DNA of 64,000 nt, taken from an uncultured Gammaproteobacteria bacterium. GTDB taxonomy: Bacteria; Patescibacteriota; Microgenomatia; Levybacterales; GWA1-39-11. Below the pieces are notes generated by a model, which was not told the DNA's origin, ran no database searches, and saw nothing but the letters and a program-made list of their open reading frames with translations. The stretch spans positions 64,557 through 128,556 of the forward strand of contig CAYPEN010000003.1 in assembly GCA_964409875.1 (NCBI GenBank), written 5' to 3'. Positions 1-64,000 of this stretch are shown here, one piece after another; positions within the stretch are counted from its first letter, which is position 1, and each line of letters starts with the position of its first letter. A program made the translations under genes and the position numbers.

Positions 1-189
1 TTATTCCCTGCAGATATAATTTCCCGGGTAAGAGCAGTTATTTCATCTGCATAAGGCTTATTGCTCTGTGTTGCGTTTTGAGCTTTCTTTATCTTTGCGG
101 CAGCAATCATCTCGAGCGCCTTTGCTATTTGAGAAATATTTTTTGAGGTCTTTATCCTTCTTTTTAAAAGTTGTAAATTTTGCGCCATG
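1..189 (-). CDS. atpG: F0F1 ATP synthase gamma subunit, N-terminal part (gene runs off window edge)
   Basis: Minus-strand translation from the ATG whose complement is at 187-189 gives MAQNLQLLKRRIKTSKNISQIAKALEMIAAAKIKKAQ..., a typical gamma N-terminus. It lies immediately downstream of atpA. Confidence 0.8.
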
Positions 190-214
190 TTATTTTCGTG
201 AAATTATCGCGGCA

Positions 215-1729
215 TTATTTTATTGTTTTTTTGAAATTCTCAATGGCGGATTTTAATTCAGATGTTGTTTTTTCGTCCATTTTGTCCCCTGTTTTAAGTT
301 TTTGTATAAGTTTTTTGTCCTTGACTGTTATAAAGTCCACAACTTTTTCTTCAAATTGCGCAATCTTATCAATTGGAAAATCATCCAATAAACCGGTTGC
401 TGCAGCATAAATGCTGATGACCTCCTCAAATTCGGCCATTGGACGGTACTGCGGTTGTTTGAGAATTTCAGCGACTCTTTTTCCTCGCTCAATGCGTCTT
501 AGCGTTTCTTCATCCAAATCACTTCCGAATTGAGCAAATGCTGCAAGCTCTCTGTATTGTGCACTTTCAAGTCGTAGTGGGCCGGCTATTTGTTTCATGA
601 TTTTTGTCTGAGCTGCTCCTCCTACTCGGGAAACTGAGAGACCAGTATTGATGGCCGGTCTAATTCCGGAATTAAAAAGGTCATTTTCAAGATAAATCTG
701 ACCGTCAGTTATCGAGATGACGTTAGTTGGAATATATGCCGAGCTATCTGCTGCTTGTGTTTCAATAATGGGAAGTGCAGTAAGAGAGCCACCACCCAAT
801 GTGTCGTTCATACGAGAGGCGCGCTCTAAAATTCTAGAGTGGAGGTAAAAAATATCTCCGGGATATGCTTCACGGCCGGCAGGTCTTTTCAAGAGCAGTG
901 AAATCTGCCGGTATGCCCATGCGTGTTTTGAAAAATCATCAAACACGACAAGTACATCTTCCCCCTTGTCCATGAAATATTCACCGATTGCAGTTGCTGC
1001 AAAGGGAGCCAGATACTGGAGAGCCGCAGAGTCGGACGCAGAAGCAGCAACAACGATGGTGTAATCCATTGCGCCTTCTTCTGTGAGTTTTCCTATAATC
1101 CGGGCGATATTGCTCCTTTTTTGTCCAATAGCACAATAGATACAAATAACACGCTTAAGTCCAAGGTCGTTCTTCTTTTGGTTAATAATTGTGTCAATGG
1201 CAATTGCTGTTTTACCTGTATTCCGGTCCCCAATGATAAGCTCCCTTTGTCCCCGGCCGATAGGCGTCATACTGTCAATTGCTTTAATCCCAGTTTTGAG
1301 AGGGGTATCAACCGGTTGCCTTTCTACCACACCCGGAGCAATCTTTTCTAAGGGATAGAGGGTACCTTTAGGAGATAGCTTTTTTCCATCAAGAGGGGAA
1401 AGGAGAGGATCAGCAACGCGACCGATAAGCTCATCACTTCCAGTAATTCCCAAAATTCTTCCGGTTGTTTTAACTGTTTCACCTTCTTTTATCTCAAGGG
1501 TGTCGGAAAGAAGAATGATAGAGGTAAAGTCCTCATTGAGGTTAAATGCGAGTCCGAGCGCACCATTCTCAAAGACAACTTCCTCACCAAATCCTACTTT
1601 TGATAATCCGGTTGCTTGAATGATTCCATCTCCCACGCTGTCAACAACTCCCACATTTTCTGTTTTAGGACTTAAGTGGACTGTTGATAGTTTTTTTTCA
1701 ATTTGTTTTATTAGTTCTTCCTGTTTCAT
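215..1729 (-). CDS. atpA: F0F1 ATP synthase alpha subunit
   Basis: 504 aa. P-loop GDRNTGKT and strong alpha-subunit similarity throughout. Follows atpH in the operon. Confidence 0.95.
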   Translation of the reverse strand: MKQEELIKQIEKKLSTVHLSPKTENVGVVDSVGDGIIQATGLSKVGFGEEVVFENGALGLAFNLNEDFTSIILLSDTLEIKEGETVKTTGRILGITGSDELIGRVADPLLSPLDGKKLSPKGTLYPLEKIAPGVVERQPVDTPLKTGIKAIDSMTPIGRGQRELIIGDRNTGKTAIAIDTIINQKKNDLGLKRVICIYCAIGQKRSNIARIIGKLTEEGAMDYTIVVAASASDSAALQYLAPFAATAIGEYFMDKGEDVLVVFDDFSKHAWAYRQISLLLKRPAGREAYPGDIFYLHSRILERASRMNDTLGGGSLTALPIIETQAADSSAYIPTNVISITDGQIYLENDLFNSGIRPAINTGLSVSRVGGAAQTKIMKQIAGPLRLESAQYRELAAFAQFGSDLDEETLRRIERGKRVAEILKQPQYRPMAEFEEVISIYAAATGLLDDFPIDKIAQFEEKVVDFITVKDKKLIQKLKTGDKMDEKTTSELKSAIENFKKTIK

Positions 1730-1734
1730 AAATT

Positions 1735-2085
1735 CTAATTTTTCAATTTTTCAATTGTATCATCAATATATTTTTTGAAAGTAAAATCGGTAATGGTATC
1801 ATTTTGTTTGATTCTTATCCCTCCACCGAGTGCTTTATCTGTTGATAAGATAAGCTCTTTGTCCTTAAATTGTGGGAGAAGTTTTGTAATTTCGCTCTTC
1901 GGAATATCGGTTGATGTAGCAATATATACTCTTTTTTTATCTAACGCACTTTTATAATTTCTTAGAAAATCTTTCAATTCTTGTTTTGTCAGAACCTCAA
2001 GAACAAATTGTTCAATATCAGCAGGAATTGAATCGTTTCCAGCTGCAAGTTGTGCTAATTTTTTAATTTTCTGCTTTGTAACCAT
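1735..2085 (-). CDS. atpH: ATP synthase delta (OSCP) subunit
   Basis: OSCP-like C-terminus (ALGGGIRIKQNDTITDFTFK). The ORF extends to 2166, but the start at MVTKQ (2085) avoids overlap with atpF. Confidence 0.75.
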   Translation of the reverse strand: MVTKQKIKKLAQLAAGNDSIPADIEQFVLEVLTKQELKDFLRNYKSALDKKRVYIATSTDIPKSEITKLLPQFKDKELILSTDKALGGGIRIKQNDTITDFTFKKYIDDTIEKLKN

Positions 2086-2086
2086 A

Positions 2087-2587
2087 TTATGCTGACTTAA
2101 TTTTTTGTACTCCTTTTTTGATAAGTTCTTCCTGTTCCTTTTTGTCGAAGAGGCCAATGATAGCATTCTCTAAAATTTGTCTTGATATTTCAAGCGACAT
2201 ATCTTTTGCTTCAGTCCTGAATTGAGTTCTCTCAAGCTCAATTTGTTCTTTTGTCTGAATCATCATTTTTTCGACTTCTTTTTTGGTTTCATCCATTATC
2301 TTTTCCCGGCTTTCTTGGGCATGTTGTTTTGCCTCTTCGAGAATTCTTTCTGCTTCTCTGCCTGCTTTATTTAATATTTCGTCACTCTTGTTTTGTGCCT
2401 TTTCTAAAGCCGCAGCAGCATCTTCAGCATCTTTGACGCCCTTTTTTATAAGTTTGTTGCGGTTGTGCAAGGTATTGAGTATCGGCTTGTATAAGAACCG
2501 TTTAAACACATACGCAATCACCAAAAAATTAATTATTTGTGCAACAAATAATTTTATGTCAAATCCAAATTGATTTAATATTTCCAT
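2087..2587 (-). CDS. atpF: ATP synthase F0 subunit b
   Basis: 166 aa with an N-terminal TM helix then a long charged coiled coil. Sits between atpE and atpH. Confidence 0.8.
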   Translation of the reverse strand: MEILNQFGFDIKLFVAQIINFLVIAYVFKRFLYKPILNTLHNRNKLIKKGVKDAEDAAAALEKAQNKSDEILNKAGREAERILEEAKQHAQESREKIMDETKKEVEKMMIQTKEQIELERTQFRTEAKDMSLEISRQILENAIIGLFDKKEQEELIKKGVQKIKSA

Positions 2588-2613
2588 AGTTTTGAATGGA
2601 ATGGTTTATTCTC

Positions 2614-3631
<1,018 letters not shown>

Positions 3632-3649
3632 ACAGAAAACAAAAAGAGA

Positions 3650-6600
3650 TTAATTGAGTATTCGGACTCCTTCAACAATTATAACCGGAATTTCTTCTTT
3701 GAAATCCAGCTTGCCTTCAACTACAACTATCGCGTCTTTGACAAGGTATTGCTTGGCTCGCTCATAGGTTTTCGGAAAAACGACACATTCAATACTAACC
3801 CCCACATGATCCTCAAGCGTCACGAATGCCATTTCTTCGTTGGAGCGCTTAGTGAAAATCTTTTTTACGGTTGAAACCAATCCGCCTATTTTTACTCTGG
3901 TTCCGTTTTTTCCTTCGGCAAGCTCGGATATTTTATGGGTCGCAAAGGTAAAGAGAGTATTGAGCTTTTGGTTAAGAGGGTGGTCTGAGAGAAAAAAACC
4001 GAGCAGCTCTCTTTCAAAGGCCAGCTTCTCGCTGTCAGTGAAGTCTTCAATATCTAGAATATCATTTTCCGAGAATGTCTTCGGGGCTACTTGCGGTATG
4101 TCACCAAAAAGGCTGATTTGATTTACTGGTTTTTTTGTAGGCTTTTTTGTAATAGATGAAACAATGTCTGATATGGAAGAAAGAAGTGCAGCCCTTTTCC
4201 CGAAATCATCGAAAGCTCCAGCTTTAATAAGGCTTTCCAACGTTTTTTTATTGACTTTTGCAAGGTCTACTCTCGAGCAAAAATCACCCATATTTTTAAA
4301 TTCTCCGCTACTTCTTGCTTCAAGAATGGTTGAAATGGCTGCGCTTCCTACATTCTTAACAGCTGAAAGACCGAAACGCACCTTGTTATCCTCAATTGAA
4401 AAATCTTGCTGTGAGCGATTAATATTCGGACCCAGAACATCTATCTTTAGCCTTCGACATTCTGCAACCGCTATCGATATCTTCTCGTTTTTCTGCGGAC
4501 CGGTCGTTCCTCTCGATTCGGCAGTAAGTAACGCTGTCATAAATTCAACCGGAAAGTGGGCTTTCAAATATGCGGTTCTGAAGGCAATTGTGGCATAACA
4601 GGATGCATGAGCCTTGTTGAATCCGTACCCGGCAAATGGTGCTATTAATTCAAAAATTTCTTCTGCCTTTTTTTGTGAGAGACCATTTTTGACAGCCCCT
4701 TGCAGAAAAATCTCTTTTTGTTTTTTCATCTCCGCAGGAATTTTCTTTCCCATCGCCTTCCGGAATTTGTCTGCATCAAGCCATGTGTATCCGGCAAGTG
4801 CTATTGTGGTGAGCAATACGTCGTCCTGGTAGGTCAGAATACCATATGAATTTGCAAGAATCTCTTTTAAGCGTGGGTCGGGAAAAGTTATTTTTGTTGG
4901 GTCATGTTTTCTGGCGATAAAGTCCGGTATATTTTGCATCGGACCCGGCCGGTATAAAGCAACCATCGCCATGACGTCAAATATTGTTGTAGGTTTTAAT
5001 TCCTTTATGTACCGTCTCATGCCCGCAGACTCAAGCTGAAATATGCCTGTTGTCTCTCCGCTGGCAAGAAGAGCATAGGTAGGAGGGTCATCATAAGAAA
5101 TTTTTTGAAAATCTATATCTTTGCCTTGATTTTCTTTAATAAATCGCAACGCTTCCTGGATAATCGTCAAATTCCGAAGTCCCAAAAAATCCATTTTTAA
5201 TAGTCCGACTCCGTCTTCGCCGACTGTATACATGTCGTATTGGGTTACGATTTTGTCTCCATTGGTCTCTTTCTGAAGGGGTACGTATTCTGTCAAATCC
5301 TTATCCGCAATAACTACTCCAGCTGCATGGACTGATGCGTGTCGTGCAACGCCATTCAATTTTTTTGCCAAATCCAAAAGTCTTTTTGTTTCCGGTTCGG
5401 TTGTGTATGCAGTTTTCAAATCGGGACTTTGGGTAAGGGCCAGGTCAATTGTCATGTGGTGTCCCTGCCAGCCGGGGGGTATCATTTTAGAAATCCTATC
5501 CGGTTGCGCGTAGGGCATTCCCAATGCCCGTCCAGCATCCCTTACGCTACCTCTAGCTTCCATAGTTCCAAATGTAATAATTTGTGCAACTTTATCTTTC
5601 CCGTATTTTTCAGTAACGTACTCGATAACTTCGTCGCGTCTGGTGTCCGCAAAATCCAAATCTATATCGGGAGCGGATGGACGCTCAGGATTCAAAAACC
5701 GTTCAAAAGGAAGATTAAAATAGAAAGGATCAACGTCGGTTATTCTTAATATATATGAAACAACAGAGCCCGCTGCGGAGCCTCTTCCTGGACCCACGCT
5801 TATGCCATGGTCCTTTGCCCAGTTCACAAAATCAGCAACTGTCAAAAAATAAGTCTCATATCCCTTTTTGAGAATGATATCTATCTCGTATTCAACCCGG
5901 TCATAAATTTTTTTGTCCGCATTAGGATATCGAAGCGGTAGTCTTTCTTTGATAAGTTTTTTGAAATATTCAGCAGGGGTAAGTCCCTCAGGTACTGCAT
6001 ATTGAGGCATTATCCATTTTCCAAGGGTTAATTCCAAGTTGCACATATCAGCAATTTTTACTGAATTGGAAATTGCTTCTGGGAGATCGGAAAAATTTTT
6101 TGCCATTTCATCAGCGGATTTTATGTAAAAATCAGGCGAATCAATCATTGAAAGTTTTCTATTTTCATCATTTATTGTTGTTTGCGTACCTATGCAAAGC
6201 AATATTTCTTGTGCTTCCGCATCGTCCTTTTCGATGTAGTGGTTGTCATTTGTAGCGACCAGTCCGACCTCGAATTCTTTTGAGAGGGTAATAAGTTTTT
6301 GGTTTAACTCTTCTTGTGGAGGGACTTTTATGTGCCGTTGGATTTCAAGAAATAAGTTATCTTTGCCATAAATATCGATAAGTTTTTCAAGTCGTTCTTT
6401 TGCAAGCTTTTCGTTTCCGTCAACTAAAGGTTCCCCGACAAAACCATTTACACATGCGGTTAAGCAAATGAGCCCTCCGCTGTATTTCTTTAAAAGGTTG
6501 ATGTCAGTTCTAGGTTTGTAATAGAACCCTTCTAAGTGCGAAATAGTTATTATTTTCATCAGATTTTTATAGCCGGTTAAGTCTTTTGCCAGCAATATGA

Positions 6601-6865
6601 GATGGTTATAGTCTTTATCTACCCCTGCTTCTTTGTCATGAAGGTTGCGTTTTGCAACATATATTTCGCATCCGATGATAGGTTTTACTCCCTCGCTCAA
6701 GCATTTTTTGTAAAACTTAATCGCACCGTATAAATTCCCGTGGTCTGTAATGGCAATTGAGTTCATGCCCAATTTTTTGGCATGCTCGATCATCGGGTCG
6801 ATACGGGAAAGACCGTCAAGCAACGAATATTCGGAATGGTTATGAAGGTGAACAAAATCTGCCAT
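3650..6865 (-). CDS. dnaE: DNA polymerase III alpha subunit
   Basis: 1071 aa. N-terminal PHP domain (HLHNHSEYSLLDG), Pol III alpha core and an OB-fold C-terminus. Confidence 0.95.
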   Translation of the reverse strand: MADFVHLHNHSEYSLLDGLSRIDPMIEHAKKLGMNSIAITDHGNLYGAIKFYKKCLSEGVKPIIGCEIYVAKRNLHDKEAGVDKDYNHLILLAKDLTGYKNLMKIITISHLEGFYYKPRTDINLLKKYSGGLICLTACVNGFVGEPLVDGNEKLAKERLEKLIDIYGKDNLFLEIQRHIKVPPQEELNQKLITLSKEFEVGLVATNDNHYIEKDDAEAQEILLCIGTQTTINDENRKLSMIDSPDFYIKSADEMAKNFSDLPEAISNSVKIADMCNLELTLGKWIMPQYAVPEGLTPAEYFKKLIKERLPLRYPNADKKIYDRVEYEIDIILKKGYETYFLTVADFVNWAKDHGISVGPGRGSAAGSVVSYILRITDVDPFYFNLPFERFLNPERPSAPDIDLDFADTRRDEVIEYVTEKYGKDKVAQIITFGTMEARGSVRDAGRALGMPYAQPDRISKMIPPGWQGHHMTIDLALTQSPDLKTAYTTEPETKRLLDLAKKLNGVARHASVHAAGVVIADKDLTEYVPLQKETNGDKIVTQYDMYTVGEDGVGLLKMDFLGLRNLTIIQEALRFIKENQGKDIDFQKISYDDPPTYALLASGETTGIFQLESAGMRRYIKELKPTTIFDVMAMVALYRPGPMQNIPDFIARKHDPTKITFPDPRLKEILANSYGILTYQDDVLLTTIALAGYTWLDADKFRKAMGKKIPAEMKKQKEIFLQGAVKNGLSQKKAEEIFELIAPFAGYGFNKAHASCYATIAFRTAYLKAHFPVEFMTALLTAESRGTTGPQKNEKISIAVAECRRLKIDVLGPNINRSQQDFSIEDNKVRFGLSAVKNVGSAAISTILEARSSGEFKNMGDFCSRVDLAKVNKKTLESLIKAGAFDDFGKRAALLSSISDIVSSITKKPTKKPVNQISLFGDIPQVAPKTFSENDILDIEDFTDSEKLAFERELLGFFLSDHPLNQKLNTLFTFATHKISELAEGKNGTRVKIGGLVSTVKKIFTKRSNEEMAFVTLEDHVGVSIECVVFPKTYERAKQYLVKDAIVVVEGKLDFKEEIPVIIVEGVRILN

Positions 6866-6870
6866 AAATT

Positions 6871-7401
6871 TTAAGCCACTTTTGAGTCTAAATTATTAAA
6901 TAATGTCACAAACGGTGGGTTTATCCGTGCACCGGTCTGGTGGCATAGTATCTCAATTGGTACCCCTCCATTTTTAGGAATTACTTTTACCATACCATCA
7001 TTGGCAGCCATCCATTCGTGTTCGGGGTCTGGGTGTGGTGGATCTGTCTCAACACCAAAACTCTCATCTTCGTTAATTGATCCAACTGCTTTACCAACTA
7101 CTTCTTGCCACCTCTGAAATTGCTTTTGATACCTTTCAAGCAAGGGAAGAGAGACTAAGTCGCTATTGTCTATATCAAATCCTACTCTTACGTCCACATC
7201 TTTTCTCTTGTCAGGCTGTTCTTTTACTACAGTTCCGCCTACTGCAAGCATAAATCCGCTTATTCCAAGCTTTTTTGTTGTTTGCATTAATGCATCGCGC
7301 AATGTGGAAACGTTTCTCTTGTTGTCTTCTCCTATGCTGGTGAGGTATGTTTCAGGGTCCCTTTCTTGGGAACTTACTACTATTTCTTGGCTTTCACTCA
7401 T
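6871..7401 (-). CDS. Hypothetical protein (possible minimal nucleotidyltransferase-like GS..DxD motif)
   Basis: 176 aa. GISGFMLAVGG...DVDVRV resembles a nucleotidyltransferase motif, but I recognise no clear family. Confidence 0.5.
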   Translation of the reverse strand: MSESQEIVVSSQERDPETYLTSIGEDNKRNVSTLRDALMQTTKKLGISGFMLAVGGTVVKEQPDKRKDVDVRVGFDIDNSDLVSLPLLERYQKQFQRWQEVVGKAVGSINEDESFGVETDPPHPDPEHEWMAANDGMVKVIPKNGGVPIEILCHQTGARINPPFVTLFNNLDSKVA

Positions 7402-7405
7402 TAAA

Positions 7406-8737
7406 TTATTCTAGCATCTCAAGAAGCTTTTTTCTAATTTGCTCCGTGTCTTTTGCATCGGGCAATACTTTCTTTGTCTGGCCTATAAAAAAGCCCAAAA
7501 GTTGCGTTTTGCCTGATTTATAGTCGTTAACGGCCTTTCCGTTTTCGGACAGAATCTTTGAAATAGTATCGGCAAGAACACTTTCATCAACTTTGGCAAC
7601 AGTGCTTTGCTCGACAATTTGTCTAACGAGTCCCGCAGGCTCCAATTCTTCGAGGTTTGGTTTTTTGTTGATAATAAAATTCGCTATAGCAACTGCACCG
7701 ACATTGTGTTCCTTTCCTACACTTACTGCATCTTCAAAAAATTCACTTACTGTCTTATCCCTCGTTAAGATCTCGGCATTATAATCGGTCAAAAGAAATT
7801 CTGTCATAAATCTCTTCACTTTTGATTCCGGCAATTCGGGAATTTGTGACTTTATTTCTTCTACTTCGTTATTCGAAAACTCGATGGGTGGGATGTCTGG
7901 CTCCGGAAAATACCGGTAGTCATGTGCCTCCTCTTTTGAGCGCTGGCTAACCGTTTTGTTCTTAAACTCATTCCAGCCCCGCGTTTCCTGAACAGGCGTT
8001 TCTCCTTTGTCTAAAAGCTCTTTGTGACGTTTTTCTTCAAACTCGATTGCTTTCTCGACGAATTTGAATGAGTTGATATTTTTTACTTCGACTTTGTATT
8101 TCGCCAATTCTTTTTGCCCAATTGGACGAAGTGAGATATTCGGTTCAAGCCTCATGTGTCCCTTCTCCATGTCTGCGTCGCTCACATTAAGATAGCGGAT
8201 AATTTTCTGAAGTTCTGTTAGAAATATCCGTGCTTCTTTACCTGTTCTGATATCGGGTTCTGTGACGATTTCAACCAAAGGTACTCCTGACCTATTGAAA
8301 TCAATTAGTGACACTTCTTTCCCATCAACTGTTGAATGCGTCAGCTTTCCGGTATCTTCTTCCATGTGAACGCGGGTAATTCCGACTCGTTTGGTTTCAT
8401 TTCCAACATTTATATCCAAGTAGCCTTTTTCTCCAAAAGGATGAAGGTATTGGGAAGTCTGAAAGCCTTTTGCAAGGTCAGGATAGAAATAATTTTTCCT
8501 TTCAAAAAAAGAGTCGGTATTTATGGAGCAGTTAAGTGCAAGCCCTATTTTTATACAGTCTTCAACAGCCTGCTTGTTGGGGAAGGGGAGTGCGCCAGGA
8601 AGGCCTAAGCACACCGGGCATGTTCTTGTATTGGGTTGGTCTTGGAGTTTCGGAACGGCACAACGGCAAAACATCTTGCTTTGCGTTGATAATTCGACAT
8701 GTATTTCGAGACCGACTACTGTTTCGTATGTATTCAT
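7406..8737 (-). CDS. gatB: Asp-tRNA(Asn)/Glu-tRNA(Gln) amidotransferase subunit B
   Basis: Starts MNTYETVVGLEIHVEL... and matches GatB along its full length. Confidence 0.95.
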   Translation of the reverse strand: MNTYETVVGLEIHVELSTQSKMFCRCAVPKLQDQPNTRTCPVCLGLPGALPFPNKQAVEDCIKIGLALNCSINTDSFFERKNYFYPDLAKGFQTSQYLHPFGEKGYLDINVGNETKRVGITRVHMEEDTGKLTHSTVDGKEVSLIDFNRSGVPLVEIVTEPDIRTGKEARIFLTELQKIIRYLNVSDADMEKGHMRLEPNISLRPIGQKELAKYKVEVKNINSFKFVEKAIEFEEKRHKELLDKGETPVQETRGWNEFKNKTVSQRSKEEAHDYRYFPEPDIPPIEFSNNEVEEIKSQIPELPESKVKRFMTEFLLTDYNAEILTRDKTVSEFFEDAVSVGKEHNVGAVAIANFIINKKPNLEELEPAGLVRQIVEQSTVAKVDESVLADTISKILSENGKAVNDYKSGKTQLLGFFIGQTKKVLPDAKDTEQIRKKLLEMLE

Positions 8738-10137
8738 ATTTTTGGTGTTTGTTTGTAAAATTGGGTTTCTTGCTCAAAAGCGTGTCCAACTTGAAAAAGT
8801 AAAGATTCCGAAAAATGCGGGCCAACAAATTGGATTCCGATAGGAAGACTGTCTTTTGAAAAACCGGCGGGCACAGCAAGTCCGGGAACACCTGCTAAAT
8901 TTATTGTTACAGTTAAAGCGTCTGACAAGTACATTGCCAGCGGGTCATTCGCTTTTTCGCCAAATTTCCATGGTGGAGTAGGAGAGACAGGACTAACCAA
9001 AACGTCAACACTTTTAAATGCTTCATCGAAATCTTGTTTAATTAGTGTTCTTACCTGCATCGCTTTTTTGTAGTACGCGTCATAATAGCCCGATGAAAGA
9101 GTAAATGTTCCAAGCATAATGCGCCTCTTTGCCTCTTTACCAAAATGGCTTCTGTCATTTCCGTACCGTATCCCATCATACCGCGCTAAATTTGAAGAAA
9201 CTTCGGATGGCTGGATGATGTAATATACGGCAATCCCCTCATCTGTATGAGGCAGCGAAACTTCGACAATTTCTGCCCCAAGTTTTTCAAGAGTTTTGAG
9301 TGTTTTTTCAAGAGTTTGTTTTACATCCTCAGACAAACCACTCGAAACGAATTCTTTAGGTACTCCAATTTTCAGCCCTTTAATTTCTTTTCCGATATTT
9401 ACGGTGTAATCTTCTTTTATTCTGTCTGCTGCTGTCGAATCGTACCCGTCATAGCCTGAGGTAATGTTTAAAATTTTTGCGCTATCCTCAACTGTCCTTG
9501 AAAAATGGCCAATACTGTCCAATGATGAAGCCATGGAAATAACGCCATATCTTGAAACCAAGCCATATGTCGGTTTGAGTCCTACCGTATTTGTGAATGA
9601 TGCGGGAAGTCGGATAGAGCCACCGGTATCAGTACCGGTAGAAAATGGTACCATGCCAGAGGCGACCGATGCGCTCGAGCCAGATGACGAGCCGCCGGGA
9701 ACATAATCTATATTCCAGGGATTTAATGTATTCCCAAAATCACTGTTTTCACCGCTGGAGCCGTGCGCCCACGCGTCGTGGTTGAGTTTACCCAAAGATA
9801 TAGCTCCTGCTTCTTCCAATTTTGTAACAGCCGTTGATGAGTAGGGAGGGATGTAGTTTTCTAACACTTTTGAGGCCGCAGTTGTTCTCACTCCTTTTGT
9901 TAAAAACATGTCTTTGATTCCAAAAGGAATTCCATGAAGAGGGTTTGTTGCCTCTTTTCCGTCAAGCTCTTTTGCTTTCCTTTTTGCGTTCTCGGAGTCG
10001 ACGGTTAGAAATGCGTTTAGTTGCGGATTGAGTTTTTCTATTCTTTCTAAATATGCATTTACCACTTCGCCAACCGAAAACTTCTTGCTTTTATATCCTT
10101 CAATAATGTCTGTAATGGTAAAGTTATGTATTTCCAT
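8734..10137 (-). CDS. gatA: Asp-tRNA(Asn)/Glu-tRNA(Gln) amidotransferase subunit A
   Basis: Amidase signature GGSSSGSSASVASG. Overlaps gatB by 4 nt. Confidence 0.95.
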   Translation of the reverse strand: MEIHNFTITDIIEGYKSKKFSVGEVVNAYLERIEKLNPQLNAFLTVDSENAKRKAKELDGKEATNPLHGIPFGIKDMFLTKGVRTTAASKVLENYIPPYSSTAVTKLEEAGAISLGKLNHDAWAHGSSGENSDFGNTLNPWNIDYVPGGSSSGSSASVASGMVPFSTGTDTGGSIRLPASFTNTVGLKPTYGLVSRYGVISMASSLDSIGHFSRTVEDSAKILNITSGYDGYDSTAADRIKEDYTVNIGKEIKGLKIGVPKEFVSSGLSEDVKQTLEKTLKTLEKLGAEIVEVSLPHTDEGIAVYYIIQPSEVSSNLARYDGIRYGNDRSHFGKEAKRRIMLGTFTLSSGYYDAYYKKAMQVRTLIKQDFDEAFKSVDVLVSPVSPTPPWKFGEKANDPLAMYLSDALTVTINLAGVPGLAVPAGFSKDSLPIGIQFVGPHFSESLLFQVGHAFEQETQFYKQTPKI

Positions 10138-10424
10138 TATGTTGTGTCTACTAATTTGTCCACGACAAAAAGTCCATTGTGGGTATTATTGCCGCCAGAG
10201 AGCGCTTCGACTTGCGTAAGGCTGTCATCCGAAAAGTTATCGTTTCGGAGTCTATTTGTAAGGCCGGTCACCTGGGCTGTCGGCTCAATATGAGACGTAT
10301 CAACCGAATTTAGTTTTTCAATATATCCGACAACATCGTTTAACTGCTTGTCAAACTCTGTTTCTTCTTGAGGGGAAAGCGTTAAATTTGCCAGTTTTGC
10401 AACTTTTGTAACATCGATTTTCAT
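10137..10424 (-). CDS. gatC: Asp-tRNA(Asn)/Glu-tRNA(Gln) amidotransferase subunit C
   Basis: 95 aa with typical GatC sequence. Its 3' end overlaps gatA. Confidence 0.9.
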   Translation of the reverse strand: MKIDVTKVAKLANLTLSPQEETEFDKQLNDVVGYIEKLNSVDTSHIEPTAQVTGLTNRLRNDNFSDDSLTQVEALSGGNNTHNGLFVVDKLVDTT

Positions 10425-10463
10425 GCCTCTAAGTATAGCTTCTTGAGGCTAATCTTACAAGAG

Positions 10464-11246
10464 TTAATATGAAGTTTTAAGTCTTTTTAGCATCACCATT
10501 TTTGCTTTTTGTGAAAGTTCATCGTCAAATTTAATTGTTATGGTCTTGCTATATTTTTTCTCATACGCTTTTTTTAGCAAATAAACAGCCAATTCCGGAT
10601 TGGAGGGCAAAATGGGTCCGTGAAGGTAGGTTCCGATAGAGTTTTTATAATGTATCCCTTCGGTTTTGTCGTGTCCGTTGTTTCCGTATCCGACAACTAC
10701 TTTTGCAAATGCTTCGTCATGGTCTTTCAGAAAAGTCCTTCCGCCATGATTCTCAAACCCTACAAAGTATGTTTTTTTGCCTTCATCCAATGATGGTTTT
10801 ATTACAACATTTCCGATAAGTCTACTTTTGGTTTTGTAACTTTCGGTATACATATCAAAAACTCCAAGTCCTTCTATTTTTGTTCCATACGCATCTTTGT
10901 AATATTTACCTAAAAATTGGAATGCTCCACAAATATAAAGTCCAGGAGTGCCATCCTCAATCATTCGCTTTAGGGTTTCACTTTTGTTTTCTAATAAATC
11001 TTTATTGACTATTTCTTGTTGTAAGTCTTGTGCCCCGCCCATAAATATCAAATCACAAGAAGTCAGAAGTTGGGAGTTTGTAGTCTGGTTAATTCGTTCA
11101 ACCTTAAACGCAATTCCATTGTCTTCTGCTATTTTTTGTAGAACAATGATGTTTCCCCGGTCTCCATATGTAGACATGAGTTCGGGATAGAGCCAGCCAA
11201 TAGTCAGTGAGCGTTTAGGGTTTTGGGTATAGGGCTTAGTTGTCAT
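10464..11246 (-). CDS. gatD: Lipid II isoglutaminyl synthase, glutaminase subunit (CobQ/GATase1-like)
   Basis: About 260-aa GATase-like protein translationally coupled (4-nt overlap) to a MurT homolog. Confidence 0.75.
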   Translation of the reverse strand: MTTKPYTQNPKRSLTIGWLYPELMSTYGDRGNIIVLQKIAEDNGIAFKVERINQTTNSQLLTSCDLIFMGGAQDLQQEIVNKDLLENKSETLKRMIEDGTPGLYICGAFQFLGKYYKDAYGTKIEGLGVFDMYTESYKTKSRLIGNVVIKPSLDEGKKTYFVGFENHGGRTFLKDHDEAFAKVVVGYGNNGHDKTEGIHYKNSIGTYLHGPILPSNPELAVYLLKKAYEKKYSKTITIKFDDELSQKAKMVMLKRLKTSY

Positions 11247-12523
11247 AAGATTGCTTTTCCAGAAATAAATTTACGAATCTCAAGCATTGCCGAATACGTG
11301 GGAAGGATAGTCAATATTTTTCCTTTCGGAGTTTGGGATAGCGCCTGCTGGTATGCTTTCTCAAATTTTTCAAAAACCTCATGAGTTATATTTGCAAAAA
11401 GCAGGCGGTTTGCCAGGTCGTAGCTTCTCTCTCCTGAAACGTATACTTTTGCGTTTTTGTTTAAAAGCATTTCAAAATCAACATCCCAAATCCAAGAAAT
11501 GTCCCTCCCATCAGGGATGCGGTCGTTGAGCAAAATCAAAATAGTTGAGGAGTTGTTTTCAATTGCGACTTTTAAAGATTCGTTAAGGCCGGTTGGGTTT
11601 TTTGAGAGCAAGACCATGACTTTTCGACCATCAATATCAATGGTTTCCTGTCTGCCGAATGCGGGTTCAAAGCTTGAAAGACTTTTTGTGGAGTCGTATG
11701 GGAGTATGCCGAATAATTTATCGGTCAAAAGAATAATAGAAGACAAATTGTAATTGTTATATGTTCCCAATAAACTCGACTTGAAAGCATATTGTTTTGC
11801 TTTAGGATTTTGAAAATCACAGTTGCTGCATTTGTAATTTCCAAGATGCGAATATGAAATCGCGGAGTAGGAAAGGGGATTATTGCACTCCGGACAAGTC
11901 GTTGAATCGACCGCGTGGGAGAGAATTTTTGACTTTTTTAGGACATTGTCCACCGTAAAAAAGACTTTATTTTTGGCGCTTGCTGCAATATGCGCTATTT
12001 GAGGGTCGTCGGCATTAGCAACAACAAGAGTTTTGTCGGAAAACTTCTTGACTGATTCTTTCCATTTTTCGGCAGTTGTATTCACTTCCCCGTATCGGTC
12101 CAATTGGTCACGGAATAGATTGAGAAGTATAATGGCATGGGGTTCAGGAATTTCCTCTAGTACAAGAGGCAAAGTGTTTTCATCAACCTCAAATATAATT
12201 GCCTTGTGTTTGAGCGTACCTCCAATTGTTACGTGGGCTACCAAAAGGGATGCAAGGCCATTGAGTAAATTTGCCCCCGCCGTATTGGTAAGCGTTGATA
12301 TGCCATTCACCTCAAGAATGTGTGCGAGTGCTTTAGTTGTGGTGGTTTTACCGTTGGTTCCAGCTATAAGAACAACTTTTACTTCCGGATTTTTCAATAG
12401 CACTTTTTTTATGAGTCTTGCATCTGTTTTGAGTGCCAAATGTCCGGGCCATGTAGAACCAGCGCGATTAAAGAGCTTTGAAAGGCGTAATACTCCTTTT
12501 CCAATTGCTAGAGAGTGATACAT
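11243..12523 (-). CDS. murT: Lipid II isoglutaminyl synthase, Mur-ligase-like subunit
   Basis: Mur ligase P-loop AGTNGKTTTT. C-terminal region carries the C4 zinc ribbon CPEC...CSNC typical of MurT (DUF1727). Confidence 0.8.
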   Translation of the reverse strand: MYHSLAIGKGVLRLSKLFNRAGSTWPGHLALKTDARLIKKVLLKNPEVKVVLIAGTNGKTTTTKALAHILEVNGISTLTNTAGANLLNGLASLLVAHVTIGGTLKHKAIIFEVDENTLPLVLEEIPEPHAIILLNLFRDQLDRYGEVNTTAEKWKESVKKFSDKTLVVANADDPQIAHIAASAKNKVFFTVDNVLKKSKILSHAVDSTTCPECNNPLSYSAISYSHLGNYKCSNCDFQNPKAKQYAFKSSLLGTYNNYNLSSIILLTDKLFGILPYDSTKSLSSFEPAFGRQETIDIDGRKVMVLLSKNPTGLNESLKVAIENNSSTILILLNDRIPDGRDISWIWDVDFEMLLNKNAKVYVSGERSYDLANRLLFANITHEVFEKFEKAYQQALSQTPKGKILTILPTYSAMLEIRKFISGKAIL

Positions 12524-12544
12524 TCCCTAATTATACCTTAAAAG

Positions 12545-13459
12545 CTACATCGAACGGAGGATTTTAATGCGTTCTTCAATTGGGGGGTGGGTTGAGAAAA
12601 GCCCAGCCAGAAAAGAAGTTGTCTTTCTTCCCGTATCGGTTTTGAAAGGGTTTTCGATATATAAATGAGCAGTAGCGTTGGATGCGTGCTTGAGGATATT
12701 TCTATCAGATGCTATTTTTTCAAGCGCTCTAGCTAATCCTTCCGGATAGCGCGTAAGCAGAGCGCCATCTGCATCAGCCAAAAACTCCCTGCGACGCGAT
12801 ATTGCAAGCTGTATGAGCGTTGCGGCAATGGGAGCAAGAATTGCAGCAATAAGTCCAATGATAAGAAACAATCCATTTCCGCTACTGCCTTCCCGGTTGC
12901 GATCCCGTCCTCCCAACCCTCCCCACCACAGGCTTCTCATGAAAAAATCTGCCAAAATGACAATGCTTCCGGCCAGGATTGACACAACACCCATAAGCCT
13001 TGTGTCAAAATTTTTGACGTGTGAGAGTTCATGACCGATTACCCCCTCAAGCTCCGACTTTGAAAGTTTTTCAAGTATTCCGGTTGTTGCGCAAACAGCA
13101 GCATGCTTTGGGTCACGGCCGGTCGCAAAAGCGTTAGGGGCGGGATCATTCACGACATATACTTTAGGTTTGGGAAGGCCGGAGGCTATCGAAAGGTTCT
13201 CAACCGATTCGATTAGGTCGCGGTGCTCATGCTCATCAGCTGGACGTGCTCCTGACATAGAAAGAACAATCTTGTCAGAATAATAATAAGAAATCCAATT
13301 CATAATACCCGATATAACTAACATTATTCCTACAAACGACATCCCATACCCCATAGCCTTTCCTAATACATAGGAGACGCCGAGGAAAAAGATCATGAAA
13401 AACAGCATTAAAAACCAAGTTTTTCTTTTGTTAGAGCCTATAGCGTTGTAAATTGTCAT
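12545..13459 (-). CDS. htpX: M48 zinc metalloprotease HtpX
   Basis: HELSHV (HExxH) motif, N-terminal TM helices, and the HtpX C-terminal motif. Confidence 0.9.
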   Translation of the reverse strand: MTIYNAIGSNKRKTWFLMLFFMIFFLGVSYVLGKAMGYGMSFVGIMLVISGIMNWISYYYSDKIVLSMSGARPADEHEHRDLIESVENLSIASGLPKPKVYVVNDPAPNAFATGRDPKHAAVCATTGILEKLSKSELEGVIGHELSHVKNFDTRLMGVVSILAGSIVILADFFMRSLWWGGLGGRDRNREGSSGNGLFLIIGLIAAILAPIAATLIQLAISRRREFLADADGALLTRYPEGLARALEKIASDRNILKHASNATAHLYIENPFKTDTGRKTTSFLAGLFSTHPPIEERIKILRSM

Positions 13460-13496
13460 ACGATAAATACAAAAGGGATGAGTCTTTCGACTTTCT

Positions 13497-14051
13497 CTAG
13501 AATGAAACTTTTACAGGAGCTTTTTCGCTTTCTTCAGTCTCGAAGAATTCTTTTTCGGAAAAACCGAATTGTTGGGCGATAAGAGAGGATGGAAACATTT
13601 TTATCTTCGTGTTATAAGAAAGCACATTTGAATTATAAAATTGGCGGGAGTACGAGATTTTGTTCTCTGTATCTGACAGTTCTTCTTGCAATTCCTTAAA
13701 ATTTTCGCTTGCCTGAAGGGTAGGATAGGCTTCGGCTACAGCAAAAAGACTTTTTAAAGCTCCGCTTAACATATCGGACGCTTTCCCTTTTTCTTGAGGG
13801 CCTTCCGCTTTCATCATCGCACTTCTGGCTTTTGTAACATTCTCAAAAACTTCTTTCTCGTGTTTTGCGTATCCTTTCACTGTTTCAACGAGATTAGGAA
13901 TGAGGTCTGTCCTTCTCTTAAGCTGCACATCAATTCCAGAAAGAGCCTCTTTTATGCGTTCGCTCAATGTTACAAGAGAATTATAAGTAAGCCAAATGTA
14001 GGCTACTACAGCAAGAACTATGAAGAGTAGTATTCCAAGTGTAAAATTCAT
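13497..14051 (-). CDS. lemA: LemA family membrane protein
   Basis: N-terminal TM helix plus conserved LemA core ([20 protein letters not shown]...). Confidence 0.85.
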
Positions 14052-14113
14052 ATTTTAATTATTATCGCACAGGGATTGTAAGAAGTCAATTGAGGCTGGA
14101 GAGAGGGTATCGT

Positions 14114-15907
14114 TTATGACTTCATCCAGGAAAAGAAATCATCGTAAGAAAGGGTGTTCAGGATGTCCTTTTTTTCGCACCACCCTCGTCTTGCAACTGC
14201 AACGCCATAAAACATGTTGTCCATATGCGTTAACGCATGGCTGTCAGTGTCTATTACAAAGCGTATTCCTTGTTCCTTTGCGTCCTTCACCAAAGAGTCT
14301 GGAAGATCCAGCCGCTCGGGCCAGGCATTTATTTCAAGAGCCTTGTTGTTTTCTTTACAAAATGCAAATAATTTTTCCCAATCAAGCTGATAACCGGTGC
14401 GTGAATTGATGAGTCTGCCGGTCGGGTGGGCTAGAATTCTTGCCTTTGGATGAGAAAGACCTTTTATTACACGCTCGGTCATTTTATCAATCGGAGTATT
14501 AAAGGAGCTGTGTATTGAGACAATTGCTCCATCGATAAGGTCAAGGCTACGCTCGTCCAGGGCAAGCTCGCCGGATGCAAGAATATCAACTTCAAGTAAA
14601 TTTATTATACGAACACTTTTTCTGTTCGAAGATTTTTCTTGTACGGTTTTAAGTTGTTCAATTTTTTCCCTCCTTTTTTGGAGAATGTCATAAATCTCAT
14701 TTTTTGAATGGTTCATAATGCTTGGGTTGTGCTCTGAAAAACCGAGGTAAGAGTATCCAAGCACCTCTGCTTTTTTGAGCATATCAGTCATCGAAGCATT
14801 TCCATAATCATGACTTGAATCAATTGGATAATCAGAATGAATATGGAGGTCCCCTTTGATATCGGAAAGTTCGATAAGGTTAGGCAAGGTGCCGTTAAGA
14901 GCCGCTTCTATTTCTCCTTCATTCTCACGGATTTCAGGAGGAATCCAATCCATACCTAAAAAACGGTAGAATTTTTCTTCGGTATCAAATTCCTTGAGCC
15001 TATTGTCCTCACCCGTGATTTTTATTCCACGTTCAGAAAGCGAGAAGCCTTTTTTTATGGCAAATTCTCGAAGAGCTACGTTATGATGTTTGCTTCCCGT
15101 AAAATGCTGAAGTAGAGAGCCAAACTGAGCTGGTGGGAGCACTAGAAGGTCTATATGCTTGCCTCCACCTATGAGGAGAGATGCGGTAGTTGGTCCCTTT
15201 TCAATAACGCGCTCCTTTCCGGGAAATGAGACAAAATGTTCAATAACAGCACTTGGATTTTTAGAGGTTACCGCAAAGTCAACGTCGCCAATTGTCGAGA
15301 CCATTCGTCTTAAACTTCCAAGCGGCATGATCTGTTCAACATCTTTCGATTTCTCCATGTGCTTTATGATTTCCTGGGCAAGCGAGAACGCATAGGGAAG
15401 CACCATTCTTCCAGTTTTTGTTGTTCCTGTTTTGTATTCTGAAATAGCCTGCAATATGTCTTGTTGCGATTTTTCACCAAATCCGTCAAGCTCGGCAATC
15501 CTGCCTTCTTGGGCTATCTTTTCTATTTCCCCAATAACAGTTGTGGGATTGGTAAGCTTGAAATGTGTAACGAGTTTGAATGCCTTTTTGGGTCCGAAGG
15601 ATGGGATATCAAGAAGCGGGAAGACTGCAGGAGAAACATCTTTCATAACTTCTTCATAATGCTTTACGTGTCCTGTCATAAAGAGTTCCGTTAAGCGCTC
15701 CTGCATTGTCGCCCCGATTCCGGAAATTTTATCGAGACTTTGTTGTTTGAAAAGTGTAAAAAGCTCTGTCGAGAGTTTTTCAACGACATCAGCAGCCTTT
15801 TGGTAAGCGATTATTTGAAATTTGTATTTCTTTTCGTTTTGAATTGAATATACGGCAGCAACCTGGCGAAAAAGTTTAGCAATTTCAAGGTTGGTAAAGC
15901 CTTTCAT
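14114..15907 (-). CDS. polX: DNA polymerase X family protein with C-terminal PHP phosphoesterase domain
   Basis: Pol beta-like N-terminus (HhH, GSxxRGxxxxxDxD-type region) and a C-terminal PHP His-rich domain. Start probably at the internal Met (15907). Confidence 0.85.
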   Translation of the reverse strand: MKGFTNLEIAKLFRQVAAVYSIQNEKKYKFQIIAYQKAADVVEKLSTELFTLFKQQSLDKISGIGATMQERLTELFMTGHVKHYEEVMKDVSPAVFPLLDIPSFGPKKAFKLVTHFKLTNPTTVIGEIEKIAQEGRIAELDGFGEKSQQDILQAISEYKTGTTKTGRMVLPYAFSLAQEIIKHMEKSKDVEQIMPLGSLRRMVSTIGDVDFAVTSKNPSAVIEHFVSFPGKERVIEKGPTTASLLIGGGKHIDLLVLPPAQFGSLLQHFTGSKHHNVALREFAIKKGFSLSERGIKITGEDNRLKEFDTEEKFYRFLGMDWIPPEIRENEGEIEAALNGTLPNLIELSDIKGDLHIHSDYPIDSSHDYGNASMTDMLKKAEVLGYSYLGFSEHNPSIMNHSKNEIYDILQKRREKIEQLKTVQEKSSNRKSVRIINLLEVDILASGELALDERSLDLIDGAIVSIHSSFNTPIDKMTERVIKGLSHPKARILAHPTGRLINSRTGYQLDWEKLFAFCKENNKALEINAWPERLDLPDSLVKDAKEQGIRFVIDTDSHALTHMDNMFYGVAVARRGWCEKKDILNTLSYDDFFSWMKS

Positions 15908-16099
15908 GCGTTTATAATAGCACAAAAGACACTATTATTTGCTGTTTTGAGGCCATTGACTGACGATGTTCTTGTTGGTAGAATAGTTGAACCAAAGATT
16001 GAAGATTTTGGGGTGAAGCCAACTATTGCGCTACGCGCTGGGGTGGCATTCAAAGCTCTGAAAGAGCTTTTCATCCACCCCAAAAAATTTTATTTTTTT

Positions 16100-16173
16100 G
16101 GGGTGGTAGCTCAGTTGATTAGAGCGCTTCCCTGTCACGGAAGAGGTCGCGGGTTTGAGTCCCGTTCACCCCG
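16100..16173 (+). tRNA. tRNA-Asp (GTC)
   Basis: Folded by hand as a cloverleaf: acceptor GGGGTGG/TCACCCC, anticodon loop CTGTCAC. No encoded CCA. Confidence 0.9.
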
Positions 16174-16270
16174 CAAAAAAGCGTTGGGGTAATACAAACC
16201 GGTCACGGAAGATGTCGCGTTGTTAGCTTTGCTAACCAGCAAGCTGGAATGAGTCCCGTTCACCCCGCAA
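16174..16270 (+). repeat. Degenerate partial copy of the tRNA-Asp 3' half (CACGGAAGAtGTCGCG...GAGTCCCGTTCACCCCGCAAAA) with a ~30-nt insertion
   Basis: Direct comparison with the tRNA at 16130-16180. The final 23 nt are identical. Confidence 0.8.
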
Positions 16271-16335
16271 AAAGCCTAAGCATTTTTCTGCCCCGAATTC
16301 ATTATCCTGCCACTATATATTTGATAACTATAACT

Positions 16336-16968
16336 ATGCCGAGAAAAATAAAAAACCGTTACGAAAGTATCCTTGATAAAAGATACGATTTTGATATCCA
16401 AAAATTGATGGATAGCTCTAATTCATATAAGAGTCTTATCTACGGAATTGTGACAGTCGTCGTGCTCTTTATTGTGCTTGCGCTTGGTCTTCGTACGATG
16501 TCACAAAATAAAGCGCAAATAGATGACGGTGCTGTCATGACGCAAAAATCCACAGAGACCATGTCTGACAACCGATACGTAGTTACGGAAGGAGAGACAC
16601 TGTGGAGTATTGCCGAAAAATCATACAACGACGGTTTTAAATGGAGGGATATTGCAAAAGCTAACAATATTTCCGATCCTACTACTCTTGAGAAAGGAAC
16701 ACGTCTTGTTATCCCCAAGTTAGCATCAGCGCAAAAATCATCACCTGCGATGATTAATGCAACTCCAACCCCCGTCCAACCGGGACAGCAGGTGGACGCA
16801 AAAATTACCGGAAACTCATACAAAACCGTTCATGGCGACTATCTTTGGGAAATTGCAGTAAGAGCCTATGGGGATGGATACCGTTGGGTTGATATCGCCT
16901 CAGCTAACAACATGACCAATCCTGACCTTATTTTCTCCGGAAAAGAATTAAAGCTCCCCAGACCGTAG
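16336..16968 (+). CDS. LysM-domain peptidoglycan-binding protein (N-terminal TM anchor, two LysM repeats)
   Basis: Two LysM motifs (GETLWSIAEKSY...LVIP and GDYLWEIAVRAY...ELKLP) and a TM helix after MPRKIK. Confidence 0.85.
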   Translation: MPRKIKNRYESILDKRYDFDIQKLMDSSNSYKSLIYGIVTVVVLFIVLALGLRTMSQNKAQIDDGAVMTQKSTETMSDNRYVVTEGETLWSIAEKSYNDGFKWRDIAKANNISDPTTLEKGTRLVIPKLASAQKSSPAMINATPTPVQPGQQVDAKITGNSYKTVHGDYLWEIAVRAYGDGYRWVDIASANNMTNPDLIFSGKELKLPRP

Positions 16969-17016
16969 AGTTTTTCATAAAAATATATTTCCCGTGTGTT
17001 AAAATTGCAATTAAGC

Positions 17017-17157
17017 GGGAGTAGTTCAGTGGTAAGCTGCATTAAATGCATCTTGAAATTGCATCGCAATTTTAAGTAAGCTTGCCACCTCACATTAAAA
17101 ATTAAGCGGGAGTAGTTCAGTGGTAAGAAAAGCTTGCCACCTCACATTAAAAATTAA
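17017..17157 (+). repeat. Two tandem units of a tRNA-Gly 5' fragment (GCGGGAGTAGTTCAGTGGTAAG) each followed by a shared spacer (AAGCTTGCCACCTCACATTAAAAATTAA), directly abutting the intact tRNA-Gly
   Basis: Direct repeat inspection. Unit 1 carries an extra ~40-nt insert. Confidence 0.85.
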
Positions 17158-17229
17158 GCGGGAGTAGTTCAGTGGTAGAATGCTTCCTTCCCAAGGAAGA
17201 GGTCGCCGGTTCAAATCCGGTCTCCCGCT
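17158..17229 (+). tRNA. tRNA-Gly (CCC)
   Basis: Cloverleaf: acceptor GCGGGAG/CTCCCGC, anticodon loop TTCCCAA, T-loop TTCAAAT. Confidence 0.9.
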
Positions 17230-17276
17230 CACATTTTTTATTGAAAATCCGATTAAAATAAGCTACTCTTGAATTT

Positions 17277-17618
17277 GTGAAAAAAGTAATTCTCGAAACC
17301 ATCCTGGGGCTTCTTCTTTTTCTTGGAGGTTTTGGCCTTATTTTTTCTGGTCTTACCGGCGTAATGCAGGGAATTTTTGGGATATTTGGTATGGGCGGCG
17401 GAGTACTTGTTGTTGCCATTGGTGTATTCCTGCTTTATAAAGCAGGAACTAAGGATATACAGAAACCGAATTTTGTGACCTCTATAGTTCCTGAAAATGG
17501 TGAAAAAAAGAGTATTCTTGAAAAAAACCAGGAGTTAGTTGATGATTACAACAAGACCATGAGGGCCCGCGACAAATTGAAAATTTTAAAAATGTCTGCT
17601 GCCGCTGACGAAAAATAA
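17277..17618 (+). CDS. Small hypothetical membrane protein (2 TM, GTG start)
   Basis: 113 aa with Gly-rich TM helices and a charged C-terminal tail. Confidence 0.5.
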   Translation: MKKVILETILGLLLFLGGFGLIFSGLTGVMQGIFGIFGMGGGVLVVAIGVFLLYKAGTKDIQKPNFVTSIVPENGEKKSILEKNQELVDDYNKTMRARDKLKILKMSAAADEK

Positions 17619-17669
17619 CGTCAAAAAAAAGACGTTTTGATGTGCTAATTTTCAGGAAGAAATTCCCCG

Positions 17670-17698
17670 TTGACACGTTTTTGCCTATTTGATAATAT
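17670..17698 (+). promoter_or_regulatory. Sigma70-like promoter for pyrG (TTGACA-17-TAATAT), giving a leaderless or near-leaderless mRNA (GTG at 17704)
   Basis: Canonical hexamers by eye. The -10 element ends 5 nt before the start codon. Confidence 0.6.
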
Positions 17699-17703
17699 AA
17701 ATC

Positions 17704-19368
17704 GTGCCGCGCAAGAATTTAAACACTAAATATATTTTCGTGTCCGGAGGAGTAATTTCCGGAATAGGAAAGGGACTCACAGCATCCTCCATATCATTTC
17801 TTCTCAAAAAAGCCGGTTATAAAGTAGCCCCTATTAAATTTGAAAACTATCTCAATTTGGATGCAGGAACGATAAATCCTATTGAGCATGGTGACCCGTT
17901 TCTGTGTGAAGACGGGACTGAGGCGGATATGGATATCGGGTCTTATGAAAAGTTCCTCGATGAAGACATGGGAAAAGCTAACTTTGTCACAATGGGGAGG
18001 ATTTACCAGACGGTTATTGACAGGGAGAGAAGGTTTGAATATAACGGCGAAGATGTAGAAGCAATACCGCACATTACGGACGAAATTACCGCAAGGATAA
18101 AAAATGTAGCTAAAGTTCACGATGCCGATATCGTAGTTATTGAGCTCGGAGGAACTGCAGGGGAGTACCAGAATATATTTTATTACGAGGCTTCCCGCAT
18201 CATGACTCTTAAAAATCCGGGAGACGTTATCCATATTCATGTCAGCTATGTTCCAACCCCCAGCCATTTAGGGGAGCCTAAAACAAAACCCACACAGCTT
18301 TCAGTAAGAACTCTTAATTCGATGGGGATTCAGCCTGATTTTATCATCGCCCGTTCTGCACGGTATCTTGACCAGCGGAGAAAAGATAGGTTTGCGCTTT
18401 TCTGCAATATGCATCCGGAGGACATTATTTCAAATCCCGATGTTGAAACGGTGTATGAGATTCCCCTCGTTCTTCACAGCCAAGGACTTGAAAAGCGTAT
18501 TTTCCTAAAACTGGGGCTTCCCGATAAAAAGCCCGATTTAACTTCATGGGAGAAAATGGTTGAAAAGATAAAATCTAAAAAGAAAAAAACTGTCGAAATT
18601 GCAATTGTCGGTAAATATTTCGGAACTGGAGAATATCAATTAAGGGATTCATATGCGGCTCTGCTTGACGCCATAGAACATGCTTCGTGGAGTGCTGAAG
18701 TTGAAGTAGTGACCCGTTGGGTAAATGCCGAAAAAGTTGAGAAAGAAGGGGCGGAGTCAGCAATTGGTAAGCCGGATGGAATAATTGTTCCTATTGGTTG
18801 GGGGGAAAGAGGGTCAGAGGGAATGATACAAGCGGTTGAATACTCATTAGACAGAAAAATTCCCTATCTTGGGCTTTGTTACGGAATGCAACTTGCCGTT
18901 GTTGGTTTTGCCCGACACATAATGGGATGGAAAGATGCTAACACGACTGAGAATGTGACAAATACAAAACACCCGGTGATACATATGATAGAGAATCAGA
19001 AGGAACTTATGGCAAGACGTGCGTATGGAGGTACAATGAGGCTTGGGGCGTGGGATGCGCAGGTAAAAAAAGGGACAAGGGCATACGAAATCTATAAGAA
19101 AGCTGGGCTTTTCATCAAAGGAAAAGATGGTTTAACTTCTGAAAGACACCGACATAGATATGAATTCAATAATGAGTTTGCGAATGATTTTGAAAAAGCC
19201 GGGCTTGTCATTTCCGCTCGCTCAGTGGTTGAGAATCTCGTTGAAATTATAGAGCTTCCAAAAGAGGCGCATCCATTTTTTGTAGGCACACAAGGCCATC
19301 CCGAATATAAAAGCAGACCCACACATCCGCATCCACTATTTGTAGAATTCCTCAAGGCTGCTGCTTAG
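17704..19368 (+). CDS. pyrG: CTP synthase
   Basis: N-terminal synthetase domain (YIFVSGGVISGIGKG) and C-terminal GATase with GLCYGMQ. Confidence 0.95.
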   Translation: MPRKNLNTKYIFVSGGVISGIGKGLTASSISFLLKKAGYKVAPIKFENYLNLDAGTINPIEHGDPFLCEDGTEADMDIGSYEKFLDEDMGKANFVTMGRIYQTVIDRERRFEYNGEDVEAIPHITDEITARIKNVAKVHDADIVVIELGGTAGEYQNIFYYEASRIMTLKNPGDVIHIHVSYVPTPSHLGEPKTKPTQLSVRTLNSMGIQPDFIIARSARYLDQRRKDRFALFCNMHPEDIISNPDVETVYEIPLVLHSQGLEKRIFLKLGLPDKKPDLTSWEKMVEKIKSKKKKTVEIAIVGKYFGTGEYQLRDSYAALLDAIEHASWSAEVEVVTRWVNAEKVEKEGAESAIGKPDGIIVPIGWGERGSEGMIQAVEYSLDRKIPYLGLCYGMQLAVVGFARHIMGWKDANTTENVTNTKHPVIHMIENQKELMARRAYGGTMRLGAWDAQVKKGTRAYEIYKKAGLFIKGKDGLTSERHRHRYEFNNEFANDFEKAGLVISARSVVENLVEIIELPKEAHPFFVGTQGHPEYKSRPTHPHPLFVEFLKAAA

Positions 19369-19495
19369 TTTTTCTTAGAAAGATAAGTTCTTTTTAACTT
19401 ATTGATAATTGGCCTTGTTTTGACGTATTTAATCATTTTGCTCGAGCTTGCAATTATGATTATCCGATTATGAACTCAAAAAAACATTTTTATGA

Positions 19496-19524
19496 TTGCA
19501 TAAATTGAGTATTTTGAGTATAAT
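19496..19524 (+). promoter_or_regulatory. Sigma70-like promoter for rplS (TTGCAT-17-TATAAT), giving a leaderless mRNA (ATG at 19532)
   Basis: Canonical hexamers. The TTG start in the ORF track is actually the -35 element. Confidence 0.6.
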
Positions 19525-19531
19525 AAGCTTC

Positions 19532-19846
19532 ATGGAAAATTCAGAAGCACAAGAATTAGACCTTCGGGCGGGTATGGCTGTTAAGGTCTTTCAAAAATTT
19601 GTTGAAGGAAAAAAAGAAAGAATTGTCGCTTTTCAAGGTAAAATCGTGAAATCGCGGGGAGCAGGTCCTGATAAAATGGTGACGGTTAGGCAATTTATAG
19701 ACGGGGTAGACGTGGATAGAATTTTCCCTCTCAATGCCCCAGGAATTGTGAAGTTGGAAAATATCGAAATAAAAAAGAAGAAATCACGCAAAAAAACTAC
19801 GAAAAAAGTTACCAAACTCTCCAAAAAAACCCTCGGAAAAAAATAA
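19532..19846 (+). CDS. rplS: 50S ribosomal protein L19
   Basis: L19 core (VKV...GKKERIVAFQGKIV...VTVRQFIDGVDVDRIFPLNAP) with a Lys-rich tail. Confidence 0.85.
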   Translation: MENSEAQELDLRAGMAVKVFQKFVEGKKERIVAFQGKIVKSRGAGPDKMVTVRQFIDGVDVDRIFPLNAPGIVKLENIEIKKKKSRKKTTKKVTKLSKKTLGKK

Positions 19847-19946
19847 GCCTTTCTCTCGCATTTTATGCGGATGTTTTGTTCCAAAAAATCCTAAATTAAG
19901 GACGAAAGTCTTGGCACCGTCCCCATTCGGTCCGTTACACTAAAAT

Positions 19947-21251
19947 CTACTCTTCAATATCATCTTCAGGGTCGTACGGTTCATCGTTCACTGGTTTTAT
20001 CAAGAAGTCCTTCATATCCCTATGTCCGATAATGACCGGGTATTTAAGGTTTGACCTGTCTACAATAGAGACAACCGTATTTATCTTCTTCCCACCCAGC
20101 GTAAATGTTGTTTTGGCAGTTGGCCGGAAGCTTTCACCGCTGGCAGATTTCACAAAAACCTTCTCGGAAAGCACCTGCATCCCGAGAAGTTCGGCGAATT
20201 TTCTGTCAACCGATGTCCTGTATGCACCTGTATCAAGCTTTGCCTTGACGGTTATCGGTTCACCGTTCCGGTAAAATGTAACCTCCTGGATGATGGTAAG
20301 TATCTTGGGGGATATAGACACTTTCTCGGAAAAGCTTTCGGTAAAAAGGTTTTTGGCAATTTCTACACCTCTTTCAGGGGTGGGAGTAATAATGTTTTCA
20401 ACGCGCTCTAAGCGAGAGCGAAGAGATGAACGGTTGGCATTTTGAATAGAAAGTCCAGGACGTGCATTAACCTCTAAAACCATTGGCCCCTCTTTGCCAT
20501 CGAAAACAATGTCAATACCGGCGTAGCCAAGCCCTGTTATTTCTTGTGCACGGGAGGCAAGAAGCAGTACCTGTTCCCAGTCGGGAATTTTAATCCCACG
20601 GGTTTTTATTTTTGTAGTGGGGATATGCGAAATTGGCTGGTCATAGAGAATCGCATTGGTCGTAATGCCCGTTCTTATATCGATTCCAAATCCTATTGCG
20701 CCCTGGTGAAGATTTGCTTTTCCGTGAGATTCTTCGGTTGAGAGCCTCATCATAGCCATAACGGGAATTTTGTTGAATGTTATGACTCTAATGTCGGGAA
20801 TGCCTACTCCCGTTAATTTCTTGAAAAATGGATGCGGATGAAGACGCTCCTCAATAAAAGCGTTATCGGGCAAAAATTTAAGTGAATAAGCTCCTTCAAG
20901 GATATCAAGAATATGGGATTCAAGTTGTTTGACAGTGTACGTTTGACCACTTGCTGTTGTTGCTACATTGTTCTCCCATTTTCTGATGGGAAGAATTCCG
21001 GATCCTGCATATCCTCTGGCTGGTTTTATGACAAAACCCCTTGTTGGAAGGTCACGCCATTCATAGTTTTTGATGGAATCTCTATCATAGAAAATTGAAA
21101 ACAAATTGGGCGTTTTTATCCCATTTTGTATCAAGACACTTTTCATCAATAATTTATCGTCAGCTATTTTTTTTGCTGCCGGTGGATTGTATCGTCTGAT
21201 GTATAAAAAATTCCGGGCGTTCATTCCCAGAATGTTTCTACTTACTGGCAT
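19947..21251 (-). CDS. ATP-grasp (RimK/alpha-L-glutamate ligase-like) protein fused to a C-terminal retropepsin-like aspartic protease domain (DUF785-like)
   Basis: N-terminal ~300-aa ATP-grasp (RimK-related). C-terminal KAKLDTGAYRTSVD carries the DTGA retropepsin signature, normally found in a separate partner protein. Confidence 0.7.
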   Translation of the reverse strand: MPVSRNILGMNARNFLYIRRYNPPAAKKIADDKLLMKSVLIQNGIKTPNLFSIFYDRDSIKNYEWRDLPTRGFVIKPARGYAGSGILPIRKWENNVATTASGQTYTVKQLESHILDILEGAYSLKFLPDNAFIEERLHPHPFFKKLTGVGIPDIRVITFNKIPVMAMMRLSTEESHGKANLHQGAIGFGIDIRTGITTNAILYDQPISHIPTTKIKTRGIKIPDWEQVLLLASRAQEITGLGYAGIDIVFDGKEGPMVLEVNARPGLSIQNANRSSLRSRLERVENIITPTPERGVEIAKNLFTESFSEKVSISPKILTIIQEVTFYRNGEPITVKAKLDTGAYRTSVDRKFAELLGMQVLSEKVFVKSASGESFRPTAKTTFTLGGKKINTVVSIVDRSNLKYPVIIGHRDMKDFLIKPVNDEPYDPEDDIEE

Positions 21252-22158
21252 GGCGGATTATAGAGGAAAACCTGAAATATTCCATAAGTCGTAATCCAAA
21301 GTAGCGGCCAACAATAATATTAAGAGGAATAAGTACCAGAATGAATTCAGGATAAAGAAGAATGGTGTTTCTTAGGTGGGTCGAGGAGAGAAGTAAAAAT
21401 CCCAGGATTCCAATAGCAAAAGTTACCATTGAAATTATTATCATTTCCTGTGCACTTCTTTCTTGCTGAACTGATATTATTTGTTCTGACAAAAGAATCA
21501 GAAGTAGCACCGGGAAAATGGAAAGCTGCTTTACGACGAGAATGCCTGCCATTGCGCTGACAGTCAGCGTTAAGAAAAGAAAGATGGAAACTATGAACAT
21601 TGAAAACGCCATTTTAGGCAACTGCATAATGCGGACTTTTTTGAGGAGTATGCGTGCGATAGTTGATGAGAAAATAATTGTTGCCAATAGGATAAGCCCT
21701 GCTGTTATTCCGGTTGAAAGCAGTGTGATGGAGAGTGCAACAGGTACGAGCATGCCGATGCTGGGAAGACCGATGACATGCCGTATAAAAGCAATAATTG
21801 TTGCAAGCATCGGGAGAAGCAGGATAAGGATTACTGTTCTTGATGGAACACCTGCCTTGACCGAGGCTTGGACAAGGAACGCCAAAATATTCCATCCATT
21901 GAGCTTGTCTGCAGGGCGCTGCTTGAAGAGAGCAAGCGCCTGCTCATCTTCCGGTCCTTCTGGCCGCGTGACATCCTGCTGTTGAATTTTTGCAATTTCT
22001 GCTGCTTCTTTTGCGGAGGCTGAAGCATTTGCTGAATCTGTCGCTGTTGCGACCGAAGGTGGATTTGGGAGCACATTGAATATATCTTGCGCCTGAACAT
22101 TTTTGACGAAGAAAGCAAAAAGAATAATAAAAAAGAGGCTTAAGAGAGTAAATTTCAT
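21238..22158 (-). CDS. Signal-peptide plus multi-TM (about 7 TM) membrane protein, partner of the ATP-grasp/protease gene
   Basis: Signal peptide MKFTLLSLFFIILFAFFVKNVQA, then a low-complexity extracellular segment and multiple TM helices. Overlaps the downstream ATP-grasp gene by 14 nt. Confidence 0.6.
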   Translation of the reverse strand: MKFTLLSLFFIILFAFFVKNVQAQDIFNVLPNPPSVATATDSANASASAKEAAEIAKIQQQDVTRPEGPEDEQALALFKQRPADKLNGWNILAFLVQASVKAGVPSRTVILILLLPMLATIIAFIRHVIGLPSIGMLVPVALSITLLSTGITAGLILLATIIFSSTIARILLKKVRIMQLPKMAFSMFIVSIFLFLTLTVSAMAGILVVKQLSIFPVLLLILLSEQIISVQQERSAQEMIIISMVTFAIGILGFLLLSSTHLRNTILLYPEFILVLIPLNIIVGRYFGLRLMEYFRFSSIIRHASK

Positions 22159-22195
22159 ACGTTTTATAGTATCAAATAAGCAAGTTGAGTTCAAC

Positions 22196-24031
22196 TTATG
22201 AGCGACGCGCTTGTATTTTGCGCTCGGTTGCAGAAAGGTATTTTTTCCGGAGGCGTATATTTTGCGGAGTTACCTCCAATAATTCGTCTGAATTGATAAA
22301 GTCTAATGCTTGTTCAAGCGACAATTCGGTAGGTGTATCAATTTGAACAGCAATATCAGATGTAGATGAGCGGATATTGGTCATTTTTTTGCCTTTCGTG
22401 ACATTTATTTCCATATCATGCTCTCTTGTCGAAATTCCAATTATCATGCCCTCATAGACAGGGGTATTAGGTTTAATAAATAAAGTTCCTCTTTCCTGTG
22501 CGTTTTCAAGTCCGTATGAGAGGGCAGTACCTGAGTCAAAAGAAATAAGCACTCCGGGCCGTGCATCTTCAACACTTGCTGCATCTTCTTTTGGAAAATA
22601 TCCCATAAAGAATGTGTTTAGTTCGACAGTGCCACGTGTTTTGGTAAGTAAAACGTTTCTGACCCCGAGCAGATTTTTACTCGAAACTTTATACACAAAC
22701 CGGGTTACATCTCCCGGTTCTTGCGTCATGTTTATCATGGTAGCCTTTCTTTTGGCAAATTCCTCAGATATAACCCCTATATAGTCTTTCGCAACATCAA
22801 TTGTCACTTCCTCAAATGGCTCACAGGTAACGCCGTCAATAGTCTTATAAATTACCTGTGGTTTTGAAATCTCAAGCTCAAATCCTTCACGCCTCATTGT
22901 TTCGATAAGAACGGCAAGGTGGAGTTCTCCCCGTCCTGAAACTGCAAAATTTGACGATGTGCTATCTTGTTCAATTTTGAGCCCAAGGTTTGTTTCTTTT
23001 TCTTTGAGTAGTCTCTCTTTGATTTGAGATGAGGAGAATAGTTTGCCTTCCTTTCCCAAGAATGGACTGGTGTTAGGCCCAATAGTAATTCTAATGGTAG
23101 GGTCTTCAACATGAATTTTTGGAAGGCTTTCAGGAGTTGCTGGGTCGGTAACGGTTTGACCTATGGTAAGCTCAGGGATTCCGGCAATGGCAACTATGTC
23201 TCCTGAAGAGACCTCATCTACCTCAACGCGGTCCAGCCCAACACTGGTGAACAATTTTTGTACTCTGCTTGTTGTAAGTACTTTCCCTTCATCAACCAAA
23301 GAGACCATATCTCCTTTTTTAAGCTTTCCACGGGTAACAGCTCCGATGCAAATTTTGCCCACATGGAGGTCTGTGTCTAAGGTAGAAATCAGCATTTGAA
23401 AAGGCTTGTCTTCATCTTTTACACTGTTAGGGATTTCATTTACTATTGCTTCAAAAAGAGGAGTTAAGTCACCCGGAGTATCTTCAGTGTAATTTTGAGG
23501 TAGTGTATCGAATGCTTTTCCGTCTCGTCCGACCGAATACAGCGTTTTGAAATTCAAATGGTCATCGTGAGTTGCCAGTTCCAAAAATAACCCTTCTGTC
23601 TCTTCAATAATTTCCAGGGGTCGTGCGTCTTTTTTGTCAATTTTATTTATAAGAAGAATGATTTTTAAGTGCTGCTCCAATGCCTTTTTTAGTACAAATT
23701 TGGTTTGTGGAAGAGGACCTTCGACTGCATCAACAAGAAGAATAGCTCCGTCGGCCATATTGAGGATTCTCTCTACTTCTCCTCCGAAATCTGCGTGACC
23801 GGGAGTATCGATGATATTAATTTTTACATCTTTGTATTTGACAGAGTTATTTTTAGACAAAATGGTGATGCCTTTTTCACGCTCAAGATCATTTGAGTCC
23901 ATGATGAGAGTCTCACTCATTTCCTTCTGATTGTCCCGGAAGGTGTGGGTTTGCTTGAGCAATGAATCCACGAGAGTAGTCTTCCCGTGGTCAACGTGGG
24001 CAATAATAGCAATATTCCTTATATTATTCAT
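22196..24031 (-). CDS. typA: Translational GTPase TypA/BipA
   Basis: GTPase motifs AHVDHGKTT and DTPGH with EF-G-like domain architecture; 611 aa. Confidence 0.95.
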   Translation of the reverse strand: MNNIRNIAIIAHVDHGKTTLVDSLLKQTHTFRDNQKEMSETLIMDSNDLEREKGITILSKNNSVKYKDVKINIIDTPGHADFGGEVERILNMADGAILLVDAVEGPLPQTKFVLKKALEQHLKIILLINKIDKKDARPLEIIEETEGLFLELATHDDHLNFKTLYSVGRDGKAFDTLPQNYTEDTPGDLTPLFEAIVNEIPNSVKDEDKPFQMLISTLDTDLHVGKICIGAVTRGKLKKGDMVSLVDEGKVLTTSRVQKLFTSVGLDRVEVDEVSSGDIVAIAGIPELTIGQTVTDPATPESLPKIHVEDPTIRITIGPNTSPFLGKEGKLFSSSQIKERLLKEKETNLGLKIEQDSTSSNFAVSGRGELHLAVLIETMRREGFELEISKPQVIYKTIDGVTCEPFEEVTIDVAKDYIGVISEEFAKRKATMINMTQEPGDVTRFVYKVSSKNLLGVRNVLLTKTRGTVELNTFFMGYFPKEDAASVEDARPGVLISFDSGTALSYGLENAQERGTLFIKPNTPVYEGMIIGISTREHDMEINVTKGKKMTNIRSSTSDIAVQIDTPTELSLEQALDFINSDELLEVTPQNIRLRKKYLSATERKIQARRS

Positions 24032-24045
24032 ATTAAAATTTTGCC

Positions 24046-24090
24046 GTTATATGAATGTAGCCTTAAAATTTTCAAATGAAACATTCATAT
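24046..24090. promoter_or_regulatory. 12-bp inverted repeat (TTATATGAATGT...ACATTCATATAA) in the typA/greA divergent region
   Basis: Perfect inverted repeat with a ~21-nt spacer. Possible operator or RNA hairpin. Confidence 0.4.
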
Positions 24091-24339
24091 AATAGCGATG
24101 TTACGTATTTGATTGTTCATATTAGCGTTAAAAAAGACACGCGGGCAAACGTGTCATCCTATGAAGCTGCACTTTAGTGCATCTTCTAGCTCAGCTTTTC
24201 TGCATGTGCTCATCATGTCCAACATTAGTTTGCAAAAGCAATTCGAAGGACAAAAATAAACCACGATATAACTCGTGGTTAATATCACATGCTATAGGTT
24301 CTATTATATCAGAAATAGGGTATAATAGCTACTAATTAT

Positions 24340-24798
24340 ATGAAACAAATTAAACGTATCCCGGTCACAAAGGAGGGGTTCGAAAAACTCCAAAATGAGC
24401 TCAAAAGACTGCAAGCCGAGCGTCCAACAGCTGTCAAAACGCTTGCCGAGGCTAGAGCTATGGGAGACCTTTCAGAAAATGGGCTTTACACAGCAGCCAA
24501 AGCACGGCTTCGCTCGATTGATAACGAAATGTTTCGCCTTGAAATTCAGATAAAGCTTGCTGATATTCGCGAATCGGACAACAGAACAGTCGGCATCGGT
24601 TCAAAAGTTGAGGTTTCTCAAGAAGGGGCAAAAACAACCTATTACATAGTGGGTGATTATGAGGCAAATCCTTTAGAGAGAAAAATTTCCCAGCATTCGC
24701 CTCTCGGACGGGTTTTGATAGGGAAAAAAGCAGGAGATACCGTTCAATTTGAAGCTCCAAAGGGCATAATTTCCTACAAAATAGAAAAAGTTTCTTAG
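24340..24798 (+). CDS. greA: Transcription elongation factor GreA
   Basis: 152 aa with an N-terminal coiled coil and a C-terminal FKBP-like domain. A TATAAT -10 element lies at 24321-24326. Confidence 0.9.
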   Translation: MKQIKRIPVTKEGFEKLQNELKRLQAERPTAVKTLAEARAMGDLSENGLYTAAKARLRSIDNEMFRLEIQIKLADIRESDNRTVGIGSKVEVSQEGAKTTYYIVGDYEANPLERKISQHSPLGRVLIGKKAGDTVQFEAPKGIISYKIEKVS

Positions 24799-24813
24799 TG
24801 TTATACTCTTTGT

Positions 24814-25365
24814 GTGTCACGAAGAAAAGTTAACCTAATAGCCTCAATTTTATTATTCCTCGCCTTTTTTGGTTATTCATCCTACAAACAATATTATCCT
24901 TCAAAAAAAGTTCTTTCACTTCAGGAACAAAAGCAAACAACGACGCAAACACAGGTAGTAAAAATAATTGACGGAGATACTATTGAAGTGCTGATTGATG
25001 GGAAAAAGGAAAAAGTACGCGTTCTCGGAATAAATACCCCCGAAACCGTCGACCCTAGGCGTCCTGTTGAATGTTTTGGCAAAGAAGCTTCAGATAAGGC
25101 AAAAAGCCTGTTGTCTAACCAATCGGTTCGTTTGGAGTCTGACCCGACACAGAATGACCGCGATAAATACGGCAGGCTCTTGCGGTATGTTTTTCTCTCT
25201 GACGGTACCGATTATGGACTCACCATGATAAAAGATGGATATGCGTATGAATATACATACGAAATTCCGTATAAATTCCAAAAAGAATATAAAAAAGCCC
25301 AAAGTGAGGCAGAAAATAGACAGGAGGGATTATGGTCTAGTGCTACGTGTAAAGGGAATGAATAG
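24814..25365 (+). CDS. Thermonuclease (staphylococcal nuclease-like), membrane-anchored
   Basis: SNase fold motifs (VIDGDTIEV...RVLGINTPE...RLLRYVF...DGYAYEY) and an N-terminal TM helix. Confidence 0.85.
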   Translation: MSRRKVNLIASILLFLAFFGYSSYKQYYPSKKVLSLQEQKQTTTQTQVVKIIDGDTIEVLIDGKKEKVRVLGINTPETVDPRRPVECFGKEASDKAKSLLSNQSVRLESDPTQNDRDKYGRLLRYVFLSDGTDYGLTMIKDGYAYEYTYEIPYKFQKEYKKAQSEAENRQEGLWSSATCKGNE

Positions 25366-25367
25366 TG

Positions 25368-25592
25368 CTATTCTGAAAGTAACACAGCTTCGTATCCGGT
25401 TTTTTTGACAGTTTCAAGAAGAGTATTTGTGTCGACTTTTCCATCTTCAAATTCAACCTCAGTTATCTGTTTTGCGTAGCTTGTTTGGGCTTTTTTTACT
25501 CCCTCTACATCTTCAAGATCAAAATCTATGTTCATCGCACATGATGAACAGTGCATGCCCGTAATTTTCAATTTCTTTGTCACATTGCTCAT
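25368..25592 (-). CDS. copZ: Copper chaperone CopZ (HMA domain)
   Basis: GMHCSSC metal-binding motif; 74 aa. Confidence 0.85.
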   Translation of the reverse strand: MSNVTKKLKITGMHCSSCAMNIDFDLEDVEGVKKAQTSYAKQITEVEFEDGKVDTNTLLETVKKTGYEAVLLSE

Positions 25593-26749
25593 ATTACTTC
25601 AATCACCCCCCGGTACATCCCCATTGCGCAGGTGAATGGGATTCTCCCTGCCTCTGTTGGTGTAAAAGTTATGGTTTGAGTTTCGTTTGCGGCAAGATTG
25701 CGGGCAATGCCAAGAGAGGGAATTCGGAAAGCAGATGAACAGCTGTAAGCATCAATACTCTTAAGGGTAAGGGTAACCGTTTCACCTTTTTTGACACGGA
25801 TATAATTTGGGGAATAGCCCGAAGCGGTGATTTCAATAGTTGGACTTTGATTAATCGGAATTGTCTGTTGTACGTTTATCTGATTTGAAGAGGGAAGTTT
25901 TATCTTTTCACCAATTGCCTGCAAAGTTATCGGTGAGCCAAAAGCGGTAAGCGACCCATTAATTGCGCTAATTCCAAGATAGATAACAATAACTGCCGCA
26001 ATTTTGAAAAATTTTGTCTTGAATGACTCACCCAAAAGTGAAGTTACTGCTCCAATTCCAAAAAAGAGAGGTGTAGTCCCTAAAATAAATGCTGCCATGA
26101 TGAGACCTCCCATAAATACATTAGAGCTACTGATAGCCAATGCTTCCATAGCAAGGGTCGTTCCACAGGGGATAAATATGGTCATTGCCCCAAGCAAAGC
26201 CGGCGCAAAGAAGTCTTTGGACTTTGATTGGTTGCGGACAAGCCGGGTTAAGAACCGTGGAGGCTGGATAATGACGTACCGAAAAATAGGATGGATATTA
26301 AGTAAATTCATGGCAACAAGCACCATATAGACACCGGCTGCAAGTTGCATGAAGGCTTGAACTTTCCCGCCGATATTTAATGCCCCGCCAAAAGCCCCCA
26401 ATACCAATCCTAGAGCGGTATAGGCAACCAGTTTTGAGGCAAGAAATGCACCGGTTGCGATGAGAGCATGTTTGCCGACTTTTGAAGTGCTTGTTTCCTC
26501 CCGTGCAGCAATTATCGAGGCTAAAAGTCCACCCTGAACTGCAAGGCACGTGAGTCCTCCAACGGTTAGTCCGGTGATAAATATGACAAAAAGATTGATA
26601 TTTCCCGCTTTTGGTACAGGTACGGAAGGGAGAGTAGTTTGCGAGGGAGAATTTTGTAGGGTCGCAAGCATGAAAAGTAGATAGCCAATGAGTACAACGG
26701 CGGCAGCAAATACCCACAAAAGCATTTTGAGTGTTGATTTGTTTTCCAT
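25589..26749 (-). CDS. Polytopic membrane permease-like protein with C-terminal cupredoxin-like domain
   Basis: About 8 TM helices (TauE/DsbD-like fold). The C-terminal ~100 aa resembles the downstream cupredoxin_1 domain (FTCAMGMYRGVIEV compared with [14 protein letters not shown]). Confidence 0.6.
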   Translation of the reverse strand: MENKSTLKMLLWVFAAAVVLIGYLLFMLATLQNSPSQTTLPSVPVPKAGNINLFVIFITGLTVGGLTCLAVQGGLLASIIAAREETSTSKVGKHALIATGAFLASKLVAYTALGLVLGAFGGALNIGGKVQAFMQLAAGVYMVLVAMNLLNIHPIFRYVIIQPPRFLTRLVRNQSKSKDFFAPALLGAMTIFIPCGTTLAMEALAISSSNVFMGGLIMAAFILGTTPLFFGIGAVTSLLGESFKTKFFKIAAVIVIYLGISAINGSLTAFGSPITLQAIGEKIKLPSSNQINVQQTIPINQSPTIEITASGYSPNYIRVKKGETVTLTLKSIDAYSCSSAFRIPSLGIARNLAANETQTITFTPTEAGRIPFTCAMGMYRGVIEVI

Positions 26750-26751
26750 AA

Positions 26752-28989
26752 TTATGTTCTTGAAAGCTTGAGCCTTTTTAAGAGCAGTGAATTACTCACA
26801 ACTGAAATAGAGCTTGAGGCCATCGCCGCTGAGGCGAATATCGGATTCAGCAACAGTCCAAAGAATGGATAAAGGGCTCCCATAGCAACTGGTATCAATA
26901 TAATATTATAGCCAAAAGCCCAGAAGAGGTTAAGCTTTATAGTTCTCATCGTCTTTTTTGAAAGTTTTATGGCAGATGCGACGGAACGAAGATCGCGGTT
27001 AATAAGTGTAATGCCGGCTGTTTCTATCGCAACATCAGTACCACTTCCCATCGCAATACCGATATCTGCAGCAGCAAGCGCAGGCGCGTCGTTTATCCCG
27101 TCTCCCACCATTGCAACAACTTTTCCTTCGTTTTGAATTTTTCTGACTTCCTGCTCTTTCTCTTCCGGCAGAACTTCCGACAGAACTCTTTTTATCCCCA
27201 GGCTTTGGGCGATAGCCTCAGCTGTTCTTTTGTTGTCTCCCGTCATCATCACTACCTCAATACCTTTTTTCGTAAGCTCGTTTATTCCTTCTCTAGCGCT
27301 TTCTTTAACGGTATCCATAACAGCAATAAGTCCAAGAAGAGTTGTTTCGAATGCCAAAAACATAACTGTTTTTCCCTCTCTTTCTAAATTTTCGACATTA
27401 TCCAGATAGTTTGCGACTTTGACGCCCATACTTTCCATCAGTTTTCTATTACCAAAAAACACTTGTTTCCCGCTTATGACTCCTTCTACCCCGTGTCCCG
27501 GAATTGCTTTGAATTTTTCAACCGGAAGAGAGGGGATATTGTCACTTTCTGCCTTTTTCACAATGGCCTCAGCAAGGGAGTGCTCAGACCCTTTCTCAAG
27601 AGACGAGGCAACGCGAAGAACTGTGTCGGGTGGTGCATCGTGCGTGGGGATGATGTCTGTAACCTCAGGCTTACCGTTTGTGAGGGTTCCTGTTTTGTCA
27701 AAAATGATGGCTTTTACTTTGTGTGCTATTTCAAGGCTTTGTGCGTCTTTGATGAGTATTCCGTTCTGCGCCCCAATACCTGTCCCCACCATGATAGCGG
27801 TGGGTGTTGCAAGACCCATTGCACACGGGCAAGCAATGATAAGTACAGCAACCGTATTAAGAAGGGCATAGAGAAAAGCCGGAGAAGGACCGAATACGTA
27901 CCAAACGGCAAACGTTGCAATAGAAAGCATGATTACGATAGGTACAAAATAGGAGGATATGGTATCGGCAACTCTTTGGATAGGCGCTTTTGAACCTTGA
28001 GCATTTTCAACCAGAGTTATTATTTGTGCCAACATTGTTTGTCCTCCTACTTTTTCGGCTCTATAGGTAAAAGTACCGGATTTATTAAGAGTTGCCCCTA
28101 CAACGTTGTCCCCCTGTGCTTTGTCAACAGGTATACTTTCTCCTGTTATCATAGACTCATCAACCGCCGACTCGCCTTCCAGTATAACTCCATCAACCGG
28201 TATTTTTTCTCCCGGCCTGACTCTTACCACGTCCCCGATGATAACTTCGCTTATGGGAATATCAATTTCCTTGTCATCACGCATGACCCGTGCAGTTTTT
28301 GCTTGAAGTGAGAGGAGTTTTTTGATGGCCTCCGACGTACCAGCCTTTGCTTTCGCTTCAAAAAATCTCCCCAGAAGTATTAGGGCTATTACAATTGTAG
28401 CAACATCAAAGTAGGGCATCGGCTCTATCCCGACAGCGCTTATGACTTTTGGCATCAACGTAACTAATACCGAATATGAAAATGCAGCGGTCGTACCGAT
28501 CGCAACAAGAGTATCCATATTTGCGCTTCTATGGCGAAGAGAGGGTATGGTTGCCTTATAAAAGGTAAGCCCTGGCCAGAATTGGACGATAGAGGCTAGG
28601 GCAAGTTGCAGATAAAAATTCTTAAGGAAAAAAGGTGCAAAATCAATAAGCCCAGGGAAGCTTCCCCACAGTATAAGTAGTCCTATCGTAAGACTCACGA
28701 TAACTTTTAGGCGGAGTGACTTCAGTTCCCTTGCCTTCTCTTCTTGCTCTTTTTTCTCATCAACTTTTTCCCCTTCAATCATTGCTGTGTATCCGACTTG
28801 GGCGACCGCTGACTCCATTTGTTTTGGAGTGCAGGCAGAATCGTCATAGTTGACGGTTGCTTTCTCGGTTGCGAGGTTAACAGTTGCCGATTCGACGCCG
28901 CTAACTTTTGTTAATGCCCGCTCGAGCACCCTGACGCAGGACGCGCAGTGCATGCCTTTTATTGGAAATGTTTTGGTGACTTGAGCCAT
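26752..28989 (-). CDS. copA: Copper-translocating P1B-type ATPase
   Basis: N-terminal HMA (GMHCASC), CPC motif in TM6, and DKTGTLT phosphorylation site. Confidence 0.95.
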
Positions 28990-28990
28990 A

Positions 28991-29368
28991 TCACTTTATG
29001 ATTATCTTCCCGTGATACATATTCATGCCGCACGAGTATTTGAATTCTCCTTTCTTTTGGGGTGTTATCTCAACGGTAACCGTTTCATTCAGAGGAAGAT
29101 ATTTCCTTATCTTCAAATCGCCGAGCACTACTTCCTCAAGGCAACCGCTCGAATCTTTTCTGATGAAATTTAGTTTCGTAGTTTTACCCTTCGGTATGAC
29201 GACCGCTTCAGGGTTATATCCTCCCTCAACAATAATATCAACAGACCCATTAGCCACAACTTCTCTTTGGTCTTTCATGAGAAAAAACCAGTGGACAAAG
29301 CCTATTCCTAAAATACTTCCTACCAAAACTAAGATTTTATCTATTGGCATATTAGTCACCGCATTCAA
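28991..29368 (-). CDS. Cupredoxin-like (cupredoxin_1) domain protein, membrane-anchored
   Basis: 125 aa with an N-terminal TM helix and the C-terminal motif SCGMNMYHG. Confidence 0.7.
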
Positions 29369-29888
29369 TACTTTCTTTTTCTTTTTTTTCTATATATTGT
29401 TTGCTAACCGCGTCTTTTTCATGGGTTGTGGAATTACTACCAAGAAGTATGACCATGCTTTCATAAGGAGTAATCCTGGTGTTCTGGAAATCCTTTACCT
29501 CTTTGCCATTTACATATGCCTTTGCCTTTGAGTAGTCAATGGGGTAGTGGATATTGGTAAAAAGGTCGCGCCAGTAAGCTTGTTCACGCTCGACGTGCAC
29601 GAGGTCACCAACCTGGTCATGAAGATGCGCCTTTTCGGCTTGTATATCCTCATCACTGTGATTTCCCTTCACATCATCGCAAGGTTTTACTCTCATATAC
29701 TTAAAATCTGAAAAGTCTATTTTTTTGTCGTTTTGGAAGACGACGAAGCCTGCGTGATAGTGGATTTCTTTTGGTGTAGTGAGAAATTTGTATCCAAAAA
29801 ATCCCCCAATAACTATTCCTATCAGGAGTAACGTCCCAAAAACTGCAATAATATTCCTTTTTTTTAATAACCCCATTCTTTGTACCAT
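29352..29888 (-). CDS. Hypothetical membrane-anchored His-rich protein in the copper operon
   Basis: N-terminal TM helix and several His-containing motifs. No family recognised. Confidence 0.5.
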   Translation of the reverse strand: MVQRMGLLKKRNIIAVFGTLLLIGIVIGGFFGYKFLTTPKEIHYHAGFVVFQNDKKIDFSDFKYMRVKPCDDVKGNHSDEDIQAEKAHLHDQVGDLVHVEREQAYWRDLFTNIHYPIDYSKAKAYVNGKEVKDFQNTRITPYESMVILLGSNSTTHEKDAVSKQYIEKKEKESIECGD

Positions 29889-30505
29889 AGGCGCATTTGA
29901 TTTATCTCCTTTGTCTGTGAATCAATAATGTTTTGGGCAAGCTTTTTCATTTCCGGTCGTATTGTTCCGTTCTTAAGCATTGTTGCCATCATAACTGCCA
30001 TTTGGTGATGCGGAATCATCTCCTCTATAAATTCTTTATCAAAGTTTTCTGCCGATTTGAGTGACTCTGCGTCGATATCGCTTCCCATCATGCCCATGTG
30101 CATAGATCCGTTTCCTTGCATCATTCCATGCGTATCCATCACATCATTGTCTTCCGGTGGCTGCTTCCCGAACCATTCCTCATACCATCCTTTCATTTGT
30201 TCAATTTCTTTTGATTGGGCAGTGATGATATTTTGGGCGAGAGTTTTGATTTCACTGTGAGTTGCTTTTTCAAGAGCTGTTGTACTCATTGTAATTGCAT
30301 CTTTGTGATGAGGGATCATCTGTTCTATAAAATGGCTATCGAGTGCATCGGAATTCGTAATTCTATTTTCCTGTACAGTATTTTTTCCCCACATCATTTG
30401 TCCAAGGGAAGAATAACGACCGGAGGGTGGGGTTGGCAAAATAAGCCAAACAGCAAGGCCTCCAAGAATTGCGCCAATCACCCCATATGTTAGTTTTTTA
30501 TCCAT
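29864..30505 (-). CDS. DUF305 domain protein (copper-resistance associated)
   Basis: Two DUF305 repeats (IEQMIPHHKDAI... and IEEMIPHHQMAV...). Confidence 0.8.
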   Translation of the reverse strand: MDKKLTYGVIGAILGGLAVWLILPTPPSGRYSSLGQMMWGKNTVQENRITNSDALDSHFIEQMIPHHKDAITMSTTALEKATHSEIKTLAQNIITAQSKEIEQMKGWYEEWFGKQPPEDNDVMDTHGMMQGNGSMHMGMMGSDIDAESLKSAENFDKEFIEEMIPHHQMAVMMATMLKNGTIRPEMKKLAQNIIDSQTKEINQMRLWYKEWGY

Positions 30506-30507
30506 AT

Positions 30508-30783
30508 TTACTTATTGGTTCTTTTAAAAAGTGTTACGAGTTCTTCGGTTGCTTTTTCACTTTCACCGTTATGGAATTGGTGTGCAACGTGAGTTGAGAG
30601 ATGACGTTCCAAAAGAACCGTGTCAAGGCTTTTTAAGGAATTTTGTATAGCAAGGCTTTGGTTGAGGACGTCGACGCAATACACGTCATCCGTTATCATC
30701 TTTGAAAGTCCTTCCAGCTGGCCTTTGATGATGTTGAGGCGCTTCTGGGCTTTAACTTTGCCGTCTTCGTAGTGAGATTTCAT
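30508..30783 (-). CDS. csoR: CsoR/RcnR family metal-sensing transcriptional repressor
   Basis: 91-aa DUF156 fold with Cys-His-Cys ligand positions (YCVDV...HLSTHV). Confidence 0.8.
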   Translation of the reverse strand: MKSHYEDGKVKAQKRLNIIKGQLEGLSKMITDDVYCVDVLNQSLAIQNSLKSLDTVLLERHLSTHVAHQFHNGESEKATEELVTLFKRTNK

Positions 30784-30793
30784 TGTCTTATCG

Positions 30794-30812
30794 TATACCC
30801 CCCAGGGGTATA
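30794..30812. promoter_or_regulatory. Candidate CsoR operator: perfect 8-3-8 inverted repeat TATACCCC-CCA-GGGGTATA immediately upstream of csoR
   Basis: GC-rich core with AT-rich flanks, typical of CsoR operators. Located about 10 bp from the csoR start codon. Confidence 0.65.
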
Positions 30813-30971
30813 TGTCAAGACACGAAAAGTTTAGATATGAAAAATCAGGTGGAAATTTGAGATTGTAAATTTGTGACCAGGATATCCAGAATCTCGAACC
30901 AGAACAAATGCTTCTTGATTGGTACCAGATTTACAAAAAGTTAAAGTTATTTGTAAAAATTCTGAAGAGAT

Positions 30972-31514
30972 TTAAATTGACTCTAATTTTTCTTTAGAAT
31001 CTCTTTCAAGTTTTTCTCTTTGCTTCTCTGTTAATCCCATGCTTTTTGCAAAAAAATCATTTAAGCCTTCGTATACGATTTCTAATAACTGTAGCGTCTC
31101 TAGTTCTTTTGCGGGATTATTTCTATATTCCCTAATTTTGTCTTGATATGCACTCGGATGAGAAAAAATAACTCTTAAATCATTTAATTTGTACATTTTC
31201 CCAATTAATGCAGATTCTAAGAGATCTGATTCCTGGACTGACTTAACCTTCTTCGCAAAATCAGTGCTTGCGGCTAGTTGAGTAAATCTTTGCCTAAACT
31301 CTAATCGTTCTTCATCTGAAATAGACGTGTTATTAATACTGCTCAAAAGGTGGTTTGCCAAAATTATTTCTAAAGAAACTTCAGTTCTTGCATGAACGTG
31401 AAAAATCTTATGTCTAATCTCCTTTGTTTCTTCATCAGTATAAAGTGGGTCAATATCTTCCCAATTCTGGAGTTTGTTTAGCAGTTCTTGAATTTGCTCT
31501 TCTAGAGGGACCAT
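30972..31514 (-). CDS. Hypothetical protein (possible HEPN-like Rx4H motif)
   Basis: 180 aa, alpha-helical. Contains an RHKIFH motif. No family recognised. Confidence 0.5.
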   Translation of the reverse strand: MVPLEEQIQELLNKLQNWEDIDPLYTDEETKEIRHKIFHVHARTEVSLEIILANHLLSSINNTSISDEERLEFRQRFTQLAASTDFAKKVKSVQESDLLESALIGKMYKLNDLRVIFSHPSAYQDKIREYRNNPAKELETLQLLEIVYEGLNDFFAKSMGLTEKQREKLERDSKEKLESI

Positions 31515-31522
31515 CTGTGTGA

Positions 31523-31540
31523 TTTCCTAAACTAAACGTT
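31523..31540. terminator. 18-nt perfect palindrome AAACTAAACGTTTAGTTT between tRNA-Lys and the downstream gene
   Basis: The sequence is its own reverse complement. Possible terminator hairpin or binding site. Confidence 0.4.
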
Positions 31541-31547
31541 TAGTTTG

Positions 31548-31619
31548 TGATCCGGCAGGGACTCGAACCCTGAACCCAAAGCTTAAAAGGCTTTTGCTCT
31601 ACCATTGAGCTACCGGACC
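31548..31619 (-). tRNA. tRNA-Lys (TTT)
   Basis: Minus-strand cloverleaf: acceptor GGTCCGG/CCGGATC, anticodon loop CTTTTAA. Confidence 0.9.
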
Positions 31620-31809
31620 GAACGTAGTGAGGGACGGGAGCTCAATGGCGAACGAAGTCAAGCTTGCTTGACGAAGTGTCTCATTGAGCAGCATGTACCC
31701 AAAACTCCGACCCTAATTTTACCAAATTCAACCTCATATACGCAAATGGGGCGTCAATTTGACAAAAAGTGATACTTTTACCATACTAAAGAAGAAGGGA
31801 GGTGAGATT

Positions 31810-32466
31810 ATGGATAGTGTAAATAACGTGCTTATTAACACTCTTAACGGCAGTGTTGCAACAATAATTTCCTTCATTCCCCGCTTCCTTTCAGGCTTCA
31901 TCATACTTCTCATCGGTATCATCATCTCGACTTTTTTACGTCAAATCGTCAAAGAAGGACTCAGAATGGTGAAGTTTGAGGCTTTTTTGAAAAGGTATGG
32001 GGTACCCGAATCAAAAGAAACGGCCGATTGGAGCGCGATTCTTTCAGAAATTGTCAGGTGGTTTGTCATTATCGTTTTTCTGGTCCCAACGGCTCAAGTC
32101 TGGGGATTGGGGAAATTTGTTGATGTCCTCAATGGGCTCTTACTGTATCTTCCGAATGTCTTTATAGCAGTACTCCTGCTTTTGGTGGGATTTGTTGTCT
32201 CAAAATTGGTATACGAGCTTTTAGTAGCATCGGTTAGGGGGTTATCGCGTGATAGTGCAAAAAGCATTGCAATGGTCGGTCGCTGGGCTGTTTTGGTCTT
32301 TGTGTTTCTTGTGGTTCTCAATCAACTTGGTATTGCATCAGACCTCATCCGTATACTTTTTGGAGGGCTTGTGGCAATGGTTGCATTAGCTGGAGGACTC
32401 GCATTTGGACTTGGAGGAAAAGATGCGGCACGAGATATCATTGAGAAATTGAGAAAAAAACTTTGA
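31810..32466 (+). CDS. Conserved TM-helix repeat membrane protein (MscS-associated TM_helix family-like)
   Basis: Repeated amphipathic TM segments. The ORF extends to 31759, but the start is probably at MDSV. Confidence 0.55.
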   Translation: MDSVNNVLINTLNGSVATIISFIPRFLSGFIILLIGIIISTFLRQIVKEGLRMVKFEAFLKRYGVPESKETADWSAILSEIVRWFVIIVFLVPTAQVWGLGKFVDVLNGLLLYLPNVFIAVLLLLVGFVVSKLVYELLVASVRGLSRDSAKSIAMVGRWAVLVFVFLVVLNQLGIASDLIRILFGGLVAMVALAGGLAFGLGGKDAARDIIEKLRKKL

Positions 32467-32468
32467 AT

Positions 32469-32498
32469 TTGAGTTGAGGGTAGTATTTTTAGTATAAT
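32469..32498 (+). promoter_or_regulatory. Promoter for tRNA-Glu (TTGAGT-18-TATAAT)
   Basis: Hexamers by eye; the tRNA begins 18 nt after the -10. The tRNA-Arg promoter uses the same TTGAGT -35. Confidence 0.5.
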
Positions 32499-32516
32499 AA
32501 GGCCTGCGAAGTAAAA

Positions 32517-32590
32517 GGCCCCATCGTCTAGTGGCCTAGGACGTCGGGCTTTCATCCCGAAAATCGCGGGTTCGACTCCCGCTGGGGTCA
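32517..32590 (+). tRNA. tRNA-Glu (TTC)
   Basis: Cloverleaf: acceptor GGCCCCA/TGGGGTC, anticodon loop CTTTCAT. Confidence 0.9.
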
Positions 32591-32668
32591 CAAATTCTGT
32601 TATTTACACTAAAGAATATTATTTCCCCCAGATTCAACCCTTAAGTTTACAATACTTTATCATTTCAA

Positions 32669-32980
32669 TCAGTAATTCACAGTAGGAGTTGCTGTCGGTT
32701 GGACGGTTGTTGGTGTTGGCGTCAGCGACACCATGGGTGATACGGTTGGACTTAGCTTTGTGTTCCCTCGCGTCGGTGCAACGTTATTAACATTGCCAGG
32801 TCCGCCTCCTATCCCGGGTTGTAATCCTGACCTAGAATTGTTGTTGGTGGTATACGCATTTGCCCACCAGCCGGCAAAGAATGCTACAACAACTAAAAGG
32901 AGCGGTACGAGCCACGAAAATGCATTTGAGTCATTTCTTCGTACATCTCTCGACACTACATCGTCATCATAAACTGCCAT
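32669..32980 (-). CDS. Small hypothetical membrane protein with Thr/Pro-rich tail
   Basis: One TM helix and a low-complexity C-terminus. Confidence 0.4.
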   Translation of the reverse strand: MAVYDDDVVSRDVRRNDSNAFSWLVPLLLVVVAFFAGWWANAYTTNNNSRSGLQPGIGGGPGNVNNVAPTRGNTKLSPTVSPMVSLTPTPTTVQPTATPTVNY

Positions 32981-33148
32981 AATTTTCACCCCCTTTGTTT
33001 TGTATACTGGCACATCAATTGCTGATTCATATTAAGAAGTAGTAAAAGGTAAGAAAGAAAGAGAGATTTGCTGAGACGCCTAATTTAGGCGGATTGAAAA
33101 TAGATGGGTATATAATGGTTAGGTAAAGCGATTAGAAGGAGAATTATC

Positions 33149-33673
33149 ATGGCTGATACAAAAAAAGAATTACTACCCATAACAATTAGAAGAAGTGTTG
33201 CGCTTTTTGTCTTACGTGTAATACTTTTGGAGTTGATTTTTGAGATAATTTATCTTACATGGAGAACTATTATCCACTATCTGCCTATTCCGCTTGAAAC
33301 CGTAGTTACTCTGAATGGGGTTTCTCTCATAATTTTTTTCATTTTGGTAACACTAATCCAGAACATACTTCTTATTGTTATCGCCTTGAATTGGGTAAGT
33401 GATTATTACGAGATACGGGAAGATGAGGTGGCACATGTGAAAGGAATAGTTTCAAAAACAAGCAGGTCTTATCCGTACCATGATATTCAGTCCATCACGA
33501 TTCACCAAGGATTTATTGGACGCATATTTAATTACGGTGAGGTTAGCCTTTATATTCCCACATTAGGGCACGATTTGCATTTCAGGGAAGTATCAAGTCC
33601 CGAGCGGTTTGTGGAACTTGTAAAAAGCATTAGTCCGCAAATTGAAAGAGGAAAATACATCTTCAGACGCTGA
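33149..33673 (+). CDS. Bacterial PH-domain (YdbS/YdbT-like) membrane protein
   Basis: Two N-terminal TM helices plus a bPH_2-like C-terminal domain. Confidence 0.7.
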   Translation: MADTKKELLPITIRRSVALFVLRVILLELIFEIIYLTWRTIIHYLPIPLETVVTLNGVSLIIFFILVTLIQNILLIVIALNWVSDYYEIREDEVAHVKGIVSKTSRSYPYHDIQSITIHQGFIGRIFNYGEVSLYIPTLGHDLHFREVSSPERFVELVKSISPQIERGKYIFRR

Positions 33674-33680
33674 CGCATTT

Positions 33681-34019
33681 ATGATAAAGATTAAACGTAT
33701 CTATGACGATTACACAGTTGATGACGGGTATAGAGTTTTGGTGGATAGGCTCTGGCCGAGGGGTATTTCAAAGGAAAGCGCTCATATTGATTTGTGGCTG
33801 AGAGAAATTGGACCCTCAAATGAATTGAGGAAGTGGTTTGCACATGATATCCAAAAATGGAAAGAGTTTGCGGTAAAATATAAAGAAGAGTTAAAAGACA
33901 ACACGGCGCTTTTAGAACTTAAGAAAATTGCGAGCAACAATGGGGTCGTTACTTTGCTGTATGGGGCAAAGGACGAAGCGCACAATCAAGCAGTAGTACT
34001 TCTGAGTCTTTTGAAATAA
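33681..34019 (+). CDS. DUF488 family protein
   Basis: The motif YRVLVDRLWPRGISKE is typical of DUF488 (YeaO-like). Confidence 0.75.
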   Translation: MIKIKRIYDDYTVDDGYRVLVDRLWPRGISKESAHIDLWLREIGPSNELRKWFAHDIQKWKEFAVKYKEELKDNTALLELKKIASNNGVVTLLYGAKDEAHNQAVVLLSLLK

Positions 34020-34022
34020 TGA

Positions 34023-34202
34023 TTAGACGCTTGTGTGTTGTATGGTAGTCGAGGTTTTTTGCAATGACTCCATCATGTTGCGCTTTGTTTCCTCAAGATT
34101 CTGGGTATTAGAATCTGCCGCTTCTTGTAATGTTTTGGTTGTGATATTTTTTGGGTTGCCGTGGTCTTCATCCGGCATTCCGCATCCGCAATTCATACAC
34201 AT
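34023..34202 (-). CDS. Unannotated 59-aa Cys-rich small protein (MCMNCGCGMPDEDHG...) with a strong RBS
   Basis: GGAGGTG sits 7 nt upstream of the ATG at 34202. A cluster of 4 Cys in the first 8 residues. Below the 60-aa ORF-track cutoff. Confidence 0.55.
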   Translation of the reverse strand: MCMNCGCGMPDEDHGNPKNITTKTLQEAADSNTQNLEETKRNMMESLQKTSTTIQHTSV

Positions 34203-34333
34203 TTTACTTCACCTCCTTTGTCTTACAAAACCATAACTATCCTACATAAAAGTTTTGTTGGTGGAACGTAATAATTGAATGAAAGCGCTAGATTTATTGA
34301 AAATAAATAATATAGGTCTATAATGTTAGTAAA

Positions 34334-36034
34334 ATGAAAGAATTTGTTACAGGACAAGTCGAAAAACAACACGAGCAAGCATTTGGTAGAGTAGTTTCGC
34401 TTCAGGAAAAGCGAGGGATAGCTCCCATTCATGATCCATTCAAAAACGAATGGCAGGCTCTTTTGCCGGAAAAGCAATATGGGGATGTAACGCTTCCTTC
34501 TGCCAATGCTGCTTTTATTGCCTCATATAAAGATGCGCTTGCAAAGGGTAAATTTGAAGAGTTTAAAGAAAACATCCCTGAGTCAGATTTTTCGGGTATT
34601 TATAGGGTGAGGGCAGTTAACCCGACAAATGAGAAAGACAAAATTGCTGCGGCAAATTATTCGCCTGAGTCAATAGATAGTCTTGAAAAACGCCTGGCTG
34701 AATTTTTGAGGAAAATTGAAGGGTCGAATATAGCACCGGAGTATAAAGCCGAGTATAGAAAGAGAATTCAAAACGGCGAGATGCAGCATTTAAAAATGGC
34801 AAGAAACCTTGGTGCTGTTGAGTACACGATAGAACAAAAAATCCCTTCCGATTGGAGTAATTTTGTAGATTTAGAAAAAACGCTACAGCAAAAGACAATA
34901 GTACTTCCGTATGAGGATTTAGCACAAAAACTTTTGGAAAAAAGCAAAAAGTCAAAAGAGCATCCCGTAAGAACAATGAAGGATGCGTTAAACTTTTGGG
35001 AATTGACTGATGCTGAAAAGCAGGAAGTTGGATATGATAATGTGACGGATGATACGAAGACTCTTTCCAATAAGCAAACGGTAGCGTTGCTTAATATTGT
35101 GCTTAAGCGTTATAAGCTATTTGACTGGAAAAGCGTTGCAGACCCCGCAGTTACTGCAATAAATGATTCGTCACGTGAAAAAGAAATGCAGGTGCCTTCA
35201 GACCGGGAATTTGACAGTGCGGATGCGATATTTATCCCCGGACATGAGACCGTCCATTCAGTATCGGTTGAAAACGGGCAGAGGCAAGAATTTGGACTTT
35301 TGTGGGAAGGAGTTTTTGATTATTTGAAAACCGAAGAGGGGAAAGCATCTGCAAATGAACTAATATTAGGTCTTTCAAACATCGACTCTCGCCAAGTTAA
35401 GCTTTATGGAAGGTATATGGCAGTTGCTATGGCACTTAAAGCAGATGTAAAAGACGGAAAGCCGCAACCGCGCTTTTCTACACAGAAGATTTACGACACA
35501 CTGAAGGATTACGGAGTGCGCGAGTTGGATGCGAAAGACATAGTGTGGAGGATAATGCGTGGCACAACCTTAAGGCACAAAGGGGTGATGATTCCAGTTG
35601 ATGATGGAAAAAGGAATATCGTAGAAATTCCTTCGGCAGAATGTTTTGTAAAGGACGCTTTATATTTTGAAGGACAAAGACAAGTCTTTGAGTGGTTGAG
35701 GGCGAGAATGCCGGTTAAAGCTGGACACAGGGCATCCGTCACAACAAAAACCGAAGACTTCTCTGATAAAACCCTTGCTCGAGTAGGGCTTAAGGCGCAT
35801 GAAATGGAAGAGGGTAAGGTAGTGAATTTAAAGTACCGCGAGGCGAAAAAACAATACCCGTCATGGGTTAAAAAAGGAAGAGAAACACTTTTAACGCTTA
35901 ATAATTTGACCGCCGCAGGCAAAATCAGGCTTGATATGTTAACGGAAAGTTCTTTTTGGGAGCAGAATCTGAAGTTTGGCAGGCAGAACGGACAAATAGA
36001 TTTACAAGATATTTTTACTCCCTCAAAAACTTAA
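34334..36034 (+). CDS. Large orphan soluble protein (566 aa) with an HETVH (HExxH) motif
   Basis: No signal peptide and no TM helices. Highly charged. No family recognised. Confidence 0.6.
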   Translation: MKEFVTGQVEKQHEQAFGRVVSLQEKRGIAPIHDPFKNEWQALLPEKQYGDVTLPSANAAFIASYKDALAKGKFEEFKENIPESDFSGIYRVRAVNPTNEKDKIAAANYSPESIDSLEKRLAEFLRKIEGSNIAPEYKAEYRKRIQNGEMQHLKMARNLGAVEYTIEQKIPSDWSNFVDLEKTLQQKTIVLPYEDLAQKLLEKSKKSKEHPVRTMKDALNFWELTDAEKQEVGYDNVTDDTKTLSNKQTVALLNIVLKRYKLFDWKSVADPAVTAINDSSREKEMQVPSDREFDSADAIFIPGHETVHSVSVENGQRQEFGLLWEGVFDYLKTEEGKASANELILGLSNIDSRQVKLYGRYMAVAMALKADVKDGKPQPRFSTQKIYDTLKDYGVRELDAKDIVWRIMRGTTLRHKGVMIPVDDGKRNIVEIPSAECFVKDALYFEGQRQVFEWLRARMPVKAGHRASVTTKTEDFSDKTLARVGLKAHEMEEGKVVNLKYREAKKQYPSWVKKGRETLLTLNNLTAAGKIRLDMLTESSFWEQNLKFGRQNGQIDLQDIFTPSKT

Positions 36035-36039
36035 AAAAA

Positions 36040-37017
36040 TTACATTGAATTAAGTAACTCTTTCACTTCCTGAATGGTTTGGGTAACCATCAATTTTTCC
36101 CGTAGTTCTGCGGCTCCTTCAAACCCTGAAATATAAATCTTAAAGTACCGCTTCAACGGCGGGTAGCTTTTGGTGTAACCACGTTCGGATATGGGATGAA
36201 TCTGTCTCCAGGTTTTCTCAAAAAGCGATATATGCTCCTTTAGAAGCGCAATGCGTTCTTCCTTTGTTTGGTTCGCGTAATCAACGGTTTCATCAAAAAG
36301 GTACGGATTGTGGAAAACCCCGCGTCCTATCATAATACCGTCAAGTCCGCATTTTTGTGCTAGCTTTCGCCCTTGCTCCTTTGACTCAATGTCCCCATTG
36401 CCAATAATTACCGTTTGTGGAGCAATTTCTTTTCTGAGTCTTGAGACTTTTTCCGCTTCTTCCCAGTGAGCCGGAACAAGTGACATTTCCTTTTGGGTTC
36501 TGAAATGTACGGTAAGCGCGTCTAAGTTTTGTTGCAGTAAAAATCCAATCCACTCCTCGGTTTTGGTTGTCTTAAACCCTATCCTTGTCTTTACACTAAC
36601 CGGTAATCCCTTAGCTCCTTCTTTGACAGCGCTTATTATCTCTTTTGCTTTCTGAGGGTTTTCAATGAGCGCCGAGCAGCAACCGTGGGCGACAACATTT
36701 TTCTCAGGGCAACCCATATTGATATCTATCCCGTCAAACCCCATCTCACCGGCCATTTGAGCTACTTTATAAAAGTTTTCCGGTTTGTCTCCCCAAATGT
36801 GTGCAATAATGGGGTGTTCGACTTCACTAAATATAAGTCTTTTTCCAACTTCTTCGCTCCCTTTGGAGAGAATGCCTTCAACATTTGTAAATTCCGTAAA
36901 GCAAACGTCCGGTTGTCCACACGAAATAACAATTTGCCGAAAGACGGTATCAGTTGCCCCTTCCATAGGTGCAAGGACAAAAAAAGGCTTTGGAAGCGCT
37001 TTCCACGAAAATGACAT
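36040..37017 (-). CDS. dus: tRNA-dihydrouridine synthase
   Basis: FMN-binding TIM barrel motifs (LAPMEGATD..., catalytic Cys in NMGCP). Start probably at MSFSWK. Confidence 0.9.
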   Translation of the reverse strand: MSFSWKALPKPFFVLAPMEGATDTVFRQIVISCGQPDVCFTEFTNVEGILSKGSEEVGKRLIFSEVEHPIIAHIWGDKPENFYKVAQMAGEMGFDGIDINMGCPEKNVVAHGCCSALIENPQKAKEIISAVKEGAKGLPVSVKTRIGFKTTKTEEWIGFLLQQNLDALTVHFRTQKEMSLVPAHWEEAEKVSRLRKEIAPQTVIIGNGDIESKEQGRKLAQKCGLDGIMIGRGVFHNPYLFDETVDYANQTKEERIALLKEHISLFEKTWRQIHPISERGYTKSYPPLKRYFKIYISGFEGAAELREKLMVTQTIQEVKELLNSM

Positions 37018-37165
37018 ATGAGTATTATACTTTATTAGGGGATTTTGCCTCTTGCACCGCCCCAAATCAAAGATTTGGCCGTCATTGCGAGCCATTTTAT
37101 AGCACTGATGTTTTGATTGAAAATGGCTCTTGACAACTCTTAAAAAATGGTGCTACGCTAAGTAC

Positions 37166-37345
37166 ATGAACAAAACGAATCTTGCCTTAGTCCTCGTAGT
37201 CGTGGGGGTTATTATTTACTTCTACCCACAGTTCCAACAATTTGCTTCAGAAGGAAGCCAACTCACCGGTGCGCTTTTTGCAGTGGGTGGGGTAATCCTT
37301 TGGTTCCTCCCGTCAGATAAAACCACAAGTAAGAAGAAGAAGTAG
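37166..37345 (+). CDS. Small hypothetical 2-TM membrane protein
   Basis: Two hydrophobic helices and a Lys-rich tail. Confidence 0.4.
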   Translation: MNKTNLALVLVVVGVIIYFYPQFQQFASEGSQLTGALFAVGGVILWFLPSDKTTSKKKK

Positions 37346-37392
37346 TCTTCATTATTTGACCTTTTGCCTCAGGTAATATATTATGAGATAAG

Positions 37393-38547
37393 TTGTTTCC
37401 TGTTATGAAAAAACTTCTTGTCACAGTATTATTGTGCTTTTTTGCTTTCATGCCTGTTATGCGTGCAGAGGCATTTTTTGATCCTCTTGCAAGACCAAAT
37501 AATTTCCATGGTATCCACATTCTTTTCGCGTCTGAGCTTGAAGATGCAGCAAAGCTCGTGAATTCCCAAAATGGTGAATGGGGGTATGTAACTATTCCTA
37601 TACAAACTGGTGACAAAGACCTGGATAAATGGCAGAAATTTATGGATGAATGTAAAAGGCTCAAGCTCATTCCGATAGTGCGTCTTTCAACAGAAGCAGA
37701 CCCGCAGAACACGGCTGTGTGGAGAAAGCCAACCGCAACAGATATTCTTGATTTTGCAAATTTTCTCAATTCTCTTAATTGGCCAATTGAGAACCGGTAT
37801 GTAATTGTTTTTAACGAAATGAATAGGTTCGACGAATGGGGGGGAGAGGCTCCTGATCCAGCTGCATATACCGACTTTCTCTCATATGCGTCGCAAACAT
37901 TCAGAGAACAAAATCCCAATTTCTTTATCATAATGGGCGGACTTGATAATGCTGCCCCAAATGATGGCGTCAAATACACGGACAATTACGTATATCTTGA
38001 AAAGATGTATCAACGCGACCCTGAAATATTCAAGAAAATAGACGGTTTTGCATCACACTCGTACCCAAACCCCGGATTTGTTGCGCCCCCTCTTCAGAAC
38101 AAACTGGAAGGAATAACGACGTATCAATATGAGTATTTGTATATCAACTCAAAAAGCGACCACAAAGTACCTGTCTTTATAACAGAGACAGGGTGGGATA
38201 GTAAAAAATTACCTGAAAGTGTCATAGCTAAATACTATACCAGTGCATATGAAAATTTTTGGAACAAAGATAAGGATAAAATTGTGGCAATAACTCCATT
38301 TCTTTTAAGTTCGCAAGGGGGAGCATTTGATTCATTTTCTTTTGTTAAAAATGGGAAAAGGACTCAATACTATATGGCTTCGGAGAAAATGGAAAAAACG
38401 AAAGGCCAACCTCTCATACAGAAGGTGAAAGGAATTGCCATAAACAAAGTAACACAGTTAAAAAAGCTTGTTACAAGAAGGTCTACAAATACAAATGATA
38501 AACTCACCAAGGAATTGGTTGTGCAATTTGTACAGGTTTTCTTTTAA
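37393..38547 (+). CDS. Secreted glycoside-hydrolase-like protein (clan GH-A-like TIM barrel)
   Basis: Signal peptide. FNEMNR and ITETGW resemble the clan GH-A acid/base and nucleophile motifs. Confidence 0.55.
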   Translation: MFPVMKKLLVTVLLCFFAFMPVMRAEAFFDPLARPNNFHGIHILFASELEDAAKLVNSQNGEWGYVTIPIQTGDKDLDKWQKFMDECKRLKLIPIVRLSTEADPQNTAVWRKPTATDILDFANFLNSLNWPIENRYVIVFNEMNRFDEWGGEAPDPAAYTDFLSYASQTFREQNPNFFIIMGGLDNAAPNDGVKYTDNYVYLEKMYQRDPEIFKKIDGFASHSYPNPGFVAPPLQNKLEGITTYQYEYLYINSKSDHKVPVFITETGWDSKKLPESVIAKYYTSAYENFWNKDKDKIVAITPFLLSSQGGAFDSFSFVKNGKRTQYYMASEKMEKTKGQPLIQKVKGIAINKVTQLKKLVTRRSTNTNDKLTKELVVQFVQVFF

Positions 38548-38575
38548 TTATTCTTGCTCTTTGCTAATATTAAAC

Positions 38576-39013
38576 GCAATGTCTTTATTCTCCAAACCAA
38601 CCCCTAAAAAACGGTCAGCAAAGAAGAAGAGTAGTGGTCTTTCATGGCAGAAAGATGAAACTATTCAAGAAGAGATGGCTCAAATTGTAGAGTCATTAGG
38701 CCTTTCGTACATCAATGAAAAAAGGGTTTTCTGCTACAGAACTTCCGGGTCAAAGGCTAGAGCATATGCCCGAATTTGGTCTTTTCCGAAAATTTTTCAG
38801 GATGTTTTGAATATCGAACCTGCGTATGTAATGGAAATTATTTCGGAAAAATTTGACAAACTCGATAAGGACAATAGGAAAAAAGTTATAATTCACGAAT
38901 TACTGCACATCCCGAAAAATTTTTCAGGAAGCCTTTTACCTCACAAATATGGTTATACAAAAATAGAGAAAGAGGTAGAGGTATTATTCAAAAAGTATAT
39001 GAACAGCAAATGA
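38576..39013 (+). CDS. Putative zinc metallopeptidase (SprT/DUF45-like)
   Basis: HExxH motif (IIHELLHI) with a basic N-terminal tail. Confidence 0.55.
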   Translation, partial: AMSLFSKPTPKKRSAKKKSSGLSWQKDETIQEEMAQIVESLGLSYINEKRVFCYRTSGSKARAYARIWSFPKIFQDVLNIEPAYVMEIISEKFDKLDKDNRKKVIIHELLHIPKNFSGSLLPHKYGYTKIEKEVEVLFKKYMNSK

Positions 39014-39687
39014 AATATCTGCTTCACGGTGACGATACTGTTTCGTCGCGAAAATTCATAAGTACCCTTGTAGAAGGGTATACCGTTACAGCAATTGAAG
39101 GAAAGTCACTTTTGACCCGTGACCTTGAGACTCAGCTTGTATCAACCGGACTTTTCGGAGACAAGAAAGCACTCATTATCGAAAATCTGCTCAGCAAAAA
39201 TTCACGGAAAAAGGAATTAATATCAATTCTTGTTACCCATAACGGACCGGTTTTAGTACTCGTGTGGGAGGATAAGAAGCTGCCGAAAACGTCATCTAGT
39301 GCAATGAAAGGTTTTGAGGTAAGAGAATTTATGCTTCCTTCCGTATACTTCCAATTCTTGGATAGCTTTTCGGAAAACAATGGAAAAAAATTGTTTGAAA
39401 TGTACCAAGAACTTCTAAAAACCGTGTCTGCAGAGCAGATATTCTACTCTCTGGTAAAAAGATTGAGACTGCTTTTGATTTTGTCGGGGAACGGAACGAG
39501 TGAAGAGATTTCCAAAATGTCTCCTTGGCAAAAGCAAAAACTTTCCCAGCAGGTCCGCTTTTGGAATAATTCTACACTTTTAAAGTTTTACCAAGAATTG
39601 CAAGATGCGGAAATTAAGCTTAAGAGTGGGAGACTTCCAATGGGCCTCTCGAAGCATCTTGACACTCTTATACTTTCTCGACTATGA
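39010..39687 (+). CDS. holA: DNA polymerase III delta subunit-like protein
   Basis: Size and N-terminal AAA-lid-like pattern fit the delta subunit. Weak similarity only. Confidence 0.45.
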   Translation: MKYLLHGDDTVSSRKFISTLVEGYTVTAIEGKSLLTRDLETQLVSTGLFGDKKALIIENLLSKNSRKKELISILVTHNGPVLVLVWEDKKLPKTSSSAMKGFEVREFMLPSVYFQFLDSFSENNGKKLFEMYQELLKTVSAEQIFYSLVKRLRLLLILSGNGTSEEISKMSPWQKQKLSQQVRFWNNSTLLKFYQELQDAEIKLKSGRLPMGLSKHLDTLILSRL

Positions 39688-39748
39688 TGATTTGTGTTGT
39701 CAGGAAAATGTCCAGACTTTAGAAAATAATTACTATACAGTAAGTTCC

Positions 39749-41566
39749 ATGACTGATGAATTAAAACCTCAACTCGACAGCGCTCTCCAACAAAAAAAGC
39801 TCAACGAAAAAGCTTACAAAGAAATAACCAAATGGTTAACAGATCCTGAGTTTGAAGAATTTGTACCGTCTCTTTCAGAAAGAATAAAAAGTGAGGATTG
39901 GGAATTCCTCATGGACGCTTTTTATCGGGTACTAATATTTGGTACCGGTGGAATACGTGGAGTGATGGATATCGGGACTAACCGCATGAATAACTACATG
40001 ATTCGTTGGGCATCCCAAGCATATGCTCAGTACATTCTCAAGCACAAAGCGGATATGAAAGACAGGGGTGTTGCAATTGCATTTGACTCACGGCACAATT
40101 CCGAGACCTTCATGAAAGAAACTGCAAGAGTCTTGGCCGCAAATGGCATTCCTGTGCACATTTATAATTACTACAAAGCTACTCCTCAATTGTCTTTCAC
40201 TGTTAGGGAACTTAAGTGTGTTGGTGGGATAGTGCTTACCGCAAGCCATAACCCTCCCAAATTCAATGGGTATAAAGTGTATGACGAGAACGGAGTCCAG
40301 GTTTTGCCCGATGTGGGACTTCAGATTGAGGAGGAATTTAATAATGTGTTACAGATTAAAAAAATTCCTTTTGAGGAAGCAGTCGCTAGCGGTATGATTA
40401 ATTATATTCCCGACGAGGTTAGCAAAAAATTTGCAGAAAGCGCGAAGAAAGCGTCAATTTACGGTAAACGGGACGTAAAAATCGTCTTTTCACCTCTTCA
40501 TGGAGTGGGTTCCCAGTCTGTACTTCCTGTTTTAAAGGAACTGGGATTTAATGACATCGTCCTCGTGCAGGAACAGATGGAGTTGAATGGAGATTTTCCA
40601 AATGTTACGGGACAATTTCCCAATCCTGAATTTCCCGTAGTCTACGATAAGGCAATAGACCTTGCAAAAAAAGAGAATGCGAATATTGTGCTCGTTAGTG
40701 ATCCGGATGCAGACCGCCTTGGGATGGCAGTTCCTGACGCAAAAGGGGAGTGGATACCTCTTAATGGAAATCAAGGGGCTGTTGTTATGGTCTATTTTAT
40801 CCTTGAGGCACTGAAGGAAAAAAATTCTCTTCCCCAAAACCCTGTCATGGTAAAAACTTCCGTTACAACCGAATTATTCAGAGATATCGCGGAAAGTTAC
40901 GGGGTAGAAGTTATTGGGGACTTGTTGGTAGGATTTAAGTTTATCGGGGATAGAATTGAGCATTTGCCATCCGACAAAACATTCATATTTGCGGCTGAGG
41001 AGAGTGTGGGATATCTGTTTGGGGATGCATATAGGGATAAAGGGGCTGAAACGCCGGCTGTCGTTGCCGCCGAAATGGCCGCCTACTGCAAGGAAAAAGG
41101 AATAACACCCATGGAGCTTTTGGAGAAGATATACCAACAATTTGGTTATTATGCAGAACGGCTTTTTTATAAAGAAATTACCGGCTTTGGAGCATTTGAC
41201 CAGATGAATTTGGCAATGAAGAAATTGAGAGAAAATCTCCCTAAGGAAATTGGGGGGCGTAAGGTATTGAAGGTTCTTGATAGGTTAACAGGAGAATTAA
41301 GGGACGGACAAACCGGTGAGCTTCTTGATACGAGAGCCTGGGACAAGGGAGATATGCTTTCATTTTTCTTTACTGAGGATGAGCGGACTGTAATTCACGC
41401 GCGGCCGTCAGGAACAGAGCCTAAAATGAAATATTACACCAATGTAAAGGGCAAACTTTCAGAGCAGTCGAAAGGCGAAATAATGCACGAGGCAGAAATC
41501 TTAGAGCAGGCAATTGCAAAAATTTTTGAAGAAATTCTTGCCACAGTGCAGGTGAACGTTTTTTAA
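39749..41566 (+). CDS. Phosphoglucomutase/phosphomannomutase family protein
   Basis: Active-site loop TASHNPPKFNGYKV and the four-domain PGM/PMM architecture. Confidence 0.9.
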   Translation: MTDELKPQLDSALQQKKLNEKAYKEITKWLTDPEFEEFVPSLSERIKSEDWEFLMDAFYRVLIFGTGGIRGVMDIGTNRMNNYMIRWASQAYAQYILKHKADMKDRGVAIAFDSRHNSETFMKETARVLAANGIPVHIYNYYKATPQLSFTVRELKCVGGIVLTASHNPPKFNGYKVYDENGVQVLPDVGLQIEEEFNNVLQIKKIPFEEAVASGMINYIPDEVSKKFAESAKKASIYGKRDVKIVFSPLHGVGSQSVLPVLKELGFNDIVLVQEQMELNGDFPNVTGQFPNPEFPVVYDKAIDLAKKENANIVLVSDPDADRLGMAVPDAKGEWIPLNGNQGAVVMVYFILEALKEKNSLPQNPVMVKTSVTTELFRDIAESYGVEVIGDLLVGFKFIGDRIEHLPSDKTFIFAAEESVGYLFGDAYRDKGAETPAVVAAEMAAYCKEKGITPMELLEKIYQQFGYYAERLFYKEITGFGAFDQMNLAMKKLRENLPKEIGGRKVLKVLDRLTGELRDGQTGELLDTRAWDKGDMLSFFFTEDERTVIHARPSGTEPKMKYYTNVKGKLSEQSKGEIMHEAEILEQAIAKIFEEILATVQVNVF

Positions 41567-41569
41567 TCC

Positions 41570-42340
41570 GTGGAACCCCAACATCTTTTAGATATCCAAA
41601 AAAAAGTAGAGGAAATTGTAATTTCTAGTGGAATGTACGCATTATCAAAATGGGAGGATGTAGTTGCAGTGCAGAAGGGGGATGAGGGAGACGTGGTAAC
41701 TGATGTCGATAAAATAATCGAGGAAGATATAAAGACAAAGCTGGGCGGTTTGGTTCCTGGTGCATCAATTGTCGGAGAGGAGTCGGGAGGCGAGGGAACG
41801 GGGCTCTACTGGGTCATAGACCCAATTGATGGTACAAAAAATTATGCACATAAAATGCCAGGATTTCTCACGCAGGTCGCACTAATTTCAAATAATGAGT
41901 CCATTTTGGGGGTTGTATATGACCCTGTTGCGCGTCATTTATTTTCTGCAAGCAAGGATAACGGTACATTTCTCAATGGAATAGCAATAGCGTGTCAACC
42001 ACGCGTTGACTCTTTATCAAAAGCCGTCCTTGACGTAGATTTTGGAGGAACTGAAGACTCAGAATGGAAAGCAAAGGTTTTCGCAAATTTAGCAAAGCAG
42101 ACATACAGAGTGCGCGTAAGCGGAGGGAGGTTTTCTCCCTATCTTCTCACCGGTGGGGTAAATGCTGTTTTGGTAGTTAATCCAACTACTAAAGCTTGGG
42201 ACCAATTGCCCCGATTGATACTTATGAAAGAGGCAGGATTTGATATAAGAGAGAAAGAGCGCGAAGGACACGTGGTGCGTGTCATGGCAGAACCCTCTTT
42301 AACCAATGCAATTTGGGAGATAGTGGATATGGTTATATAG
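41570..42340 (+). CDS. Inositol monophosphatase family protein
   Basis: WVIDPIDGTKNY motif of the IMPase/FIG superfamily. Confidence 0.85.
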   Translation: MEPQHLLDIQKKVEEIVISSGMYALSKWEDVVAVQKGDEGDVVTDVDKIIEEDIKTKLGGLVPGASIVGEESGGEGTGLYWVIDPIDGTKNYAHKMPGFLTQVALISNNESILGVVYDPVARHLFSASKDNGTFLNGIAIACQPRVDSLSKAVLDVDFGGTEDSEWKAKVFANLAKQTYRVRVSGGRFSPYLLTGGVNAVLVVNPTTKAWDQLPRLILMKEAGFDIREKEREGHVVRVMAEPSLTNAIWEIVDMVI

Positions 42341-42398
42341 TTGACGAGTTGTGAAAGAATAATTTATAGTTACATCAAGAATATAAAAGGTTATGGAA

Positions 42399-42932
42399 AT
42401 GGGACACACTTTTAAAGATATCGAACACTTGCCGCGAGAAACGGTTGCTGAAAAATTTGGGAGCGATTTACGGAATTTAGGATACACAGTTGTAGAGACT
42501 GACTTCGATAGGCCGTGGGGAGGTTTTTTCAGAATTTCTGATGATGAGGCGCCTCGCTTTTTGAATGATTATTTCAATGGTGTAGATTTACCACCCACAG
42601 TTGAGGGAGCTACTTTGAGTCCAAAATTTCTTATCGTTGAGCCTGAAAAAAAGCTCTCTTGGCAAGTACACGACAGAAGAGCGGAATTTTGGCGCGTTGT
42701 TGACGGCCCGGTTGGTGCATACTTGAGCCAGACGGATGAACAGCCCGATAGTCCCCAGGTTTTTCAAAATGGAGAAACAATTGATATGCCAGTAGGAACC
42801 AGACACAGATTGGCCGGACTTGATAAGAGAGGGATAGTTGCAGAAATTTGGATTCATACTGACCCAAATAATCCTTCAGATGAGAGCGATATAAGAAGAA
42901 TTTCTGATGATTTCGGAAGAGAAAGCAAATAA
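42399..42932 (+). CDS. Mannose-6-phosphate isomerase type II-like cupin domain protein
   Basis: WGGFF...SWQVHDRRAEFWRVVDG...GTRHRL matches the PMI/GMP cupin signature. Confidence 0.75.
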   Translation: MGHTFKDIEHLPRETVAEKFGSDLRNLGYTVVETDFDRPWGGFFRISDDEAPRFLNDYFNGVDLPPTVEGATLSPKFLIVEPEKKLSWQVHDRRAEFWRVVDGPVGAYLSQTDEQPDSPQVFQNGETIDMPVGTRHRLAGLDKRGIVAEIWIHTDPNNPSDESDIRRISDDFGRESK

Positions 42933-42937
42933 CAACA

Positions 42938-43867
42938 ATGGATGAGATTAAAAATTTAGATAAAATTGTACTAGAAGCTTTGGATTTTTTTGTTAAAAAT
43001 CCACCGTCTTCTTTTGATATTTCCACATATAATCTTCCATTCGTAGTCGGTTCGGGAAATGCGTACAACACCGGTACCATACTTTTCTCACAAAAGGCTG
43101 CAATATTTGCAGATGAGAGCAACTTTCGAAATGTTATTGATGCATATAAAAAAGCAGTTGAAAGTAGAATGATAACGCAGGCTGTAGTAATTTCGGCTTC
43201 CGGTGGGAAAGATAGTGTTTGGGAGTTAGAGCTTGCAAAACAAAACGGTCTTCAAACAACATTGCTTACAACAAAATCAGAATCGGATGCTGCAAAAATT
43301 GCAGATAAGCTTTTTGTATTTAAGTCAATTGCGGAGCCCTATACTTATAACACTTCCACCTACATGGGCATGATAATGGCAGCAAGTCGGGAGAACCCCG
43401 TTGTAATAAAAGACTATCTATTATCTTTGGAATTTCCAGAAAACTTCAGCAACTATTCAGCGTATTCGTTTGTATTGCCGGATAAATTTATGCCCATCTG
43501 CCCGATGCTAGAGATAAAAAAGAGCGAACTATTTGGACCCAAATTATCTCTTCGGGCATTTAGCCAGGGACATGCAAGGCATGCAAAATTTGTAATAAGA
43601 GATAAAGGCGAACTTGTAATCTCTATCGGTCAAAAAAACGACTACTTTGGAGATACAGAAAGTAGATGGGACATTTTTCCGACCGACGATTTTAATTTTG
43701 CAGGAATAATGGCACTTACTTATTATATTGTAGGCAAAATCCAGGCATCCAAACCGCAATATTTCAAAGAAAACATAAAGAATTATGTCTCCGATTATGG
43801 TCCCAAAGCGTACGGAGAGACTACAAAACCGTTTGAACTGATTGTGTCAGGGACAGAAAGCAATTAG
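42938..43867 (+). CDS. Hypothetical protein (possible SIS-like sugar-phosphate binding fold)
   Basis: 309 aa. FVVGSGNAYNTG and ISASGGKDS could be SIS-like glycine loops. Lies within the sugar-phosphate gene cluster. Confidence 0.5.
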   Translation: MDEIKNLDKIVLEALDFFVKNPPSSFDISTYNLPFVVGSGNAYNTGTILFSQKAAIFADESNFRNVIDAYKKAVESRMITQAVVISASGGKDSVWELELAKQNGLQTTLLTTKSESDAAKIADKLFVFKSIAEPYTYNTSTYMGMIMAASRENPVVIKDYLLSLEFPENFSNYSAYSFVLPDKFMPICPMLEIKKSELFGPKLSLRAFSQGHARHAKFVIRDKGELVISIGQKNDYFGDTESRWDIFPTDDFNFAGIMALTYYIVGKIQASKPQYFKENIKNYVSDYGPKAYGETTKPFELIVSGTESN

Positions 43868-43903
43868 CTTGCATTTTTTTTAACTTTCTTCCACAATAAA
43901 TAC

Positions 43904-45076
43904 ATGCTCCTGCCTATTGATTTTGTAGTGGGAAATGAGTCCCTTGAGTTTGAGGATAGACACGTCGTCGGTGAAGATATTGCTTCCCTTGGAGAATTTT
44001 CAAAAAAAGGACTTATTTTGCCCGGAATTATCCTAACGCCTTATGCTTTTTGGCATTTTCTTGACGACAATAACCTAAGAACACAAACTAAGCACCTTTT
44101 GGGGAGCATCAATCACGAGCATCATAGCTCACTCTCACAAATTTCTTTATACATCCAGAATGGAATTATGAGCGGGAAAATTCCCTCTGATATTTCGAAA
44201 TTATTATTCAAGAAAATCGATAGTAACAAAGAATATTTTATCGAAGCCTATTTTTTTCGAGGGGGTTCTCCTATTGGAAACCATAAATCACCACCTATAA
44301 AGGGGGAATCGGTTGTAGCCCACGAGGTGCGTATGTTGTGGGCACAACTTTTCTCACATGAAAATCTAAAGAGGCATACTATTAATCACACAAATCACCA
44401 AGAATTTACAGTTTGTCTTGCCATACGCCCACATCTTAAATTTGAATTAGAGGGTCATGTCAAAACCTTCGGTGCAAAAAAAAGTGAGTACGAAATAGAG
44501 GCCCGTTCGCATTTACGGCTTTCATACCACAAATATTCCAACGCATTTGTTAAGGGGCATGTTCTTCCCGGTGGTAAAAAAAATGCATTGAGTGTTGCAG
44601 AACTTAAAACACTTCTTGAGTATGCCAGGATGTCAGAAAAGGCATTTCTTCTGCCACATGAAATGGTATGGGGTAAACATGCAGGAAAAATGTATGTGAC
44701 CAAAATAATGCCGATATCCTCATTTATTGAGCATGAGAGCTCGTATGATTTCCTTGCAAAAAGCATGACGGTAACACCCGGCATTACTATCGGAAGACTC
44801 AATGTTATAAATGAAAAGGAGAAGATAGTTTTTGTATCGCAAGACGAGATTGTTTTACTGAAGGAAATCGATAGGAAAATGATTGAAACGGTAAAAAAAG
44901 CGAAAGGAATAATTGTTGAAACAGATCCTCATCCTGAAATAGTTGCGCTTCTCAAAAGTGTTGGAATACCTACCGTTATAAGAAAAAGAGAACGGCTATT
45001 GTACTCTACCGGAGACATTATCAGTCTTAATGCCACGACAGGTGAAATACGGCGTGGAAGTATTCTTGTTAGTTAA
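43904..45076 (+). CDS. Minimal PEP-utilizing-enzyme-like phosphotransferase (PpsA N-terminal ATP-grasp plus swivel/mobile domain, no PEP-binding TIM barrel)
   Basis: C-terminal ~80 aa resemble the PEP-utilizer mobile domain (GIPTVI...). The N-terminus is ATP-grasp-like. Only 390 aa. Confidence 0.5.
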   Translation: MLLPIDFVVGNESLEFEDRHVVGEDIASLGEFSKKGLILPGIILTPYAFWHFLDDNNLRTQTKHLLGSINHEHHSSLSQISLYIQNGIMSGKIPSDISKLLFKKIDSNKEYFIEAYFFRGGSPIGNHKSPPIKGESVVAHEVRMLWAQLFSHENLKRHTINHTNHQEFTVCLAIRPHLKFELEGHVKTFGAKKSEYEIEARSHLRLSYHKYSNAFVKGHVLPGGKKNALSVAELKTLLEYARMSEKAFLLPHEMVWGKHAGKMYVTKIMPISSFIEHESSYDFLAKSMTVTPGITIGRLNVINEKEKIVFVSQDEIVLLKEIDRKMIETVKKAKGIIVETDPHPEIVALLKSVGIPTVIRKRERLLYSTGDIISLNATTGEIRRGSILVS

Positions 45077-45077
45077 T

Positions 45078-46340
45078 ATGCCAAAAATAGATTCGGTTGT
45101 TGCGCGGGAAATATTTGACACTCATGGGAATCCAACCATTGAGACCATGGTGTCTTTAAATGACGGAACGACCGCGCGTTCATCTGTTCCCACCGGTATT
45201 ATGAAAGGGACATATGAAGCGCAGCAGTTAAGAGACGGTGATACCAATAGATTTTTTGGTCAAGGTGTTCTTCAGGCAGTTGAGGCCGTCAACACAGTCA
45301 TTGCTCCGAAGCTTATTGGAATGGAAGCGGTGGAGCAGCAACAAATCGATAAGTTGATGCTTGAGCTTGATGGCACCCAAAACAAAATGAAATTGGGGGG
45401 CAACAGCATCCTTTCTGTTTCCCAAGCGGTTTGTAAGGCAGCTGCAAAGAGTTCACTTCTTCCCTTGGTGCTTTACATAAGACAATTTATCGCAAGAGAA
45501 AAGACGGAACACAGAATTCCTACTCCAATGTTTAACATTATTGAAGGAGGAAAGCATGCGGAAAACACGTTAAATTATCAAGAGTTTCTTGTAATCCCGG
45601 CAACCTCCCATACGCTTTCAGAGTCGCTTGAGATAGGGGTTACGATTTATAAGACGCTTCGTGGGTATCTTAAGGATAACAATCAGTCTGTTCTTTGCGC
45701 TGATGAAGGGGGATTTGCCCCATCCTATGCGTCAAATGCAGATGCTTTCAGAACAATCAAGACCGTTATTGGAATGACACGGTTCGAGTTTTTGAAAGAC
45801 GTATTTATGGGTGTTGATGTTGCTGCCAATGCTTTTCTTTCCAACAAAAAATATACTATAAAGGATAAAAATGGGCAGCTTGACCAGGATGATCTTTTGG
45901 AAATTTATCAGGGGCTTGTAAATGACTACTCGCTCGTTTATTTTGAAGACCCTTTTGCGGAGGACGATTGGGAAGGGTGGAAAAAAATGTACCTTCAATT
46001 TGCATCAAAATCACTCATTTGTGGAGACGATATTACGAGCACCAACCCTTATAGGCTCCAGTCGGCTCTCAATAATGACGTTTTGAACGCAATTGTTATT
46101 AAGCCAAACCAAATAGGGACAGTAACGGAGGCCTTGGCGGTTGCCGAGATAGCCAGGTTCAAGCAGCTAAAAATTATCGTAAGCTCAAGAAGCGGGGAGA
46201 CCGAGGACAATTTTATAGCCGATTTTGCCGTAGCCGTGGATAGTGATTACGTAAAGTTCGGTGCGCCAGCGAGGGAAAGAGTTACAAAATACAATAGGCT
46301 TCTTGCGATAGAACAAGAGCTTTCAAAAAGTAAACTATAA
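45078..46340 (+). CDS. eno: Enolase
   Basis: Begins VAREIFDTHGNPTIET... and carries the enolase C-terminal TIM barrel motifs. Confidence 0.95.
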   Translation: MPKIDSVVAREIFDTHGNPTIETMVSLNDGTTARSSVPTGIMKGTYEAQQLRDGDTNRFFGQGVLQAVEAVNTVIAPKLIGMEAVEQQQIDKLMLELDGTQNKMKLGGNSILSVSQAVCKAAAKSSLLPLVLYIRQFIAREKTEHRIPTPMFNIIEGGKHAENTLNYQEFLVIPATSHTLSESLEIGVTIYKTLRGYLKDNNQSVLCADEGGFAPSYASNADAFRTIKTVIGMTRFEFLKDVFMGVDVAANAFLSNKKYTIKDKNGQLDQDDLLEIYQGLVNDYSLVYFEDPFAEDDWEGWKKMYLQFASKSLICGDDITSTNPYRLQSALNNDVLNAIVIKPNQIGTVTEALAVAEIARFKQLKIIVSSRSGETEDNFIADFAVAVDSDYVKFGAPARERVTKYNRLLAIEQELSKSKL

Positions 46341-46351
46341 TTAGTTATTGG

Positions 46352-47026
46352 TTAGGAATTTTTTGTTGAAAAGAGAAGAACGAATTCTCCTTTGGGTTGT
46401 TTGGTTGAATAGAGTTTTGTCAATTCCGAAGCTTTGTTTGAAAAGATATCCTCATGTATTTTTGTAAGTTCGCGTGCGACCGTTATTTCGATATCATCAA
46501 ACACTCCCTTTATCAATTCCAAAGTTTCACAAATTCTGTGTGGCGACTCATAAAGGACAACTGTTGTCTCAAGACTTTTAACCGACTCAAGATTTTTTAT
46601 AGCTTTTGACCTGGTTTTTGGGAGGAACCCTAGAAAAACAAACTTATCGGTTGGAAGACCAGAAGAAGAAAGTGCTGTAATGAGCGCTGACGGTCCGGGA
46701 ACCGGAATGACTCTTATGCCGCGTTTTCTTGCTTCAGAAACCAACCGGTAACCAGGGTCTGAGATAAGTGGGGTGCCCGCATCGGAAACAAGCGCAACAT
46801 CAACTGTTTTAAGAAGGCTTAGCGCCTCATACAGAACGTTTTCTTCATTGAATTCATTAAAAGGAATAAGTCTGCCGTTTTTTATCTCATATTTTTCCAA
46901 CAACTTTTTTGTCTGACGCGTATCCTCGCAAAGAACTGCCCCAACCTCATTTAAGGTCGAAAGAGCTCTTGAAGTAATATCTTGCATGTTGCCGATTGGA
47001 GTTGCTACAATGTACAAATTGCCCAT
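46352..47026 (-). CDS. rsmI: 16S rRNA (cytidine1402-2'-O)-methyltransferase RsmI
   Basis: LYIVATPIGN...CEDTR motifs of the tetrapyrrole methylase-fold RsmI family. Confidence 0.9.
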   Translation of the reverse strand: MGNLYIVATPIGNMQDITSRALSTLNEVGAVLCEDTRQTKKLLEKYEIKNGRLIPFNEFNEENVLYEALSLLKTVDVALVSDAGTPLISDPGYRLVSEARKRGIRVIPVPGPSALITALSSSGLPTDKFVFLGFLPKTRSKAIKNLESVKSLETTVVLYESPHRICETLELIKGVFDDIEITVARELTKIHEDIFSNKASELTKLYSTKQPKGEFVLLFSTKNS

Positions 47027-47638
47027 ATGTTAGAAATTGTCTCACATTTTATCATAAGCTTCATCCAATCTACCTCCTATCTCGGAATTTTTGTTCTTAT
47101 GGGCCTCGAGTCAGTGCTGATTCCTATTCCATCAGAAATTACAATGCCGTTCTCAGGATTTCTTGCTTCCCAAGGAACCTTGAATTTGTGGCTCGTTATA
47201 GTAACGGGAACGATAGCAAATCTTGTCGGGAGCCTTATTGCGTATTACATCGGATATTTTTTAGAAGAAACCGTTCTTTTGAAGCTTATCAGAAAATATG
47301 GGAAGTTTATACTTGTTTCTGAGAAAGAATACCGTCATGCAGAGCATTGGTTCCAAAAATACGGAGATAAAATCATTTTCATTTCCCGTCTACTCCCTGC
47401 TGTAAGAACCGTTATATCTCTACCCGCAGGAGTGTTCAGGATGAACATGAAGAAATTTGTTATTTACACTACGGTTGGGTGCTTTCTCTGGTCGGCATTC
47501 CTGACATATGTTGGATACGTCATGGGTGAGAATTGGAAAGCCCTAGACCCTTACTACCGAAAATTTGAGTACCTAATCCTTGCTGCCATCATTTTTGGCG
47601 GGATATATTTTGTCGTCAGAAAAATCCGTAAAGGTTAG
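47027..47638 (+). CDS. dedA: DedA family membrane protein
   Basis: SNARE-associated/DedA motif region (GLESVLIPIPSE...). Confidence 0.85.
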   Translation: MLEIVSHFIISFIQSTSYLGIFVLMGLESVLIPIPSEITMPFSGFLASQGTLNLWLVIVTGTIANLVGSLIAYYIGYFLEETVLLKLIRKYGKFILVSEKEYRHAEHWFQKYGDKIIFISRLLPAVRTVISLPAGVFRMNMKKFVIYTTVGCFLWSAFLTYVGYVMGENWKALDPYYRKFEYLILAAIIFGGIYFVVRKIRKG

Positions 47639-47640
47639 AA

Positions 47641-47769
47641 GTGGAACAACAAGTATCTATTCGATCCCAAGATTGTCCTGTTTGTTGTGCCCCAATGGGA
47701 GATATGCCAGGTTCAAGAGATGCTGTTTGTCACAAGTGTGGATATAAAGACCCTTGCTGTGAGTGTTAA
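47641..47769 (+). CDS. Unannotated 42-aa Cys-rich micro-ORF (GTG start; ...DCPVCCAPMGDMPGSRDAVCHKCGYKDPCCEC)
   Basis: 8 Cys in 42 codons within the dedA/lexA convergent gap. AAAGG lies upstream of the GTG. In-frame through to a TAA at 47767-47769. Confidence 0.4.
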   Translation: MEQQVSIRSQDCPVCCAPMGDMPGSRDAVCHKCGYKDPCCEC

Positions 47770-48419
47770 TTTACCGGAGAAAATTTGCGGACTAAGCCTG
47801 TCACAACCCCCTGGATTCTACATTCATTTGGGTAAATCGGTTCCATTTCGCTGTTTGACGGCATCAAGACAATTCTTCCCTCCTTTTTATAGAAGCGCTT
47901 AAGAGTTGCAAGACTGTCATCAACAAGTGCAACGACGATATCTCCTTCATTGCAAACGTCGGTTTTTTCAACTACTACAAAGTCTCCATCAAAAATTCCG
48001 TCTTCAATCATAGAATTTCCTTTTACTTGCAGCGCATAAGAAGTACGTTTGCCCGAAATCATTGAAGAGGCGACATCAAGAGTAGCTTCGGGGTCGGTGT
48101 GGGGTTCCAAAGGTTGGCCAGCAGCGATAAATCCCATAAGCGGAAGGGAGATGGTGGTGCCTACGCCTTTTACTTTCTCGCCGATGAGTGCGCCTATTTG
48201 GTCTTTTTTGAGGATTTTTAACGTTCTCATGTTGCCGTCAACCTTTTGAAGATACCCTTTTTCAACAAGGCCACGGATCAATGAATGGATAGTTGACGGG
48301 GCTCTTCTGTTCATAGCATCTGCCATTTCCCGAAGCGTTGGCGAGTATCCGTTTCTTTCCTGGAATTGCCAGATGAATGTTAGGAGTTCGCGTTCTCTTC
48401 GGTATAAAACTGCTGTCAT
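47766..48419 (-). CDS. lexA: LexA repressor (S24 peptidase)
   Basis: N-terminal wHTH and a C-terminal S24 domain with catalytic Ser (KGNSM) and Lys (KRF) motifs. Confidence 0.9.
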   Translation of the reverse strand: MTAVLYRRERELLTFIWQFQERNGYSPTLREMADAMNRRAPSTIHSLIRGLVEKGYLQKVDGNMRTLKILKKDQIGALIGEKVKGVGTTISLPLMGFIAAGQPLEPHTDPEATLDVASSMISGKRTSYALQVKGNSMIEDGIFDGDFVVVEKTDVCNEGDIVVALVDDSLATLKRFYKKEGRIVLMPSNSEMEPIYPNECRIQGVVTGLVRKFSPVN

Positions 48420-48597
48420 AATCTTATAGGTGATATTTGATGGTTAATAATTGATAGAAAAAAGTTTAATTAATTTAACAAAAAACTATACTAAATTTAT
48501 ACGAAAAATATACGAAGGTTGTCAAGAGATGCAATGTGTAACAAACTATAGCAACTTTGAATTGGCTTCTCGATTTCCCATCCTTTAGCCTCAAAAG

Positions 48598-48608
48598 TGT
48601 GGTACAAT
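48598..48608 (+). promoter_or_regulatory. Extended -10 element (TGgTACAAT) for uvrB with a very short leader
   Basis: TACAAT at 48603-08 is preceded by TG. The uvrB ATG is at 48618. Confidence 0.45.
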
Positions 48609-48617
48609 ATAATTTCT

Positions 48618-50591
48618 ATGTTCGATCTAATTTCAAAATACCAACCGACAGGAGACCAGCCTGCAGCCATCAAAAAATTGTCGAAAGGTTTGGAAAAGGG
48701 AGTAGACAACCAAGTGCTTCTTGGGGTAACCGGAAGTGGCAAAACATATACAATTGCAAACGTTATCAAAAATTACGGGCGTCCTACTCTGGTCATGTCT
48801 CACAATAAAACTCTCGCCGCGCAATTGTATCAGGAACTAAGAGATTTTTTTCCCAATAATGCGGTAAGTTACTTCGTTTCGTATTACGATTACTATCAAC
48901 CTGAAGCATATATCCCAACAACCGATACATACATTGCAAAAGAGACAGAAATAAATGACGAAATAGATAAGCTGAGGCTTGCAGCTACCACGAATCTCTT
49001 AACCCGTCCGGACACAATTGTCGTTGCATCGGTTTCATGTATCTATAACTTAGGATCTCCTCAAGAGTATGGAAAATATACGCTTGAAGTAGCAGTAGGA
49101 GAAAAGGTAAGCAGAAATTCCATCATAGATAGGCTTTTGGATTTGATGTATCAGAGGAATGACTACAATTTTAAGAGAAGTACCTTTCGGGTAAGGGGAG
49201 ATGTGGTGGAGGTTTTTCCCGGATACGAAGACAAATCGTTTCGCATAACATTTAATGGTGATTTTATCGAAAAGATAGAGCAGGTGGATCCGCTTACGGG
49301 GGATATTATTGAGAGCCGTAGGTTTGCTGTTGTGTACCCCGCAAAGCACTATATGACCGACGCAGCTACCTATGAACAAGTTTTTGACCAAATCCGAAAA
49401 GATATGCAACAGCAAGTCAAAAAATTCGAGAAAGAAGGAAAGCTTGTTGAGGCGCAAAGGATACGGCAGCGGACCGAATATGACCTTAAAATGATCAAAG
49501 AATTAGGGTATGTGAATGGCATTGAGAATTATTCCCGATATTTTGACGGACGCGCTCCTGGCGACCCCCCTTATTCGCTTTTGGAGTTTTTCAATCATGT
49601 CTCAAAAGACTGGCTCCTTGTTCTTGATGAATCGCATATGACTATTCCGCAAATACGGGGAATGTATAACGGGGATAGGGCACGAAAAGAGACACTTATC
49701 GATTACGGGTTCCGTCTTCCGGCAGCGTATGACAATAGGCCTTTGAAGGCCGACGAATTTTGGCAAAAGGTAAAGAAGACCATTTACATGTCGGCAACGC
49801 CCGATGAATACGAGCTTGATAAATCAGGGAAAGAAAATATTGCAGAACAATTGATAAGACCAACTGGAGTTGTCGATCCCGAAATTGAAATTAGACCAAC
49901 TGACGGTCAAATTCCCGATCTAATGCAAGAAATTGAAAAAGTAGTGAAAAAAGGAGAACGGGTTTTGGTGACGACCCTCACGAAAAGAATGTCTGAGGAT
50001 TTGACAACCTTTTTGGAAGAAAAAGGGATAAAAGTAAATTATCTCCATTCTGATGTCGATACGTTATCTCGCCAGGATGTATTGGACGATCTACGCAGCG
50101 GCGTCTATGACGTTTTGGTCGGCATCAACTTGTTGCGTGAGGGATTAGATTTGCCCGAAGTAGGGCTTGTTGCGATACTGGATGCTGATAAAGAAGGGTT
50201 TTTGCGTTCACGAAGCTCCTTAATCCAAATTATGGGAAGAGGTGCTCGGAGGGTTGATTCTCATGTAATACTGTATGCCGATGTACATACAAAATCTATT
50301 GAAGCCGCAGTGGCTGAGGTTGAGAGACGGCGCGAGTATCAGCTGAACTACAACAAAGAGCATGGAATTACCCCTCAAACTATTGAAAAAGAAATCAGGG
50401 CAAAACTGATTGAGCGGGAGAAAGTGTTGGAAGACCTTAAGCCGCTCATCGAAAAAGATGTTCTGCTGCCCGATGAGCGGGAAAAAGTGATAAAGACATT
50501 AAGAAAAGAGATGCAGCTTGCCGCAAAAGACTTGGATTTTGAAACCGCAGCTCAACTCCGCGACAAAATACGTTTTTTACAGCAACAATAG
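48618..50591 (+). CDS. uvrB: Excinuclease ABC subunit B
   Basis: Helicase motifs (GVTGSGKT), the beta-hairpin region and a C-terminal UVR domain. Start at MFDLISKY. Confidence 0.95.
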   Translation: MFDLISKYQPTGDQPAAIKKLSKGLEKGVDNQVLLGVTGSGKTYTIANVIKNYGRPTLVMSHNKTLAAQLYQELRDFFPNNAVSYFVSYYDYYQPEAYIPTTDTYIAKETEINDEIDKLRLAATTNLLTRPDTIVVASVSCIYNLGSPQEYGKYTLEVAVGEKVSRNSIIDRLLDLMYQRNDYNFKRSTFRVRGDVVEVFPGYEDKSFRITFNGDFIEKIEQVDPLTGDIIESRRFAVVYPAKHYMTDAATYEQVFDQIRKDMQQQVKKFEKEGKLVEAQRIRQRTEYDLKMIKELGYVNGIENYSRYFDGRAPGDPPYSLLEFFNHVSKDWLLVLDESHMTIPQIRGMYNGDRARKETLIDYGFRLPAAYDNRPLKADEFWQKVKKTIYMSATPDEYELDKSGKENIAEQLIRPTGVVDPEIEIRPTDGQIPDLMQEIEKVVKKGERVLVTTLTKRMSEDLTTFLEEKGIKVNYLHSDVDTLSRQDVLDDLRSGVYDVLVGINLLREGLDLPEVGLVAILDADKEGFLRSRSSLIQIMGRGARRVDSHVILYADVHTKSIEAAVAEVERRREYQLNYNKEHGITPQTIEKEIRAKLIEREKVLEDLKPLIEKDVLLPDEREKVIKTLRKEMQLAAKDLDFETAAQLRDKIRFLQQQ

Positions 50592-50605
50592 ATATCGAAT
50601 CTTCC

Positions 50606-51598
50606 ATGATCACATCATGGTTAAATACGGTATGTACAGCAACAATAATTTGTTATAGTGGTGTTGTGTACGATCCAACAAAACCTTCCACTTCCTCCGT
50701 CTTATCGCTTATCCGCTCAACATGGCAAACCCAGTATCTTAGGGTTACCCCCGGTGTTTACGCTGTTTTTGAACGAAAATTTAATTTTCCAGAAGTAGAT
50801 CATACTGATGGAATAGGGACAAAAGCAATATATCATTGGAAGAAAAAGACGTTCAAAAATGCAGTTCTTGACTCGCTAGCAATGAATTTGAATGATTTAC
50901 TCCTTGTAGGAGCAAAGGCATATAAATTGCAAAATCATTTGGTTCTGCCGAAGGATGACTCTTTGATCATCAAAAAGATTATGAAAACACTTGTTGCTGA
51001 ATGTAAAAAGAGAGAAATTGCGATTACTGGTGGTGAAACTTCAGTACATAGCAACGAGGAAAGCTTTGACATTGGGATAACTGTATCCGGTTTTATTAGA
51101 AAAATAATTACCAATAAAGCAAAAGCAGAGGATATTGTCGTTGGTCTTAAAAGCAATGGCCTCCATTCAAATGGATTTACCCAGGTGAGAAAATTATTTG
51201 GTGAAAAATACCGCAAAGAATTTATTTATCCCACAAAACTATATTATGATGATTTGTGTGATTTGCTGGAAGAATTTTCTATTAATGGCAGGATGCATAT
51301 AACCGGAGGTGCCTTTACTAAATTAAAGACAATTATTGGAGAAAATGAGGAGATTGTAATCGAGTCCCCCATCAAACCACAAAAAATCTTTTTTGAGATG
51401 TATGAGAAGGGATTGTCCAACAGAGAAATGTACACGACTTTTAATTGCGGGACAGGATTTATTTTGACTATGCCCGAAAAAGATGTAACGCGATTTCTTA
51501 AAAAAGTCTCTTATGCGAGAATAATAGGATTTATTCAGAGGGGGAGAGGATCAATAAAAATCAAATCATCTTTTAATAAAAACACTGTCTCTCTCTAA
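50606..51598 (+). CDS. PurM-superfamily (AIR synthase-related) protein
   Basis: HTDGIGTK and ITGGETS motifs are characteristic of the PurM/ThiL/HypE/SelD superfamily. No other purine-biosynthesis gene is present in the window. Confidence 0.6.
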   Translation: MITSWLNTVCTATIICYSGVVYDPTKPSTSSVLSLIRSTWQTQYLRVTPGVYAVFERKFNFPEVDHTDGIGTKAIYHWKKKTFKNAVLDSLAMNLNDLLLVGAKAYKLQNHLVLPKDDSLIIKKIMKTLVAECKKREIAITGGETSVHSNEESFDIGITVSGFIRKIITNKAKAEDIVVGLKSNGLHSNGFTQVRKLFGEKYRKEFIYPTKLYYDDLCDLLEEFSINGRMHITGGAFTKLKTIIGENEEIVIESPIKPQKIFFEMYEKGLSNREMYTTFNCGTGFILTMPEKDVTRFLKKVSYARIIGFIQRGRGSIKIKSSFNKNTVSL

Positions 51599-51603
51599 TT
51601 CGC

Positions 51604-51656
51604 TTGAACTTTGTCCCCATTTGGGTGTACAATGGATAACTTTCTTTCCCAAATGG
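51604..51656 (+). promoter_or_regulatory. Candidate uvrA promoter (TTGAAC-18-TACAAT) embedded in a 9-bp inverted repeat CCATTTGGG...CCCAAATGG
   Basis: Hexamers plus an inverted repeat flanking the -10. Possible operator. Confidence 0.4.
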
Positions 51657-51734
51657 CGGAATTTGAAGCTAAAAAATGGCAGACACACACATCATTATAT
51701 TTCGTTTACTCATATAACAATTTCATAAAAAATT

Positions 51735-54614
51735 ATGGACAAAAAAATTATTATCAAAGGAGCCCGTGAACACAATCTAAAAGGAATAGATGTCGATATC
51801 CCGAAAGACAAATTAGTCGTTTTTACCGGACTTTCCGGAAGCGGTAAGTCATCTTTAGCCTTCGATACTATTTATGCCGAGGGACAGAGGCGTTATGTGG
51901 AGAGTCTGTCATCATATGCGCGGCAGTTTTTGGGTATCATGAAAAAGCCCAATGTAGATTTTATCGAGGGGCTTTCTCCTGCAATCTCAATTGACCAAAA
52001 GACAACATCCCACAATCCCCGTTCAACCGTCGGAACGGTCACAGAAATTTACGATTATCTTCGGCTTCTATTTGCACGAGTCGGGCATCCCCATTGTCCA
52101 AAGTGTGGGAGAGAAATAACGCGTACGACAAAGGAAAAAATAGTTGAGGAGATAGTCAATAAATTTGTTGGTGTGCATCCGACGAAAGTCATGATACTAT
52201 CTCCTATTGTCAGTGGTAGAAAAGGGGAATACATCGACCTATTTAAAGACCTACGGAAAAGATCTTTTCAGCAGGTAAGAATTGACGGGAAAATTATAAG
52301 CCTTAACGCCGATATTTCACTAATCAAAACCAACAAGCACACCATCGAGGCGATAGTCGATAAACTAATTTTGGATAAAAATTACGAAAGACAACGGGTT
52401 TTGGACTCTGTCGAGCAGGCCTTGTCTTTGGGAAGCGGGGAAATAATTATCTCCGAGGTAAAGGATAAAAGTTTTACATTCCCCGAAACGCCAACTGAAA
52501 TGGAGGACACATTTTATTCTGAGAAGTTTGCATGCCCTTATGATGGAACACCTATGCCAAAAATTGAGCCCAGACTTTTTTCGTTTAATTCTCCTTTTGG
52601 TGCGTGCCCTGAGTGTAATGGGCTTGGAAATATTATGACTGTTGATGAGGAATTGGTTCTCAATCCCCATCTGACAATTTCTGAGGGAGGAATTTTAGCA
52701 TTTGCCAATTTGTATGACCGAGAGACCTGGCTTACAAGAACTTTAAAAACGGCTTTTGAAGAAAATGATATCCCGATGACGGAGCTTATTATGACTCTTA
52801 CGCCTGAGCAAAAAAAGATTGTGTTGTACGGAACTGGGGATAGGGTTTATAAAGTAAAAGGCAGAAATCGCTTTGGAGAGCACACCTCAATTTACGAGAC
52901 GTATCCTGGAGTTGTCGGATATTTACAGGCTCGTTTCCTCGAGACCGATTCCGAGCTTATAAAAAAGGAAATCCAAAAATTTATGACCGCAAAAGTGTGT
53001 GACACATGTCTTGGTGCAAGGCTCAAACCTGAAGCATTGGCGGTAACAATTGACGGCAAATCAATTGTTGAAGTTTCGGATTTGTCCATTGAAGATTGTT
53101 ATGAATTTATGAAAGGGTTGAATGTAAAACTCGAGGGCAGGGAAATTCAGATTGCAACAATAATTTTAAAAGAAATTAATGCCCGCCTGAAATTCCTTTT
53201 TGATGTGGGGCTTTCATACCTTACGCTTTCGAGGTCTGCTGAATCATTGGCAGGAGGAGAGGCGCAAAGAATACGGCTTGCATCCCAAATTGGGAGCGGA
53301 CTTTCAGGGGTTCTGTATGTTCTTGACGAACCCTCCATTGGACTTCACCCTAGGGATAACACAAAGCTTATCGGAACACTTAAACACCTTCGTGATATCG
53401 GAAATTCGGTAGTGGTTGTTGAGCACGACAAAGAGATGATGATGGAATCGGATTATATTTTTGATTTTGGACCGGGAGCGGGTGAACACGGTGGTAACAT
53501 TATCGCTCAAGGAACTCCTCAGCAAATAGAAAATGATGAAAATTCTATTACTGGAAAATACCTATCAGGAAAAGCAAAAATAAAGATTAAGAAAGAGAGT
53601 CTTATTGAACCTGAGAGCCAGCGGTTCATTAGCCTTAAGGGCGTTACAGAACATAATTTACAAAATATTACCGTTGATTTTCCGCTCGGCAAGTTCATTT
53701 GCATAACGGGAGTATCAGGGAGTGGTAAATCAACACTAATAAATGACGTTTTTTACCATGCGGTGGCTCATTACAAAAATCCCTTCCATAAAGAAAAACC
53801 CGGAAAATTTACCGAAATATCTGGATACGATGAAGTAAAGAGGATTTTTATGATTGACCAGTCTCCAATTGGCAGGACTCCCCGTTCAAATCCGGCCACA
53901 TATACCGGTGCTTTTACTTATATACGGGATATTTTTGCAAATTCACGGGATGCCCGGATGAGAGGGTATGGTCCAGGCAGGTTCTCATTCAATGTTAAAG
54001 GTGGAAGATGTGAAACGTGTGAAGGAGAGGGACAAATAAAAATTGAAATGCAATTTCTACCCGATGTATATGTAAAATGCGAAACCTGCAATGGTACCAG
54101 ATATACGCAGGATACTCTTGAAATCCAATTTGATGGTAAGAACATTTCTGAAGTTTTAAATATGTCTGTTGAGGAGGCAATTCCTTTCTTCTCATTTCAC
54201 GAACCGCTTTCTTCGCGCCTTACAACTCTGAAAGAAGTGGGTTTGTCATATATTCGTCTTGGACAACCGGCTACTACTCTTTCAGGGGGTGAAGCGCAAA
54301 GGATAAAACTCGCCTCAGAACTTTCGAAAAAAGGAGGAGGAGGGTCTTTGTATGTGCTCGATGAGCCGACTACGGGACTTCACTTTGCTGACCTTGAGAA
54401 GCTTATCCAGGTTTTAAGACGTTTGGTTGATAAAGGAAATACGGTTATTGTAATCGAACACAACCTCGATCTTATTAAAAACGCCGATTATATAATCGAC
54501 CTTGGACCCGAAGGGGGACACTTGGGAGGAAAAATTGTTGCAACCGGAACTCCGAAAGAAATAGCTAAAGCACCTTATTCTTATACCGGACAGTATCTCA
54601 AAAAGGAGCTGTAA
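51735..54614 (+). CDS. uvrA: Excinuclease ABC subunit A
   Basis: Two ABC ATPase modules with zinc-finger inserts; 959 aa. Confidence 0.95.
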
Positions 54615-56452
54615 TGAAAAAGATACTGTTTTCCGTATTACCACTACTGTTACTATTTTTCCCACAGTATGTATATGCGAAAGACAACAATTTCGATATT
54701 TCGGTTGAGTCAAAATACACAGTGCATGATACCGGGATAACAACCGTATCCCAAACAATACACATCAAAAACAAAACCGAATTTTATTACACCCCAACGT
54801 ACACAGTTTCTATAGGGTTTTCAGATATCGAAAATATCGAAGCTTCCAACTCTGACGGTGGTATCCCCACAACAATTGATGACAAAAACCCCACAAATAA
54901 AAGTATCAAACTTACGTTCCCCAAGCGGTACGCAGGACTCTCAACTGTTAATACATTCACGTTAAAATTTGATACTAAGGATATAGCCAAAAAACAAGGG
55001 AACATTTGGGAAGTAACCATACCCGGTATTGCTGAGCCCGCTGATTTTGATAGTTATAGTACGACAATTGTTACTCCTGCCTCATTTGGAGAGGCAAGTG
55101 TCATAAAACCTGCCATCGAAAATAATAGCGCGTCAAATATCAAACTCACAAAGGAGGAAGTTGGAAGAGCGGGGGTTTATATTCTGTATGGACAAAAACA
55201 GTACTATGCATTTACCGTAAAGTATAATATCTCCAATCCAAACCTTTTTCCCGTAAAAACAGAGATTGCCCTGCCACGACAAACGAATTATCAGAACGTA
55301 CTCATAAATGAATTTTCATCAGAACCTTATGACGTAATAAAAGATAGAGACGGGAATTGGCTCGCGTCGTATAGGCTTTCCCCACAGCAGAAAAAAACAG
55401 TTGTAGTCAAAGGAGTTATTGAGCTTTTTGCAAGCCCACAAAGAGAAGAACTCTCCGCCTCTCAGGTGAGGGACTATACCCAGCCAAGGAAATATTGGGA
55501 TGCAACCACGCCTGCTATAAATAAGGCCGCGCAGGGCATGTCTACCCCTAAAGACATATATAACTACGTGCAAAAAACGCTGTCCTATAATTACACTAAA
55601 ATCGCGACTGATAACATACGGCTTGGTGGAAAAGGCGCTCTGGCAACACCAAACAATAGTGTTTGTCTTGAGTTTACAGATCTTTTTATATCTCTTGCGA
55701 GGGCAAAGGGAATACCTGCCCGTTCGGTCGAAGGGTATGCATATACTCAAAACACGAAGCTTCGCCCACGCTCACTTGCAAATGATATTTTGCATGCATG
55801 GCCCGAATACTACTCCCAAAGCCAAAAGCGGTGGGTAATGGTAGACCCGACATGGGGAAATACGACGAAGGGGATGGATTATTATGAGAATTTGGATTTT
55901 TCGCATATTGCATTTGTAATTAAAGGACTTGATAGCGAATATCCTATTCCTGCAGGAGGGTATAAATTTGATACGACATCAAAGGATGTTGAAGTTTCAT
56001 TTGCTAAGGCTTCACAATTTGTTGCCAACCAAAAACTGAAGATAGCCGATACATTTCCCGATTTTTCATTTCCCAAAATGACTATCCAAGGCAGTTTTGA
56101 GATACAAAATACAGGGAATGCCCCATTTGAAAATGCTGTTGTGAATGTTGTAACTAACAGAAAAACAACAAGGCAATTCCTCATAGATTATATTCCGCCC
56201 GGAGGAATAAAGCGCATTACTACCTCTTTTTCAGATGTTCCATTTTTGACAAACGGGAATGAGGTCATTACAATGCAGATTGGGAATGAGAAATACGTGA
56301 AGACTATCAAGATTTCGTTTGTTCCCGATATCACACAATTATTATTCATAGGAGGAATTTTAGGTGGAGCAAGCATTGTTGCAGCAATTACCTTCCGCAC
56401 CGGGAGTGTACTTGTTCAAAGACGAAAAGGGAAAAATTCTATACGTAGGTAA
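54614..56452 (+). CDS. Secreted transglutaminase-like cysteine protease domain protein with C-terminal TM anchor
   Basis: Signal peptide. Catalytic Cys-His-Asp core (VCLEFTDLF...HAWPEYY...VDPTWG). C-terminal TM helix. Confidence 0.8.
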   Translation: MKKILFSVLPLLLLFFPQYVYAKDNNFDISVESKYTVHDTGITTVSQTIHIKNKTEFYYTPTYTVSIGFSDIENIEASNSDGGIPTTIDDKNPTNKSIKLTFPKRYAGLSTVNTFTLKFDTKDIAKKQGNIWEVTIPGIAEPADFDSYSTTIVTPASFGEASVIKPAIENNSASNIKLTKEEVGRAGVYILYGQKQYYAFTVKYNISNPNLFPVKTEIALPRQTNYQNVLINEFSSEPYDVIKDRDGNWLASYRLSPQQKKTVVVKGVIELFASPQREELSASQVRDYTQPRKYWDATTPAINKAAQGMSTPKDIYNYVQKTLSYNYTKIATDNIRLGGKGALATPNNSVCLEFTDLFISLARAKGIPARSVEGYAYTQNTKLRPRSLANDILHAWPEYYSQSQKRWVMVDPTWGNTTKGMDYYENLDFSHIAFVIKGLDSEYPIPAGGYKFDTTSKDVEVSFAKASQFVANQKLKIADTFPDFSFPKMTIQGSFEIQNTGNAPFENAVVNVVTNRKTTRQFLIDYIPPGGIKRITTSFSDVPFLTNGNEVITMQIGNEKYVKTIKISFVPDITQLLFIGGILGGASIVAAITFRTGSVLVQRRKGKNSIRR

Positions 56453-57650
56453 AGCTAAGGACCTAAAAAAGCGCGTATCTTCGTATTTTTCAAATAAGGC
56501 ACTTGATGCAAAGACATTAAAATTGGTATCTCTTGCTGCAGATATTGAGACAATTCAGGTTTCCTCGGAAATTGAAGCATTTCTTCTAGAATCGACACTT
56601 ATCAAAAAGCATAAGCCTTTTTACAATATCAAACTCATTGATGATAAGTCGTATCCTATGATTGAAATAACTACGAACGAAAACCCATCGGTTACTATTA
56701 CCCGGAAAAAAACAGACAAAAAAGCACACTATTACGGTCCCTATTCCGATGCAACAGCCCTTAAAACAGTTCTAAAGCTTATTAGGCGAATCTTTCCTTA
56801 CCAGTCGGTGAAAAATCATCCAAAAAGAAAATGTTTGTATTTCCATCTGGGACTTTGCCCTTGTTTGCCGGTAAATCCTGAAAAAAGGGAGGAATACAAA
56901 AATAACTTAAGGAATATAGGGAGATTTTTAGACGGAAAAAAAGATATGGTAATTAAATTATTGAGCAAAGAACGGGATAATTTTGCACAAGAAGAGGAGT
57001 TTGAGAGGGCCGCTTTGGTGCAACAGAGAATCGAGCGGATAACACTCATAACGAGTCCTACATACGACCCATTCCATTATATGGATAAGCCGGATTTTTA
57101 TTTTGAACGCATAGAAAGAGAAGTGCAGTCATTGAAAGAAATTCTTGCAGACTATTATGCTGATTTGGGAAATCTTGAGAGAATTGAATGCTATGATATT
57201 TCAAATTTTTCAGGCAAGCAAGCGACGGGGTCGATGGTTGTATTCCTAAACGGAGAAAAGGCAGCCAAAGAATACAGAAGATTTAAAATAAGGACTAAGG
57301 ATACACCTGACGACTTCCATATGATGCGGGAAATGCTCATGAGGCGCCTCAATAATGATGGGTGGCCCATTCCGCAACTGTTAGTTATTGATGGTGGAAA
57401 GGGACAAGTGGGAGCGGCGTTAAAGGCGTTGGCTAATATGGGAAAAAGAATCCCTGTTATTGGACTTGCAAAAAGAGAAGAAATAATCGTTGTCCCCTTA
57501 AAAAAACCTGGAGGAATTGAATTTGCAGAAGTAAAACTTCCTCATTCAACACCCGGCATTAACCTTCTGAGAAGAGTGCGTGACGAAGCGCACCGTTTTG
57601 CAGTTACATATCACAGGCTGCTTCGGAAAAAAGCCATGCTTCCCTCCTGA
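56364..57650 (+). CDS. uvrC: Excinuclease ABC subunit C, compact form lacking the C-terminal HhH domain
   Basis: N-terminal GIY-YIG (PGVYLFKDEKGKILYVGKAKDLKKR), a UVR motif (EEFERAALVQQRIERI) and an RNase H-like IDGGKGQ motif. 428 aa. Overlaps the previous gene by 89 nt. Confidence 0.8.
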   Translation: MEQALLQQLPSAPGVYLFKDEKGKILYVGKAKDLKKRVSSYFSNKALDAKTLKLVSLAADIETIQVSSEIEAFLLESTLIKKHKPFYNIKLIDDKSYPMIEITTNENPSVTITRKKTDKKAHYYGPYSDATALKTVLKLIRRIFPYQSVKNHPKRKCLYFHLGLCPCLPVNPEKREEYKNNLRNIGRFLDGKKDMVIKLLSKERDNFAQEEEFERAALVQQRIERITLITSPTYDPFHYMDKPDFYFERIEREVQSLKEILADYYADLGNLERIECYDISNFSGKQATGSMVVFLNGEKAAKEYRRFKIRTKDTPDDFHMMREMLMRRLNNDGWPIPQLLVIDGGKGQVGAALKALANMGKRIPVIGLAKREEIIVVPLKKPGGIEFAEVKLPHSTPGINLLRRVRDEAHRFAVTYHRLLRKKAMLPS

Positions 57651-57693
57651 TTGTGATATTCTATAGTAGGTCCACTGTGTAATCGGAATAATT

Positions 57694-58101
57694 ATGAAAA
57701 CAATACTGCGCAACGTCCTTTTGTATGCGTTTGCCCTTTATTTGACGCAAATGATATTTAAGGGCCTTGTCCTGCATGGGGGAATTAAAACACTAATTAT
57801 TGGTGGAATTCTTCTTGCGATAGGGTTTAAAGTGATAAAGCCAATTCTCTCCATAATCTCGCTCCCTTTCAACTTACTAAGCCTTGGCCTTTTCAGTGTT
57901 TTTATTACGGCCTTTATTCTTTTTTTGATAACTCTTATTTATCCGGCCATCGATGTGCGGCCGTTCACTTTCTATGGCATTTCTTTTTGGGGTATAGAGA
58001 TACACAAATTTTATGTTTCGCTCCTTTTGTCATATGTGCTTATTTCTGTTACAATATACCTCATCACGAAGCTCATATCTTGGTTGTTCAATATGAAGTG
58101 A
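57694..58101 (+). CDS. Four-TM membrane protein (phage holin 4_2 / YvlD-like family)
   Basis: 135 aa with 4 TM helices; pattern resembles PF04020. Confidence 0.5.
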   Translation: MKTILRNVLLYAFALYLTQMIFKGLVLHGGIKTLIIGGILLAIGFKVIKPILSIISLPFNLLSLGLFSVFITAFILFLITLIYPAIDVRPFTFYGISFWGIEIHKFYVSLLLSYVLISVTIYLITKLISWLFNMK

Positions 58102-58150
58102 CTAAGATGTATTGGCGATAACGAAATAGTAACTGTCTTTTTGAGAAATA

Positions 58151-58366
58151 ATGAATATATTAGCGATTATCCAAGTCATTCTTTCGCTTCTTCTTATTGT
58201 AACAATTATTTTGCAACAGCGTGGAAGTGAAGCGGGAATTGCTTTTGGAGGAGGCGGAGAAAGCTTTAGAAGCAAAAGAGGGTTGGAGAGATTTCTTTTT
58301 TATGCGACAATTGTACTTGCAGTTCTCTTTGCTGCCAACTCCATCCTAACACTCGTATTGCAATAG
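58151..58366 (+). CDS. secG: Preprotein translocase subunit SecG
   Basis: 71 aa, two TM helices and a Gly-rich loop (GIAFGGGGESF). Confidence 0.8.
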   Translation: MNILAIIQVILSLLLIVTIILQQRGSEAGIAFGGGGESFRSKRGLERFLFYATIVLAVLFAANSILTLVLQ

Positions 58367-58370
58367 ATTT

Positions 58371-59714
58371 ATGGCGACTCTCAAAAGGCGATATTACGCT
58401 TGGCTCATAAAAGCGTACTTCAAGAAGATGCGCCGGACCATCATTAGTTCGCTCATTTTGGGTATACTAATTTTTTTCGCCCTTATTGGGCTCATCAATT
58501 ACTATTTCCGACCTCTCATATTTAAGACAACAGAAAATGTTGGGTATACGGGGACGTACACCATACAGACCATGCCCAAGGAAATACTCAACCAGATAAG
58601 CTATGGTTTAACAAAAGTGAATTCGGGCGGACAAGTTGTTCCGGGTGCCTCAACTTCCTGGTCAATTTCCGATAACAAAATATATACTTTTAAAATAAAG
58701 CAAGGCATTAAATTTCATAACGGCGAAGAATTGACAAGTAAAAATGTGAATTACAATTTTGAGGATGTAAATACGAAAGTGATCGATAAATATACTATAC
58801 AATTTGCATTAAAAAATCCTTATTCACCTTTTCTAACAACAGTTGCTAGACCAATTTTCGGGAAGAAATTATCGGGAATCGGAAAGTATAAAGTTGAAAA
58901 TATCGACCTTAACGGTGGGTTCGTACGAAGCATTACACTTGCTGATACTGCCTTGAATAATAGGAAGAGAAAAATATATTTTTATCCAACGCAGCGTGCT
59001 TTAAAAGTTGCATTTCTTCTTGGAGAAGTGAGTAAAATTTATGGTGCATCCTCAACGAAAATTGACGACACAGATCTTGCGAAATGGTCAAAGGTTAAGT
59101 CTCAAGGGTATATTAATTATTCATCTCTTATATCTATATTTTACAATAGCAATGATTCTGTTCTGAATAACAAAAAAATACGCCAGGCACTCAACTACGC
59201 ACTTCCGGCCAGTGTAGATATGGGGGAAAGAGCATTCGGTCCCATACCTCCCAATTCTTTGTATTTCAGCCAACCCCCTTCGTATAAGATTTCAGACATA
59301 GAGCTTTCGAAAACGCTCCTTTCATCCATTAAAGAACCCCTCAATGAAACACTGACTATTTCGACAACCGATGAATACCAGAGAGTTGCCCAGGAAATTC
59401 AAAAAGCATGGGAGCAATTGGGAGTAAAGACTAAAATAAAGCTGGTGCAAGATATCCCTACCGACTTTCAAATTTTTATCTATAAAATTAAAATTCCCGA
59501 AGATCCGGACCAGTATGTTTTATGGCACTCGGACCAAGCAAATAACATTACCCATTATAAAAATCTTCGAATCGATAAATTGCTTGAAGACGGGCGGTCA
59601 ATAACTGATATCGAAAAAAGGAAAAAAATATATGCAGATTTTCAGAAATACCTTACGGACGACGTACCTGCATCTTTTTACTATTTTCCCCGTGAATATA
59701 ATCTTACAAAATAA
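58371..59714 (+). CDS. Membrane-anchored family-5 solute-binding protein-like (no cognate permease nearby)
   Basis: N-terminal TM anchor plus SBP_bac_5-like region (GIKFHNGEELTSKNV). Confidence 0.6.
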   Translation: MATLKRRYYAWLIKAYFKKMRRTIISSLILGILIFFALIGLINYYFRPLIFKTTENVGYTGTYTIQTMPKEILNQISYGLTKVNSGGQVVPGASTSWSISDNKIYTFKIKQGIKFHNGEELTSKNVNYNFEDVNTKVIDKYTIQFALKNPYSPFLTTVARPIFGKKLSGIGKYKVENIDLNGGFVRSITLADTALNNRKRKIYFYPTQRALKVAFLLGEVSKIYGASSTKIDDTDLAKWSKVKSQGYINYSSLISIFYNSNDSVLNNKKIRQALNYALPASVDMGERAFGPIPPNSLYFSQPPSYKISDIELSKTLLSSIKEPLNETLTISTTDEYQRVAQEIQKAWEQLGVKTKIKLVQDIPTDFQIFIYKIKIPEDPDQYVLWHSDQANNITHYKNLRIDKLLEDGRSITDIEKRKKIYADFQKYLTDDVPASFYYFPREYNLTK

Positions 59715-59716
59715 AT

Positions 59717-62053
59717 CTAAGGAAGACAGTTATTTGTGCATTCAACGGAATCCCTTCTCTTAAAAAGATAGAAATTGTTTTTCGTGTCTTGGACAAGTGC
59801 CGTATATTTCACATGTGTAACAGAATTAACGAATGATTTTTTTTCACCGTACAAAACAACATAATCGGCTTTATCCATGGCAAAAGGAACAACATAAATA
59901 TTCTCTCTATGGGAAAGATGGGCCCCAATGTTATTCGAGGCACTCACGGAGGCATTGGGGGGAATTAGCGAAAGGTATCGTGATATCTCAGATGTATTTT
60001 GAGCAACATACGGCCTGTAATCTGCATCCTTCATCGCCGGAATAGGTGAGTAGAAATATGCACTGATAACGGCGGCGAACAAAATATAATAAAAAAGGAT
60101 TTTGTTAAGTTTTATGTGGGAAAATTTACGGCTCAGGTTTTTTATGCCATACATTGTTGAAATATAAACAAAAGGCACGATTATTGCACCATAATGGTAA
60201 TGATAGGAGCGGAGATTTTGATTGCTTGAGAGGAGGCTAATTGCCATATCGGGCAATGTAAAAATAAGATATAAGGGGTTTAATAATGCTAAATATCCGG
60301 TGGGGACTAGAAGCTGATGCAGGTAGGTTAGCGAGGAAAGACTTAACAGGTGACTAATGATAATTTGGGGATGAAGTAAAAGGTTTTTGACAATTCCCTG
60401 CGTTGAGCCTCCTAAATATGAATAGTATGAAAGAGCAAAATGAGTAGTTCCGCGTGCGTTCGGGATAGCCTTTGAAGTAAGGTAGAAAAAAATAAGAGTG
60501 GGGAGAATTGTCAGGATGAGCCCCGGTATGATTTTCTTCTGTTTGACTATAAGGTAGAGACCAAAAATGCTTGCAACGAGAAAGACATTTTCTTTTGTCA
60601 TAACAGAGAGTGCAAGAAAAAGAACGAATAATATATACCGTCTTTTCAATAAAAAGTAAAAGGTGGCCAGCAGAAGTGTGGTGCCGATACTTACCGCATG
60701 AAAGTCAAAAATATTCTGTTCATGTATCCAGAAATTCAGTAAAAATGACAGGGATAATGCCAGTGAGAGTTTATCGTTTTTTAAAATCTCCTTAGATAGC
60801 AGAAATATGACTATTCCACCTAGGGCAAGGGCTAAAGATTGGGTTATCAAAAGCACTTTAGGGTCCGACCAAAGAAAATAGAGAGGTGCAAATAAAACAA
60901 GCAGGATATCGGAATGGTCGGCAAGCCTGGATATTTTTTCAGTGCCGTCAGGATTTGTCAGCATGAAAAAATTTCCTTTCGAAGTGTTCCAAACGGTTTG
61001 GGACATGTTACCTAAGTCAAACCTTCCTGAAAGGTATGCGTCATGTCTTGTAAGAGTGTAGGATGTAAAAAAAATAAAGTAGAGAAGGGATGCGGTAACA
61101 GTTATCAAAATATAAGGATTTATCTTTAGTAACTTTGAGTTGCTTTTCATGTGCCCAATTGCATAGGCAACAAAAAGATATAAAAGCTCGCCTATAACCA
61201 TACCAATACGGGTGAGAATTGCAACAACAGACGCAATCGAAACCGGAAGGAATAATGAAAGACTTCCAACAATGACAAGCTCTCTTATTCCAAGCCCCAT
61301 AGGTGTAATAAATAGCAGATACCCCGCAAGCCAAGAGAGGACAAAAAATGAAAGCATGAAGACTGTATTGGTAGGATAAATGTAGGTGAATGAAAGTGCG
61401 ATAAAAAAACAACCGAGGGCATAGAGTATCCATGCAAGCATAAAGAGGAGAAGACTGTCAAAATATTTGGTGACCGTGTTTCTGAATTTGAGGTAGGAAA
61501 TTCCACATATAAGTGAGAAAAGAGAAGCAAGAACTACGGTGGGGACAAAAAAAGGCACACTATGAAGTTCCCGCGCCTTAAAAAGAGGGTATGTAAGTGC
61601 CGGTACGGATACTATTAATGCAGAAAGGGCAAGCAGAAGTGCTTCGATTCCGATGCCTTTCAGCGTTTCTTTATGGGGAACTTCATCGGAGAGTGCATGC
61701 ATTCTTCCCATGAACGCAAAAACACTTCCAGGTATATATCTTTTAATTTCTGAGAGAGAATACTTCCAAATAGTTTTTCGGGGCGAAAGCTCATACCCCC
61801 TCTTTTTTAATATCTCAAGCCAAATGAGGGATTTAATTCCAAAAAAAGTAGCAAAGAAAATAACACCAATTAAAAAAAGTATGGGGTTAACCGAAAGAAG
61901 TGAGTGAAAAATAAGTGTTCGGTTATCGAAAAATATCTTGAAAATGAAAATGAACGCAAGCACAGTAACAGGAATTCCTAAGAATTTCCTGAGAAGTTGT
62001 TTTGCTCTTTGCATGGGAAAATTAGGACTCGAAGCGTATTGGTGGTTGGTCAT
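59717..62053 (-). CDS. Fusion membrane protein: N-terminal flippase-like (LPG-synthase TM) domain plus C-terminal DUF2079 GT-C-like glycosyltransferase
   Basis: 778 aa with more than 20 predicted TM segments. RFDLGNMSQTVWNT matches the DUF2079 signature region. Confidence 0.6.
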   Translation of the reverse strand: MTNHQYASSPNFPMQRAKQLLRKFLGIPVTVLAFIFIFKIFFDNRTLIFHSLLSVNPILFLIGVIFFATFFGIKSLIWLEILKKRGYELSPRKTIWKYSLSEIKRYIPGSVFAFMGRMHALSDEVPHKETLKGIGIEALLLALSALIVSVPALTYPLFKARELHSVPFFVPTVVLASLFSLICGISYLKFRNTVTKYFDSLLLFMLAWILYALGCFFIALSFTYIYPTNTVFMLSFFVLSWLAGYLLFITPMGLGIRELVIVGSLSLFLPVSIASVVAILTRIGMVIGELLYLFVAYAIGHMKSNSKLLKINPYILITVTASLLYFIFFTSYTLTRHDAYLSGRFDLGNMSQTVWNTSKGNFFMLTNPDGTEKISRLADHSDILLVLFAPLYFLWSDPKVLLITQSLALALGGIVIFLLSKEILKNDKLSLALSLSFLLNFWIHEQNIFDFHAVSIGTTLLLATFYFLLKRRYILFVLFLALSVMTKENVFLVASIFGLYLIVKQKKIIPGLILTILPTLIFFYLTSKAIPNARGTTHFALSYYSYLGGSTQGIVKNLLLHPQIIISHLLSLSSLTYLHQLLVPTGYLALLNPLYLIFTLPDMAISLLSSNQNLRSYHYHYGAIIVPFVYISTMYGIKNLSRKFSHIKLNKILFYYILFAAVISAYFYSPIPAMKDADYRPYVAQNTSEISRYLSLIPPNASVSASNNIGAHLSHRENIYVVPFAMDKADYVVLYGEKKSFVNSVTHVKYTALVQDTKNNFYLFKRRDSVECTNNCLP

Positions 62054-62960
62054 CTTCGGTGTTTCTATTGAAATTGACCATTAAATCGGCTAGTAAACCG
62101 GTAAATATGGTTTGTATCCCGGCAATAACAAAAAGTACCCCGAATATTAAAAGAGGTCTGTTGCCAATAGAATGTCCTAAAAGCTTAATTATTACTAAAT
62201 AAATTAGCATAATGCTTCCTGCCAGAAGCAGCGTTCCTCCCAGTTTTGAGAAAAAATGAAGAGGCCGTCTTGTATATTTCACCAAAAAATACATTGTAAT
62301 AAGGTCAGGAATATCTGTCAGAACTTTTGTCGATTTATATTTTGAAAATCCGTACTTTCGGGGTCGATGCAATATATCAACTTCTTTTACCTTAAAGCCC
62401 ATCTCATGCGCCAAAATCGGGATAAACCGGTGCATGCCACCATAAATTTTGATTTCTTTTGCAAGTTGTTTTTTGTAAAGTTTGAGCCCTGAGTTCATAT
62501 CTTTGAAATTTGTCCCGAATAAGAATGGAATTATCATATTGTTGAAAAATTTTGAGTTTGTTTTTTTGAGGAGTGTATCGCGTCTGTTTTTCCGCCAACC
62601 TGAAACTAAATCATAATCTCCTTCACTTTGGGTTACTATCAAGCGTTCGATGTTTTGAGGGTCGTCCTGTAAATCTGCATCCATCGTTACGATGTATTCG
62701 CCTTGTGCTTTCTGAAATCCAAAAGATAAGGCAACCGATTTGCCCAAATTTTTGCGGAACGAAAAAATTCTGATATTATGATTTTTTCTTGCTAGCTCTT
62801 TGAGGAGGTGCAGGGTGTTGTCCGTAGAACCGTCATCAATAAATAGTATCTCATATTTCTTTCCAAGTTTTGAAAACGCGTCGTGGATTTGGTTTGTTAA
62901 CTCCGGAACGCTTTCTTCTTCGTTGAGAATTGGAATAACGACACTAAATTCAGGTTTCAT
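62022..62960 (-). CDS. GT2 polyprenyl-phosphate sugar synthase (DPM1/ArnC/GtrB-like) with two C-terminal TM helices
   Basis: VVIPILNEE...DDGSTD...DADLQDDP motifs of GT2 dolichyl-phosphate sugar synthases. Confidence 0.85.
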   Translation of the reverse strand: MKPEFSVVIPILNEEESVPELTNQIHDAFSKLGKKYEILFIDDGSTDNTLHLLKELARKNHNIRIFSFRKNLGKSVALSFGFQKAQGEYIVTMDADLQDDPQNIERLIVTQSEGDYDLVSGWRKNRRDTLLKKTNSKFFNNMIIPFLFGTNFKDMNSGLKLYKKQLAKEIKIYGGMHRFIPILAHEMGFKVKEVDILHRPRKYGFSKYKSTKVLTDIPDLITMYFLVKYTRRPLHFFSKLGGTLLLAGSIMLIYLVIIKLLGHSIGNRPLLIFGVLFVIAGIQTIFTGLLADLMVNFNRNTEDDQPPIRFES

Positions 62961-63010
62961 TTATAGCCTCATATAGAGTATATCAAAAATGAGCTTAAAA
63001 ATATATGAAT

Positions 63011-63039
63011 TTGAGTAGAAGCGAGCAATTTGGTAAAAT
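63011..63039 (+). promoter_or_regulatory. Promoter for tRNA-Arg (TTGAGT-17-TAAAAT)
   Basis: Hexamers by eye. Same TTGAGT -35 as the tRNA-Glu promoter. Confidence 0.45.
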
Positions 63040-63067
63040 ATCTAACCTATAGCAATGGTTAGGAGTC

Positions 63068-63139
63068 GCCCCCATAGCTTAACGGATAGAGTACTTGGCT
63101 TCGAACCAAGTGATAGGGGTTCGATTCCTCTTGGGGGCG
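63068..63139 (+). tRNA. tRNA-Arg (TCG)
   Basis: Cloverleaf: acceptor GCCCCCA/TGGGGGC, anticodon loop CTTCGAA. Confidence 0.85.
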
Positions 63140-63171
63140 CAGATAAGTATTAACCTGTGATTAATATTTGG

Positions 63172-63289
63172 AATGGCTAAAAGAGTTTGGTTATAGAATA
63201 ATTGTGAATGGGCGGCTAAACAAGTTTGGCCACCCAATAAGTGTGAATAGGGCGGCTAAACAAGTTTGGCCACCCAATAAGTGTGAGTA
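63172..63289 (+). repeat. Three tandem ~39-nt units (GGGCGGCTAAACAAGTTTGGCCACCCAATAAGTGTGARTA; first unit degenerate), each beginning with the 5' end of the adjacent tRNA-Lys
   Basis: Direct inspection. Units 2 and 3 are identical except for 1 nt. The tRNA-Lys 5' end GGGCGGCTA starts every unit. Confidence 0.85.
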
Positions 63290-63361
63290 GGGCGGCTAGC
63301 TCAATGGTAGAGCAATTCCCTCTTAAGGAATCGGTTCAGGGTTCGAGTCCCTGGCCGCTCA
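63290..63361 (+). tRNA. tRNA-Lys (CTT)
   Basis: Cloverleaf: acceptor GGGCGGC/GCCGCTC, anticodon loop CTCTTAA. Confidence 0.9.
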
Positions 63362-63424
63362 CCCAGCTAAGCTGGGTGGCAGCCCGCTTAGCGAGCTCAC
63401 TGTGATATTATCAATTAATGCACT

Positions 63425-63694
63425 ACGTATACATTCTTTTTTCACAAAAAGATAAACTCCTTATATACTGGTTTTACAAATGATCTTAAATCTCGTTTAA
63501 ACAAGCATCAAAATGGTTATGTGGCAGCTACAAAAAACAGAAGACCTCTTTCTCTAATATATTACGAGGCTTACAGTAATGAAGGTGATGCCAGAAGAAG
63601 AGAAACATACTTAAAAGGAGGTAAGGGAAAATCAGAATTGAAGATTCAGCTTGGTGAGACATTTATTGAAATTGGTTATGCAAAAAGAAGGTAA
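63425..63694 (+). pseudogene. Small GIY-YIG nuclease family protein with ACG where the ATG start is expected
   Basis: Translation gives TYTFFFHKKINSLYTGFTNDLKSRLNKHQNG...RRRETYLKGG, the classic ~90-aa GIY-YIG family. No ATG, GTG or TTG precedes it in frame after the upstream stop. Confidence 0.55.
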
Positions 63695-63792
63695 AACCTA
63701 GCCCCTAAACCCTTTTTCTTTATCCTATTGACCTGGCACTTTATATATGAGTATATTATTAGTATCCACAAAAGTATTTGTGCGGATTTATT

Positions 63793-64000
63793 ATGATAAG
63801 ACAAACGATAGCAACGTTCCTTTTAGGCATTGCAGCACTTTTTGTCGTCTCTTTACTTACTAACACTCCTCAACTTCAACGGTTAGTTTCTCAGTCTTAC
63901 GCTCAGTCATGTACTCCTCCTGCTGCGGCAACCGGAGTGCAAGTTGAATTTCCCGGTTGTAACGGTACGCAATGCGATTTGACTCAGGCTAGCTGTAAAT
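63793..64000 (+). CDS. Hypothetical secreted protein, N-terminal part (runs off window)
   Basis: Starts MIRQTIATFLLGIAALFVVSLL (signal/TM), followed by a Cys-containing region. Confidence 0.4.
   Translation, partial: MIRQTIATFLLGIAALFVVSLLTNTPQLQRLVSQSYAQSCTPPAAATGVQVEFPGCNGTQCDLTQASCK

Follow-up and report, generated by a model that had tools for sequence, protein, structure and literature searches.

A predicted MprF-type flippase domain fused to a putative DUF2079 GT-C glycosyltransferase and coupled to a sugar-lipid synthase gene in a Patescibacteria genome

Introduction

Three-component systems for extracytoplasmic glycosylation include GtrA/GtrB/Gtr*, CsbB/GtcA/YfhO, which acts on LTA, and ORF15/14/12 of the Citrobacter O antigens (PMC11127046, PMC8035078). 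In GtrABC, a polyprenyl-P-monosaccharide is the product of a GtrB/ArnC-like GT2, a membrane protein is proposed to flip this product, a GT-C enzyme carries out the transfer outside, and the genes are clustered. The flippases of polyprenyl-P-monosaccharides are unproven, and even for GtrA and its analogues there is no direct proof of flipping (PMC11127046). In archaea, UPF0104 (PF03706) genes adjoin genes for AglD-like GT2 and PMT/STT3-like proteins, and were predicted to encode flippases for glycosylation (Makarova et al. 2015, PMC5898192). The family also includes MprF, a promiscuous scramblase with a conserved Glu-Arg salt bridge, E295-R319 in PaMprF (PMC11980842). Members of the MprF family have phospholipids and glycolipids as their known or proposed substrates.

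Here, we describe two tightly coupled genes from a genome of the Patescibacteria (candidate phyla radiation), found in a stretch of 64,000 nucleotides (hereafter the window, to which all positions refer). They probably form a GtrABC-like module for extracytoplasmic glycosylation in which two genes provide three functions and the transferase carries a flippase of the MprF type in the same polypeptide. The module shares with GtrABC the GT2, the proposed flippase, the GT-C enzyme and the clustering of the genes. It differs in that the flippase part is an MprF/PF03706-type domain of eight helices, not a GtrA/GtcA, SMR or MATE protein, and is covalently joined to the GT-C part, which belongs to the uncharacterised DUF2079 family. 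Another difference from GtrABC is that there is no acceptor-glycan locus nearby. The archaeal neighbourhoods of arCOG00899 (UPF0104), arCOG00563 (PMT/STT3-like) and arCOG00897 (GT2) combine the same three functional classes and led to the same prediction of flipping. However, UPF0104 is joined to the GT2 in AglD and to the GT-C here, the GT-C partner is of a different family, and the archaeal systems use dolichol whereas the present one is bacterial. The system is a compact variant of a well-known scheme of cell-surface decoration.

Results

Organisation of the locus

Both open reading frames of the preliminary description were recovered on the (-) strand. The GT2 gene (62022..62960, 312 amino acids) encodes a polyprenyl-phosphate sugar synthase predicted to belong to the ArnC/GtrB/DPMS class. 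The fusion gene (59717..62053), with 778 amino acids in its longest ORF and 765 from Met14, encodes the MprF-type domain and the DUF2079 GT-C module. The two genes had been reported to overlap by 32 nt, which is correct for the longest ORFs (62022-62053) but not for the shorter version of the fusion. In the junction (62012..62053, (-)), the first ATG of the fusion, at 62053, falls within the codons GAA-GAT-GAC of the GT2, whose stop codon is at 62022-62024, and the second ATG (Met14) is at 62012-62014. A start at Met14 leaves a gap of 7 nt downstream of the GT2 stop codon. Because the NCBI gene call for an identical protein has 765 amino acids and starts at Met14 (window position 62014), and the N-termini of the homologs align at this same point, we favour Met14 as the start; the reported overlap of 32 nt is probably an artefact of the choice of start codon. 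In relatives, the corresponding junctions are 4-nt ATGA overlaps (loci L009, L011, L012 and L015) or a 4-nt gap (L010). The GT2 and the fusion are tightly coupled whichever start is used. Promoter and terminator scans of 59400-63400 gave counts at the level of shuffled sequences.

The GT2 sugar-lipid synthase

The GT2 consists of a GT-A catalytic domain (about residues 5-230, 62271-62948, (-)) and two C-terminal TM helices, seen as hydrophobic segments (about residues 238-295, 62076-62249, (-)). It matched the Pfam profile PF00535 (E 2.3e-34) and, in NCBIfam, those of ArnC (PRK10714, E 5e-55) and PgfS (E 5e-38). Its residues 5-294 aligned over the full length with residues 10-295 of ArnC (9hwj, E 6e-49), and the protein aligned likewise with residues 27-311 of the GtrB sll0501 (5eke, E 2e-28). 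The putative metal and nucleotide-sugar binding motif D94-A95-D96 (62673..62681, (-)) is aligned with the DADLQ of ArnC and GtrB. Hence, the protein has a GT-A domain with a DxD motif and two C-terminal TM helices, and is collinear with the solved members of the class. Its identity as a DPM1/ArnC-like GT2, already suggested from the sequence, was confirmed by PF00535 and by the end-to-end alignments with ArnC and GtrB. We rejected its assignment to ArnC proper, i.e., as an equivalog of the Und-P-Ara4FN synthase, since its 186.6 bits are far below the cutoff of 529.

The ArnC/ArnE-F/ArnT pathway, which modifies lipid A with aminoarabinose, resembles the locus in that the GT2 is most similar to ArnC and the C-terminal half of the fusion matches ArnT, among others, in structure. 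It differs in its type of flippase and in its genes for ArnA, ArnB, ArnD, ArnE and ArnF, which are absent here. The organism, as a member of the Patescibacteria, very likely has no lipid A.

The MprF-type N-terminal domain

The AlphaFold2 model of the fusion had a pLDDT of 90.6 and a pTM of 0.89, and its Foldseek matches were exclusively MprF and GT-C enzymes. The protein divides into an N-terminal domain at residues 14-301, a linker at 302-312, the GT-C part from residue 313 and a C-terminal domain at 669-778. The linker (MKSNSKLLKIN, 61118..61150, (-)) is short, basic and, given the model helices and the K/R counts, predicted to be cytoplasmic.

We assigned the N-terminal domain (61151..62014, (-)) to the MprF-type TM domains (PF03706/UPF0104, COG0392) from the PF03706 matches of its homologs, its fold and a profile match. 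The "LPG-synthase-type" flippase that had been read into this half was not backed by any direct match of the sequence itself in Pfam, even at E ≤ 10, or in NCBIfam. The assignment was nevertheless upheld by homologs, of which 28 of the 47 full-length fused ones matched PF03706 (best E 1.4e-18; 7 of 15 in an earlier sample) and one, P0058, scored above the gathering score. The model of the domain alone also had a pLDDT of 90.6, and when compared with the PDB using Foldseek it matched only the TMD1 fold of MprF: five MprF entries (including 7duw, 7f47 and 9goe) had a TMq of 0.66-0.71 with an rmsd of 4.3 A, and the next matches were below 0.25. Sequence searches of the PDB with the fusion and with profiles A1 and A2 gave nothing significant, with MprF at an E of only 0.8. 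The broader profile A3 was the only one to reach MprF (P. aeruginosa 9goe, E 0.004). Matches to serotonin receptors in the PDB sequence searches were noise from TM bias.

The residues of the MprF salt bridge have counterparts in E258 (61280-61282) and R282 (61208-61210; 61208..61282, (-)), which correspond to E295 and R319 of PaMprF. In the HMM alignment, GVRE stands opposite GVFE(295) and tR opposite YR(319), and both residues were invariant in 47-52 homologs. The invariant residues in the domain are R105, P108, G109, G244, P251, G253, G255, R257, E258 and R282. The N-terminal half is confirmed, if indirectly, as an MprF/PF03706-type TM domain and a predicted flippase.

The domain shares its fold and the Glu-Arg pair with MprF and with the stand-alone PF03706 proteins (YbhN/PplT, HexF, GpgF), and likewise has as its partner an enzyme acting on a head group anchored to a lipid. 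In contrast to MprF, where the partner is a cytoplasmic aminoacyl-PG synthase and the substrate a glycerolipid, the partner here is an outward-facing GT-C and the expected substrate a polyprenyl-P-sugar. The hinge proline of TM8 in MprF (P326 in PaMprF) is replaced by a conserved glutamate, E289, which is nearly invariant among the homologs.

The DUF2079 GT-C module

The DUF2079 domain had been described as a GT-C enzyme, and the data agree. The Pfam profile of DUF2079 (PF09852) matched residues 336-727 (59873-61048, (-)) with an E of 2.5e-68, and the fold matches of this half were all to GT-C proteins. The GT-C membrane module proper (residues 313-668, 60050..61117, (-)), which is part of DUF2079, has around 11 TM helices. 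It is followed by a C-terminal domain of mixed alpha/beta secondary structure in the model (residues 669-778, 59720..60049, (-)), predicted to be extracytoplasmic and carrying the invariant R716. Foldseek matched the C-terminal half with a probability of 1.00 to STT3, PglB, ArnT (5f15, TMt 0.45), DPY19 and ALG9, also to PIG-U, and more weakly to AftA, EmbB, ALG3 and Pmt4.

We derived the topology of the module from the model helices and the positive-inside rule. The first extracytoplasmic loop (residues 339-397, 60863..61039, (-)) comes after the TM helix at 313-338 and includes a juxtamembrane helix at 344-358. The presence of GT-C catalytic motifs had been named as a point on which the reading depended, and the loop does contain invariant acidic residues, D346 (61016-61018) and D382; with R376 and H380, these were invariant in the 47 fused homologs. 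Other invariant residues are D450 and H452 in the second outer loop, and K487 and E488 in the third; all of the invariant polar residues of the module are in predicted outer loops. D346 is a candidate for the catalytic Asp, a role that we assume by analogy with other GT-C enzymes. From this fold and the invariant acidic residues of the first outer loop, we infer that DUF2079 is a glycosyltransferase.

DUF2079 has about 12,000 detectable relatives, some of which carry an additional alpha/beta-hydrolase domain. We found no functional paper and no characterised member in a literature search on DUF2079, PF09852, COG3463 and IPR018650. Scanning the 47 homologs with Pfam identified no family besides PF09852 in the C-terminal half. 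This half had no match in the PDB by sequence, and no characterised or CAZy GT-C family could be assigned to it. This lack of a sequence-level match to characterised GT-C families would fit a reading in which DUF2079 is another enzyme with a GT-C fold (a polymerase, a ligase or a non-sugar transferase) and the GT2 belongs to another pathway, their adjacency being incidental. The hydrolase domain of some members also hints at chemistry besides sugar transfer. We regard this reading as improbable: all the structural matches with a probability above 0.8 are transferases of lipid-linked sugars, with the exception of PIG-U, a subunit of the GPI transamidase with the GT-C fold. The gene neighbourhoods provide further evidence on both sides.

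Fused, split and paired loci

The fusion is common, being found in 152 of the 273 homologs retrieved, although a literature search identified no paper on fusions between MprF-type domains and DUF2079. Homologs of 1080-1104 amino acids were considered as triple fusions with a GT2 and rejected, since their extra domain is an alpha/beta hydrolase. In the window and in L007-L012, L015 and L020, the donor synthase, the flippase-type domain and the GT-C are encoded together, with the GT2 gene directly 5' of the fusion gene. In L020 this arrangement is kept at only 28% identity. Six loci (L002-L005, L017 and L018) have split versions in which the gene of the N-terminal domain overlaps the following DUF2079 gene, and the boundary between the genes is at the linker site between the two membrane modules. 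Two others (L021 and L022) have GT2-DUF2079 pairs devoid of the N-terminal domain. Because of these split versions and of the pairs lacking the MprF-like part, the neighbourhoods support a functional link between the GT2, the N-terminal domain and DUF2079.

About half of the related loci (L002-L006, L013, L014, L016-L018 and L024-L026) lack an adjacent GT2. This fits the view of DUF2079 as some other GT-C-fold enzyme with an unrelated GT2 nearby. Against it, the adjacency of GT2 and DUF2079 recurs across 28-76% identity, even where the flippase domain is absent, and the ATGA start/stop overlaps are typical of co-translated partners.

The missing GT2 also bears on the role of the MprF-type domain. 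The pathway might be as we propose, but with this domain, instead of delivering the donor, returning the released polyprenyl phosphate inward (carrier recycling) or presenting a lipid acceptor (a phospho- or glycolipid) to the GT-C. The many fused or split loci without a neighbouring GT2 make the transferase, not the donor synthase, the conserved partner of the domain; the lipids shown or proposed to be moved by the MprF family are phospho- and glycolipids rather than polyprenyl carriers; and the MprF scramblase is promiscuous. Yet, the archaeal neighbourhoods were read as flipping donors or glycans (PMC5898192), and a separate DedA/VTT protein encoded in the window (46982-47638) could handle carrier recycling. 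Moreover, a scramblase would move donor, product and carrier alike, and the two readings may differ only in degree. We consider this alternative unlikely, if less so than a DUF2079 with another activity. DedA and DUF368 proteins are the ones credited with carrier recycling.

The neighbouring SBP gene

A gene for a membrane-anchored SBP_bac_5 protein (58371..59714, (+); PF00496, E 7e-30), with a hydrophobic anchor at its N-terminus, is convergent with the fusion gene, their stop codons being 2 nt apart. The preliminary description proposed it as the acceptor or an accessory subunit, in line with its adjacency, which is retained in the close relatives L007, L010, L012 and L015, with its anchor, and with the absence of any partner from an ABC transporter in the region analysed. 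This proposal did not withstand the comparison of loci, and we find it very unlikely. The SBP gene is not co-transcribed with the fusion because the two are convergent. It is encoded 4 nt downstream of SecG (58151-58366, (+); PF03840, E 7e-14), in a conserved block with a transglutaminase-like gene, UvrC and a holin-like gene. In the more distant relatives L002, L004 and L005, 5-7 kb separate the SecG-SBP block from the genes of the flippase and DUF2079. In L024 the SecG-SBP pair is at the edge of the locus, and the flanks of L013, L014, L016-L022, L025 and L026 have no SBP. We therefore rejected the SBP as a component of the system, its synteny being with the separate SecG-SBP block. We found no larger cluster for glycan biosynthesis in the window and no genes for acceptor synthesis near the module, the other large ORFs being housekeeping genes.

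Discussion

In the module that we propose, the GT2, held by its two C-terminal TM helices, would load polyprenyl phosphate with one sugar, taken from a nucleotide sugar, on the cytoplasmic side of the membrane. As judged from homology, the synthesis of a polyprenyl-P-sugar by this enzyme is well supported. The MprF-type domain would then carry the polyprenyl-P-sugar to the outer leaflet using no external energy, as MprF does with phospholipids. We infer this step by analogy; in the literature searched we found no PF03706-family protein shown to move polyprenyl-P-sugars. Within the operon there is no flippase of the GtrA/GtcA, SMR or MATE type, and the MprF-type domain is the only candidate. 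Finally, the DUF2079 module would take the flipped donor and pass its sugar on to an extracytoplasmic acceptor, such as a wall polymer, a surface protein or a lipid, at an outward-facing site that may comprise D346, R376, H380 and D382 of loop 1, D450 and H452 of loop 2, and K487 and E488 of loop 3. The fold, the conserved residues and the predicted topology suggest this transfer. The fusion might allow the donor to pass straight from flippase to transferase. Several points count against the model: the N-terminal domain is below the Pfam model, E289 replaces the hinge proline, the GT2 is missing from around half of the loci, the surroundings offer no genes for making an acceptor, and DUF2079 had no characterised member in the literature searched. 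All three domain assignments of the preliminary description survived testing, whereas its "complete pipeline" of synthesis, flipping and transfer went beyond the evidence.

The fused, split and GT2-coupled versions provide Rosetta-stone evidence that PF03706 serves GT-C glycosylation in bacteria, a role so far predicted solely for archaea. They assign a testable function to DUF2079, and flipping and transfer could be assayed jointly in a single polypeptide. They also point to a route of surface glycosylation in Patescibacteria, a group with little-studied envelopes. A more ambitious reading, which we hold only tentatively, is that the MprF-type domain is a dedicated scramblase of polyprenyl-P-monosaccharides, joined in one protein to the transferase that uses them up. 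If this is true, PF03706 proteins could account in general for the flipping of monosaccharide donors on polyprenyl-P and dolichyl-P, and DUF2079 would be a new GT-C family acting in cell-surface glycosylation in Patescibacteria.

Results

Domain assignment

The GT2 (62022-62960, minus strand, 312 aa) matched PF00535 in Pfam at 2.3e-34, and its top NCBIfam model was ArnC, with 186.6 bits where the cutoff is 529; PgfS and AglJ came next. When compared with solved structures, its residues 5-294 aligned with ArnC (9hwj, 6e-49) and with GtrB sll0501 (5eke, 2e-28), and these alignments take in IDDGS, DADLQ (D94-D96) and both C-terminal TM helices. The DPM1/ArnC-like identity proposed in the preliminary description is thus upheld: its sequence leaves little doubt that the protein belongs to the polyprenyl-phosphate sugar synthases, a membership that does not by itself identify the sugar.

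The fusion gene (59717-62053, minus strand, 778 aa from its first ATG) had been described as joining a flippase to a GT-C domain. The N-terminal half of the window protein, scanned alone, had no Pfam match even at E ≤ 10, but PF03706 was matched by seven of 15 homologs (best 3e-15) and by 28 of 47 full-length fused homologs (best 1.4e-18), and JGI labels several homologs "YbhN (UPF0104 family)". Residues 1-310, modelled separately (pLDDT 90.6), matched the fold of MprF structures only (7duw, 7f47, 9goe, 9j8q and 6lvf), with TM-scores of 0.66-0.71 and an rmsd of about 4.3 Å, the next-best TM-score being below 0.25. The best PDB match of a profile of 52 homologs was likewise MprF of Pseudomonas aeruginosa (E = 0.004), and in this alignment the invariant E258 and R282 fall on E295 and R319 of that protein, which form the conserved MprF salt bridge (PMC11980842). 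A conspicuous difference is that the fusion has a nearly invariant Glu (E289) where MprF has its conserved hinge proline, P326. Four independent lines (homologs, fold, profile and salt bridge) therefore argue that this half belongs to the MprF flippase family, so that the flippase assignment stands on relatives and modelling, though not on a Pfam match of the window sequence.

Residues 336-727 correspond to DUF2079 (PF09852, 2.5e-68 in Pfam). Neither the window protein nor the 47 homologs had any other Pfam family in this half, and it had no sequence match in the PDB. An AlphaFold2 model of the whole fusion, with the 47 full-length homologs as input, was confident (pLDDT 90.6, pTM 0.89). MprF aside, every Foldseek match in the PDB with a probability above 0.8 had the GT-C fold: STT3, PglB, ArnT (TMt 0.45), DPY19, ALG9, AftA, EmbB, PIG-U and Pmt4; ALG3 was a weaker match (probability 0.60). 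The invariant polar residues of the 47 homologs are D346, R376, H380, D382, D450, H452, K487, E488 and R716. In the topology predicted from the model helices and the positive-inside rule, which places KRR, KQKK and the K/R-rich stretch 638-651 in cytoplasmic loops, the extracytoplasmic loops and the C-terminal domain would between them contain all of these residues. In the model, D346 directly follows the module's first TM helix, where a juxtamembrane helix begins. The catalytic Asp of GT-C enzymes occupies the same place, just past the first TM helix. Given the fold, the invariant outer residues and the position of D346, the module therefore does not appear to lack GT-C catalytic motifs, an absence that would have spoken against the GT-C reading of DUF2079, and D346 is the candidate catalytic Asp.

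Gene layout

Divergent tRNA-Arg and tRNA-Lys genes lie in the short intergenic region upstream of the GT2, and the stop codon of the fusion is 2 nt from that of a convergent plus-strand gene (58371-59714). The 32-nt overlap first described between the two genes holds with the first ATG of the long ORF, but this start is doubtful, because the NCBI call for an identical protein (P0163, 765 aa) starts at Met14 (62014), the N-termini of homologs line up with Met14, the upstream ATG falls within the GT2 codons GAA-GAT-GAC, and a start at Met14 leaves a 7-nt gap behind the GT2 stop codon. Related loci have a 4-nt ATGA overlap at this junction (L009, L011, L012, L015, L021 and L022) or a 4-nt gap (L010), and the two genes are therefore tightly coupled with either start.

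A 40-bp unit is repeated 2.6 times (95% match) at 63197-63298, just upstream of and running into tRNA-Lys(CTT) (63290-63363). Each unit holds the first ~9 nt of the tRNA gene (GGGCGGCTA), as if its 5' end had been duplicated. A small GIY-YIG-like gene at 63418-63694 (plus strand), assigned by motif recognition only, has a 1-nt frameshift near 63460, with MHYVYILFSQKDKLL... in one frame and ...LYTGFTNDLKSRLNKHQNGY... in the next. Either this is a pseudogene or the frameshift is an assembly error; the 57-aa 3' ORF of the gene had no Pfam match at E ≤ 0.001.

Genomic context

The convergent gene encodes the membrane-anchored SBP_bac_5 protein (PF00496, 7e-30) that had been proposed as acceptor or accessory component. 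It starts 4 nt behind the end of SecG (58151-58366) and is the final gene of a block with a transglutaminase-like gene, UvrC, a holin-like gene and SecG, kept in L007, L010, L012 and L015. The SecG-SBP block is 5-7 kb away from the flippase/DUF2079 pair in L002, L004 and L005, and most other loci had no SBP within the examined flank. We found no evidence for a role of this protein in the system, and rejected it as a component. Within the block, the UvrC-like ORF (56364-57650, plus strand) is short, with 428 aa in its longest form and 412 aa in the L001 gene call. It overlaps the 3' end of a gene (54614-56452, plus strand) for a membrane-anchored protein of 612 aa, which has a transglutaminase-core domain and a weak CARDB match that stays below threshold (E = 0.0018; 18.9 bits, with 22.7 as the gathering score). 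The two genes also stand together in relatives.

The window otherwise encodes housekeeping functions (LexA, UvrB, UvrA, enolase, DnaE, GatA, GatB, BipA, CTP synthase, a P-type ATPase and others), and no glycan-biosynthesis cluster was found in it. Distant from the fusion are a PGM/PMM-type mutase (39605-41566) and a DedA/VTT-domain membrane protein (46982-47638, plus strand; PF09335, 3e-25). The latter may bear on carrier recycling, since roles in recycling polyprenyl phosphate and in lipid scrambling are attributed to its family.

Distribution in relatives

An exhaustive search returned 12,234 proteins at E < 1e-3, of which 1,137 remain at E < 1e-30. Both modules were present in 152 of the 273 relatives retrieved, and 102 had DUF2079 only; named relatives were Levybacteria, Saccharimonadales and "Patescibacteria group". 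The proteins encoded on the GTDB genome contigs L007-L023 have Levybacteria and other Patescibacteria as nearest named relatives, and most of these records are titled "uncultured Gammaproteobacteria bacterium", which looks like a placeholder or wrong taxonomy.

The GT2 is immediately upstream of the fusion in the clade of the window (L007-L012 and L015, 48-76% identity) and in L020 (28% identity), and upstream of a stand-alone DUF2079 gene in L021 and L022. In a split version (L002-L005, L017 and L018), an MprF-like gene of 310-340 aa overlaps the start of a DUF2079 gene of ~470 aa. Any two of the three parts are therefore linked in some genomes, and the flippase-DUF2079 bond is more constant than the other pairings. 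No GT2 adjoins the genes in L006, L013, L014, L016, L024-L026 and every split locus, where the fusion usually follows MacAB-like genes and precedes an ATP-cone/Mrr_cat gene and an IMS (DinB-like) polymerase gene. In one main rival reading, DUF2079 would catalyse another GT-C-type chemistry, unrelated to the GT2 described here.

In relatives without an adjoining GT2, a gene of ~190-200 aa lies just before the flippase/DUF2079 genes (L013, 4069-4638; L016, 5252-5869; L017, 5353-5922; L026, 4410-4997). Its product has the motif KKPY.EF.TA.L..PVLL in L013, L016 and L017; the L026 gene, with no Pfam match on record, was recognised by size and position only. Four fused homologs (P0024, P0025, P0037 and P0058) and one with DUF2079 only (P0070) carry, C-terminal to the DUF2079 module, an extra alpha/beta-hydrolase domain of ~300 aa (Hydrolase_4/Peptidase_S9/BD-FAE-like). 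Its presence suggests that the transferase is coupled to an esterase or a peptidase acting outside the membrane.

Discussion

The best-supported reading of the two genes has three steps. The GT2 would make a polyprenyl-phosphate sugar at the inner face, a step strongly supported by its sequence; the MprF-type domain may equilibrate this lipid across the membrane; and the fused GT-C, judging from its fold, topology and invariant residues, would pass the sugar to an external acceptor. For the second step we reason by analogy with MprF, whose scramblase activity is promiscuous and needs no external energy source (PMC11980842), and with a 2015 prediction (PMC5898192) that associates UPF0104 with a GT2 and a GT-C-like enzyme in archaea and takes it for the flippase of the lipid-linked sugar. 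In the other main rival reading, the MprF-type domain would act on the carrier or on a lipid acceptor, not on the donor; the stand-alone relatives HexF and GpgF are proposed glycolipid flippases.

The pair is functionally of the same kind as the GtrABC-like three-component systems, but its flippase is of a different family and is fused to the transferase, and its GT-C comes from an uncharacterised family. Archaeal AglD has a UPF0104 domain fused to a GT2, whereas here an MprF-type domain is fused to a GT-C. The PplT preprint describes fusions to GT-A, GT-B, kinase and O-antigen-ligase domains, GT-C being absent from its main text, and the literature searched gave no functional account of DUF2079 or PF09852. 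Automatic annotations already show the fusion, but no description of it was found in the literature searched. In this arrangement a single protein may both equilibrate a lipid-linked sugar across the membrane and transfer it.

Follow-up and report, generated by a model that had tools for sequence, protein, structure and literature searches.

Bacterial minisatellites, or variable-number tandem repeats (VNTRs), change in copy number by slipped-strand mispairing. At the tyrT locus of E. coli, in work ascribed to Egan and Landy in 1978, a unit of 178 bp is said to be repeated about three times downstream of tRNA-Tyr, each copy carrying the last 19 nt of the tRNA. Minihelices derived from tRNA, and external guide sequences, are likewise reported to be substrates of RNase P, in studies credited to McClain, Guerrier-Takada and Altman in 1987 and to Forster and Altman in 1990. 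In organelles, tandem duplication and random loss leave tRNA remnants behind, for instance in the gecko and mantis mitogenomes (PMC4223735, PMC4860592), and partial tRNA genes are left by integrative elements (van der Gulik et al, 2023; PMC9897764).

Here, we describe an array of tRNA-derived units in the 150-nt spacer between a tRNA-Arg(TCG) and a tRNA-Lys(CTT) gene, located in a 64-kb window (the whole stretch of DNA that was analysed; 40.5% G+C, with six tRNA genes according to ARAGORN and Rfam). With a probability of roughly 60%, we take the array to be a copy-number-variable tandem repeat of tRNA stubs, which would be leftovers of gene duplication, transcribed within the pre-tRNA and kept because their two arms are locked to each other. 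Close homologues of the proteins encoded in the window bear names that assign it to Candidatus Levybacteria (Patescibacteria). In a literature search, no account of leader stubs of this kind in Patescibacteria came up. The features are collected in Table 1.

Table 1. Features of the Arg-Lys array and of the related tRNA-Gly and tRNA-Asp loci in the window.
Feature	Coordinates	Strand	Basis
Promoter-like site (TTGAGT, 17-nt spacer, TAAAAT, TG extended -10), upstream of tRNA-Arg	63011..63039	+	sigma-70-type scan
tRNA-Arg(TCG)	63068..63139	+	ARAGORN; Rfam tRNA 66.8 bits
Start of native Arg-Lys spacer, AGATAAGTATTAACCTGTGATTAATATTTG	63140..63170	+	sequence
U0, decayed unit	63171..63209	+	sequence, folding
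U1: hairpin 63210-63235 (GGGCGGCTAAA-CAAG-TTTGGCCACCC); linker 63236-63249 (AATAAGTGTGAATA)	63210..63249	+	
U2: hairpin 63250-63275; linker 63276-63289, abutting tRNA position 1	63250..63289	+	
tRNA-Lys(CTT), intact; unit 5' arms are copied from its first 9 nt	63290..63361	+	ARAGORN; Rfam tRNA 68.1 bits
tRNA-Gly(CCC)	17158..17229	+	ARAGORN/Rfam
Gly array: unit 1 17015-17105, unit 2 17106-17157; each starts with tRNA-Gly positions 1-20, hairpin GTGGTAAG/CTTGCCAC	17015..17157	+	
Asp units before tRNA-Asp (16100-16173): first 16010-16039 (GGGGTGA...), second 16040-16099	16010..16099	+	
Near-full-length tRNA-Asp copy, decayed, downstream of the gene	16186..16267	+	

The first nine nucleotides of tRNA-Lys(CTT), GGGCGGCTA, are found at 63210, at 63250 and at the tRNA start itself, 63290, and nowhere else in the 64 kb on either strand. 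The first two occurrences open the 40-nt unit U1 (GGGCGGCTAAACAAGTTTGGCCACCCAATAAGTGTGAATA) and its neighbor U2, which differs from U1 by one base (A to G at 63287, giving AGTA, not AATA, at the end). Upstream of both lies U0 (GAATGGCTAAAAGAGTTTGGTTATAGAATAATTGTGAAT), which has diverged, agrees with U1 at about 27 of 39 positions (~69%) and lacks GGGCGGCTA at its start. Thus, of the three tandem units proposed in an earlier note on this DNA, two are near-perfect and the third is decayed. The head-to-tail order that the same note described, with the last unit running into the intact tRNA-Lys, is borne out by the sequence and by Tandem Repeats Finder (TRF), which returns 63197-63298 with a period of 40, 2.6 copies, 95% matches and a score of 183. 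A unit consists of a 26-nt hairpin and a 14-nt linker, AATAAGTGTGA(A/G)TA, that recurs three times in the window and may represent a shortened copy of the native 5' flank at the spacer start (ATAAGT..TGTGA.TA). The array is no assembly artefact of this contig: a separate Logan assembly of the same strain agrees up to and including U0 before it stops within U1, and independent assemblies of relatives have homologous arrays. A look-up with the C-terminal ORF of the GIY-YIG gene downstream found no other assembly on record that spans the repeat.

Each Lys unit can fold as GGG.GGCTAAA-CAAG-TTTGGCC.CCC, with 10 bp, one of them a U.G pair, and one C.A mismatch (-14.8 kcal/mol and z -2.6 for U1; z -4.3 for the whole Arg-Lys spacer). 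The 5' arm is a copy of the acceptor 5' strand of the tRNA and the 3' arm, TTTGGCCACCC, resembles the acceptor 3' strand; compared as TGGCCACCCA with the real tRNA-Lys 3' end TGGCCGCTCA, it differs at two positions. Even the decayed U0 retains a 9-bp hairpin (63173-63181 with 63186-63194), in which one G-C pair has become A-U by a double change, one mismatch has been repaired and two G-C pairs have become G.U. Among units from other tRNAs and species, 16 of 16 fold with the copied tRNA 5' end as their 5' arm. Over nine distinct Lys stubs, 83% of the cells are paired, as against at most 43% in slid controls, and both sides have changed at three pairs. The inner stems of the Asp stubs, folded one by one and left out of the pair counting as the MAFFT alignment had mis-set them, have four different sequences, all of which pair. 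Similarly, a longer type of Lys unit, made of tRNA positions 1-20 and an inverted arm, has the inner stem AAGG/CCTT in locus L002 and AAAA/TTTT in L023. Taken as a sign of whether the hairpin acts as sense-strand RNA or as DNA, G.U and A.C mismatches favor neither, since the Lys stem has both kinds (U8.G and C4.A). A 38-nt Lys unit type (L013, L025) has 12 paired columns, and Lys units overall have 11-12. The tail behind the 3' arm is usually ACCA in relatives (L013, L010, L002, L015, L025) and ACCCA in the window.

The architecture extends to other tRNA genes of the window. The companion array before tRNA-Gly reported in the earlier note is real: the first 20 nt of the gene occur at 17015, 17106 and 17158, and TRF gives a period of 52 with 100% identity. 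An extended -10 element, TGTTAAAAT (16997-17005), lies upstream of the entire array. In these units the core-like CTTGCCAC pairs instead with a D-loop segment, GTGGTAAG. The 3' half of the Gly unit, AAGAAAAGCTTGCCACCTCAC, is closer to the 3' half of the Lys unit in L012, AAGGGAAACCTTGCCATCTCAC, than to the 3' end of tRNA-Gly itself, which hints at the exchange of a common module or at convergence, and keeps the idea of a shared module alive. The tRNA-Gly(CCC) of the window differs strongly from the tRNA-Gly(CCC) at the same locus and in the same flanks in L026 (3419-3490; CTP synthase 95% identical), and likewise from those of L027, L028 and L030. In L030, upstream of the resident tRNA-Gly, a remnant of the window type consists of positions 5-16, a 50-nt hairpin insertion and positions 21-30 (~3060-3142). 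It looks as if one tRNA-Gly allele had been swapped for another at this locus.

At tRNA-Asp, the second unit encloses an 8-bp inner hairpin in an acceptor-like stem, GGGGTGG/CCACCCC (-24 kcal/mol, z -5.1), and a promoter-like site (15956-15984) lies upstream of both units. Part of that promoter region, TGGTAGAATAGTTGA (15970-15995), matches tRNA-Asp positions 5-19, TGGTAGCTCAGTTGA, at 12 of 15 positions, which may be chance (151 of 1000 shuffles). The decayed copy downstream of the gene has lost its D-arm, carries an insertion of ~28 nt in the T-arm and retains its 3' 19 nt intact; neither ARAGORN nor Rfam calls it a tRNA. Candidate stubs upstream of tRNA-Lys(TTT), tRNA-Arg and tRNA-Glu were rejected as individually non-significant (58, 93 and 565 of 1000 shuffles, respectively). 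The leader of tRNA-Lys(TTT) (31620-31700, minus strand) forms a long hairpin containing GCTCAATG/CATTGAGC. Elsewhere in the window, an AT-rich tandem repeat lies between divergent ORFs at 48445-48516 (TRF period 22, 3.1 copies, 77% matches).

The earlier note had regarded TTG(G)CCACC as a core common to the spacers and possibly functional, and had raised the question of a transcription start in each unit. This core does not stand alone. In the Lys units it is the 3' strand of the hairpin (TTGGCCACC), pairing with the acceptor 5' strand GGG(C)GGCTAAA, and no enrichment before tRNAs is seen: it occurs only inside units and in one chance match at 7105, and is absent upstream of the other four tRNAs of the window. 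Also TTGCCACC, AAGCAAAGCTT and GGTAA..TTGCC are, like TTGGCCACC, neither enriched nor dispersed in the 64-kb window, and in the collected loci they occur only in tRNA stubs or at chance level. This speaks against a protein-bound DNA palindrome of the operator or iteron type, and against a dispersed REP- or MITE-like element, even though the units are imperfect palindromes and the AAGCAAAGCTT core is found in several units and in a 21-nt tandem repeat of L030. The arms differ from tRNA to tRNA, so the units have no one protein site in common, and we consider an explanation of this kind very improbable.

Could each unit instead duplicate the tRNA promoter and transcription start, and thereby raise tRNA-Lys expression? 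The units do contain native 5' flank together with tRNA position 1, and their AT-rich linkers abut position 1. However, a scan with a sigma-70-type consensus found no such site in 63141-63289, a -35 element at TTGGCC or TTGCCA would place the -10 element inside the tRNA, and the core is already explained as a hairpin strand. Near the scanned tRNA genes, promoter-like sites were found only upstream of tRNA-Arg and of the Asp array. The site before tRNA-Arg, whose TGgTAAAAT/TAGAAT element recurs before tRNA-Arg in relatives, is likely the start of an Arg-Lys co-transcript. A separate transcription start per unit is unlikely, because this is the only promoter-like site for the array, and we give tandem promoters very little credence. 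There are no terminator-like sites at the Lys or Asp arrays; the Lys hairpins are followed by AATAAG, not by a T run.

Related Levybacteria offer a view of the same spacer in other genomes. The loci compared (numbered with an L) were retrieved via the neighboring glycosyltransferase, with an exact tRNA-Lys core pattern in species-representative genomes and with an array pattern in metagenomes; the metagenome scan added L025 as the sole extra locus. The earlier note had looked to sister genomes for conservation of the repeats, and homologous units are indeed present at the Arg-Lys locus, in zero to four copies. The spacer holds no unit in L024, L016, L014, L018 and L021 and no clear unit in L022, one unit in L013, L010, L012 and L020, two in L015 and L023, and four different units in L002/L003/L006. 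The unit of L013 is 38 nt long (GGGCGGCTAAGCAAAGCTTGGCCACCAAATTGTGAGTC); a similar unit of this length is present three times, each time identical, in the metagenome contig L025. In L010, the 65-nt unit combines a hairpin of the 38-nt type with an internal 22-nt duplication, and in L012 and L020 the units contain tRNA positions 1-20 or 1-16 followed by a near-inverted arm. Several of the MAG records (L013, L015-L022, L024) show the synteny typical of Levybacteria and near-identical genes but bear the title "uncultured Gammaproteobacteria bacterium", probably through mislabeling.

Similar units accompany other tRNA genes of these relatives. Acceptor-like hairpins lie upstream of tRNA-Asp in the window, L026, L028 and L030 and are lacking in L027, where the promoter is directly followed by the tRNA; tRNA-Gly has a unit of this kind in L028, with L026 and L027 lacking Gly units; tRNA-Arg(TCT) has one such unit in L023; and L018 and L030 have longer pseudo-copies into which hairpins are inserted. 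The window and its Levybacteria relatives together supply 38 distinct tRNA loci, which are partly orthologous and include one retrieved with the array pattern. The 5' 9-mer of the tRNA recurs within 200 nt upstream in 16 of them, downstream in one and as reverse complement in none, whereas the 3' 9-mer recurs downstream in five and upstream in none. Thus, of the common module that the earlier note preferred to coincidence, the shared architecture stands, with its tRNA 5' copies, hairpins and constraint, and a free-standing core motif does not. Just after a LysM gene, L030 contains four tandem copies of a 21-nt unit (GATAAAGCAAAGCTTGACTAC; ~2920-3000). The 22-nt stretch duplicated within the 65-nt Lys unit of L010 and L002 is formed by the same core as in this repeat, AAGCAAAGCTTGA(A)CT, to which GTCAAGCAAGCTTGACTTCG in the tRNA-Lys(TTT) leader of the window (31650-31680, minus strand) is similar.

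What keeps the two arms of a stub complementary? Between species, and over compared sequences that are few and related, the loop and 3' arm of the Lys stub are 73-100% identical, against 47-59% for the flanking intergenic DNA and 66-80% for tRNA-Arg. The identity of the stub lies far above that of its flanks, and some constraint must therefore act on the part of the hairpin that is not copied from the tRNA 5' end. Equilibrium folding of one construct, the spacer with the tRNA as bare RNA, predicts an acceptor-stem probability of 0.82 for tRNA-Lys with its real leader. Scrambling the stub 3' arms, which sets the 5' copies free, lowers the predicted value to 0.20, and scrambling the 5' arms, which frees the anti-strands, lowers it to 0.02. 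A free 5' copy would compete for the 3' acceptor strand of the real tRNA, and a free 3' arm would sequester its 5' end, but within a stub the two arms would neutralise each other. The complementarity of the arms may thus persist because an arm on its own would, by this prediction, pair wrongly with the real tRNA. Under such a lock, a stub would be lost only by deletion of a whole unit or by joint decay of both arms, as in U0. Clean deletion of a unit is allowed by the direct repeats, and the relatives without units fit it.

The same conservation could equally mean a positive function. The hairpins might form a functional RNA module of pre-tRNA leaders and spacers that mimics an acceptor stem or minihelix; the module could be a processing signal with one RNase P cut per unit, could be released as a small RNA, or could act as decoy or regulator of a factor that binds acceptor stems. 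The hairpin is at least as conserved as the neighboring tRNA-Arg, its stems show compensatory changes, and the architecture is common to Lys, Gly, Asp and Arg genes. Moreover, the 12 paired columns of L013 and L025 equal the length of an acceptor and T-stem stack, and ACCA usually follows. Yet many related species lack units at the same locus (L024, L016, L014, L018 and L021 for Lys, L027 for Asp, L026 and L027 for Gly), so the units are dispensable; the copy number ranges from 0 to 4, and U0 is decaying. Searches of Rfam 15 across the window at the gathering threshold, and across the two arrays at E<=10, return only tRNAs and chance matches. The best non-tRNA matches at the arrays, miRNA models for example, have E-values of at least 0.013 and lie far below the gathering score, and the Lys units themselves match no tRNA in ARAGORN or Rfam, even at E=10. 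With conservation accounted for by the predicted mutual locking of the arms, we regard a functional module as unlikely.

A bolder form of this idea, which we consider quite doubtful, is that Levybacteria, and perhaps other Patescibacteria, maintain a family of minihelix RNAs mimicking the acceptor stem in their leaders and spacers. These would be excised unit by unit by RNase P and would act as decoys or regulators for a factor that recognises the acceptor end, such as a processing enzyme, an enzyme for CCA addition or repair, or a toxin that targets acceptors. The 3' halves of these RNAs (e.g., AAG-loop-CTTGCCA-YCTCAC, common to Gly and Lys units) could spread between tRNA loci through recombination within the conserved D-loop of the tRNA.

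How might stubs that are leftovers of duplication have arisen? In the reading that we prefer, the 5' flank and tRNA-Lys would have been duplicated in tandem, and the extra copy would then have lost its interior, its acceptor-stem complementarity surviving as the 26-nt hairpin. Whole units would be gained or lost by slipped-strand or unequal recombination. Having no promoter of their own, they would lie in the transcribed spacer of the Arg-Lys precursor, and RNase P, cutting at tRNA position 1, would remove them with the 5' leader. In L013 and L002, units and tRNA alike have the flank ATTGTGAGT(C/A/G) in front of them, as does the tRNA in L024, where units are absent. A copy of the native 5' flank is thus part of each unit, as a tandem duplication across the 5' boundary of the gene would predict.

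The Lys unit of L006/L002, GGGCGGC(T/C)A-AGC-AGAGC-T-TGGCCGC-AAAGAA, can be read as the least derived, with tRNA positions 1-9, what is left of the D-stem, the 3' acceptor strand and AAAGAA, the trailer of the gene itself. In L006, 95 of 2000 shuffles equal its alignment with the tRNA 3' end and trailer; CCACCCC and an A-rich trailer are retained in the Asp units (21 of 2000), and the Gly unit reaches 134 of 2000 against its own tRNA 3' end and trailer. For the 3' half of the Lys unit in the window the same comparison is non-significant (764 of 2000). The decayed tRNA-Asp copy and the pseudo-copies with hairpin insertions in L018 and L030 are possible intermediates. On the strength of these unit-to-tRNA alignments and intermediate stages, we favor internal deletion of a tandemly duplicated gene as the origin. 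The units may also have arisen by inverted duplication of the tRNA 5' end, and the few telling positions are divided: C71 in the window units fits such a duplication, and the G opposite T8 and the T71 kept in longer units fit a deletion origin.

The other end of tRNA-Lys(CTT) has a history of its own. L002 is a relative with a glycosyltransferase 93% identical; directly against its tRNA 3' end lie (122-2543) a gene for a large serine recombinase, with Resolvase, Recombinase and Zn-ribbon domains, and an HTH gene. The sequence past this end differs between L002, L006 and the window, which therefore marks it as an integration hotspot. Mirror arrays are found on the 3' side, in L006 (1-190), L020, L023, L025 (310-390) and L015, where the last 16-17 nt of the tRNA (GAGTCCCTGGCCGCTCA) and a trailer of 30-50 nt are repeated head-to-tail; the L020 array has a period of 52 and runs into a masked gap. 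In the window, 57 nt downstream of tRNA-Lys(CTT), lies a small GIY-YIG nuclease gene (63418-63694) with a frameshift at ~63455, which after manual repair of the frame matches Pfam GIY-YIG at 1e-17. An ORF judged by eye to be GIY-YIG-like lies just upstream of tRNA-Lys(CTT) in L021.

The units could accordingly be viewed as att-site scars, fragments left by integrative elements that target tRNA-Lys. The hotspot with its abutting recombinase gene is compatible with such scars, as are the 3'-end fragments that recur downstream of the gene, and prokaryotic partial tRNA genes stem mostly from integrated elements (PMC9897764). However, the 5' units are ~14 nt apart, between two tRNA genes separated by 150 nt, and they hold both acceptor strands, amplified as identical tandem copies, and neither an element nor an integrase lies between them. 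Viral contigs also contain no match to the 20-nt 5' end of tRNA-Lys. We hold such scars to be a highly improbable source of the 5' units.

If the stubs are indeed leftovers of duplication, they would represent a bacterial non-coding remnant kept by structural entanglement with its parent gene: decay of one arm alone would, by the folding prediction, misfold an essential tRNA, and strong conservation in very small genomes would be explained without a positive function. Should the functional reading hold, the hairpins would be a new class of tRNA-mimic RNAs in a phylum whose RNA biology is little explored. The stubs mark tRNA-gene turnover and integration hotspots in Patescibacteria. They also risk annotation as regulatory motifs or tRNA fragments, and they break short-read assemblies, as the Logan contig ending inside U1 illustrates.

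In conclusion, the Lys array shares features with each of the described systems and departs from each. As in VNTRs, adjacent units are identical and the copy number is 0, 1, 2, 3 or 4 among close relatives; unlike VNTRs, the unit is anchored on a gene boundary and structurally tied to the product of that gene. Like tyrT, this is a tandem repeat in a bacterial tRNA operon with units that carry a terminal piece of the adjacent tRNA, but the tyrT repeats are on the 3' side, are longer, lack an acceptor-stem hairpin and reportedly encode a small peptide. As predicted by folding, the unit resembles an RNase P minihelix in its helix of 11-12 bp starting with the acceptor 5' strand, with ACCA next in most relatives, although pair 4-69 of the Lys stem is a C.A mismatch, the tail in the window is ACCCA, a T-loop is lacking and cleavage is only hypothetical. 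Partial tRNA genes (PMC9897764) are, like the units, non-functional fragments identical to one end of a neighboring tRNA, and tRNA-Lys is also an integration site on its 3' side; in contrast to att fragments, which are single-copy with a whole element between fragment and gene, the Levybacteria units are tandem, ~14 nt apart, and contain both acceptor strands and no element. Nearest among described phenomena are these partial tRNA genes and the mitogenome remnants. In the latter, a tRNA gene and its flank are duplicated head-to-tail, and the extra copy degenerates into a pseudogene remnant within the spacer beside the intact gene. The Levybacteria units are distinguished as a 26-nt hairpin of two acceptor strands, re-amplified as a 40-nt minisatellite, which would be part of a bacterial pre-tRNA transcript and shows cross-species conservation with compensatory changes.
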